Of a DNA stretch of 30,347 bases, positions 1-30,347 are shown in pieces (positions within the stretch are counted from its first letter, which is position 1; every line of letters begins with the position of its first letter). The DNA is from a virus. Lineage: Duplodnaviria > Heunggongvirae > Uroviricota > Caudoviricetes. The notes below the pieces were generated by a model that was not told where the DNA came from, made no database searches, and saw only the letters and a list, made by a program, of their open reading frames with translations. The position numbers were made by a program, and so were the translations under genes. The DNA lies in IMG/VR virus record IMGVR_UViG_3300029619_000251; one strand, 5' to 3'.

Positions 1-1011
1 TTATAACGTCACTCCGCCTTTTAGTGGATTCAGAGCGACGGCATTTTGCAGATAGTCAGGCGCAAGGTGCGCATAGGCCATCGTCTGCTGAATGCTCGCA
101 TGTCCCAGAATCTGTTGCAGTGCGATTATATTGCCCCCATTCATCATGAAATGGCTTGCGAATGTATGCCGCAGGATATGGGTTGCCTGATTGGGTGGTA
201 TATCAGGTTTCACTCTGCGTAAAATCCCGCAAAATTTCTCATAATCAACTTTGAATAATTTGGCGCTGGCCTCCTCTTTAACTTTTTTCTCCAGTTCCTC
301 AGAAATCGGCACGGTTCGCTTTTTACCGTTTTTGGTTTTCAGGAAGGTAACCCTGCAATTTGTAATCTGTGCTGGTTTTAGCGTGGCAACTTCCGTCCAT
401 CTTCCTCCAGTGCTCAGACATAAAAGCGCGACAAGTAAGTCATCACCAGCCAAAACATTTAACAGTTTTTCGATTTCTGCTTTTTCCAGGAACGTCATTT
501 CAGGGTTGGCCTCCGCCAGTGGCGGCAGTCCGTGAATTGGGTGTTGCCCGGAAAATTCATCCAATTGAATTAATTTTGTGAACATGCCGGATAATCGGTA
601 CATGTCACGGTTTATCGTTGCGGCACTGATACCATCACGTAGTCGCATGGAACGATAATCCATCAAAGCCCTTTTGCTCATCCTGTTCACTGGTATATCA
701 CCTATGCCGCTGATGGTTTTGAGTAGATGATTAAACTCTTTTGTTCCATGCTCGTGGTTTTGCCCGTGATATTTCCACCAGATGTCCAGCAACTCACTCA
801 AAGTCCGGCGGTCTGCTCGCTGGCCTCCCCATTCTTTCTGACTGGCATTGGCGATTGTGTATCGCTCAAATGCTAGTGCTTCAGCTTTTCTTTCGAATTT
901 CCTGCGGATGCGTTTTCCGTCGCGACCGCGAGGTCTAATGTCCACTTCATAGCGACCATCATCGAGCTTCTTAATTGCCATAAGAAAGCCCTCCGGCGCT
1001 GTATTCACCAT
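1..1011 (-). CDS. int: tyrosine site-specific integrase (P2 Int family)
   Basis: 336-codon ORF whose stop codon is at window positions 1-3. C-terminal catalytic-domain motifs (HILRHTFASH, MAYAHLAPDY). Lies directly downstream of the repressor gene, as in the P2 C-int operon. An internal ATG at 981 (MAIKKL...) has a GGAGG at better spacing and may be the true start. Confidence 0.9.
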   Translation of the reverse strand: MVNTAPEGFLMAIKKLDDGRYEVDIRPRGRDGKRIRRKFERKAEALAFERYTIANASQKEWGGQRADRRTLSELLDIWWKYHGQNHEHGTKEFNHLLKTISGIGDIPVNRMSKRALMDYRSMRLRDGISAATINRDMYRLSGMFTKLIQLDEFSGQHPIHGLPPLAEANPEMTFLEKAEIEKLLNVLAGDDLLVALLCLSTGGRWTEVATLKPAQITNCRVTFLKTKNGKKRTVPISEELEKKVKEEASAKLFKVDYEKFCGILRRVKPDIPPNQATHILRHTFASHFMMNGGNIIALQQILGHASIQQTMAYAHLAPDYLQNAVALNPLKGGVTL

Positions 1012-1050
1012 CTTGGTAGCAAATGGTGAAAATGTAATCTTTATATAGAG

Positions 1051-1344
1051 TTATCCAATCCTTTTCTCGGAGTGGTTGGACTCTGTTGACTCTGGCCCAA
1101 TGTGCGCGAGAGCCGGTGCGATTTGTCCTGCGTCCGGCGCGGTTTTATCTGTCATAAGCCATAGAGCATATTTTTGGAATGTGGGATGCATAGTGATTTT
1201 TAGCAAAGCTGTGCCACCGGGTTCAAAGTTTCCTCCTTCATATTTTTTAAGTGTGCTTAGCGGTAACTCTATGATTTCACAGAATTTTGATTGGCTTAGC
1301 CCTTCAGCCTCACGCAAGGCCTTAATCTTTTCGCTTAATTTCAT
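1051..1344 (-). CDS. C: immunity repressor (P2 C-like)
   Basis: 97-aa ORF upstream of int on the same strand. The C-terminal part (FQKYALWLMTDKTAPDAGQIAPALAHIGPE) resembles the P2 C repressor as recalled; the N-terminus differs. Confidence 0.75.
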   Translation of the reverse strand: MKLSEKIKALREAEGLSQSKFCEIIELPLSTLKKYEGGNFEPGGTALLKITMHPTFQKYALWLMTDKTAPDAGQIAPALAHIGPESTESNHSEKRIG

Positions 1345-1465
1345 TTGACATGGTGCCTATATAGGGACTAAATTCCCTCAAAACTGGAACCTATATAGGT
1401 TCCATTGATTTGAGAATAAACCAGCGTCTAAACGGTTTTGAGTGGTTTAGAAAGGGCTGGATCCT
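1345..1465. promoter_or_regulatory. divergent early promoter/operator region between C and cox
   Basis: Two copies of the palindrome CCTATATAGG (1356-1365 and 1390-1399, the second extended to GGAACCTATATAGGTTCC at 1387-1404). The first lies between a TTGACA (1345-1350) and a TAAATT (1369-1374) with 18-bp spacing, as expected for an operator overlapping the early promoter. Confidence 0.5.
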
Positions 1466-1753
1466 ATGAGGGTACCATATATGGACGCTGAAAATTATGT
1501 GATTCAGTATCCGCTTGATGCGGTTCATGTGGATAAATTTGCTGATTTATTAGGGAAGCCAAAGACAGCCGTCAGTGAAATGGTGAAGGCAAATAAATTA
1601 CCAATTATTGAATTGCGTGATCCTTGCAAACCGAAGGCTCGTGCCGGTGAAAAATGGGTTTTCATTCCTGAGTTTAATCGCGCTGTACGTGAGGCGTTTT
1701 ATAACCGACCGGTTGAACAGCGTGATGCATGGCTTTTGTGGATGGGGTTGTGA
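1466..1753 (+). CDS. cox: Cox-like excisionase / early-operon regulator
   Basis: First gene of the rightward early operon facing C. Small basic protein ending ...RDAWLLWMGL, similar in size and C-terminal pattern to P2 Cox as recalled. Confidence 0.6.
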   Translation: MRVPYMDAENYVIQYPLDAVHVDKFADLLGKPKTAVSEMVKANKLPIIELRDPCKPKARAGEKWVFIPEFNRAVREAFYNRPVEQRDAWLLWMGL

Positions 1754-1926
1754 TTATGAATGAGCCGCGTTGTATTGCTCAGTTACTGCGTAACGAAAGC
1801 CCTAGGGCGATTGACTTCACCATCACCCACGGTAAGGGGCGTAAGGGAATCATTATCCGCACCAAAAAACAGAGTCCGTTAAAAAAGGCTCTGACCTTTC
1901 TGAAAAGCCGGAGGGTCTGGAAATGA
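1729..1926 (+). CDS. hypothetical early protein (P2 orf78 position)
   Basis: 65-aa ORF between cox and B; alternative ATG at 1756. No recognisable domain. Confidence 0.35.
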   Translation: MAFVDGVVIMNEPRCIAQLLRNESPRAIDFTITHGKGRKGIIIRTKKQSPLKKALTFLKSRRVWK

Positions 1927-2423
1927 CAGTGATGACGCTCAATCTCGTCGAAAAACAGCCAGCAGCTATGCGCCGGATAATTGGCAAGCATCTTGCCGTC
2001 CCTCGCTGGCAGGATACATGTGATTATTATAATCAGATGATGGAGCGCGAACGGCTAACGGTTTGCTTTCATGCACAGTTAAAACAGCGTCACGCAACGA
2101 TGCGTTTTGAAGAAATGAACGACGTCGAACGTGAACGACTGGTATGTGCAATTGATGAATTGCGCGGGGCATTCTCAAAACGCCGTCAGGTTGGCGCAAG
2201 TGAGTATGCATATATTAGCTTTTTAACTGTCAGTCAGCGCCGTACTTTATTTATGCATGCCGGATTGACTGAAAAAGAATTCAACCAGCCATACTGGCGA
2301 ATTAATGAAGAGTCATGTTACTGGCGTGATGCTTTATTCCGTGCATTACGTGAATTATTCAGCCTGTTTGAGTATGCACCGACAATTCTGACGTCGGTAA
2401 AACCAGAGCAATATCTGCATTAA
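1923..2423 (+). CDS. B: replication protein B (helicase-loader-like)
   Basis: 166-aa ORF with GGAGGG upstream, in the position and of the length I recall for P2 gpB. Confidence 0.7.
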   Translation: MTVMTLNLVEKQPAAMRRIIGKHLAVPRWQDTCDYYNQMMERERLTVCFHAQLKQRHATMRFEEMNDVERERLVCAIDELRGAFSKRRQVGASEYAYISFLTVSQRRTLFMHAGLTEKEFNQPYWRINEESCYWRDALFRALRELFSLFEYAPTILTSVKPEQYLH

Positions 2424-2486
2424 GTAATTAACCAGAGTTTTTAACGCACTTAATTGTGCGGGGCTTCTTTTTGCCTGGAGAAAGTC

Positions 2487-2711
2487 ATGCATACAGTTTC
2501 TGAAAATCAGTGCGGTAAATACGCATTACTGCTGCAACAGGCCAGAACCGAAGCACAGGCCGACGCAGCGACGCGCTTTTCTTCTCATCTTGACGCCATG
2601 ATTCGCCACATCACAAAGGCGGAGTTATCCCGCGTGGAGATAGTCGAGCTGCTCAGTCAGGAGTCGGAAAAATTTCACAATATCGGATTGTCTCGCGGGG
2701 AGGTGCTTTGA
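2487..2711 (+). CDS. hypothetical early protein
   Basis: 74 aa from the ATG at 2487, with GGAGAAAG 5 nt upstream. Its stop overlaps the next start (TGATG). Confidence 0.5.
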
Positions 2712-3013
2712 TGTCCTGTTCTCGTTCAGTTGTATTACTGAATAACGCCCTAAAAATCGCCGTTATGAAAAATGGCGATTTGTCTCTTATTCAACTTGGT
2801 CTTGATAAAGAAAAACGCGAAATAACTGAGTCTGTTATCGCGATTTATCAGAATGAATTAAATCTCCTGTCTGATGTGGTCAATTTACTTGTTAAACGCG
2901 CTGTATTTCACAAGCAAATCTCCTCCGTGGATGAACTGACGAAATTAACGACAGAAATTGCCAGCTATTGCGCTGATGAATTTAAAAAACTTAACGACAA
3001 AAGGAGCTGGTAA
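2711..3013 (+). CDS. hypothetical early protein, AT-rich
   Basis: 100-aa ORF with GGGAGGTG upstream. Composition is visibly more AT-rich than the flanking genes. No recognisable motif. Confidence 0.5.
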   Translation: MSCSRSVVLLNNALKIAVMKNGDLSLIQLGLDKEKREITESVIAIYQNELNLLSDVVNLLVKRAVFHKQISSVDELTKLTTEIASYCADEFKKLNDKRSW

Positions 3014-3237
3014 TGCCGGACAACGTAGATTTTATTCAGGAACAACAGGCTGAATTACTGGAGCGTCAGATTAACGCGGCAAGGGTAAAACATTACGGTG
3101 CTTCTGCGCTGGTTTGCGAAGAGTGTGACGCGCCAATACCTGCTGCCCGTCGTGCGGCTTATCCGTCAGCCACGCGTTGTGTTTCCTGCCAGTCAGTCTT
3201 TGAAGCAAAAAACAAACATTACCGGAGAACGGCATGA
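3013..3237 (+). CDS. TraR/DksA-family C4 zinc-finger protein (P2 orf82-like)
   Basis: 74 aa with CEECDAPIP...CVSCQ (CxxC-N17-CxxC) and AAGGAG upstream. Confidence 0.65.
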   Translation: MPDNVDFIQEQQAELLERQINAARVKHYGASALVCEECDAPIPAARRAAYPSATRCVSCQSVFEAKNKHYRRTA

Positions 3238-3509
3238 GTATTCGTATTGAAATTGGCGAACGTTATGTCGTTACCAGTGACAGCTTTCAGTTTATTCTCC
3301 ACGAGAAAAAGAGAGCGGAAAGCGGTAAAAACGCCGGTCAGGAATGGCTGGCGGTGGTTGGTTATTACCCGAAATTAAGCCAGCTCGTTTCAGGCCTGAT
3401 GCATCACGATATTCTGACCGGAAGCGCAAAGTCTTTTGCTGATTTAAACGTGCAGGTTGAGCAACTCAGCAGGCGTTGTTCAGAGGCTTTTGGCTCATAT
3501 GGCCGTTAA
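3234..3509 (+). CDS. hypothetical early protein (P2 orf83 position)
   Basis: 91-aa ORF with GGAGAA upstream; overlaps the start of A. Confidence 0.5.
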   Translation: MSIRIEIGERYVVTSDSFQFILHEKKRAESGKNAGQEWLAVVGYYPKLSQLVSGLMHHDILTGSAKSFADLNVQVEQLSRRCSEAFGSYGR

Positions 3510-5775
3510 AGCCTCCGGGCGTTTTGTCCCTCCGTCAGCATTTGCCGCAGGCACCGGTAAGATGTTTACCGGTGCTTATGCATGGAACGCGCCACGCGAG
3601 GCCGTCGGGCGCGAAAGACCCCTTACACGTGACGAGATGCGTCAGATGCAAGGTGTTTTATCCACGATTAACCGCCTGCCTTACTTTTTGCGCTCGCTGT
3701 TTACTTCACGCTATGACTACATCCGGCGCAATAAAAGCCCGGTGCACGGGTTTTATTTCCTCACATCCACTTTTCAGCGTCGTTTATGGCCGCGCATTGA
3801 GCGTGTGAATCAGCGCCATGAAATGAACACCGACGCGTCGTTGCTGTTTCTGGCAGAGCGTGACCACTATGCGCGCCTGCCGGGAATGAATGACAAGGAG
3901 CTGAAAAAGTTTGCCGCCCGTATCTCATCGCAGCTTTTCATGATGTATGAGGAACTCAGCGATGCCTGGGTGGATGCACATGGCGAAAAAGAATCGCTGT
4001 TTACGGATGAGGCGCAGGCTCACCTCTATGGTCATGTTGCTGGCGCTGCACGTGCTTTCAATATTTCCCCGCTTTACTGGAAAAAATACCGTAAAGGACA
4101 GATGACCACGAGGCAGGCATATTCTGCCATTGCCCGTCTGTTTAACGATGAGTGGTGGACTCATCAGCTCAAAGGCCAGCGTATGCGCTGGCATGAGGCG
4201 TTACTGATTGCTGTCGGGGAGGTGAATAAAGACCGTTCTCCTTATGCCAGTAAACATGCCATTCGTGATGTGCGTGCACGCCGCCAGGCAAATCTGGAAT
4301 TTCTTAAATCGTGTGACCTTGAAAACAGGGAAACCGGCGAGCGTATCGACCTTATCAGTAAGGTGATGGGCAGTATTTCTAATCCTGAAATTCGCCGGAT
4401 GGAGCTGATGAACACCATTGCCGGTATTGAGCGTTACGCCGCTGCAGAGGGTGATGTGGGGATGTTTATCACGCTGACCGCGCCTTCAAAGTATCACCCG
4501 ACACGTCAGGTCGGAAAAGGCGAAAGTAAAACCGTCCAGCTAAATCACGGCTGGAACGATGAGGCATTTAATCCAAAGGATGCGCAGCGTTATCTCTGCC
4601 ATATCTGGAGCCTGATGCGCACGGCATTCAAAGATAATGATTTACAGGTCTACGGTTTGCGTGTCGTCGAGCCACACCACGACGGAACGCCGCACTGGCA
4701 TATGATGCTTTTTTGTAATCCACGCCAGCGTAACCAGATTATCGAAATCATGCGTCGCTATGCGCTCAAAGAGGATGGCGACGAAAGAGGAGCCGCGCGA
4801 AACCGTTTTCAGGCAAAACACCTTAACCAGGGCGGTGCTGCGGGGTATATCGCGAAATACATCTCAAAAAACATCGATGGCTATGCACTGGATGGTCAGC
4901 TCGATAACGATACCGGCAGACCGCTGAAAGACACTGCTGCGGCTGTTACCGCATGGGCGTCAACGTGGCGCATCCCACAATTTAAAACGGTTGGTCTGCC
5001 GACAATGGGGGCTTACCGTGAACTACGCAAATTGCCTCGCGGCGTCAGCATTGCTGATGAGTTTGACGAACGCGTCGAGGCTGCACGCGCCGCCGCAGAC
5101 AGTGGTGATTTTGCGTTGTATATCAGCGCGCAGGGTGGGGCAAATGTTCCGCGCGATTGTCAGACTGTCAGGGTTGCCCGTAGTCCGTCGGATGAAGTTA
5201 ACGAGTACGAGGAAGAAGTCGAGAGAGTGGTCGGCATTTACGCGCCGCATCTCGGCGCGCGTCATATTCATATCACCAGAACGACGGACTGGCGCATTGT
5301 TCCGAAAGTTCCGGTCGTTGAGCCTTTGACTTTAAAAAGCGGCATCGCCGCGCCTCGGAGTCCTGTCAATAACTGTGGAAAGCTCACCGGTAGTGATGCT
5401 TCGTTACCGGCTCCCACACCTTCTGAGCACGCCGCCGCAGTGCTTAATCTGGTTGATGACGGTGTTATCGAATGGAATGACCAGGAGGTCGTGAGGGCGC
5501 TCAGGGGCGCATTAAAACACGACCTGAGAACACCAAACCGTCAGCAAAGAAGCGGAAGCCCGTTAAAACCGCATGAAATAGCGCCATCGGCCAGACTGAC
5601 CCGGTCGGAACGAACGCAAATTACCCGTATCCGCGTTGACCTTGCTCAGAACGGTATCAGGCCGCAGCGATGGGAGATTGAGGCGCTGGCGCGTGGGGCA
5701 ACCGTACATTATGACGGGAAAAAATTCAGATATCCGGTCGCTGATGAGTGGCCGGGGTTCTCGTTACCCATTTGA
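3499..5775 (+). CDS. A: replication initiation endonuclease A (rolling-circle Rep, HUH family)
   Basis: About 758 aa from the ATG at 3499 (MAVKASGRF...); the track ORF starts at a TTG at 3457. HUH motif (TPHWHMMLF) and tyrosine motif (GYIAKYISK). Last gene of the early operon, as in P2. Confidence 0.9.
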   Translation: MAVKASGRFVPPSAFAAGTGKMFTGAYAWNAPREAVGRERPLTRDEMRQMQGVLSTINRLPYFLRSLFTSRYDYIRRNKSPVHGFYFLTSTFQRRLWPRIERVNQRHEMNTDASLLFLAERDHYARLPGMNDKELKKFAARISSQLFMMYEELSDAWVDAHGEKESLFTDEAQAHLYGHVAGAARAFNISPLYWKKYRKGQMTTRQAYSAIARLFNDEWWTHQLKGQRMRWHEALLIAVGEVNKDRSPYASKHAIRDVRARRQANLEFLKSCDLENRETGERIDLISKVMGSISNPEIRRMELMNTIAGIERYAAAEGDVGMFITLTAPSKYHPTRQVGKGESKTVQLNHGWNDEAFNPKDAQRYLCHIWSLMRTAFKDNDLQVYGLRVVEPHHDGTPHWHMMLFCNPRQRNQIIEIMRRYALKEDGDERGAARNRFQAKHLNQGGAAGYIAKYISKNIDGYALDGQLDNDTGRPLKDTAAAVTAWASTWRIPQFKTVGLPTMGAYRELRKLPRGVSIADEFDERVEAARAAADSGDFALYISAQGGANVPRDCQTVRVARSPSDEVNEYEEEVERVVGIYAPHLGARHIHITRTTDWRIVPKVPVVEPLTLKSGIAAPRSPVNNCGKLTGSDASLPAPTPSEHAAAVLNLVDDGVIEWNDQEVVRALRGALKHDLRTPNRQQRSGSPLKPHEIAPSARLTRSERTQITRIRVDLAQNGIRPQRWEIEALARGATVHYDGKKFRYPVADEWPGFSLPI

Positions 5776-5990
5776 GTAAAAACACAACGTAATTTGATAT
5801 GGCATTGAATGGCTTATGCGGAGCAGTTATGGGGCAGCAGAAGGTCAATAGCATGCTGAATTAGAAGGCTAAATGCTATTGAGTGACTAGCATGTCGGTA
5901 AGGACAGCCGTTTGATCCGGGTCATAAAAGGCCATCCATTTAGTCTAATAAAATCATTGCGGGTAACCTTATGTCGACGCATAATTCGTC

Positions 5991-6005
5991 TTGAGCGAAG
6001 TCTTG
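5991..6005. repeat. 15-bp direct repeat TTGAGCGAAGTCTTG, copy 1
   Basis: Exact 15-mer repeated at 6255-6269; the two copies bracket the terminator and the small ORF. Confidence 0.6.
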
Positions 6006-6035
6006 TCAGTCTTTCATCGTATTGATGATGGGCGC

Positions 6036-6066
6036 AAAAAAACCACCCTGGCAGGTGGTTTTTTTG
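6036..6066. terminator. bidirectional Rho-independent terminator
   Basis: AAAAAAACCACC-CTGGCA-GGTGGTTTTTTT: a hairpin with an A-tract on one side and a T-tract on the other. Downstream of A on the + strand and of the small ORF on the - strand. Confidence 0.6.
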
Positions 6067-6077
6067 TTTGAAGCATA

Positions 6078-6191
6078 TTAAAGCATAATGCTGACATTGA
6101 TATTACTGACGTTTACTGACAAACCACTCGGACTACCGTTTGGATAGCCAAAGAGGGCCAGAACGAGAATGCAGTAATAGCATTTCTTCAT
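6078..6191 (-). CDS. 37-aa hydrophobic small protein (hypothetical; candidate small membrane peptide)
   Basis: MKKCYYCILVLALFGYPNGSPSGLSVNVSNINVSIML, with AGGAGG 4 nt upstream of the ATG and the bidirectional terminator immediately after the stop. The 88-aa extension listed in the ORF track has no RBS. Confidence 0.3.
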   Translation of the reverse strand: MKKCYYCILVLALFGYPNGSPSGLSVNVSNINVSIML

Positions 6192-6254
6192 ATTGCCTCC
6201 TGTAAGTAGAGGGCAACTTCCACCGGTATATGCGCTTCTTAGGTGGAATGACTT

Positions 6255-6269
6255 TTGAGCGAAGTCTTG
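6255..6269. repeat. 15-bp direct repeat TTGAGCGAAGTCTTG, copy 2
   Basis: Exact copy of 5991-6005. Confidence 0.6.
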
Positions 6270-6669
6270 CCCTGAAATAATGCTCTGTTTAAACGCAAAG
6301 TGATTTGGCATATCACCGAACAGAGAACCGGAAAAACACAACATATAGTATGTCGTTGTTTCTAGACATACATTCTATGTTGTGTAACAAGGGCTTTGCA
6401 TTAAACATGTTTGAGATTTTATTGATGTAGCTCAAAGTAAAAAACAGAGACTACGGATGATAAGGTCTTGAAAGCAATGTAAATTTTTTAAAGTTGCCAA
6501 TTGCTTAAAAATGTACAGTTGCGGTATGGCGTACTTAAAAAGCTATGCATGCAACAAGTGAATGTTTTTGCATGCGTTGGGGATGTCCGTTCAGGCTGCG
6601 TGCGGTCAGGACTGGTGCGGATCCATAGTATCTATGCAACTGCATTAAAACCGCCCCGTGAAGCGGGCG

Positions 6670-6688
6670 GGCGAGGCGGGGAAAGCAC
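6670..6688. other. cos site: 19-nt cohesive-end sequence GGCGAGGCGGGGAAAGCAC (P2/186 type)
   Basis: Exact match to the P2 cohesive-end sequence as I recall it, at the expected place between gene A cargo and the Q terminator. Confidence 0.6.
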
Positions 6689-6830
6689 TGCGCGCTGGCG
6701 GTGGTGCTGATTTTATTTTTTCAGCGTCTGAGCGCGTCGTGATGGCGTTTAGATTGTTCGCCGGGGCGTTGGTGTGTCTGTGGGATGTTTTGTGCGGTGG
6801 TGAGCGTGTGAGGGCGTGATGGCGGGTTGT

Positions 6831-6852
6831 AAAAAAGCCGCCCGCAGGCGGC
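6831..6852 (-). terminator. terminator of the Q-P operon
   Basis: GCCGCC-CGCA-GGCGGC hairpin followed, on the minus strand, by a U-tract (the A6 at 6831-6836), just downstream of the Q stop. Confidence 0.5.
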
Positions 6853-6857
6853 GATGT

Positions 6858-7892
6858 TCAGCCGTTGTCAGTGTCCAGTGAGTAGTTTTTAAAGCGGATG
6901 ACCTCCTGGCCGAGCCAGCCGTTTATTTCCCGAATCCTGTCCTGTAGCGGTATAAGCTCATTGCGGACAAAGACCTTTGCCACTTTCTCAATATCGCCCA
7001 GTGATCCGACGTTCTCCGGCTTGCCCCCCATCAACTGAAAGGGGATGCGGTGCGCGTCCAGCAGGTCAGCGGCGCTGGCTTTTTTGATATTAAAAAAATC
7101 GTCCTTCGTTGCCACTTCACTGAGCGGGATAATTTTAATGCCGTCGGCTTTCCCCTGTGGGGCATAGAGAAACAGATTTTTAAAGTTATTGCGGCCTTTC
7201 GACTTCACCATGTTTTCGCGAAGCATTTCGATATCGTTGCGGTCCTGCACGGCATCGGTGACGTACATGATGTATCCGGCATGAGCGCCATTTTCGTAAT
7301 ACTTTCGGCGGAACAACGTGGCCGACTCATTCAGCCAGGCAGAGTTAAGGGCGCTGAGATATTCCGGCAGACCGTACAGCTCCTGATTAATATCCGGCTC
7401 CAGCAGGTGAAATACGGAGCCGGGCGTGAAAGGTGTCGGCTCGTTGAAGGACGGCACCCACCAGTAAACATCCTCCTCCACCCCACGGCGGGTATATTTT
7501 GCCGGTGAGGTTTCCAGTCTGATGACCTTACCGGTGGTGCTGTAACGCTTTTCCAGAAATGCATTACCGAATACCAGAAAATCCAGCACAAAGCGGCTGA
7601 AATCCTGCTGGGAAAGCCACGGGTGCGGGATAAATGTCGAGGCCAGAATATTGCGTTTGACGTAAATCGGTGAGCTGTGATGCACGGCAGCACGCAGGCT
7701 TTTTGCCAGACCGGTAAAGCTGACTGGTGGCTCATACCATCTGCCGTTACTGATGCACTCGACGTAATCCAGAATGTCACGGCGGTCGAGTACCGGCACC
7801 GGCTCACCAAAGGTGAATGCCTCCATTTTCGGGGCGCTGGCGGTCATTTTTTTTGCCGCAGGTTGCGGTGTTTTCCCTTTTTTCTTGCTCAT
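6858..7892 (-). CDS. Q: portal protein (capsid portal vertex)
   Basis: 344-aa ORF; its ATG overlaps the P stop (ATGA). Position and length match P2 gpQ as recalled. Confidence 0.9.
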   Translation of the reverse strand: MSKKKGKTPQPAAKKMTASAPKMEAFTFGEPVPVLDRRDILDYVECISNGRWYEPPVSFTGLAKSLRAAVHHSSPIYVKRNILASTFIPHPWLSQQDFSRFVLDFLVFGNAFLEKRYSTTGKVIRLETSPAKYTRRGVEEDVYWWVPSFNEPTPFTPGSVFHLLEPDINQELYGLPEYLSALNSAWLNESATLFRRKYYENGAHAGYIMYVTDAVQDRNDIEMLRENMVKSKGRNNFKNLFLYAPQGKADGIKIIPLSEVATKDDFFNIKKASAADLLDAHRIPFQLMGGKPENVGSLGDIEKVAKVFVRNELIPLQDRIREINGWLGQEVIRFKNYSLDTDNG

Positions 7893-9664
7893 CAGTAAAA
7901 CTCCAGAATGGTGGATGTCAGCGGAGTGCTGATACCGGCGGTGAGTGGCTCATTTAACAGGGCGTGCATGGTCGCCCAGGCGAGGTCGGCGTGGCTGGCT
8001 TCCTCGCTGCGGCTGGCCTCATAGGTGGCGCTGCGTCCGCTGCTGGTCATGGTCTTGCGGATAGCCATAAACGAGCTGGTGATGTCGGTGGCGCTGACGT
8101 CATATTCCAGACAGCCACGACGGATAACGTCTTTTGCCTTGAGCACCATTGCGGTTTTCATTTCCGGCGTGTAGCGGATATCGCGCGCGGCGGGATAGAA
8201 CGAGCGCACGAGCTGGAACACGCCGACACCGAGGCCGGTGGCATCAATTCCGATGTATTCGACGTTGTATTTTTCGGTGAGTTTGCGGATGGATTCCGCC
8301 TGTGTGGCAAAGTCCATGCCTTTCCACTGGTGACGCTCAAGTATTCTGAATTTGCCACCGGCCACCACCGGCGGTGCCAGCACCACGCATCCGGCACTGT
8401 CGCCACGGTGTGACGGGTCGTAACCAATCCATACCGGGCGGGAGCCGAACGGATTCGCGGCAAACGGCGCATAGTCTTCCCATTCTTCCAGCGTGTCGAC
8501 CATGCAGCGTTGCAGCTCCTCGAACGGGAACACCGATGCCTTGTCGTCAACAAATTCACACATGAACAGGTTTTTAAAATCGTCGGCGCTGTTTTCACGT
8601 TTGAGCTGCTCAATGTCGAACAGCGTGCAGCCGCCTTTCAGGGCATCCTCAATGGTGACAATCTGCCGCCACTGGCCGTCCGCACAGAGAAGACCTCCGG
8701 CAAGGGCGTTATGACTGACGTCGATTTCCACGCGTTCGGCGGCGCTGGCGCGTCCCCGGTTGAACAGTTCACCCGACCAGAACGGGTAGGCGTCGTGCGC
8801 CAGCGTGGACGGGGTGGAGAAATAGGTCGAGCGCAGGTGACTCTGTGAGGCCATACCTGATGCCACCTTACGCAGTACCTGAAAATTCGGGATCCAGAAA
8901 ATCTCGTCGACGTACAGGTCGCCGTTATGGCTCTGTGCGGTGTTGGAGTTGGTGCCGAGAAAAATCAGTTTTGCGCCGTTATTGCCCAGGACAATCGGGT
9001 CACCGGTCAGGTCAACGTCAACCAGACGGGCAAAGGCGATGATGTATTCGCGGAACACATACGCCTGCGTTTTACTGGCCGACAGAAAAATCTGGTTATG
9101 ACCGGTTTTCAGGGCGCGCAGCAGCGCCTCGCGGGAAAAATAAAACGTCGCGCCAATCTGGCGGGATTTCAGGATATCGCGGATGCGGTGCTCAAGCCCG
9201 GCGCGATACCAGTGCAACTGATAGTCGAAAGACTGCTCAAAGAAAATCTGCTCCAGCTTTTCGATGGCCTCGTCACTGAAAAAATTCTTTTTCGGTTTGC
9301 GACGCCCGCCTTTGTTGCGGTTAGCGACGTTCGGATTAAGGTCTGCCTCGTTGCCGGTCTGGCTGTAGCGGTTTACCCGTGCCAGTCGTTCAATCTGGCG
9401 TCCGAGCAGGTCAATTTCCTTGAAGTCACCGCCGGTTTTCTGCGGTTTGATAATGAGCTGGGTCAGCCGCGCTTCCAGACTCATTTCGACACGGCTGATG
9501 GGGGCAACGCTGTCCCAGCCGTCGCGCTGTTTCCAGCTCTGCACCGTCGGGCGTTTCATCTGCAACATGGCGGCAATCTGCGGCACGGAAAACCCCTGCC
9601 AGTACAGCAGCGCCGCCTGACGACGCGGGTCGTGTAAAAGAGTGGTGTCTGTGGTGATGGTCAT
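7892..9664 (-). CDS. P: terminase large subunit (ATPase/nuclease)
   Basis: 590 aa from the ATG at 9664 (MTITTDTT...), with GAGGT 5 nt upstream; the track ORF extends to a TTG at 9694. Transcribed divergently from O, as in P2. Confidence 0.9.
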   Translation of the reverse strand: MTITTDTTLLHDPRRQAALLYWQGFSVPQIAAMLQMKRPTVQSWKQRDGWDSVAPISRVEMSLEARLTQLIIKPQKTGGDFKEIDLLGRQIERLARVNRYSQTGNEADLNPNVANRNKGGRRKPKKNFFSDEAIEKLEQIFFEQSFDYQLHWYRAGLEHRIRDILKSRQIGATFYFSREALLRALKTGHNQIFLSASKTQAYVFREYIIAFARLVDVDLTGDPIVLGNNGAKLIFLGTNSNTAQSHNGDLYVDEIFWIPNFQVLRKVASGMASQSHLRSTYFSTPSTLAHDAYPFWSGELFNRGRASAAERVEIDVSHNALAGGLLCADGQWRQIVTIEDALKGGCTLFDIEQLKRENSADDFKNLFMCEFVDDKASVFPFEELQRCMVDTLEEWEDYAPFAANPFGSRPVWIGYDPSHRGDSAGCVVLAPPVVAGGKFRILERHQWKGMDFATQAESIRKLTEKYNVEYIGIDATGLGVGVFQLVRSFYPAARDIRYTPEMKTAMVLKAKDVIRRGCLEYDVSATDITSSFMAIRKTMTSSGRSATYEASRSEEASHADLAWATMHALLNEPLTAGISTPLTSTILEFY

Positions 9665-9837
9665 GAATACCTCGCCGTGATGAATACACGGCAAGGCTAC
9701 TGAGTCGCGCCCCGCGATTCGCTAAGGTGCTGTTGTGTCAGTGATAAGCCATCCGGGACTGATGGCGGAGGATGCGCATCGTCGGGAAACTGATGCCGAC
9801 ATGTGACTCCTCTACTCACTATTCAGGACTCCTGACA
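9665..9837. promoter_or_regulatory. divergent late-promoter region between P and O
   Basis: 173-bp intergenic region between divergently transcribed P and O. Called from position only; I did not find a clean TGT-N12-ACA activator box by eye. Confidence 0.35.
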
Positions 9838-10692
9838 ATGGCAAAAAAAGTCTCAAAATTCTTTCGTATCGGCGTTGAGGGTGACACCTGTGACGGGCGT
9901 GTCATCAGTGCGCAGGATATTCAGGAAATGGCCGAAACCTTTGACCCGCGAGTCTATGGTTGCCGCATTAACCTGGAACATCTGCGCGGCATCCTGCCTG
10001 ACGGTATTTTTAAGCGTTATGGCGATGTGGCCGAACTGAAGGCCGAAAAGATTGACGATGATTCGGCGCTGAAAGGCAAATGGGCGCTGTTTGCGAAAAT
10101 CACCCCGACCGATGACCTTATCGCGATGAACAAGGCCGCGCAGAAGGTCTACACCTCAATGGAAATTCAGCCGAACTTTGCCAACACCGGCAAATGTTAT
10201 CTGGTGGGGCTGGCCGTCACCGATGACCCGGCAAGCCTCGGTACGGAATACCTGGAATTCTGCCGCACGGCAAAACACAACCCTCTGAACCGCTTCAAAT
10301 TAAGCCCTGAAAACCTGATTTCAGTGGCAACGCCCGTTGAGCTGGAATTTGAAGACCTGCCTGAAACCGTGTTCACCGCCCTGACCGAAAAGGTGAAATC
10401 CATTTTTGGCCGCAAACAGGCCAGCGATGACGCCCGTCTGAATGACGTGCATGAAGCGGTGACCGCTGTCGCTGAACATGTGCAGGAAAAACTGAGCGCC
10501 ACTGAGCAGCGCCTCGCTGAGATGGAAACCGCCTTTTCCGCACTTAAGCAGGATGTGACTGACAGGGCGGATGAAACCAGCCAGGCATTCACCCGCCTGA
10601 AAAACAGTCTCGACCACACCGAAAGTCTGACCCAGCAGCGCCGCAGCAAGGCCACCGGTGGTGGCGGTGACGCCCTGATGACGAACTGCTGA
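9838..10692 (+). CDS. O: capsid scaffolding protein
   Basis: 284 aa from the ATG at 9838 (MAKKVSKFF...); acidic, with coiled-coil-like C-terminal half. Precedes the major capsid gene. Confidence 0.85.
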   Translation: MAKKVSKFFRIGVEGDTCDGRVISAQDIQEMAETFDPRVYGCRINLEHLRGILPDGIFKRYGDVAELKAEKIDDDSALKGKWALFAKITPTDDLIAMNKAAQKVYTSMEIQPNFANTGKCYLVGLAVTDDPASLGTEYLEFCRTAKHNPLNRFKLSPENLISVATPVELEFEDLPETVFTALTEKVKSIFGRKQASDDARLNDVHEAVTAVAEHVQEKLSATEQRLAEMETAFSALKQDVTDRADETSQAFTRLKNSLDHTESLTQQRRSKATGGGGDALMTNC

Positions 10693-10750
10693 CCGGCGTC
10701 AGTCAGTCCGGGAAAACCTTCACGATTAACCCTTAATTTCAGGAAAAACT

Positions 10751-11824
10751 ATGCGCCAGGAAACCCGCTTTAAATTTAATGCCTACCTGTCCCGTGTTGC
10801 CGAACTGAACGGCATCGACGCCGGTGATGTGTCGAAAAAATTCACCGTTGAACCGTCGGTCACCCAGACTCTGATGAACACCATGCAGGAGTCCTCTGAC
10901 TTTCTGACCCGCATCAACATTGTGCCGGTCAGCGAAATGAAAGGGGAAAAAATTGGTATTGGTGTCACCGGCTCCATCGCCAGCACCACCGACACCGCCG
11001 GTGGCACCGAGCGTCAGCCGAAGGACTTCTCGAAGCTGGCGTCAAACAAGTACGAATGCGACCAGATTAACTTCGATTTTTATATCCGCTACAAAACGCT
11101 GGACCTGTGGGCGCGTTATCAGGATTTCCAGCTCCGTGTCCGTAACGCCATTATCAAACGCCAGTCCCTTGATTTAATCATGGCCGGTTTTAACGGCGTG
11201 AGGCGTGCCGAAACCTCTGACCGCAGCAGCAATCCGATGCTGCAGGATGTGGCGGTCGGCTGGCTGCAGAAATACCGCAATGAAGCCCCGGCGCGCGTGA
11301 TGAGCAAGGTCACTGACGAGGAAGGGCACACCACCTCTGAGGTTATCCGCGTGGGTAAGGGCGGTGATTATGCCAGCCTTGACGCACTGGTGATGGATGC
11401 GACCAACAACCTGATTGAGCCGTGGTATCAGGAAGACCCTGACCTTGTGGTGATTGTGGGACGTCAGCTACTGGCGGACAAGTATTTTCCCATCGTCAAC
11501 AAGGAGCAGGACAACAGCGAAATGCTGGCCGCTGACGTCATCATCAGCCAGAAACGCATCGGTAACCTGCCGGCGGTACGCGTCCCGTACTTCCCGGCGG
11601 ATGCGATGCTCATCACAAAGCTGGAAAACCTGTCCATCTACTACATGGATGACAGCCATCGCCGCGTGATTGAGGAAAACCCGAAACTCGACCGCGTGGA
11701 GAACTACGAGTCAATGAACATTGATTACGTGGTGGAAGACTACGCCGCCGGTTGTCTGGTGGAAAAAATTAAGGTCGGTGATTTCTCCACACTGGCTAAA
11801 GCGACCGCAGAGCCGGGAGCGTAA
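10751..11824 (+). CDS. N: major capsid protein
   Basis: 357-aa ORF following the scaffold gene; length matches P2 gpN as recalled. Confidence 0.9.
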   Translation: MRQETRFKFNAYLSRVAELNGIDAGDVSKKFTVEPSVTQTLMNTMQESSDFLTRINIVPVSEMKGEKIGIGVTGSIASTTDTAGGTERQPKDFSKLASNKYECDQINFDFYIRYKTLDLWARYQDFQLRVRNAIIKRQSLDLIMAGFNGVRRAETSDRSSNPMLQDVAVGWLQKYRNEAPARVMSKVTDEEGHTTSEVIRVGKGGDYASLDALVMDATNNLIEPWYQEDPDLVVIVGRQLLADKYFPIVNKEQDNSEMLAADVIISQKRIGNLPAVRVPYFPADAMLITKLENLSIYYMDDSHRRVIEENPKLDRVENYESMNIDYVVEDYAAGCLVEKIKVGDFSTLAKATAEPGA

Positions 11825-11827
11825 CCG

Positions 11828-12571
11828 ATGACGAGTCCCGCACAGCGCCACATGATGCGGGTCTCGGCAGCGATGACCGCGCAGCGGGAAGCCGCCCCGC
11901 TGCGACATGCAACTGTCTATGAGCAGATGCTGGTTAAGCTCGCCGCAGACCAGCGCACACTGAAAGCGATTTATTCAAAAGAGCTGAAGGCCGCGAAAAA
12001 ACGCGAACTGCTGCCGTTCTGGTTGCCGTGGGTGAACGGCGTGCTGGAGCAGGGCAAAGGTGCACAGGATGACATTCTGATGACGGTCATGCTGTGGCGT
12101 CTGGATACCGGCGATATTGCCGGTGCGCTGGAGATTGCCCGTTATGCCCTGAAGTACGGTCTGACCATGCCGGGTAAACACCGCCGTACCCCGCCGTACA
12201 TGTTCACCGAGGAGGTAGCGCTTGCGGCCATGCGCGCTCACGCTGCCGGTGAGTCTGTGGATACCCGCCTGCTGACGGAGACCCTTGAACTGACCGCCAC
12301 GGCTGACATGCCTGATGAAGTGCGCGCAAAGCTGCACAAAATCACCGGTCTGTTTCTGCGTGACGGTGGTGATGCCGCCGGTGCGCTGGCTCACCTGCAA
12401 CGTGCGACACAGCTCGACTGTCAGGCAGGTGTCAAAAAAGAGATTGAACGACTGGAGCGGGAGCTGAAACCGAAGCCGGAGCCGCAGCCCAAAGCGGCCA
12501 CCCGTACCCTGCGTAAGACCCGGAGCGTGACACCGGCAAAACGTGGACGCCCGAAAAAGAAAGCCAGTTAA
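11828..12571 (+). CDS. M: terminase small subunit (endonuclease subunit)
   Basis: 247-aa ORF with a basic C-terminal tail (KPKPEPQPKAATRTLRKTRSVTPAKRGRPKKKAS). Confidence 0.85.
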   Translation: MTSPAQRHMMRVSAAMTAQREAAPLRHATVYEQMLVKLAADQRTLKAIYSKELKAAKKRELLPFWLPWVNGVLEQGKGAQDDILMTVMLWRLDTGDIAGALEIARYALKYGLTMPGKHRRTPPYMFTEEVALAAMRAHAAGESVDTRLLTETLELTATADMPDEVRAKLHKITGLFLRDGGDAAGALAHLQRATQLDCQAGVKKEIERLERELKPKPEPQPKAATRTLRKTRSVTPAKRGRPKKKAS

Positions 12572-12670
12572 CAACCGAATGCGCCCCGCGCCAGGGCGGC
12601 ACGCCGGTCAGTGAGGGTGAATCACCTGACACTGCACCGGCGTCCACCGCCCGACTTTTCAGAGGTAGTC

Positions 12671-13180
12671 ATGATGACGCTGATTATTCCGCGAAAGGAG
12701 GCTCCCGTGTCCGGTGAGGGTACGGTGGTCATCCCGCAACCGGCAGGCGACGAGCCGGTGATTAAAAACACGTTCTTTTTTCCCGATATCGACCCGAAGC
12801 GCGTCCGGGAACGTATGCGCCTTGAGCAGACCGTCGCCCCCGCCCGTCTGCGTGAGGCCATCAAGTCAGGCATGGCGGAGACGAATGCGGAGCTGTACGA
12901 GTACCGCGAACAGAAAATTGCTGCCGGTTTTACGCGTCTGGCGGACGTTCCGGCGGACGACATCGACGGTGAAAGCATCAAGGTTTTTTACTACGAGCGC
13001 GCCGTGTGCGCGATGGCGACCGCGTCGCTTTATGAGCGTTATCGCGGCGTGGATGCCAGTGCGAAAGGCGACAAGAAGGCTGACAGCATTGACAGCACCA
13101 TTGATGAACTGTGGCGGGATATGCGCTGGGCGGTGGCGCGTATCCAGGACAAGCCGCGCTGCATCGTGAGTCAAATCTGA
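12671..13180 (+). CDS. L: head completion/stabilisation protein
   Basis: 169 aa from the ATG at 12671 with GAGGT upstream; the track ORF starts at a GTG at 12611. Confidence 0.8.
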   Translation: MMTLIIPRKEAPVSGEGTVVIPQPAGDEPVIKNTFFFPDIDPKRVRERMRLEQTVAPARLREAIKSGMAETNAELYEYREQKIAAGFTRLADVPADDIDGESIKVFYYERAVCAMATASLYERYRGVDASAKGDKKADSIDSTIDELWRDMRWAVARIQDKPRCIVSQI

Positions 13181-13383
13181 TGAAGACCTTTGCGCTACAG
13201 GGCGACACGCTCGACGCCATTTGTGTCCGGTATTACGGGCGCACTGAGGGCGTGGTTGAGACCGTGCTCGCCGCAAATCCGGGACTGGCTGAACTGGGTG
13301 CGGTGCTGCCACACGGCACCGCCGTCGAACTGCCCGACGTTCAGACCGCGCCCGTGGCTGAAACTGTCAATCTTTGGGAGTAA
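13180..13383 (+). CDS. X: tail protein X (LysM-like)
   Basis: 67-aa ORF whose start overlaps the L stop; LysM-like segment DTLDAICVRYYGRTEGVVETVLAANPGL. Confidence 0.75.
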   Translation: MKTFALQGDTLDAICVRYYGRTEGVVETVLAANPGLAELGAVLPHGTAVELPDVQTAPVAETVNLWE

Positions 13384-13386
13384 CGC

Positions 13387-13668
13387 ATGACAGCAGAAGA
13401 AAAAAGCGTCCTGTCGCTTTTCATGATTGGGGTGCTGATTGTTGTCGGCAAGGTGCTTGCCGGTGGTGAACCCATCACCCCGCGTCTGTTTATCGGGCGC
13501 ATGTTGCTCGGTGGTTTTGTCTCGATGGTTGCCGGTGTTGTTCTGGTGCAGTTTCCTGACCTGTCACTGCCTGCGGTGTGCGGCATCGGCTCCATGCTGG
13601 GTATCGCCGGTTATCAGGTGATTGAGATTGCCATTCAGCGCCGCTTTAAGGGCAGGGGGAAACCGTAA
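13387..13668 (+). CDS. Y: holin
   Basis: 93 aa with two or three hydrophobic helices and a charged C-terminus (RRFKGRGKP), immediately upstream of the endolysin. Confidence 0.8.
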   Translation: MTAEEKSVLSLFMIGVLIVVGKVLAGGEPITPRLFIGRMLLGGFVSMVAGVVLVQFPDLSLPAVCGIGSMLGIAGYQVIEIAIQRRFKGRGKP

Positions 13669-14165
13669 TGCCGGTAATTAACACGCATCAGAATATCGCC
13701 GCCTTTCTCGACATGCTGGCCGTGTCCGAAGGGACGGCGAATCATCCGCTGACGAAAAACCGGGGCTATGACGTGATAGTCACCGGACTGGACGGGAAGC
13801 CGGAAATTTTCACTGACTACAGTGACCACCCGTTCGCGCATGGCCGACCGGCGAAGGTGTTTAACCGTCGCGGTGAAAAATCCACGGCCTCCGGTCGCTA
13901 TCAGCAGCTTTACCTGTTCTGGCCGCACTACCGCAAACAGCTTGCCCTGCCGGATTTCAGTCCGTTGTCACAGGACAGACTTGCCATTCAGTTGATCCGC
14001 GAACGCGGTGCACTGGATGACATCCGGGCGGGACGCATTGAGCGCGCCATTTCACGCTGTCGCAATATCTGGGCGTCCCTGCCGGGTGCCGGTTACGGTC
14101 AGCGTGAGCATTCACTGGAAAAACTGGTCACCGTCTGGCGTACCGCCGGCGGCGTACCGGCTTAA
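13668..14165 (+). CDS. K: endolysin (lysozyme)
   Basis: 165-aa ORF after the holin; length and position match P2 gpK as recalled. Confidence 0.85.
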   Translation: MPVINTHQNIAAFLDMLAVSEGTANHPLTKNRGYDVIVTGLDGKPEIFTDYSDHPFAHGRPAKVFNRRGEKSTASGRYQQLYLFWPHYRKQLALPDFSPLSQDRLAIQLIRERGALDDIRAGRIERAISRCRNIWASLPGAGYGQREHSLEKLVTVWRTAGGVPA

Positions 14166-14179
14166 ACGGAGTAAACACC

Positions 14180-14605
14180 ATGAAGAAATTATCCCTTTCA
14201 CTGATGCTGAACGTGTCGCTGGCGCTGATGCTGGCACTGTCCCTGATTTACCCGCAGAGCGTGGCCGTCAATTTTGTCGCCACCTGGGCGATTCTGGCGA
14301 CAGTTATCTGTGTGGTTGCCGGTGGTGTCGGCGTGTATGCCACTGAGTATGTACTTGAACGCTACGGGCGGGAGCTTCCGCCGGAATCGCTGGCCGTGAA
14401 GATTGTCACGTCGCTGTATTTGCAGCCGGTGCCGTGGTGCAGACGGGCGATGGGTCTGGTGGTGATGGTGGCGACGTTTATCTCGCTGGTCGCTGCCGGG
14501 TGGATTTTTACCGCGCTGATTTATCTCGTGGCGGCGCTGTTATTCCGGCTGATACGTACGGCCTGTCGTCAGCGTTTTGAGGGGCGGGAACCATGTCAAA
14601 GCTGA
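14180..14605 (+). CDS. lysA: lysis regulatory membrane protein LysA
   Basis: 141 aa, with multiple hydrophobic helices. Confidence 0.7.
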   Translation: MKKLSLSLMLNVSLALMLALSLIYPQSVAVNFVATWAILATVICVVAGGVGVYATEYVLERYGRELPPESLAVKIVTSLYLQPVPWCRRAMGLVVMVATFISLVAAGWIFTALIYLVAALLFRLIRTACRQRFEGREPCQS

Positions 14606-15018
14606 TGATTGTGCTGGTCGTGTTGTTATCGCTGGCGGTGGCGGGACTGTTTCTGGTGAAGCATGAAAACGCCAGCCTGCGCGTCTCGCTGGACAGGGCA
14701 AACAATGTCGCCAGTGGGCAGCAGACGACCATCACCATGCTGAAAAACCAGTTTCATGTTGCCCTTACCAGGGCAGACAAAAACGAGCTGGCGCAGGTGG
14801 CACTGCGTCAGGAGCTGGAGAACGCCGCGAAGCGTGAAGCACAGCGCGAGAAAACCATCACGAGGTTACTTAATGAAAACGAAGATTTTCGCCGCTGGTA
14901 CGGCGCTGACCTGCCTGATGCTGTGCGCCGGTTGCACCAGCGCCCGGCCTGCACTGACGCCAGTGATTGTCGCCAACGCCTGCCCGAAAGTGAGCCTTTG
15001 CCCGATGCCGGGCAGTGA
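14593..15018 (+). CDS. lysB: LysB (Rz-like spanin component)
   Basis: 141 aa with an N-terminal TM helix (MSKLMIVLVVLLSLAVAGLFLV) and a charged, coiled-coil-like periplasmic part. Confidence 0.7.
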   Translation: MSKLMIVLVVLLSLAVAGLFLVKHENASLRVSLDRANNVASGQQTTITMLKNQFHVALTRADKNELAQVALRQELENAAKREAQREKTITRLLNENEDFRRWYGADLPDAVRRLHQRPACTDASDCRQRLPESEPLPDAGQ

Positions 15019-15163
15019 CCCGGAGACGAACGGCGATTTAAGTGCCGATATCCGGCAGCTTGAGAACGCGCTGGCACGCTGTGCCAGCCAGGTAAAAATG
15101 ATTAAACACTGTCAGGATGAAAACGATGCTCAAACCCGACAGCCTGCGCAGGGCGCTGACTGA
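14873..15163 (+). CDS. lysC: LysC (Rz1-like spanin lipoprotein), overlapping lysB in another frame
   Basis: 96 aa from the ATG at 14873 with GAGGT upstream. Signal-peptide-like N-terminus with cysteines (MKTKIFAAGTALTCLMLCAGCTS). Begins inside lysB in a different frame and runs into R. Confidence 0.6.
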   Translation: MKTKIFAAGTALTCLMLCAGCTSARPALTPVIVANACPKVSLCPMPGSDPETNGDLSADIRQLENALARCASQVKMIKHCQDENDAQTRQPAQGAD

Positions 15164-15593
15164 TGCCGTCACGGTGCTGAAAACCAGTCCCGAGATGCTG
15201 CGGATATTCGTGGATAACGGGAGTATTGCCTCCACACTGGCGACGTCGTTGTCATTCGAAAAGCGTTACACGCTCAATGTGATTGTGACCGACTTTACCG
15301 GTGATTTTGACCTGCTCATCGTGCCGGTGCTGGCGTGGCTGCGGGAAAATCAGCCCGACATCATGACCACCGACGCAGGCCAGAAAAAGGGCTTCACGTT
15401 TTATGCAGACATCAACAATGACAGCAGCTTTGATATCAGCATCAGCCTGATGCTGACCGAGCGCACGCTGGTCAGTGAGGTGGACGGCGCACTGCATGTG
15501 AAGAATATCCCGGAACCCACGCCGCCGGAGCCGGTCACCCGCCCGGTGGAGCTTTATATCAATGGCGAACTGGTGAGCAAGTGGGATGAATGA
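15126..15593 (+). CDS. R: tail completion protein R
   Basis: 155 aa from the ATG at 15126; an in-frame ATG at 15117 is an alternative start. Confidence 0.8.
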   Translation: MLKPDSLRRALTDAVTVLKTSPEMLRIFVDNGSIASTLATSLSFEKRYTLNVIVTDFTGDFDLLIVPVLAWLRENQPDIMTTDAGQKKGFTFYADINNDSSFDISISLMLTERTLVSEVDGALHVKNIPEPTPPEPVTRPVELYINGELVSKWDE

Positions 15594-16038
15594 GTTTAAG
15601 CGTTTTGAAGACCGGCTGACCGGACTTATTGAATCGCTGTCACCGCCAGGGCGTCGGCGACTGAGCGCCGAACTGGCGAAACGTCTGCGGCAGAGTCAGC
15701 AGCGCCGGGTGATGGCACAGAAAGCCCCGGACGGCACACCCTACGCACCACGCCAGCAGCAGAGCGCCAGAAAAAAGACCGGTCGTGTTAAGCGAAAAAT
15801 GTTTGCGAAACTTATCACCAGTCGTTTTTTGCATATCCGCGCCAGCCCTGAACAGGCATCAATGGAGTTTTACGGCGGGAAGTCACCGAAAATCGCCAGT
15901 GTGCATCAGTTTGGTCTGTCGGAAGAAAACCGGAAAGACGGTAAGAAAATTGATTATCCGGCGCGTCCTCTGCTCGGCTTTACCGGTGAGGATGTGCAGA
16001 TGATTGAAGAGATTATCCTGGCTCACCTCGACCGTTAG
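15586..16038 (+). CDS. S: tail completion protein S
   Basis: 150-aa ORF overlapping the R stop. Confidence 0.8.
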   Translation: MNEFKRFEDRLTGLIESLSPPGRRRLSAELAKRLRQSQQRRVMAQKAPDGTPYAPRQQQSARKKTGRVKRKMFAKLITSRFLHIRASPEQASMEFYGGKSPKIASVHQFGLSEENRKDGKKIDYPARPLLGFTGEDVQMIEEIILAHLDR

Positions 16039-16104
16039 TTGTGCCATTCCCGAAACCTCATCGTTACATTGCCGCCGGTATGACCCGGCGGCATCCTTCC
16101 CGTT
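16039..16104 (+). promoter_or_regulatory. putative late promoter for the baseplate/tail-fibre operon (PV position)
   Basis: 66-bp gap between S and V at the position where P2 has its PV promoter. No motif verified. Confidence 0.3.
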
Positions 16105-16740
16105 ATGAACACTCTCGCAAATATCCAGGAACTCGCGCGCGCACTGCGCAACATGATTCGCACCGGCCTTGTCGTCGAAACCAACCTTAAAGCCGGTCGC
16201 TGCCGTGTGCAGACCGGTGGCATGTGCACCGACTGGCTTCAGTGGCTGACCTGTCGTGCCGGTCGTTCGCGCACATGGTGGGCACCTTCCGTGGGGGAGC
16301 AGGTGCTGATTCTGGCCGTGGGCGGTGAACTTGACACGGCGTTTGTTCTGCCGGGGATTTATTCCGGCGATAACCCCGCGCCGTCTGCGTCGGCGGATGC
16401 CCTGCATATCCGTTTCCCTGACGGGGCGGTGATTGAGTATGAACCCGAAACCAGTGCACTCACGGTAAGCGGAATTAAAACGGCCAGCGTGACGGCTTCT
16501 GATTCTGTTACTGCCACGGTGCCGGTGGTCATGGTGAAAGCATCAACCCGCGTCACCCTGGACACACCGGAGGTGGTCTGCACCAACAGGCTGATTACCG
16601 GCACGCTGGAAGTGCAGAAGGGCGGGACGATGCGCGGCAACATTGAACACACCGGCGGTGAACTCTCATCAAACGGTAAGGTACTGCATACCCATAAACA
16701 CCCCGGCGACAGTGGCGGCACAACAGGGGGACCTCTATGA
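16105..16740 (+). CDS. V: baseplate assembly/spike protein V
   Basis: 211-aa ORF, first gene after the S-V gap. Confidence 0.85.
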   Translation: MNTLANIQELARALRNMIRTGLVVETNLKAGRCRVQTGGMCTDWLQWLTCRAGRSRTWWAPSVGEQVLILAVGGELDTAFVLPGIYSGDNPAPSASADALHIRFPDGAVIEYEPETSALTVSGIKTASVTASDSVTATVPVVMVKASTRVTLDTPEVVCTNRLITGTLEVQKGGTMRGNIEHTGGELSSNGKVLHTHKHPGDSGGTTGGPL

Positions 16741-17084
16741 CAGCGCGTTATCTCGGAATGAATCGCAGTGATGGCCTGACTGTCACTGACCTTGAGCATA
16801 TCAGCCAGAGTATCGGCGATATCCTGCGCACACCGGTCGGCTCACGGGTGATGCGTCGTGATTACGGCTCGTTGCTGGCGTCAATGATTGACCAGCCGCA
16901 GACCCCGGCGCTTGAGTTGCAGATTAAAGTCGCCTGTTACATGGCAGTGCTGAAATGGGAACCCCGCGTCACCCTGTCATCCGTCACCACGGCGCGCAGT
17001 TTTGACGGGCGAATGACGGTCACGTTAACCGGCCAGCACAACGACACCGGCCAGCCACTTTCGTTAACCATCCCTGTGAGTTGA
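16737..17084 (+). CDS. W: baseplate wedge protein W (gp25-like)
   Basis: 115-aa ORF overlapping the V stop. Confidence 0.85.
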   Translation: MTARYLGMNRSDGLTVTDLEHISQSIGDILRTPVGSRVMRRDYGSLLASMIDQPQTPALELQIKVACYMAVLKWEPRVTLSSVTTARSFDGRMTVTLTGQHNDTGQPLSLTIPVS

Positions 17085-17088
17085 AACC

Positions 17089-17997
17089 ATGCCGATTATC
17101 GACCTGAACCAGCTACCCGCACCGGATGTGGTCGAGGAGCTGGACTTTGAAACCATTCTTGCCGAACGCAAGGCGACACTGATTTCCCTTTACCCGGAAG
17201 ACCAGCAGGAGGCGGTCGCCCGTACCCTGACACTGGAATCTGAGCCTCTCGTCAAACTGCTGGAGGAAAATGCTTATCGTGAGCTTATCTGGCGTCAGCG
17301 TGTGAATGAGGCTGCACGGGCGGTGATGCTGGCCTGTGCAGCCGGTAATGACCTTGATGTGATTGGTGCCAATTACAACACCACGCGCCTGACTATCACC
17401 CCGGCAGATGATTCGACCCTCCCGCCGACACCGGCAGTGATGGAGTCTGACACCGATTATCGTCTGCGTATTCAGCAGGCGTTTGAAGGTTTAAGCGTCG
17501 CCGGGTCGGTGGGTGCCTATCAGTATCATGGTCGCAGTGCCGACGGGCGTGTCGCGGATATCTCTGTCACCAGTCCGTCTCCGGCCTGCGTCACCATCTC
17601 TGTGCTGTCACGTGAAAATAACGGCGTCGCATCCGAAGACCTGCTGGCGGTGGTGCGTAACGCCCTTAATGGCGAGGACGTCAGGCCGGTGGCCGACCGC
17701 GTGACCGTGCAGTCTGCCGCCATCGTTGAATACCAGATAAACGCCACGCTGTATCTTTACCCTGGTCCCGAAAGCGAACCCATCCGCGCCGCCGCCGTGA
17801 AAAAGCTGGAAGCGTACATCACGGCACAGCACCGGCTTGGGCGCGACATCCGTCTGTCTGCCATTTATGCCGCTTTGCATGTGGAAGGCGTGCAGCGTGT
17901 CGAACTGACTGCACCTCTGGCTGACATTGTGCTCAACAGTACGCAGGCGTCTTTCTGCACCGAATACAGCGTCGTGACCGGAGGCTCGGATGAGTGA
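17089..17997 (+). CDS. J: baseplate protein J
   Basis: 302-aa ORF. Confidence 0.85.
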   Translation: MPIIDLNQLPAPDVVEELDFETILAERKATLISLYPEDQQEAVARTLTLESEPLVKLLEENAYRELIWRQRVNEAARAVMLACAAGNDLDVIGANYNTTRLTITPADDSTLPPTPAVMESDTDYRLRIQQAFEGLSVAGSVGAYQYHGRSADGRVADISVTSPSPACVTISVLSRENNGVASEDLLAVVRNALNGEDVRPVADRVTVQSAAIVEYQINATLYLYPGPESEPIRAAAVKKLEAYITAQHRLGRDIRLSAIYAALHVEGVQRVELTAPLADIVLNSTQASFCTEYSVVTGGSDE

Positions 17998-18601
17998 TTC
18001 GCGCCTGCTGCCGACCGGCTCATCACCGCTTGAAGTCGCCGCCGCAAAAGCCTGTGCGGAAATTGAAAAAACGCCGGTCAGTATTCGTGAGCTGTGGAAC
18101 CCGGATACCTGTCCGGCAAATCTGCTGCCGTGGCTGGCGTGGTCATTTTCGGTCGACAGGTGGGATGATAAATGGCCGGAAGCGACAAAACGCGCTGTTA
18201 TCCGCGATGCGTATTTCATTCACTGCCATAAGGGCACTATAGGCGCAATCCGGCGTGTGGTGGAGCCGCTCGGCTATCTGATTGAGGTAAGGGAGTGGTG
18301 GCAGCTCAACGAGGAGCCGGGGACGTTCCGTATCGTTGTTGGTGTGCTTGAGCAGGGTATTACCGAGGAAATGTATCAGGAGCTGGAGCGCCTCGTTGCT
18401 GATGCAAAACCGGCAAGCCGCCATCTGACGGGACTGGCTATCAGCTTAAGTACAACCGGCAACATTTTTGCCGGTGCGGGATGCTATCACGGCGACGCCA
18501 TGACGGTTTATCCCTACACCCCGGAGGCCATTATTGTCGGAGGGGATTATTTCCCGGCCTCGGCCATTCATTTAATTGATAACCTGAGAGTAAACGCATG
18601 A
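17990..18601 (+). CDS. I: baseplate protein I
   Basis: 203-aa ORF with GGAGG upstream; overlaps the J stop and the H start. Confidence 0.8.
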   Translation: MSDSRLLPTGSSPLEVAAAKACAEIEKTPVSIRELWNPDTCPANLLPWLAWSFSVDRWDDKWPEATKRAVIRDAYFIHCHKGTIGAIRRVVEPLGYLIEVREWWQLNEEPGTFRIVVGVLEQGITEEMYQELERLVADAKPASRHLTGLAISLSTTGNIFAGAGCYHGDAMTVYPYTPEAIIVGGDYFPASAIHLIDNLRVNA

Positions 18602-19782
18602 CAGTGAAATACTACGCCATTCTGACTAATCAGGGCGCAGCACGGCTGGCTAACGCGACGATGCTCGGCAGTAAGCTGAATCTGACGCAAATGGCCGTTG
18701 GTGATGCGAATGGTGTCTTGCCGACACCAGACCCGGCACAGACAAAACTGATTAACCAGAAACGCATCGCGCCGCTGAATCTTCTGAGTGTTGACCCGAA
18801 CAACCAGAGCCAGATTATTGCGGAGCAAATCATCCCTGAGAACGAGGGCGGATTCTGGATCCGTGAGATTGGGCTTTATGATGATGAAGGCGTACTCATT
18901 GCGGTGGCGAACTGCCCGGAAACGTACAAACCGCAGTTGCAGGAAGGCAGTGGTCGTACCCAGACTATCCGCATGATTCTGGTTGTCACGAATACCGAAG
19001 CTATCACGCTGAAAATCGACCCGTCGGTGGTACTGGCGACCCGTAAATACGTGGATGATAAAGTCCTGGAATTAAAGCTGTATGTGGATGACCAGATGAG
19101 AAACCACATTGCCGCACAGGATCCTCATACCCAGTATGCGCAGAAACATAATCCGACATTTACCGGAGAACCAAAAGCGCCGACGCCTGCCGCAGGAAAT
19201 AACACCACGCGGATTGCGACCACTGAGTTTGTTCAGGCCGCTATTACCGCTCTGATTAACGGTGCGCCAGCCACGCTGGACACACTGAAAGAAATTGCCG
19301 CAGCCATTAACAATGACCCGAAATTCAGCACCACCATTAACAATGCGCTGTCAGGTAAGCAGCCACTGGATGAGACGCTGACTCATTTGAGTGGAAAGGA
19401 TATAGCTGGTCTTCTCACATACCTTGGTTTGGGAGAAGCGGCAAAACGGAATGTGGGCACAGGAGATAATCAGATACCGGATATGGGAGCATTCGCTTCT
19501 GGTTCGGGATGGTTCAGGCTACCAGGTGGATATATTGTTCAGTTTGGCACTTTTGCAGGAAACACGACCCGCTTTATCAGTGGACACTTCCCTATACCAT
19601 TCCCTAATCAGCCGATGGTTTCAGTCAGTGTTATGTCTGATGCCGTTCAGTCAGACCCGTCGATTCCTGCCCCGCAGGTTTTGTCTGTAAATTTTGAACA
19701 TATCAGTAATTCAGCGTGGCGTGTGGCAACCAGTGATATCTCACAGCAATACAGATTCAGTTATATTTCGATAGGACGGTAG
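18598..19782 (+). CDS. H: tail fibre protein H: constant N-terminal part plus variable C-terminal part Hv in the current orientation
   Basis: 394 aa; the N-terminal approximately 270 aa resemble the P2 H N-terminus as recalled (GGFW.RE.GLYDD.G.LIAVAN...YKP...EGSGR). The recombination site lies inside the gene at 19411-19438. Confidence 0.85.
   Translation: MTVKYYAILTNQGAARLANATMLGSKLNLTQMAVGDANGVLPTPDPAQTKLINQKRIAPLNLLSVDPNNQSQIIAEQIIPENEGGFWIREIGLYDDEGVLIAVANCPETYKPQLQEGSGRTQTIRMILVVTNTEAITLKIDPSVVLATRKYVDDKVLELKLYVDDQMRNHIAAQDPHTQYAQKHNPTFTGEPKAPTPAAGNNTTRIATTEFVQAAITALINGAPATLDTLKEIAAAINNDPKFSTTINNALSGKQPLDETLTHLSGKDIAGLLTYLGLGEAAKRNVGTGDNQIPDMGAFASGSGWFRLPGGYIVQFGTFAGNTTRFISGHFPIPFPNQPMVSVSVMSDAVQSDPSIPAPQVLSVNFEHISNSAWRVATSDISQQYRFSYISIGR
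19411..19438. repeat. invertase crossover site L (hix/gix/cix-like) inside H
   Basis: CTTCTCACATACC-TT-GGTTTGGGAGAAG, a near-perfect 28-bp palindrome. Its inner 15 bp (19424-19438) are the exact reverse complement of 21284-21298. Confidence 0.75.
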
Positions 19783-19784
19783 AA

Positions 19785-20225
19785 ATGCAGAAATATATTT
19801 TCAGTGCCGATAAAAATGCGTTTTTCCCTGTGGAGCTTAAAATCGCTTATCAGGAATCCGGCGAATGGCCCGATGATGGAATCGAAATTGACGACACTGT
19901 TGCTGCCGAATTTATGAAGGAAGCACCAGAAGGAAAATACAGAGGTGTCATCGACGGAATGCCTGCATGGATTGATATTCCACCGCCAACTCATGAGGAA
20001 CAAATTGCCGCAGCCGAACTGAAAAAGCAGCAATTGATTAATCAGGTCAACGAATACATAAACAGTAAGCAATGGCCTGGTAAAGCGGCGATTGGTCGCC
20101 TGAAAGGTGAGGAACTGGTGCAATATAATTTGTGGCTGGATTATCTGGACGCACTGGAACTGGTCGATACTTCCGGTGCGCCAGATATTGAATGGCCTAC
20201 GCCTCCGGCAGTTCAGGCCAGATGA
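19785..20225 (+). CDS. G: tail fibre assembly chaperone G
   Basis: 146-aa ORF immediately after H; its C-terminus (...DTSGAPDIEWPTPP) parallels the C-terminus of G' (...DTSTAPDVIWPELPEA). Confidence 0.8.
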   Translation: MQKYIFSADKNAFFPVELKIAYQESGEWPDDGIEIDDTVAAEFMKEAPEGKYRGVIDGMPAWIDIPPPTHEEQIAAAELKKQQLINQVNEYINSKQWPGKAAIGRLKGEELVQYNLWLDYLDALELVDTSGAPDIEWPTPPAVQAR

Positions 20226-20799
20226 CATCCGGAGCGGTGCTGGTATCTGTTATCGTCACCGCATCAATGTAATCCAGCACAGTGTTAAGTCGGGTGGTTT
20301 CTGCCTGCGTCAACTTCCGCCCGGCCCGCAACTTCAACTGAATCAGACTTATGGAATCCATTGCCGCATCAGCCAGTGACTGGCGCTTGGTTTCTGCCGC
20401 TTCTACTGCGGCACGATGTTGTGCCTCGGTATCTGTCACCCATTTTTCACCATCCCATTTATCGTATGGTGTTAACGGGGCGATAGTGGTTGTATTTTCA
20501 GGGTAATCACCCGGAGCTGTGATTTCTTTCGATTCTCCTGTTTCGGTGCTATAGATGATTTCACCGCGATGGTCTGGCACATATTCCCATGAGTTAAAAT
20601 CTGCAGAACGGCAGATTGCATAACCAGCTTTATGTGTAACTGGTGCATCTAAACAAGAACATGCCGGGATACCGACGCCAACCGCAAGATATTCAGTTGA
20701 CGTGGAAATATATTCCCGTGTTTCACCATCGTAGTTATAAACGGTAACATCCCCTGCCTTTGTTGCAATAAGCTCACTATTTAATATTGCTTTATGCAT
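20197..20799 (-). CDS. alternative tail fibre assembly chaperone G'
   Basis: 200-aa ORF on the opposite strand, converging on G with a 3' overlap; its start overlaps the Hv' stop. Confidence 0.75.
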   Translation of the reverse strand: MHKAILNSELIATKAGDVTVYNYDGETREYISTSTEYLAVGVGIPACSCLDAPVTHKAGYAICRSADFNSWEYVPDHRGEIIYSTETGESKEITAPGDYPENTTTIAPLTPYDKWDGEKWVTDTEAQHRAAVEAAETKRQSLADAAMDSISLIQLKLRAGRKLTQAETTRLNTVLDYIDAVTITDTSTAPDVIWPELPEA

Positions 20800-21296
20800 C
20801 AGGCTGCCCTCACGATATAGTTAAATGCAATATTACGCGGACGCGTTTCTGAGGCTGCGACACCTAAACCAGCCACTGATTGTTTATATGTTTTAAAGGT
20901 TCCATAATCCGGTGCTGGTAATCCGGCATCGTTTGTGTTTCCTCTTTTGATAATGTCAGTGCCACTATTTACCCAGCTTTCATCAAAATAGAAATTAATA
21001 GTTGCATCAGTCACAATCGTGGATCTTGACGGTAATCCATGAGCATGATCCTCCGTTGCATATCCCTGAATACTTAAAATAGAGCGACCTGTATCAATCC
21101 CACGCCCGTCATCCCAGCCACGAATAAACTCACCACGTAAATCAGGCAATTTATTTGTCGGGTAAACTTTTGCCAGTTCCGGGTATTCTTCAGCAGAAAA
21201 AGCTGCACCATTGCATTTCAGCCAGCCTGTTGGCGGAGTGGCTGAAGGCCACGGAACAGGGACACCAACAGGTAATGCAGAGCCTTCTCCCAAACC
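20799..21296 (-). CDS. alternative tail fibre C-terminal cassette Hv' (no start of its own; fused to the constant part of H after inversion)
   Basis: Open frame is continuous with crossover site R. After inversion H would read ...LTYLGLGEGSALPVGVPVPW... in frame. It ends with NIAFNYIVRAA, resembling the C-termini of Mu/P1-type S fibres as recalled. Confidence 0.7.
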   Translation of the reverse strand, partial: GLGEGSALPVGVPVPWPSATPPTGWLKCNGAAFSAEEYPELAKVYPTNKLPDLRGEFIRGWDDGRGIDTGRSILSIQGYATEDHAHGLPSRSTIVTDATINFYFDESWVNSGTDIIKRGNTNDAGLPAPDYGTFKTYKQSVAGLGVAASETRPRNIAFNYIVRAA

Positions 21297-21310
21297 AACG
21301 TTTTATGGAG
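21284..21310. repeat. invertase crossover site R
   Basis: CTTCTCCCAAACC-AA-CGTTTTATGGAG; the inner half is the exact inverted repeat of site L. Confidence 0.75.
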
Positions 21311-21400
21311 TCGGTTAAATATGATGTTGAAAGAAGGGAATGTCCTAGTATTGATTGTTAGATAAAAATGGAAAGTGCTGATTGTAACGGTATATTTTAA

Positions 21401-21434
21401 GATGGTAACACCAAATGGTGCTACCATCTTTATT
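21401..21434. terminator. hairpin terminator between the invertible segment and the moron
   Basis: GATGGTAACACC-AAAT-GGTGCTACCATC (12-bp stem, one mismatch) followed by TTTATT on the + strand. It also lies immediately 3' of the 105-aa gene on the - strand. Confidence 0.5.
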
Positions 21435-21436
21435 AG

Positions 21437-21754
21437 TTATCTGTTCCTTCTGAGGATTCCGCTACTCCCTTGTGTTGTAGGGTTTAATTTTTTCCAATAA
21501 TGATAACCTTGTGATGTAATCCTTAGAGAGGCAGTATCTACACTCCATCCATCAATACTTTCAGGAGAACCATCGAAGATTACCTTTCCTGTAAGATACC
21601 CATCGTCATGCAGAAAGGCGATATATCCATAAACTTCTTTTAAATCACCAATTTCATTGACTAGGCATTCCCACGCTTGAACAGTGATTCTCTCTGGATA
21701 GGCTTCGACAAAATATTTCAGTGTGGTAGTTTTTTTATTGGTATCGATGTTCAT
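21437..21754 (-). CDS. hypothetical 105-aa protein, AT-rich moron (candidate accessory, defence or anti-defence gene)
   Basis: Clean ORF with AAGGAAAA 7 nt upstream of the ATG and a terminator after the stop. It sits in a 650-bp AT-rich island in the G-FI cargo position. No motif I can recognise. Confidence 0.55.
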   Translation of the reverse strand: MNIDTNKKTTTLKYFVEAYPERITVQAWECLVNEIGDLKEVYGYIAFLHDDGYLTGKVIFDGSPESIDGWSVDTASLRITSQGYHYWKKLNPTTQGSSGILRRNR

Positions 21755-21891
21755 CAGATTTTCCTTTTATTGAGGTCAACCTATCTTACCATACTTAATT
21801 GTTTCACATGGGAATGCTAAGTGGGCTATGTATCCACTATCAGTAAATATTCTTATCCAGCAAGATTACTGTAACTGAGTGCTCCATAGCC

Positions 21892-21919
21892 TTGTCCGCT
21901 TGTACAGATATAGATAATT
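21892..21919 (+). promoter_or_regulatory. putative sigma70 promoter of the invertase gene
   Basis: TTGTCC (21892-21897), 16-bp spacer, ATAATT (21914-21919), about 35 bp upstream of the invertase ATG. Confidence 0.35.
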
Positions 21920-21952
21920 CTGTGTCATTATTCTGTTTTTATAGGGATTTTT

Positions 21953-22546
21953 ATGCGTATAGGTTATGTTCGTGTATCAACAAATGACCAGAACACGGAA
22001 TTGCAGCGTAACGCGCTGGAGTGCGCAGGATGTGAGCTGATTTTTGAGGATAAAATCAGCGGCACGAAGTCCGACCGACCGGGACTGAAAAAACTGCTCA
22101 GAACATTATCAGCAGGTGACACTCTGGTGGTCTGGAAGCTGGACAGGCTGGGGCGTAGTATGCGGCATCTGGTCATTCTGGTTGAGGAGCTGCGCGAACG
22201 CGGCGTTAATTTTCGCAGCCTGACGGATGCTATTGATACCAGCACGCCGATGGGGCGCTTTTTCTTTCATGTGATGGGTGCCCTGGCAGAAATGGAGCGA
22301 GAACTCATTGTCGAGCGGACACGCGCCGGACTGGAAGCGGCCAGAGCCAAAGGTCGTATTGGTGGCAGACGACCGAAACTCACCACGAGTGAGTGGGAGC
22401 AGGTCGGACGGTTGCTGGCTGCGGGGGAATCTCGTCAACGTGTGGCGCTGATTTTTGATATTGGCCTGTCCACGCTCTATAAAAAATTCCCCTCATCAGC
22501 GACAAAGAATAAATTGTGTCATCCCTTAGCCAACCGGGACAAATAG
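21953..22546 (+). CDS. serine DNA invertase (Hin/Gin/Cin/Pin family)
   Basis: 197 aa. N-terminal catalytic motif MRIGYVRVSTNDQNTELQRNAL with the active-site serine; C-terminal HTH (...GRRPKLTTSEWEQVGRLLAAGESRQRVALIFDIGLSTLYKKFP) closely resembles Gin/Hin as recalled. Confidence 0.9.
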   Translation: MRIGYVRVSTNDQNTELQRNALECAGCELIFEDKISGTKSDRPGLKKLLRTLSAGDTLVVWKLDRLGRSMRHLVILVEELRERGVNFRSLTDAIDTSTPMGRFFFHVMGALAEMERELIVERTRAGLEAARAKGRIGGRRPKLTTSEWEQVGRLLAAGESRQRVALIFDIGLSTLYKKFPSSATKNKLCHPLANRDK

Positions 22547-22605
22547 CCTGACATCTCCGGCACAACTGAAAATATCACTCACCCATTAACCACGGAGTTA
22601 AACGG
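22547..22605 (+). promoter_or_regulatory. putative late promoter for FI-FII-E-T-U-D (PF position)
   Basis: Intergenic region upstream of the sheath gene; called from position only. Confidence 0.3.
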
Positions 22606-23796
22606 ATGAGTGACTATCATCACGGCGTGCAGGTGCTGGAGATTAACGACGGCACCCGCGTCATTTCCACCGTATCCACTGCCATTGTCGGCATGGTCTG
22701 CACGGCCAGCGATGCGGATGCGGAAACCTTCCCCCTCAATAAACCTGTGCTGATTACCAATGTGCAGAACGCAATTGCAAAGGCCGGTAAAAAAGGCACG
22801 CTGGCGGCATCGTTGCAGGCCATCGCTGACCAGTCAAAACCGGTCACCGTTGTCGTGCGCGTGGAAGACGGCACCGGTGATGACGAGGAAACGAAACTCG
22901 CGCAGACCGTTTCCAATATCATCGGCACCACCGACGAAAACGGTCAGTACACCGGACTGAAAGCCCTGCTGGCGGCGGAGTCGGTAACCGGTGTTAAACC
23001 GCGTATTCTCGGTGTGCCGGGACTGGATACCAAAGAGGTGGCTGTTGCACTGGCATCCGTCTGTCAGAAGCTGCGCGCTTTCGGATATATCAGCGCATGG
23101 GGCTGTAAGACCATTTCCGAGGTGAAAGCCTACCGCCAGAATTTCAGCCAGCGTGAGCTGATGGTCATCTGGCCGGATTTCCTCGCATGGGATACGGTCA
23201 GCAGCACCACCGCCACCGCGTATGCCACCGCCCGTGCGCTGGGTCTGCGCGCTAAAATCGACCAGGAGCAGGGCTGGCATAAAACGCTGTCCAATGTCGG
23301 GGTAAACGGTGTTACCGGCATCAGTGCTTCTGTATTCTGGGATTTGCAGGAGTCCGGCACCGATGCTGACCTGCTTAACGAGTCAGGCGTCACTACGCTG
23401 ATTCGTCGCGACGGTTTCCGATTCTGGGGTAACCGTACCTGCTCTGATGACCCGCTGTTCCTCTTTGAAAACTACACCCGCACCGCGCAGGTGCTGGCCG
23501 ACACGATGGCTGAGGCGCACATGTGGGCGGTGGACAAGCCCATCACCGCAACGCTGATTCGCGACATCGTTGACGGCATCAATGCCAAATTCCGTGAGCT
23601 GAAAACAAACGGCTATATCGTGGATGCGACCTGCTGGTTCAGCGAAGAATCCAACGATGCGGAAACCCTCAAGGCCGGAAAACTGTATATCGACTACGAC
23701 TATACACCGGTGCCTCCTCTTGAAAACCTGACCCTGCGCCAGCGTATTACCGATAAATACCTGGCAAATCTGGTCACCTCGGTTAACAGCAATTAA
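22606..23796 (+). CDS. FI: contractile tail sheath protein
   Basis: 396-aa ORF with GGAG upstream; length and position match P2 gpFI as recalled. Confidence 0.9.
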   Translation: MSDYHHGVQVLEINDGTRVISTVSTAIVGMVCTASDADAETFPLNKPVLITNVQNAIAKAGKKGTLAASLQAIADQSKPVTVVVRVEDGTGDDEETKLAQTVSNIIGTTDENGQYTGLKALLAAESVTGVKPRILGVPGLDTKEVAVALASVCQKLRAFGYISAWGCKTISEVKAYRQNFSQRELMVIWPDFLAWDTVSSTTATAYATARALGLRAKIDQEQGWHKTLSNVGVNGVTGISASVFWDLQESGTDADLLNESGVTTLIRRDGFRFWGNRTCSDDPLFLFENYTRTAQVLADTMAEAHMWAVDKPITATLIRDIVDGINAKFRELKTNGYIVDATCWFSEESNDAETLKAGKLYIDYDYTPVPPLENLTLRQRITDKYLANLVTSVNSN

Positions 23797-23808
23797 GGAG
23801 CCTGACCG

Positions 23809-24327
23809 ATGGCAATGCCGCGCAAACTCAAGTTAATGAACGTCTTTCTGAACGGCTACAGCTATCAGGGCGTCGCGAAGTCCGTCACGCTGCCAAAACT
23901 GACCCGTAAGCTCGAAAACTATCGCGGTGCGGGGATGAACGGCAGCGCACCGGTAGACCTCGGCCTTGATGACGATGCGCTGTCAATGGAGTGGTCGCTC
24001 GGTGGCTTCCCGGATTCGGTTATCTGGGAGCTTTACGCCGCAACCGGTGTGGATGCCGTACCGATTCGTTTTGCAGGCTCTTACCAGCGCGACGATACCG
24101 GCGAAACGGTGGCCGTCGAAGTGGTCATGCGTGGACGTCAGAAAGAAATCGACACCGGCGAGGGTAAACAGGGAGAGGACACCGAGTCGAAAATCTCCGT
24201 GGTCTGCACCTATTTCCGGCTGACGATGGACGGTAAGGAGCTGGTCGAAATCGACACCATCAACATGATTGAGAAGGTGAACGGCGTCGACCGGCTGGAG
24301 CAACACCGCCGAAATATCGGCCTGTGA
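23809..24327 (+). CDS. FII: tail tube protein
   Basis: 172-aa ORF with AAGGAG upstream, following the sheath gene. Confidence 0.9.
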   Translation: MAMPRKLKLMNVFLNGYSYQGVAKSVTLPKLTRKLENYRGAGMNGSAPVDLGLDDDALSMEWSLGGFPDSVIWELYAATGVDAVPIRFAGSYQRDDTGETVAVEVVMRGRQKEIDTGEGKQGEDTESKISVVCTYFRLTMDGKELVEIDTINMIEKVNGVDRLEQHRRNIGL

Positions 24328-24383
24328 TTTTCATCCGGTCAGCCTGGCTGACCGGTTAACCCTGATTCAGAAGTGAGAAAACC

Positions 24384-24659
24384 ATGAACAAAGAAAATGT
24401 CATTACCCTGGACAATCCGGTCAAACGTGGTGAGCAGGTTATCGAACAGGTCACGCTGATGAAACCCAATGCCGGGACGCTGCGCGGTGTCAGTCTGGCT
24501 GCGGTTGCAAACTCCGAAGTCGATGCACTGATTAAGGTGCTGCCGCGCATGACGGCACCGATGCTGACCGAGCAGGAAGTCGCCGCGCTGGAACTGCCTG
24601 ACCTTGTGGCGCTGGCCGGTAAGGTGGTCGGTTTTTTGTCGCCGAACTCGGTGCAGTGA
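24384..24659 (+). CDS. E: tail assembly chaperone E
   Basis: 91-aa ORF immediately upstream of the tape-measure gene; contains the slippery run T-TTT-TTG at 24632-24638. Confidence 0.8.
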   Translation: MNKENVITLDNPVKRGEQVIEQVTLMKPNAGTLRGVSLAAVANSEVDALIKVLPRMTAPMLTEQEVAALELPDLVALAGKVVGFLSPNSVQ

Positions 24660-24811
24660 CGTTTCCGAAAAATCTGTCGGTCGATGATCTGATGGCGGAT
24701 GTGGCAGTGATATTTCACTGGCCGCCATCAGAACTGTACCCCATGAGCCTGACCGAACTCATCACATGGCGCGAAAAGGCGCTCCGGCGAAGCGGAAACA
24801 CGAATGAGTAA
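24384..24811 (+). CDS. E+E' tail assembly chaperone, made by a programmed -1 frameshift
   Basis: The -1 frame is open from the slippery site to a TAA at 24809-24811, overlapping the T start. Predicted product is about 142 aa. Confidence 0.65.
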
Positions 24812-27251
24812 CAATGTAAAATTACAGGTATTGCTCAGGGCTGTTGACCAGGCATCCCGCCCGTTTAAATCCATCCGTACAGCGAGTAAGTCGCTGTCGG
24901 GGGATATCCGGGACACACAAAAATCACTGCGCGAGCTGAACGGTCAGGCATCCCGTATTGAGGGATTTCGCAAGACCAGTGCACAGCTCGCCGTGACTGG
25001 TCATGCACTTGAAAAGGCTCGGCAGGAAGCCGAAGCCCTTGCCACACAGTTTAAAAACACCGAACGTCCGACCCGTGCTCAGGCGAAAGTGCTGGAATCC
25101 GCAAAGCGTGCGGCGGAGGACTTACAGGCGAAATATAACCGCCTGACGGATTCCGTTAAACGCCAGCAGCGGGAACTGGCCGCTGTGGGAATTAATACCC
25201 GCAATCTTGCACATGATGAGCAGGGACTGAAAAACCGTATCAGTGAAACCACCGCACAACTTAACCGTCAGCGCGACGCGCTGGCGCGTGTCAGTGCGCA
25301 ACAGGCAAAACTTAACGCAGTAAAACAGCGTTATCAGGCCGGAAAGGAACTGGCCGGAAATATGGCCTCAGTAGGCGCTGCCGGTGTGGGGATTGCGGCG
25401 GCGGGAACGATGGCCGGAGTTAAGCTACTGATGCCCGGTTATGAGTTTGCGCAGAAAAACTCAGAATTGCAGGCTGTGCTCGGTGTGGCAAAAGACTCCG
25501 CCGAAATGGCTGCACTACGCAAGCAGGCGCGCCAGCTCGGTGACAATACCGCCGCCTCAGCGGATGATGCGGCCGGTGCGCAGATTATCATTGCGAAAGC
25601 GGGTGGAGATGCTGCGGCTATTCAGGCGGCAACGCCGGTCACGCTGAATATGGCGCTGGCGAATCAGCGGTCGATGGAAGAAAACGCGCAACTGTTGCTG
25701 GGGACTAAGGCATCCTTTCAACTGTCAAATGATGATGTCAGCCATGTGGGCGACGTGTTGTCGGCAACGATGAATAAGTCGGCGGCTGATTTTCAGGGAC
25801 TCAGTGATGCACTGACTTACCTCGGGCCGGTTGCGAGGACGGCAGGTGTAAGTCTTGAGCAGGCAGCGGCCATGACAGGTGTGCTGCATGACAATAACAT
25901 CAGGGGGTCAATGGCGGGTACGGGTAGCAGTGCCGTTGTCACCCGATTACAGGCACCGACTGGAAAAGCATGGGATGCACTCAAAGAGCTTGGCGTTAAA
26001 ACCTCGGACAAAAAGGGAAATATGCGTCCGTTGTTCACCATTCTGAAAGAGATTCAGGCCAGCTTTGATAAACACAAGCTGGGAACGTCTCAGAAGGGGG
26101 AATACCTTAAAACCATTTTTGGTGAGGAAGCCCTGAAATCAGCGAACGTTTTACTGGCAGCGGCAGCAAGCGGAAAACTGGATAAGCTGACCGCCACGCT
26201 GAAAGCCTCGGACGGTAAAACGGAAGAGCTGGTTAAAATCATGCAGGATAACCTCGGCGGTGACTTTAAGGAGTTTCAGTCCGCTTATGAGGCGGTGGGG
26301 ACAGACCTGTTTGACCAGCAGGAAGGCACACTGCGTAAGCTCACGCAGACGGCCACAAAGTATGTGTTAAAACTCGACGGCTGGATCCAGAAAAACAAAT
26401 CACTGGCGTCAACCATCGGCCTCATTGCCGGTGGCGCGCTGGCGCTGACTGGCATCATCGGTGCCATTGGTCTTGTAGCCTGGCCGGTTATCACCGGCAT
26501 CAATGCCATTATCGCGGCAGCAGGCGCAATGGGAGCAATCTTCACGACGGTTGGCAGTGCTGTTATGACGGCCATCGGGGCGATTAGCTGGCCGGTTGTG
26601 GCCGTGGTGGCCGCCATTGTCGCCGGGGCGTTGCTTATCCGTAAATACTGGGAGCCTGTCAGCGCATTCTTTGGCGGTGTGGTTGAAGGGCTGAAAGCGG
26701 CATTTGCGCCGGTGGGGGAGCTGTTCACGCCACTGAAACCGGTGTTTGACTGGCTGGGTGAAAAGTTACAGGCCGCGTGGCAGTGGTTTAAAAACCTGAT
26801 TGCCCCGGTCAAAGCCACCCAGGACACCCTGAACCGTTGCCGTGACACGGGCGTCATGTTCGGGCAGGCACTGGCTGACGCGCTGATGCTGCCGCTTAAT
26901 GCGTTCAACAAACTGCGCAGTGGTATTGACTGGGTACTGGAAAAACTCGGTGTTATCAACAAAGAGTCAGACACACTTGACCAGACCGCCGCAAGGACTC
27001 ATGCCGCCACGTATGGCACCGGTGGTTATATTCCGGCGACCAGCTCTTATGCAGGCTATCAGGCTTATCAGCCGGTCACGGCACCGGCTGGCCGCTCTTA
27101 TGTGGACCAGAGTAAAAACGAATATCACATCAGCCTGACCGGTGGTACTGCGCCGGGGACACAGCTTGACCGCCAGTTACAGGATGCGCTCGAAAAATAC
27201 GAGCGGGATAAACGTGCGCGCGCCCGTGCCAGCATGATGCATGACGGTTAA
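24804..27251 (+). CDS. T: tail tape measure protein
   Basis: 815 aa; long alpha-helical protein with a glycine/alanine-rich hydrophobic segment (IGLIAGGALALTGIIGAIGLVAWPVITGINAIIAAAGAMG). Confidence 0.9.
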   Translation: MSNNVKLQVLLRAVDQASRPFKSIRTASKSLSGDIRDTQKSLRELNGQASRIEGFRKTSAQLAVTGHALEKARQEAEALATQFKNTERPTRAQAKVLESAKRAAEDLQAKYNRLTDSVKRQQRELAAVGINTRNLAHDEQGLKNRISETTAQLNRQRDALARVSAQQAKLNAVKQRYQAGKELAGNMASVGAAGVGIAAAGTMAGVKLLMPGYEFAQKNSELQAVLGVAKDSAEMAALRKQARQLGDNTAASADDAAGAQIIIAKAGGDAAAIQAATPVTLNMALANQRSMEENAQLLLGTKASFQLSNDDVSHVGDVLSATMNKSAADFQGLSDALTYLGPVARTAGVSLEQAAAMTGVLHDNNIRGSMAGTGSSAVVTRLQAPTGKAWDALKELGVKTSDKKGNMRPLFTILKEIQASFDKHKLGTSQKGEYLKTIFGEEALKSANVLLAAAASGKLDKLTATLKASDGKTEELVKIMQDNLGGDFKEFQSAYEAVGTDLFDQQEGTLRKLTQTATKYVLKLDGWIQKNKSLASTIGLIAGGALALTGIIGAIGLVAWPVITGINAIIAAAGAMGAIFTTVGSAVMTAIGAISWPVVAVVAAIVAGALLIRKYWEPVSAFFGGVVEGLKAAFAPVGELFTPLKPVFDWLGEKLQAAWQWFKNLIAPVKATQDTLNRCRDTGVMFGQALADALMLPLNAFNKLRSGIDWVLEKLGVINKESDTLDQTAARTHAATYGTGGYIPATSSYAGYQAYQPVTAPAGRSYVDQSKNEYHISLTGGTAPGTQLDRQLQDALEKYERDKRARARASMMHDG

Positions 27252-27265
27252 GGAGGTGACGAAAA

Positions 27266-27745
27266 ATGATGCTCGCGTTAGGTATGTTTGTTTTTATGCG
27301 CCAGACGCTGCCACACCAGACCATGCAGCGTGAATCAGATTATCGCTGGCCGTCAAATTCCCGTATCGGTAAACGGGATGCCTTCCAGTTTCTCGGTATT
27401 GGCGAGGAAAACATCACGCTTGCCGGTGTGCTTTATCCCGAACTGACTGGCGGAAAGCTGACGATGACCACGCTCAGACTGATGGCAGAGGAAGGCCGGG
27501 CGTGGCCGTTGCTGGATGGCACCGGCATGATTTACGGCATGTATGTCATCAGCAAGGTGAGTGAAACAGGGAGTATTTTCTTTGCAGACGGCACACCACG
27601 GAAAATTGATTTTACGCTGTCGCTCACCCGCGTTGATGAGTCACTGGCCGCGCTTTATGGCGATATCGGTAAACAGGCGGAATCGCTCATCGGTAAGGCT
27701 GGCAGTATGGCGACTAAATTCACGGGTATGACGGGGGCGGGATAA
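27266..27745 (+). CDS. U: tail protein U
   Basis: 159-aa ORF with AAGGAGGTGA upstream. Confidence 0.85.
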   Translation: MMLALGMFVFMRQTLPHQTMQRESDYRWPSNSRIGKRDAFQFLGIGEENITLAGVLYPELTGGKLTMTTLRLMAEEGRAWPLLDGTGMIYGMYVISKVSETGSIFFADGTPRKIDFTLSLTRVDESLAALYGDIGKQAESLIGKAGSMATKFTGMTGAG

Positions 27746-28908
27746 TGCTGGATGCGCTGACATTTGATGCAGGCAGTACGCTGACGCCGGATTACATGCT
27801 GATGCTCGACAGCAGGGATATTACCGGCAATATCAGCGACCGTCTGATGAGCATGACCCTGACGGATAACCGGGGCTTTGAGGCTGACCAGCTTGATATT
27901 GAACTGAACGATGCCGACGGGCAGGTCGAGCTACCGATTCGTGGCGCTGTCCTGACGGTGTATATCGGCTGGAAAGGTTTTGCCCTGGTATGCAAAGGGA
28001 AATTTACCGTTGATGAGGTTGAACACCGGGGCGCGCCGGATGTGGTTACCATCCGCGCCCGGAGTGCAGATTTTCGCGGGACGCTCAATTCCCGCCGTGA
28101 AGGCTCCTGGCATGACACCACGCTCGGTGCGATTGTTGAGGCGATAGCCTCCCGTAACAAGCTGGAAGCCAGTGTCGCTCCGTCACTGGCCGGAATTAAA
28201 ATCCCGCACATCGACCAGTCGCAGGAGTCCGATGCGAAATTCCTGACCCGCCTTGCTGAACGCAACGGCGGTGAGGTGTCGGTAAAAATGGGAAAATTGT
28301 TGTTTCTCAAAGCGGGGCAGGGGGTGACGGCCAGCGGTAAAAAAATCCCGCAGATTACCATCACCCGCAGCGACGGCGACCGTCATCATTTTGCGATTGC
28401 TGACCGTGGAGCCTACACCGGCGTAACGGCAAAGTGGCTACACACCAAAGACCCGAAGCCGCAAAAGCAGAAGGTAAAACTGAAACGCAAAAAGAAAGAG
28501 AAACACCTGCGCGCACTGGAGCACCCGAAAGCGAAACCGGTCAGGCAGAAGAAAGCGCCTAAAGTACCGGAAGCGCGCGAAGGTGAATACATGGCCGGTG
28601 AGGCTGACAACGTTTTTGCCCTGACCACGGTATATGCCACGAAAGCGCAGGCCATGCGCGCCGCTCAGGCGAAGTGGGATAAACTGCAACGGGGCGTTGC
28701 GGAGTTCTCCATCAGCCTGGCTACCGGTCGGGCAGATATTTACACGGAAACGCCGGTCAAAGTGTCAGGCTTTAAGCGCGTCATAGACGAGCAGGACTGG
28801 ACAATCACTAAGGTGACACATTTTCTGAATAATAGCGGCTTCACGACGTCCTTGGAGCTTGAGGTCAGGCTTTCTGATGTGGAGTACGAAACAGAAGATG
28901 ATGAGTGA
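27745..28908 (+). CDS. D: late tail protein D
   Basis: 387-aa ORF, last structural gene before ogr. Confidence 0.85.
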   Translation: MLDALTFDAGSTLTPDYMLMLDSRDITGNISDRLMSMTLTDNRGFEADQLDIELNDADGQVELPIRGAVLTVYIGWKGFALVCKGKFTVDEVEHRGAPDVVTIRARSADFRGTLNSRREGSWHDTTLGAIVEAIASRNKLEASVAPSLAGIKIPHIDQSQESDAKFLTRLAERNGGEVSVKMGKLLFLKAGQGVTASGKKIPQITITRSDGDRHHFAIADRGAYTGVTAKWLHTKDPKPQKQKVKLKRKKKEKHLRALEHPKAKPVRQKKAPKVPEAREGEYMAGEADNVFALTTVYATKAQAMRAAQAKWDKLQRGVAEFSISLATGRADIYTETPVKVSGFKRVIDEQDWTITKVTHFLNNSGFTTSLELEVRLSDVEYETEDDE

Positions 28909-28989
28909 TGTTTTTATTTTATCTGTTTGTTTTATAAGGATAAATTAACTAAAATGGTACCATCAACAAAACCGGAAGAGGTGCTCGCG

Positions 28990-29208
28990 ATGTTTCATTG
29001 TCCTTTATGCCAGCATGCCGCACATGCGCGTACAAGCCGCTATATCACTGACACGACAAAAGAGCGTTATCACCAGTGTCAGAACGTGAATTGCAGCGCC
29101 ACGTTCATCACCTATGAGTCGGTACAGAGATACATCGTGAAGCCGGGAGAAGTCCACGCCGTAAGGCCGCACCCGTTGCCGTCAGGGCAGCAAATTATGT
29201 GGATGTGA
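28990..29208 (+). CDS. ogr: late-gene transcriptional activator Ogr (C4 zinc finger)
   Basis: 72 aa from the ATG at 28990: MFHCPLCQHAAHARTSRYITDTTKERYHQCQNVNCSATF... with a CxxC...CxxxxC zinc-finger pattern and GAGGTG upstream; matches P2 Ogr as recalled. Confidence 0.85.
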   Translation: MFHCPLCQHAAHARTSRYITDTTKERYHQCQNVNCSATFITYESVQRYIVKPGEVHAVRPHPLPSGQQIMWM

Positions 29209-29219
29209 TCACAAAAATA

Positions 29220-29244
29220 GCCCCTCAGTTGAGGGGCTTTATTT
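29220..29244 (+). terminator. ogr terminator
   Basis: GCCCCTC-AGTT-GAGGGGC hairpin followed by TTTATTT. Confidence 0.6.
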
Positions 29245-29252
29245 ATGGTCGA

Positions 29253-29271
29253 TGTGGACGCTATGTGGACA
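29253..29271 (+). repeat. direct repeats TGTGGAC(G/A), candidate Int arm-type binding sites in attR
   Basis: Two copies 11 bp apart just downstream of ogr. Resembles the P2 Int arm-site consensus as I recall it (TGTGGACA). Confidence 0.4.
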
Positions 29272-29336
29272 GCGGTTGACATAAATCCATTTATATCATC
29301 AGGTTAGGTGCTTTTTTGTGACACCATCCCTGTCTT

Positions 29337-29363
29337 CCCCCACATGATGTGGGGGTTTTTTTT
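29337..29363 (+). terminator. strong Rho-independent terminator hairpin in the prophage-host junction region
   Basis: CCCCCACAT-G-ATGTGGGGG followed by T8. May be the 3' end of the upstream host gene, or its phage-borne copy. Confidence 0.55.
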
Positions 29364-29444
29364 ATCCTCAATTTGCTTGCTGCTTAATGCATTGCAGATG
29401 ATTTGCTTCCGTTATACTAGCGTCAGTTGATAGCGGGAGTATTT

Positions 29445-30347
29445 ATGAATCAATCTTATGGACGGCTGGTCAGTCGGGCGGCGATTGCTGCAACGGCGAT
29501 GGCTTCACTGCTATTGCTGATTAAAATTTTTGCATGGTGGTATACCGGGTCGGTGAGTATTCTCGCCGCGCTGGTGGATTCGCTGGTGGATATCGGCGCG
29601 TCGTTGACGAATTTACTGGTGGTGCGATATTCCCTGCAACCTGCCGACGATAATCACTCGTTTGGTCACGGTAAAGCTGAGTCCCTCGCGGCGCTGGCGC
29701 AAAGTATGTTTATCTCCGGTTCAGCACTATTCCTGTTTTTGACGGGTATTCAACATCTGATATCTCCAACACCGATGACAGATCCAGGCGTCGGGGTTAT
29801 CGTGACAATTGTGGCGCTAATTTGTACGATTATCCTTGTCTCGTTTCAGCGGTGGGTGGTGCGCCGGACGCAAAGCCAGGCGGTGCGGGCTGATATGCTA
29901 CATTACCAGTCTGATGTTATGATGAACGGCGCAATTCTGCTGGCGCTGGGGTTGTCCTGGTACGGCTGGCATCGCGCCGATGCTCTGTTTGCATTGGGAA
30001 TCGGCATCTATATTTTATATAGCGCGTTACGCATGGGATATGAGGCGGTACAGTCATTACTGGATCGCGCATTGCCTGATGAAGAACGGCAAGAAATTAT
30101 TGATATCGTGACTTCCTGGCCGGGTGTTAGCGGCGCTCACGATCTTCGCACGCGGCAGTCAGGGCCGACCCGCTTTATTCAGATTCATTTGGAAATGGAA
30201 GACTCTCTGCCTTTGGTTCAGGCACATATGGTGGCGGATCAGGTAGAGCAGGCTATTTTACGGCGTTTTCCGGGATCGGATGTGATTATCCATCAGGACC
30301 CCTGTTCCGTCGTACCCAGGGAGGGTAAACGGTCTATGCTTTCATAA
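29445..30347 (+). CDS. fieF: cation-diffusion-facilitator family Fe(II)/Zn(II) efflux transporter FieF (YiiP)
   Basis: 300-aa [38 protein letters not shown]... with the CDF signature (HSFGHGKAE); matches E. coli FieF as recalled. GGGAG 7 nt upstream; stop TAA is the last codon of the window. Confidence 0.9.

What the first reader, a model, noticed from the sequence alone, without database searches (positions are those of the whole stretch)
5776..6669. Minimal cargo island in the A-cos hotspot: 37-codon hydrophobic peptide gene, bidirectional terminator and flanking 15-bp direct repeats
In P2 the region between gene A and cos carries the tin and old exclusion genes, and this slot is a recognised defence hotspot in P2-like phages. 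Here it is only about 0.9 kb with no large ORF. What it does contain is a strongly RBS-led 37-codon ORF on the minus strand (6078-6191; MKKCYYCILVLALFGYPNGSPSGLSVNVSNINVSIML) that ends at a bidirectional terminator (6036-6066). The pair is bracketed by an exact 15-bp direct repeat, TTGAGCGAAGTCTTG (5991-6005 and 6255-6269). The repeats suggest a small module inserted or exchanged by recombination. The peptide has the size and hydrophobic N-terminus seen in type I toxins and small membrane proteins, so a small toxin/antisense-RNA pair or a small-protein exclusion function is possible. The remaining 6290-6660 is AT-rich and non-coding.
Basis: partly seen in the sequence, partly recalled or inferred. 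Interest (0 to 1): 0.55.

Follow-up and report, generated by a model that had tools for sequence, protein, structure and literature searches.

The report
Antisense-RNA-controlled small-protein cassette in P2 prophage
The "empty" gap between the replication gene and the cos site of this P2-like prophage holds a compact, unannotated gene pair: a conserved 37-residue exported or membrane peptide and a convergent small RNA predicted to silence it, the layout of a type I toxin-antitoxin system; the same cassette also sits in filamentous prophages and hundreds of Klebsiella plasmids.

Summary
The 15-bp repeats, however, are not insertion scars. They lie inside a ~550-bp mobile cassette (window ~5912-6486) that recurs in P2-like prophages, inovirus prophages and 423 plasmids, mostly conjugative Klebsiella plasmids.

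The cassette has two convergent genes that share one bidirectional terminator:
- **Minus strand:** a ~330-nt mRNA with a structured 5' UTR and the 37-codon ORF. The ORF is under purifying selection (median dN/dS 0.23; 14 peptide variants of 37 aa).
- **Plus strand:** a predicted ~75-nt sRNA with its own conserved promoter. Its 5' end is repeat copy 1.

Because the two repeat copies are transcribed in opposite directions, the sRNA 5' end can pair over 14-19 bp with the mRNA 5' UTR. This pairing co-varies across lineages. All nine one-sided differences between the copies give G·U wobbles.

This is the architecture of the par/Fst locus of the Gram-positive plasmid pAD1. The peptide is unrelated to Fst, and there is no Rfam, Pfam, NCBIfam or PADLOC match.

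The best reading is a new type I toxin-antitoxin-like family. Transcription, toxicity and biological role are untested. The stretch 6535-6669 is ordinary P2 cos-flanking backbone.

The parts
5957..5985 (+). Predicted sRNA promoter: -35 TTGCGG (5957-5962), 17-nt spacer, -10 CATAAT (5980-5985), with an A/T-rich stretch TAATAAAA upstream.
   Evidence: Read directly from the sequence. CATAAT is invariant, and TTGCG[GA]/TTGCCT is conserved in every family member, including inovirus and plasmid copies. Sequence invariance begins 8 nt after the -10 box, at GAGC, which fits a +1 there. The generic promoter scan did not flag it in the window, because the -35 matches only 3 of 6.
5993..6067 (+). Predicted ~75-nt sRNA (candidate antitoxin): single-stranded 5' seed, stem-loop SL1, then terminator hairpin and U-run.
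   Evidence: 18 sequence variants all fold into the same seed-SL1-terminator layout. The ends are inferred from the promoter and terminator and have not been mapped experimentally.
5991..6005 (+). Direct repeat copy 1, which forms the 5' seed of the sRNA (GAGCGAAGUCUUG...).
   Evidence: Exact 15-mer. Predicted to pair with the mRNA site over 14-19 bp, at -25.6 to -34.2 kcal/mol, in 15 family variants. Four pairs carry compensatory double changes, and all nine one-sided changes are G·U.
6009..6033 (+). sRNA stem-loop SL1 (GUCU.UCAUC / GAUGA.GGGC).
   Evidence: The sequence varies but the hairpin is kept: 11 of 13 variants fold at -8.1 to -12.6 kcal/mol, with z-scores of -1.8 to -4.5. The U·G pairs would be mismatches on the opposite strand, so the structure is specific to the plus strand.
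6035..6066 (.). Shared bidirectional intrinsic terminator CAAAAAAACCACC-CTGGCA-GGTGGTTTTTTTG. It also ends the gpA (early) operon.
   Evidence: The sequence is identical in family members whose peptides are only 24-60% identical; only one loop base differs in the Citrobacter and Enterobacter copies.
6078..6191 (-). 37-codon ORF (candidate toxin): MKK, a 13-residue hydrophobic core, GYP, a GSPS segment, then a 15-residue C-terminus that alternates polar and hydrophobic residues.
   Evidence: An exhaustive HMMER search found homologues of 37-38 aa at 56-69% identity. There are 14 distinct 37-aa peptides, plus 38- and 39-aa variants, with no frameshifts. Median dN/dS is 0.225, and variable sites by codon position number 22/13/33. 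Databases carry it only as 'hypothetical protein' (ECW_m2278 in E. coli W).
6196..6201 (-). Shine-Dalgarno sequence AGGAGG.
   Evidence: It is conserved as GGAGG, GGAGA or GGTGG across the family. In the consensus fold it pairs with an upstream CCCU/CCCC stretch, forming an anti-SD helix (helix 6).
6218..6248 (-). 5' UTR hairpin (UUCCACC...GGUGGAA) with a conserved loop containing AAGCGCA.
   Evidence: Compensatory changes CCACC/GGTGG to CCGCC/GGCGG occur in P2-like relatives. Four pairs of this helix show double changes across the family.
6255..6269 (-). Direct repeat copy 2, which is the sRNA target site in the mRNA 5' UTR (CAAGACUUCGCUCAA). It lies 64 nt upstream of the start codon.
   Evidence: Apart from the sRNA gene's own complement, it is the best duplex partner for the seed anywhere in the 30-kb window.
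6283..6325 (-). Nested 5' UTR helices upstream of the target site: CUCUGUU/AACAGAG enclosing GGUGAU/AUCACU.
   Evidence: RNAalifold consensus with 5 compensatory pairs, plus an invariant G·U pair that exists only on the ORF-sense strand. Their presence implies that the mRNA starts upstream of repeat 2.
6372..6400 (-). Predicted mRNA promoter: -10 TAGAAT (6377-6372), 17-nt spacer, -35-like TGCAAA (6400-6395). The inferred start is near 6365.
   Evidence: TA[GA]AAT and the block (T)TGATGCAAA are conserved in all contexts. This is inference only; the -35 is weak.
5912..6486 (.). Extent of the mobile cassette shared with non-P2 contexts.
   Evidence: blastn against inovirus, relaxase-adjacent and metagenome loci aligns 5912/5946 through 6443/6486 at 69-75% identity. 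Among plasmids, 388 of 423 matching records cover at least 80% of it.
6535..6688 (.). P2 backbone: the cos-flanking packaging region (6535-6669) and the 19-nt cohesive-end sequence (6670-6688). Not part of the cassette.
   Evidence: 6535-6669 matches the right end of linear P2-like phage genomes that lack the cassette, at 94-98% identity. The cos sequence is read directly.

Best explanation
The region carries an autonomous ~550-bp cassette built like a type I toxin-antitoxin locus of the par (pAD1) layout. Two convergent promoters drive two RNAs that share one bidirectional terminator.
- A ~330-nt minus-strand mRNA has a highly structured 5' UTR. Its Shine-Dalgarno sequence is paired with an upstream C-rich stretch. 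It encodes a 37-residue peptide.
- A ~75-nt plus-strand sRNA is also produced.

The 15-bp direct repeat is transcribed in opposite directions. As a result, the extreme 5' end of the sRNA is complementary to a site in the mRNA 5' UTR, 64 nt upstream of the start codon. The two terminator hairpins are also mutually complementary.

Proposed mechanism. While the element is present and transcribed, the sRNA pairs with the UTR and keeps the peptide untranslated. This could work by blocking a ribosome standby or activation site, or by triggering cleavage of the duplex. If sRNA supply stops, because the element is lost or an infecting phage shuts off host transcription, the mRNA is translated. The peptide then enters the inner membrane or periplasm through its signal-like N-terminus and arrests or kills the cell. 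That would stabilise the prophage or plasmid, or abort infection.

Shown by comparison: the coding status of the ORF, the conserved RNA structures on the stated strands, the co-varying intermolecular pairing, and the mobility of the cassette.

Inferred: the transcript ends, repression by the sRNA, peptide export, toxicity, and the biological role.
For: 1. The ORF is a real gene. Homologues at 56-69% identity keep a length of 37-38 aa. Median dN/dS is 0.225 (range 0.06-0.42), and third codon positions vary most.
2. The whole layout is conserved in unrelated mobile elements. These are inovirus prophages beside secretin and Zot genes, loci beside a TraI-like relaxase in Leclercia, 423 plasmids of which 351 are typed conjugative and 394 are Klebsiella, and roughly 10% of E. 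coli genomes that carry a P2-like gpA (149 versus 1414 genomes).
3. The repeat behaves as an RNA-RNA helix.
  - Across the 18 tested pairs, 92% of cells are paired, against 28-42% when the register is slid.
  - Four pairs show compensatory double changes, and the covariation score exceeds all 500 shuffles.
  - All nine one-sided differences are G·U or U·G; none is A·C.
  - The Leclercia, Salmonella-plasmid and Enterobacter lineage carries GGTAAGGCTTTGCTCA in both copies, where the window has GGCAAGACTTCGCTCA.
4. The sRNA has an invariant -10 box, and sequence invariance starts at the predicted +1. Its central hairpin changes sequence but keeps its structure.
5. The mRNA 5' UTR consensus has 31 pairs, 12 of them compensatory. 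93.8% of cells are paired, against 40-50% when slid, and 0 of 500 shuffles reach the observed values. It includes an anti-SD helix and G·U pairs specific to the ORF strand.
6. The architecture matches the published description of par: convergent promoters, a shared bidirectional terminator, direct repeats read in opposite directions, and an SD-sequestering stem (PMC7472228).
7. The cassette sits in a recognised hotspot for anti-phage cargo, between gpA and gpQ (PMC9122126).
Against: - There is no transcript, translation or toxicity evidence of any kind. Everything rests on comparative sequence analysis.
- Both promoters are only moderate matches to consensus in the window, and the generic scan did not report them.
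- The compensatory changes in the seed helix come from few independent lineages, about 2-3. Two copies of a DNA repeat could in principle be homogenised by gene conversion.
- The target lies 64 nt from the SD, so the means of repression is not evident from the sequence.
- The hydrophobic stretch is only ~13 residues. That resembles a Sec signal peptide more than the transmembrane helix typical of type I toxins.
- The peptide matches no known toxin family.
- The AlphaFold model is uninformative (pLDDT 55).
Confidence: 0.62

Rival explanations
1. This is an sRNA-regulated accessory gene (a moron) for a non-toxic small exported or membrane protein. The RNA layout is as described, but the peptide serves the lysogen directly, for example by superinfection exclusion, receptor masking or modulation of an envelope protein. 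The sRNA only tunes its level.
For: The N-terminus looks like a Sec signal peptide. It has a positively charged n-region, a ~13-residue hydrophobic h-region, nearly invariant G15-Y16-P17, and small residues at -3 and -1 (S-x-S) before residue 23. The C-terminal 15 residues alternate polar and hydrophobic residues and carry no charge, unlike Fst, Hok or TisB. No toxin family matches. TimP shows that a signal-bearing small protein can allow growth at its native expression level (PMC7667032).
Against: Tight multi-layer silencing (a sequestered SD plus a dedicated antisense RNA) and spread across plasmids, prophages and inoviruses as one self-contained pair are the hallmarks of addiction modules, not of ordinary accessory genes. 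In every complete locus examined the sRNA accompanies the ORF.
Confidence: 0.22
2. The sRNA is mainly a trans-acting regulator of host or phage mRNAs, and its pairing with the neighbouring small-ORF mRNA is secondary.
For: The sRNA has the classic build of an Hfq-type regulator: a single-stranded 5' seed, a hairpin, and a terminator with a U-run. The seed is the most conserved part of the cassette.
Against: Within the 30-kb window the only strong partner of the seed is the adjacent UTR site. When the seed changes, the adjacent site changes with it. That is not expected if a fixed host target constrained the seed.
Confidence: 0.1
3. One reading: the 15-bp repeats are target-site duplications or recombination scars that bracket a small inserted module.
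For: An exact 15-mer pair is very unlikely by chance, and the region is a known cargo hotspot.
Against: Conservation extends well beyond both repeats in every context. The repeats lie inside the transcripts and co-vary with wobble-compatible differences. The same repeats are present wherever the cassette sits.
Confidence: 0.03
4. There is nothing functional here beyond the terminator of the early (gpA) operon; the ORF and the repeats are chance features of spacer DNA.
For: PGAP annotates no feature here in any E. coli genome.
Against: Purifying selection on the ORF, covariation in three separate RNA structures, and conservation across unrelated mobile elements.
Confidence: 0.02

Closest known systems
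par locus (RNA I/Fst toxin and RNA II antitoxin) of Enterococcus faecalis plasmid pAD1 and its Gram-positive relatives
   Same: Convergent promoters. One shared bidirectional intrinsic terminator whose two hairpins are mutually complementary. DNA direct repeats transcribed in opposite directions that make the 5' regions of the two RNAs complementary. An intramolecular stem that sequesters the SD. A ~33-37-residue peptide. Location on plasmids and prophages (PMC7472228).
   Different: - The peptide is unrelated. It lacks the PXXXG transmembrane motif and the charged C-terminal tail, and gives no Pfam hit.
- There is one repeat pair rather than DRa plus DRb.
- The target lies 64 nt upstream of the start codon rather than over the translation initiation region.
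- The sRNA is ~75 nt, against ~40-65 nt.
- The hosts are Enterobacteriaceae. According to that review, the Gram-negative branch of the Fst/Ldr family uses a different regulatory arrangement.
TimP/TimR (ryfA, Rfam RF00126) of Salmonella and E. coli
   Same: A ~38-residue peptide with an N-terminal Sec-type signal sequence, repressed by a small RNA that pairs with the 5' UTR of its mRNA (PMC7667032).
   Different: TimR is divergent and upstream, not convergent with a shared terminator. There is no RF00126 match even at E = 10. TimP/TimR is chromosomal, not carried on mobile elements.
TisB/IstR-1, ZorO/OrzO and DinQ/AgrB of E. coli
   Same: A trans-type short complementarity of ~16-20 nt between an sRNA and a site far upstream in a long, structured and translationally inert toxin 5' UTR (my own knowledge of these systems; ZorO-OrzO: PMC3919570, abstract).
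   Different: Those sRNAs are divergently encoded. The toxins are single transmembrane helices without signal-like features. There is no sequence or Rfam similarity; OrzO-P scores 21 bits against a threshold of 60, driven by the terminator.
Hok/Sok of plasmid R1 and its homologues
   Same: A small-peptide and antisense-RNA addiction module on enterobacterial conjugative plasmids and prophages. Hok/Sok is also reported to exclude phage T4 (my own knowledge).
   Different: Sok overlaps the hok/mok 5' region in cis. There is no Hok_Gef Pfam match, and the transcript layout differs.
P2 tin and old exclusion genes, and other cargo of the gpA-gpQ hotspot
   Same: The same slot in the phage genome, with low G+C and variable content between related phages (PMC9122126).
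   Different: Those are protein systems of 1-5 kb. This is a 0.55-kb RNA and small-peptide unit that protein-based hotspot surveys would not see.

Membership tests
Type I toxin-antitoxin system (generic) | Small (<60 aa) hydrophobic peptide gene | tested here: met
   37 aa with a 13-residue hydrophobic core. Coding status is supported by dN/dS of 0.23 and conserved length.
Type I toxin-antitoxin system (generic) | Adjacent sRNA gene with complementarity to the toxin mRNA | tested here: met
   A conserved promoter, a seed, SL1 and a terminator are present. The predicted duplex is 14-19 bp and co-varies. The sRNA is predicted, not detected.
Type I toxin-antitoxin system (generic) | Peptide is toxic when overexpressed | not testable with these tools
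   Needs induction experiments.
Type I toxin-antitoxin system (generic) | sRNA represses toxin translation, and the antitoxin is less stable than the toxin mRNA | not testable with these tools
   Needs reporter fusions and RNA half-life measurements.
par/Fst (pAD1-type) loci | Convergent transcription ending at one shared bidirectional terminator | tested here: met
   Hairpin 6035-6066 with A7 and T7 runs. The ORF ends 11 nt from it on one side, and the sRNA body abuts it on the other.
par/Fst (pAD1-type) loci | Direct repeats transcribed in opposite directions that give complementarity between the 5' regions | tested here: met
   One repeat pair of 13-18 nt across the family, with covariation. 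par has two pairs.
par/Fst (pAD1-type) loci | Repeat pairing covers the translation initiation region of the toxin | tested here: not met
   The target 6255-6269 lies 64 nt upstream of the ATG at 6191.
par/Fst (pAD1-type) loci | Fst/Ldr-type toxin: transmembrane helix with a PXXXG motif and a charged C-terminal tail | tested here: not met
   The alignment of 12 peptides shows no such motif and an uncharged C-terminus. No Pfam or NCBIfam hit.
par/Fst (pAD1-type) loci | Intramolecular stem that sequesters the SD | tested here: inconclusive
   The consensus fold pairs CCC[UC] with GGAGG (4 pairs, 92% of cells paired), but there is no double compensatory change in this helix.
TimP/TimR (ryfA, RF00126) | Match to the Rfam ryfA model | tested here: not met
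   No RF00126 hit at the gathering threshold or at E <= 10.
TimP/TimR (ryfA, RF00126) | Divergently encoded sRNA upstream of the toxin gene | tested here: not met
   Here the sRNA is downstream and convergent.
Hok/Gef | Hok_Gef protein domain | tested here: not met
   No Pfam hit at E <= 10.
Known anti-phage defence systems (PADLOC) | Match to any PADLOC protein model | tested here: not met
   0 of 12 family members match.

The most novel reading that the evidence does not exclude
The peptide may not be a membrane-helix toxin at all. It may be a Sec-exported precursor whose signal peptide is cleaved after the conserved S-x-S at residues 20-22. That would release a 15-residue uncharged peptide rich in Asn and Ser with an alternating pattern, such as GLSVNVSNINVSIML or GWSVNVSHINVNISL. 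Such a peptide could act in the periplasm or outer membrane by beta-strand augmentation, for example on a beta-barrel protein, its assembly machinery or a phage receptor. This would be a new effector class for antisense-RNA-controlled addiction or exclusion modules, carried by P2-like phages, inoviruses and Klebsiella resistance plasmids.
Probability: 0.15. Interest if true: 0.8.

Novelty: new variant of a known kind. Interest (0 to 1): 0.6.

Why it matters
If confirmed, this would be a previously unnamed type I toxin-antitoxin family in Enterobacteriaceae. As far as I could find, it would also be the first with the par-type convergent, shared-terminator, direct-repeat architecture outside Gram-positive bacteria.

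It is common. It occurs in about one in ten E. coli genomes that carry a P2-like gpA, and in hundreds of large conjugative Klebsiella plasmids. It is unannotated in nearly all the records examined here; where the ORF is called at all, it is a 'hypothetical protein'.

It would show that apparently empty defence hotspots can hold RNA and small-peptide cargo that protein-based surveys miss. It would also add a candidate plasmid-stability or abortive-infection determinant to clinically important plasmids.

The natural seed variants (GGCAAGAC... versus GGTAAGGC...) are a ready-made specificity test.

Tried and rejected
- **Rfam:** the whole window at gathering thresholds gave no hits. Scanning 5776-6700 at E <= 10 gave only sub-threshold hits driven by the terminator, such as RNAI, Phe_leader and OrzO-P.
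- **Protein libraries:** Pfam, PHROGs, NCBIfam and PADLOC gave nothing. The only match was a meaningless PHROG hit at E = 0.34.
- The search for related loci and the search for homologous proteins rejected the 37-aa query as too short. I used a degenerate DNA pattern and the exhaustive HMMER search instead.
- **Terminator scan with a free loop:** in genome contigs this mostly returned unrelated generic terminators from many phyla. Only four Enterobacteriaceae loci were relevant.
- **RNAalifold on a MAFFT alignment of the sRNAs:** it failed to recover SL1, because the hairpin sequences cannot be aligned. Per-sequence folding with shuffle controls replaced it.
- **AlphaFold2:** The second gave pLDDT 55, so no fold search was attempted.
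- **Long-range RNAduplex of the first 40 nt of the sRNA against the whole mRNA:** not discriminating. Shuffled sequences reached similar energies through long internal loops. A local scan with the 16-nt seed was informative.
- **A proximal promoter (CATTAT at 6276-6271) for the mRNA:** considered and set aside. Its -35 is poor and it is not conserved in relatives. Conserved, co-varying helices also lie upstream of it.
- **Minus-strand promoter-like site CTGACA-17-AATTAT (6009-5981) from the scan:** not conserved in relatives.
- **LexA or CRP sites in the conserved upstream block:** checked by eye, and none fits.
- **Literature:** searches for the peptide, the seed sequence, locus tags and related topics found no prior description.
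Full report
**1. Setting**

The window is a P2-like prophage. The replication gene gpA occupies 3457-5775 (+). The P2 cohesive-end sequence GGCGAGGCGGGGAAAGCAC is at 6670-6688. The portal gene Q is at 6858-7892 (-) and the terminase gene P follows it. The finding therefore covers the whole gpA-to-cos interval. This is the left part of the gpA-gpQ hotspot that Rousset et al. showed to carry anti-phage cargo in P2-like phages (PMC9122126). G+C falls to 34-44% across 5776-6500, against 52-58% on either side.

**2. Checking the observation**

All three features exist as described.
- **ORF.** The 37-codon ORF is at 6078-6191 (-). AGGAGG lies 4 nt upstream of the ATG.
- **Terminator.** The hairpin has perfect 13-nt arms at 6035-6047 and 6054-6066, flanked by A7 and T7. 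It can terminate transcription on both strands.
- **Repeat.** The 15-mer TTGAGCGAAGTCTTG occurs exactly twice in 30 kb, even allowing two mismatches. Chance expectation is 0.08.

The 88-aa extension in the mechanical ORF list, which some database entries also call, is not conserved: relatives have stop codons upstream.

**3. The repeats are not module boundaries**

P2-like relatives at 86-90% identity align without a break from gpA through both repeats to about 6500. These include a P2 isolate (OU784750) and Salmonella phage MET_P1_103_31. Beyond 6500 they diverge into their own cargo ORFs.

In E. coli W the entire 894 bp is 99.6% identical. Additional cargo there (an AAA ATPase plus a hypothetical protein) lies on the other side of cos.

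The last 135 bp, 6535-6669, match the right end of linear P2-like phage genomes that carry other cargo, so they are cos-flanking backbone.

**4. The ORF is a real, conserved gene**

An exhaustive HMMER search of 1.8 billion representative proteins with the 37-aa peptide returned seven clusters. Several are 37-38-aa proteins at 56-69% identity.

Degenerate-pattern and terminator-pattern scans of viral, genome and metagenome collections added further members. Together they give 14 distinct 37-aa peptides, plus 38- and 39-aa variants, with no frameshifts.
- Median pairwise dN/dS is 0.225 (range 0.06-0.42).
- Variable sites by codon position number 22, 13 and 33.

The consensus reads M-[KN]-[KR]-x3-C-I-L-V-L-[AT]-L-[FI]-G-Y-P-x-G-S-[QP]-S-G-[WL]-S-[VI]-x-V-S-[NH]-I-x-V-x-I-x-L. 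It has three parts:
- two basic or polar residues at the start;
- a 13-residue hydrophobic core that ends in G-Y-P;
- a short segment with small residues at what would be positions -3 and -1 of a signal-peptidase site, followed by 15 uncharged residues that alternate polar and hydrophobic.

This looks more like a Sec signal peptide plus a short beta-type segment than a classic single-helix type I toxin. That reading is inference.

No Pfam, PHROG, NCBIfam or PADLOC family matches. Public records call it only 'hypothetical protein', for example ECW_m2278 of E. coli W. AlphaFold2 gave a low-confidence model (pLDDT 55) that I did not use.

**5. The cassette is mobile**

The distant homologues are not in P2-like phages.
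- Two sit in inovirus prophages beside secretin, Zot, DUF2523 and ssDNA-binding protein genes. One of these is in Kluyvera georgiana.
- The Leclercia copies lie next to a TraI-like relaxase.
- A blastn search of the plasmid collection finds the cassette in 423 plasmids. Of these, 394 are Klebsiella, 351 are typed as conjugative, and 388 cover at least 80% of the cassette. No annotated feature lies under any listed match.

Homology between the window and these non-P2 contexts spans 5912/5946 to 6443/6486. That span defines the mobile unit.

In E. coli, 149 of 5426 complete genomes carry it next to gpA. 1414 genomes carry a comparable gpA, so the proportion is roughly one in ten.

**6. Anatomy of the cassette**

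Aligning 16 representative family members shows the same order of elements everywhere. Read in the sense of the ORF, that order is:
- a conserved block ending in (T)TGATGCAAA, then 17 nt, then TA[GA]AAT. This is the promoter candidate; in the window the -10 is at 6377-6372;
- a variable segment that forms a 5' hairpin in each member;
- nested helices CUCUGUU/AACAGAG around GGUGAU/AUCACU (6283-6325);
- repeat copy 2 (6255-6269);
- a hairpin with a conserved AAGCGCA loop (6218-6248);
- a C-rich stretch facing the GGAGG Shine-Dalgarno sequence;
- the ORF;
- the terminator;
- a variable hairpin;
- repeat copy 1;
- on the opposite strand, an invariant CATAAT with TTGCG[GA] 17 nt upstream (5980-5985 and 5957-5962 in the window).

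The terminator is identical in stem and loop even between members whose peptides share only 24-60% identity. Invariance on the sRNA strand begins at GAGC, 8 nt after the -10 box, which is where transcription should start.

**7. The predicted sRNA**

From about 5993 to the U-run at 6060-6066, the plus strand would give a ~75-nt RNA. It has a single-stranded 5' seed, a central stem-loop SL1 (6009-6033) and the terminator hairpin.

All 18 sequence variants fold into this layout. SL1 differs in sequence between lineages, but in 11 of 13 variants it folds at -8.1 to -12.6 kcal/mol, with z-scores of -1.8 to -4.5 against dinucleotide shuffles. It contains U·G pairs that would be C·A mismatches on the other strand, so the structure belongs to the plus-strand transcript.

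A MAFFT/RNAalifold consensus could not capture SL1, because the stems cannot be aligned by sequence.

**8. The repeat is an intermolecular helix**

The two copies are read in opposite directions, so the sRNA 5' end is complementary to the UTR site. RNAduplex gives 14-19 bp and -25.6 to -34.2 kcal/mol in all 15 distinct combinations.

I tested the helix formally by concatenating each UTR site with its cognate sRNA 5' end.
- 92% of cells are paired, against 28-42% when the register is slid.
- Four pairs show changes on both sides.
- No shuffle of 500 reaches the observed covariation score.
- All nine one-sided differences are G·U or U·G; none is A·C. RNA pairing predicts this. Mere identity of two DNA copies does not.

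The Leclercia, Salmonella-plasmid and Enterobacter lineage carries GGTAAGGCTTTGCTCA at both positions, where the window has GGCAAGACTTCGCTCA.

Within the 30-kb window, the UTR site is the best partner of the seed apart from the sRNA gene's own complement.

Caveat: the double changes trace to only about two or three independent lineages.

**9. The mRNA leader**

RNAalifold on 13 diverse 5' UTRs predicts 31 pairs in six helices, 12 of them with compensatory changes.

The pair-count control gives 93.8% of cells paired, against 40-50% when slid. No shuffle of 500 reaches the observed values. Several invariant G·U pairs exist only on the ORF-sense strand.

Helices upstream of repeat 2 imply that the transcript starts at the distal TAGAAT promoter, giving a leader of about 170 nt. 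One helix pairs the SD with an upstream CCC[UC] stretch, and another partly occludes the target site. Long, structured, translationally inert leaders of this kind are typical of type I toxin mRNAs (my own knowledge of tisB, zorO, dinQ and hok).

**10. Comparison with known systems**

The organisation matches, point for point, the published description of the par locus of pAD1. That description lists convergent promoters, a shared bidirectional terminator that gives complementary hairpins, direct repeats transcribed in opposite directions that give a second region of complementarity, and an SD-sequestering stem (PMC7472228).

It fails two defining features of that family. The peptide is not Fst/Ldr-like, and the repeat pairing does not cover the translation initiation region. 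I therefore describe it as working like par, not as a member of the family.

TimP/TimR is the nearest analogue for a signal-sequence-bearing small toxin (PMC7667032). It has a divergent layout, and its Rfam model does not match here.

Literature searches by peptide sequence, seed sequence, locus tag and topic found no prior description.

**11. Mechanism proposed, and what is not shown**

The comparative evidence shows four things: a coding small ORF, conserved strand-specific RNA structures, a co-varying sRNA-UTR helix, and horizontal mobility as a unit.

Four things are inferred: the transcript ends; repression by the sRNA; toxicity and export of the peptide; and the benefit to the phage. Repression could work through occlusion of a standby or activation site or through RNase III cleavage, perhaps started by loop-loop contact of the complementary terminator hairpins. 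The sRNA loop CUGGCA contains a YUNR-type motif. The benefit could be post-segregational stabilisation or abortive infection when an invader shuts off transcription.

The sRNA lies downstream of gpA in the same orientation. Early-operon read-through would therefore also produce antitoxin-containing RNA. This is a testable oddity of the P2 placement.

The main rival is that the peptide is a non-toxic exported accessory protein under antisense control.

**12. Verdict**

The toxin/antisense idea is supported and can now be stated as a specific mechanism. The recombination-scar idea is rejected.

The cassette appears to be an unnamed, widespread type I toxin-antitoxin-like family with a par-type architecture in enterobacterial mobile elements: a new variant of a known kind.

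Noticed in passing
L003 (E. coli W, NC_017664) 3895-6220: In E. coli W the same 894-bp gpA-cos region is followed, after the cos sequence, by a 2.3-kb low-G+C insert between cos and the portal gene. The insert encodes an AAA family ATPase (477 aa) and an overlapping 190-aa hypothetical protein. Cargo can therefore sit on either side of cos. The pair looks like a two-gene defence system, but I did not identify it.
   Followed up: partly
L057 (Enterobacter MAG CAUQTV010000013) 4560-5800: Here the cassette is split. The sRNA with one copy of the terminator, and the toxin gene (MNRRHFLCVIVLAVISQLLTGQSNWLINVSQISISISV) with a second copy of the terminator, are separated by ~900 bp that encode a ~230-aa membrane-like protein. 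The seed and the target still match (GAGCAAAGCCTTACCA).
   Followed up: partly
L115 (metagenome Ga0268256_1001162) ~3311-3870 and 6209-6791: Two copies of the cassette lie ~2.9 kb apart on one contig. Their sRNA-side repeat copies differ slightly (GGGCAAGAC versus TGACAAGAC).
   Followed up: no
L129 (K. pneumoniae plasmid pGN-2, NZ_CP019161) 5001-10583: On this IncFIB/IncHI1B plasmid the cassette lies ~1.6 kb from a gene cluster annotated as nucleotidyltransferase, ThiF-family adenylyltransferase, Mov34/MPN protein and 3'-5' exonuclease. That composition resembles CBASS, which hints at a defence-island neighbourhood.
   Followed up: no
window 5778-5791 and 6332-6345; 6336-6345 with 6376-6385: AAAAACACAACGTA sits right after the gpA stop codon and recurs as AAAAACACAACATA at 6332. 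The second copy is one arm of a 10-bp perfect inverted repeat (ACACAACATA/TATGTTGTGT) that straddles the predicted -10 of the mRNA promoter and, on the minus strand, is followed by a T-run. It could be an operator or an upstream terminator. The repeat arms are only partly conserved outside the P2-like lineage.
   Followed up: partly
window 5845-5882: A perfect 10-bp inverted repeat, TCAATAGCAT...ATGCTATTGA, lies in the 136-bp stretch between gpA and the cassette. In the phage collection this stretch (5776-5911) matched only records that also carry the cassette.
   Followed up: no
window 6837-6852 (-) and 6651-6670 (-): A strong terminator-like hairpin, GCCGCCTGCGGGCGGC followed by T6, sits just after the portal gene. 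A second G+C-rich hairpin with a T-run abuts the cos cleavage site.
   Followed up: no
E. coli hits H36 and H56 (NZ_CP026085.1, NZ_CM135829.1): Two assemblies labelled 'DH5alpha' carry this P2-like prophage region at 99.6% identity, as do E. coli W and its derivative LY180. A K-12 derivative should not carry it, so the strain labels may be wrong.
   Followed up: no
window 4776-6669 versus NZ_LR134247.1 (NCTC9040): The 894-bp region is 100% identical to NCTC9040, but the adjacent 1 kb of gpA is only 97% identical. That indicates mosaic exchange at or near the end of gpA.
   Followed up: no

Follow-up and report, generated by a model that had tools for sequence, protein, structure and literature searches.

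The tail-fibre gene H in the DNA analysed here, a stretch of 30,347 nucleotides referred to below as the window, very probably belongs to a working Gin/Cin-type two-state switch of tail fibre, and so of host range, in a complete P2-like (Peduovirus) prophage of an E. coli-like host. Support for this reading comes from the crossover sites, the reading frames across them, the intact genes and the homology of the invertase to Gin and of its 5' coding region to the Cin enhancer, together with actual inversion in a 99%-identical sister system. An earlier note on this DNA had proposed a two-state switch of the Hin/Gin type, and our analysis supports that proposal, since every part is present and intact and the near-identical system of E. 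coli ST2747 has been seen in both orientations.

Crossover sites and the invertible segment

Two sites in inverted orientation, one of them inside the H frame, bound the candidate invertible DNA:

19412-19437, + strand: crossover site L, 26 bp, TTCTCACATACC-TT-GGTTTGGGAGAA, with its central dinucleotide at 19424-19425, inside the H frame
21285-21310, + strand: crossover site R, 26 bp, TTCTCCCAAACC-AA-CGTTTTATGGAG, with its central dinucleotide at 21297-21298
19426-21296, strand not applicable: invertible segment, 1871 bp, 46.7% GC, its limits set by the two crossover dinucleotides

The AA core of site R on the plus strand reads TT when inverted. The inner halves of the two sites are identical, and the outer half of site R (CGTTTTATGGAG) is degenerate, with a poor dyad match. 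When the arms at 19421-19438 and 21284-21301 are aligned, 17 of 18 positions match and 15 bp are exact, which bears out the 15-bp inverted repeat reported previously; in 4.5 kb, chance alone would produce some 0.009 exact inverted pairs of 15 bp. The 30 kb of the window contain two copies of the 12-mer half-site GGTTTGGGAGAA and no more, inverted relative to each other (0.13 occurrences expected), and the sole match to the 26-bp dyad pattern in the window is the one at 19412-19437 (0.00 expected). Site L had also been described as a near-perfect 28-bp palindrome. The dyad is indeed present at 19411-19438, but 'near-perfect' is generous, as 22 of its 28 positions (11 of 14 pairs) are self-complementary; the central TT is among the mismatches, and the core must be asymmetric. 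The window thus holds the pair of inverted 26-bp sites with asymmetric cores that characterizes the Din family. A search for a third crossover site across the window found none, and a shufflon, with multiple sites and the tyrosine recombinase Rci, was rejected as a description because the window has two sites only and a serine invertase.

A constant fibre part and two alternative tip cassettes

The segment carries two convergent cassettes, each with a fibre tip and a chaperone gene, downstream of a constant part of H:

18598-19425, + strand: Hc, the constant N-terminal portion of H, which reaches the crossover after 276 codons, fusable to either cassette
19426-19782, + strand: Hv, the variable C-terminal tip expressed in the window's orientation (Pfam Gp53-like_C, residues 307-394)
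19785-20225, + strand: G, the tail-fibre assembly chaperone paired with Hv, 146 aa (Caudo_TAP, E 9e-34; PHROG 188)
20197-20799, - strand: G', an alternative tail-fibre assembly chaperone, 200 aa (Caudo_TAP, E 2e-30; PHROG 105)
20799-21296, - strand: Hv', a promoterless alternative tip (Pfam Collar, E 4e-15), in frame with Hc only once inverted

Pfam domains fall on both strands of the 1871 bp, in agreement with the 1.87-kb segment of convergent cassettes described before, and the 3' ends of G and G' overlap by 29 bp. Hc contains the Pfam Phage_tail_fib N-terminal domain (residues 1-150, E 1e-62) and is 41-42% identical to P2 H over two aligned blocks, the homology stopping at the crossover site. 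In the orientation of the window Hc and Hv make up a 394-aa H (18598-19782), which is 98.2% identical to an intact 394-aa protein of E. coli OW1E2, a strain that also has a protein 100% identical to G. Inversion of the segment in silico yields an uninterrupted H' of 441 aa, which matches intact proteins of the same length annotated in ST2747 and ABWA45 at 98.6-98.9% identity; the junction in H' reads ...LTYLGLGE-GSALPVGV..., so that the frame is kept across the crossover just as had been predicted. G' is 93% identical to an ST2747 protein annotated tfaE. The cassettes of the window are mosaic, with Hv and G of the OW1E2 type and Hv' and G' of the ST2747/ABWA45 type.

All four cassette ORFs are full length against intact annotated homologues, and the assumption that Hv' and G' are free of disrupting mutations is confirmed. 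The window accordingly has the layout of a Din-family switch, a constant part with alternative cassettes (394-aa H or 441-aa H'), each with its own Caudo_TAP chaperone gene. Hv and Hv' are not significantly similar, and Pfam assigns them to separate families (Gp53-like_C for Hv, Collar for Hv'); judged from their sequences, such unrelated tips are consistent with recognition of different receptors.

The serine invertase and a putative enhancer in its gene

The recombinase gene lies beyond site R and contains, close to its start, a candidate enhancer:

21953-22546, + strand: Gin-family serine DNA invertase, 197 aa (Pfam Resolvase, E 3e-52, and HTH_7)
21971-22038, + strand: putative Fis-dependent recombinational enhancer inside the 5' coding region of the invertase gene, with Fis-end blocks at 21974-21988 and 22023-22037

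The Resolvase and HTH_7 domains agree with the Gin/Hin catalytic and helix-turn-helix signatures noted earlier. The protein matches the Gin structures 3uj3 and 4m6f over residues 1-182 (E 5e-93), is ∼79% identical to Mu Gin and 77% to P7 Cin, and falls in PHROG 125, 'DNA invertase'; it is thus a small serine recombinase with a resolvase domain and a helix-turn-helix, close to Gin and Cin, as expected of the Din family. The catalytic serine had been given as Ser10. It is in fact Ser9 (MRIGYVRVS), as in Gin: the stretch MRIGYVRVS(9)TNDQ aligns with wild-type Gin MLIGYVRVSTNDQ (4m6f) and contains the YxRVST motif of the catalytic serine. The Gin structure 3uj3 has A at the catalytic serine position.

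The region at 21971-22038 aligns without gaps to the feature annotated 'enhancer' in P7 cin and contains two conserved G-N13-C blocks 49 bp apart. Seven of the eight codons in these Fis-end blocks are identical in all three genes (that of the window, cin and gin), whereas elsewhere 20 of 100 are (Fisher p = 2e-4), as a retained enhancer would have it. It lies ∼707 bp from the nearest crossover point, as against ∼120 bp in Mu, a longer distance that could alter the inversion rate. A scan for sigma-70 promoters returned five sites where 7.1 are expected from shuffled sequence, no excess over chance, and expression of the invertase is therefore assumed here.

The moron between site R and the invertase

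The invertase gene starts 642 bp past site R, close to the ∼650 bp estimated before, and the intervening DNA holds a further gene and a hairpin:

21399-21430, strand not applicable: inverted-repeat hairpin followed by TTTATT (RNA fold -21.1 kcal/mol, z = -5.9)
21437-21754, - strand: moron, 105 aa, not part of the invertible DNA and placed where fun(Z) lies in P2

The position of the moron between site R and the invertase gene agrees with the earlier statement that it is not part of the invertible DNA. The hairpin probably ends transcription of the V-W-J-I-H-G operon, and from the opposite side it may stop the moron transcript as well; the terminator of the P2 V operon is annotated at the equivalent place. 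A terminator scan did not pick up this hairpin, which was assessed by folding.

The moron cassette (21304-21943, 640 bp) is absent from the Peduovirus pro483, and its GC content of 36% is below the 53% of the window. Its insertion shifts the enhancer from ∼100 to ∼700 bp from the nearest crossover and might tune the inversion rate. The moron protein had no match in Pfam, PHROG, PADLOC or NCBIfam, and a homologue search returned five clusters only, all unnamed. In every context read, members of this family lie immediately downstream of a tail-fibre chaperone gene and convergent with it, in at least two different tail-module backgrounds. One AlphaFold model reached a pLDDT of 79 and the other four were poor. 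A Foldseek search of the PDB gave weak winged-helix (PadR/MarR-like) matches only (E ∼0.04, TM ∼0.5), from which the modelled fold may be winged-helix; these matches are too weak to name a function, and we rejected doing so. That the moron provides a new fibre-linked accessory function, for example as a regulator, exclusion or defence factor, rather than being a random passenger, is a doubtful idea to which we give a small chance.

Inversion in the ST2747 prophage

The E. coli ST2747 records CP007392, CP007393 and CP007394 represent a parent and two derivatives from three platings (PMC3983296). The prophage flanks are 99.97% identical among these records, and the 1.9-kb centre is inverted in CP007393. 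A G/A single-nucleotide polymorphism in the inner half-site travels with the segment, so that the exchange must lie within the 8 bp TTGGTTTG holding the central TT. CP007392 also has a 9.25-kb contig in the opposite orientation. This second prophage copy is more likely a redundant contig than a true duplication, as both its ends are truncated and the record closes with repeated plasmid shufflon contigs, among which it lies.

Opposite orientations in databases could also arise by exchange of homologous cassettes or as assembly artefacts, without site-specific inversion. The cassettes are clearly mosaic between genomes, and the ST2747 assemblies are early PacBio ones with redundant contigs, both of which lend this explanation some plausibility. 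However, the breakpoints in these clonal derivatives fall exactly within the 18-bp inverted repeat, a repeat far too short for long-read misassembly, and the flanks are near-identical and the marker polymorphism places the exchange within 8 bp that include the central dinucleotide. Moreover, inversion in the P2-like prophages of EPEC E2348/69 has been shown as phase variation in cultures by whole-genome sequencing (PMC4272514). We consider exchange or artefact extremely improbable as the source of the two orientations.

The ST2747 system is close to that of the window, with identities of 195 of 197 residues in the invertase, 104 of 105 in the moron and 67 of 68 positions in the enhancer. The two invertases differ at V85I and T184I, and the recombined site R of ST2747 differs from that of the window at the outermost base only (T-to-C). 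These differences bear on whether the prophage of the window is a locked fossil, its parts looking intact while inversion no longer occurs at a meaningful rate, for which the base change in site R, the pair of substitutions in the invertase or displacement of the enhancer by the moron are possible causes. The window is one sequence in which a single orientation is visible, the outer half of its site R is degenerate and one base away from the ST2747 site, and its invertase departs at two residues from the proven one, all as a fossil might have it. Nevertheless, ST2747 inverts with the same moron, the same enhancer distance and an almost identical enhancer; the substitutions are conservative or at the outermost position of the site; and the intact ORFs of the silent cassette argue for continued selection. 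Loss of switching in the window is on this evidence very unlikely, and we prefer the reading of a functional switch.

Proposed mechanism

In the functional switch, late V-W-J-I-H-G transcription, which would come solely from the upstream late promoter, would run through Hc and over site L into the adjoining cassette. In the orientation of the window this would give a 394-aa fibre with a Gp53-like tip together with the 146-aa chaperone G. The serine invertase, acting through Ser9, would pair site L with site R, probably assisted by Fis bound to the enhancer in its own 5' coding region. Cleavage at the central TT/AA dinucleotides and rotation of the strands would then flip the 1871-bp segment, setting Hc in frame with the Collar-domain tip to give the 441-aa fibre, with the 200-aa G' co-expressed. 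A lysogen population would thereby release virions with two different receptor-binding tips, which presumably recognize different receptors.

Comparison with known invertible systems

The window is 96-98% identical at the DNA level to annotated Peduovirus and prophage records with P2 gene names, which identifies it as P2-like, and the tail and baseplate gene order of those records is V W J I H ... FI FII E T U D. Four of them, pro483 (KR073661), ST2747, ABWA45 and OW1E2, share the backbone V-W-J-I-H ... FI-FII-E-T at this identity. In pro483 and the sister prophages the likeness extends to the crossover sites, the two-cassette segment and a 97-99% identical invertase annotated 'DNA invertase', while the combination of cassettes varies by genome. 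The invertase follows site R directly, after ∼50 bp, in pro483, ABWA45 and OW1E2, whereas the window and ST2747 have the 640-bp moron cassette and a variant outer half of site R.

P2 itself has the same late tail operons. Its pF late promoter region is nearly identical to that of the window, as is the DNA from the pF activator site onward, and the N-terminal and middle parts of its H are homologous to H of the window. As had been stated before, P2 has a single long H, one protein of 669 aa, with one G of 175 aa. It differs in that G is followed by a terminator and fun(Z), without an invertase and without crossover sites.

The gene order of the Mu G region is identical to that of the window (Sc-Sv-U-U'-Sv'-gin), and Mu likewise has 26-bp sites with a 2-bp core (12+2+12) and an enhancer in the 5' end of the invertase gene. 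In Mu the segment is ∼3 kb, the core is GA and gin starts 67 bp past gixR in a Mu-like phage; the window, from a P2-like phage, has a 1.87-kb segment with a TT core and an invertase gene 642 bp away. By core and half-site the C segment of P1/P7 is the closest, with a TT core and an inner half-site, GGTTTAAGAGAA, nearest to GGTTTGGGAGAA of the window, and the P7 cix sites have the same 12+2+12 architecture; that segment differs in its length of ∼4 kb and in having cin on the other side, beside cixL.

Two further P2-like systems are compared here from published descriptions. In Salmonella Fels-2 the invertase Fin (STM2702) adjoins an invertible tail-fibre segment, and inversion between LT2 and LT7 is reported (PMC7953296). 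One locus of EPEC E2348/69 has three repeats and four variants and is shufflon-like, whereas the window has two sites only.

Occurrence in E. coli genomes

The inverted junction constructed in silico matches contiguously at up to 98.5% identity and is present over at least 80% of its length in 324 complete E. coli genomes, and the native junction matches over at least 80% of its length in 21. We rejected reading these counts as a ratio of orientations, because they are confounded by the frequency of the tips among cassette variants. Many E. coli genomes have several matching places (median 2, up to 10).

This multiplicity makes it plausible that invertases act across loci, and one could suppose that the invertase of the window works in trans on other invertible segments, or that the switch mainly serves the lysogenic host by blocking adsorption of other phages, inversion producing a fibre-derived protein or altering expression in the manner of PinQ/StfE2 of e14. 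Recombinase-activated adsorption blocking through an inverted tail-fibre segment has precedent in that system (PMC12529663). Against this, the prophage appears complete, from its integrase (1-1011) to a host gene, with all tail genes examined intact, so that an ordinary role in the virion suffices. Both variants seem unlikely to us, and we retain the host-range switch of the virion as the preferred reading.

The earlier note had implied that such a switch was new to a P2-type genome, which does not hold: the same layout with an annotated 'DNA invertase' is found in the Peduovirus pro483 and in KC618326, and a recent survey describes invertases as frequent at the Z/fun hotspot of P2 (bioRxiv 10.1101/2024.10.15.618418). 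Many P2-like phages already have this switch annotated and documented, and the window is an ordinary member of this group. It adds one more case of host-range bet-hedging, and of P2-like prophages exchanging receptor-binding cassettes as modules, and raises no new question. For annotation, H should be listed as phase-variable, with either of two products, and the silent cassette should not be labelled a pseudogene or a 'partial tail protein', as it is in RefSeq records of the sister prophages.

Organization of the invertible fibre locus

The window comprises a complete P2-like prophage, whose late genes stand in the P2 order, as recognised from 96–98% identity at the DNA level with annotated E. 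coli prophages and Peduovirus genomes. Its tail-fibre locus is a classical Gin/Cin/Pin/Hin arrangement, which confirms what an earlier note had observed.

Features of the prophage and its fibre locus
1–1011, minus strand: P2-type integrase
1923–2423, plus strand: small ORF without a Pfam match, early region
6078–6344, minus strand: small ORF without a Pfam match, in the A-to-Q interval where P2 has old/tin
16105–16740: V, followed by W, J and I
18598–19782: H, 394 aa, P2-type N-terminal fibre domain and Gp53-like C-terminal tip
19412–19437: site L (26 bp), TTCTCACATACC-TT-GGTTTGGGAGAA
19785–20225: Caudo_TAP chaperone (G)
20197–20799, opposite strand: second Caudo_TAP chaperone (G')
20799–21293, opposite strand: Collar-domain fibre tip (Hv') without an N-terminus of its own
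21285–21310: site R (26 bp), TTCTCCCAAACC-AA-CGTTTTATGGAG
21399–21430: hairpin
21437–21754, minus strand: moron, 105 aa
21953–22546: serine invertase, 197 aa, Resolvase and HTH_7
21971–22038: putative enhancer, counterpart of the 'enhancer' feature of the P7 record
22606–23796: FI, followed by FII, E, T, U and D
29427–30347: host cation-efflux gene

The inverted repeat arms (19421–19438 and 21284–21301) match at 17 of 18 positions and contain the exact 15-bp repeat reported previously, about 0.009 such pairs being expected by chance in 4.5 kb. Site L had also been called a near-perfect 28-bp palindrome; it is palindromic, but only 11 of 14 pairs match. The 30-kb window contains just two copies of the inner half-site 12-mer, inverted relative to each other, where 0.13 would be expected by chance, and a search of the same 30 kb for a third crossover site found none. 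In their 12+2+12 architecture, TT core and half-site sequence the sites match the annotated cix sites of P7, and they resemble the annotated Mu gix sites.

Between the sites lie the convergent Hv/G and Hv'/G' cassettes that had been described, each tip being on the same strand as its own chaperone and on the strand opposite to the other pair. P2 has, as stated earlier, a single long H (669 aa) with a 175-aa G, and the homology of the window H to P2 H ends at the crossover. Inversion of 19426–21296 in silico fuses Hc, the constant 5' part of H, in frame to the Collar tip (...LTYLGLGE-GSALPVGV...) to give an uninterrupted 441-aa protein, in agreement with the claim that the reading frame is kept. 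All four cassette products are full length and 93–100% identical to intact annotated proteins of other genomes, and the disrupting mutations that the earlier note had allowed for in Hv' and G' are absent. The two tips are unrelated in sequence, and the chaperones are alike only over their C-terminal 80 residues (35% identity). The convergent chaperone genes have 29 bp in common at their 3' ends (20197–20225), as they do in Peduovirus pro483 and the prophage of E. coli ST2747. In RefSeq, H of sister prophages is split into an incomplete pseudogene and a 'gp53-like domain-containing protein' of its own (loci L001 3001–4200 and L002 3001–4422), and the silent cassette is given as an independent 'phage tail protein', so that mis-annotation of invertible fibre genes is routine.

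Inversion in a sister prophage

Three E. coli ST2747 genomes were sequenced, those of a parent and of two nitrofurantoin-resistant derivatives from three stepwise platings (PMC3983296). Their prophage is found at one and the same locus in each, between flanks that are 99.97–100% identical, and CP007393 has the central 1.9 kb in reverse complement compared with CP007392 and CP007394. At each end of this inverted centre the alignments share precisely the 18 bp of the repeat. The outer half-sites keep their place, whereas a polymorphic base (G/A) of the inner half-site moves along with the segment; this confines the exchange to 8 bp (TTGGTTTG) including the central TT. CP007392 also carries a second, redundant copy of the region, 9.25 kb long and truncated on either side, which lies in the opposite orientation amid repeated plasmid shufflon contigs in the last part of the record; the simplest explanation would be that the DNA preparation contained both states. 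This terminal stretch of the 'complete' chromosome (locus L019, NZ_CP007392.1 4957985–5002023) holds several redundant copies of the plasmid pilV shufflon in differing arrangements as well as the truncated prophage tail duplicate; these look like alternative contigs of heterogeneous invertible loci concatenated into the chromosome.

The ST2747 element matches the window in 195 of 197 invertase residues, 67 of 68 positions of the putative enhancer and 104 of 105 moron residues, and its site R differs only at the outermost base. Flipping is demonstrated in this sister element; the window is one sequence in a single state, for which flipping is predicted. The inverted junction built in silico aligns as a single contiguous match at up to 98.5% identity. 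Complete E. coli genomes that cover at least 80% of it number 324, against 21 with the same coverage of the native junction, counts that reflect cassette frequency as much as orientation. Intact cassettes, paired sites, a Gin-type invertase and inversion in ST2747 together support the two-state tail-fibre switch proposed earlier.

Invertase and putative enhancer

The invertase matches Gin crystal structures (E = 5e-93), and its identity is ∼79% with Mu Gin and 77% with P7 Cin. It bears the expected catalytic and HTH signatures, although the catalytic serine is Ser9 and not Ser10 as previously given. Its 5' coding region, suggested before as the place to seek an enhancer, aligns gap-free to cin and gin and contains the stretch homologous to the P7-annotated enhancer. 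The ends of this putative element, GTATCAACAAATGAC and GCGCAGGATGTGAGC, are centred 49 bp from each other, each in keeping with the G-N13-C outline of a Fis site. Codons identical among the window invertase, cin and gin make up 7 of 8 in the two end blocks versus 20 of 100 elsewhere (Fisher p = 2e-4), suggesting DNA-level constraint beyond coding at the putative Fis blocks. P2 identity picks up again at the pF activator-binding region, so that the last ∼11 invertase codons and stop (22510–22546) are backbone promoter DNA. As a result, the C-terminal tail beyond Gin homology extends over the tail sheath operon's late promoter.

The moron between segment and invertase

In P2, G is followed by the V-operon terminator, the nonessential fun(Z) on the minus strand and the pF promoter; in the window the segment is followed by the hairpin, the moron and the invertase. 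The hairpin, overlooked by a simple terminator scan, lies between site R and the moron stop codon. It is strong, with two arms of 15 nt that are 93% complementary and a folding energy of −21 kcal/mol (z = −5.9), and it probably terminates the V operon and may work bidirectionally. The moron was correctly placed outside the invertible DNA. Its cassette (21304–21943, 640 bp) is lower in GC (36%) than the window as a whole (53%) and on the left borders directly on the outer half of site R, which exists in two versions, moron-linked (C/T)TCCATAAAACG and invertase-adjacent, moron-less TTTTCATAAACG. In pro483, ABWA45 and OW1E2 the cassette is missing and the invertase directly follows site R. With the moron in between, the putative enhancer lies ∼707 bp from the nearest crossover point, compared with ∼120 bp in Mu; since the ST2747 prophage inverts, this spacing still permits inversion.

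The moron is the sole part of the locus without an explanation. No family match was found in four libraries, and homologues form only 5 clusters among 5.8 billion proteins, an unannotated family. In every context read (L012–L017) the homologue is directly downstream of, and convergent with, a Caudo_TAP chaperone gene, either in Citrobacter P2-type baseplate/fibre clusters without an invertase or in a further type of tail module. Of five AlphaFold models, four were poor; the remaining one (pLDDT 79) gave weak PadR/MarR-like matches, a faint hint of a winged-helix fold.

Related systems and possible further cargo

Switches of this kind are already known in P2-like phages. The Mu G region has the same gene order, and in pro483 (KR073661) and KC618326 the fibre and chaperone genes are duplicated and a 'DNA invertase' is annotated, the homologous cassettes of KC618326 lying in the opposite orientation. 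Fels-2 has Fin (STM2702), and its tail-fibre segment is inverted between LT2 and LT7 (PMC7953296). Whole-genome sequencing detected phase variation in two P2-like prophages of EPEC E2348/69 (PMC4272514), and a survey noted that the P2 Z/fun hotspot often holds a DNA invertase, along with an inversion of the neighbouring genes (bioRxiv 10.1101/2024.10.15.618418). In KC618326.1 (locus L004) the right site repeats the left one perfectly in inverted form and is longer, taking in 4 extra Hc bases (5849–5927), and the invertase is annotated at only 164 aa (5995–6489), a length that may reflect either truncation or merely a start codon assigned too late.

The ORFs at 6078–6344 and 1923–2423 may be further hotspot cargo. 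Directly upstream of the baseplate gene V, the ST2747 prophage has an annotated Pycsar defence pair of cyclase and effector (L005/L006 1–1879), ABWA45 has a different hypothetical gene (L007 1162–1902) and the window has nothing in that place; with such varying contents, this slot looks like an additional cargo site in these prophages.
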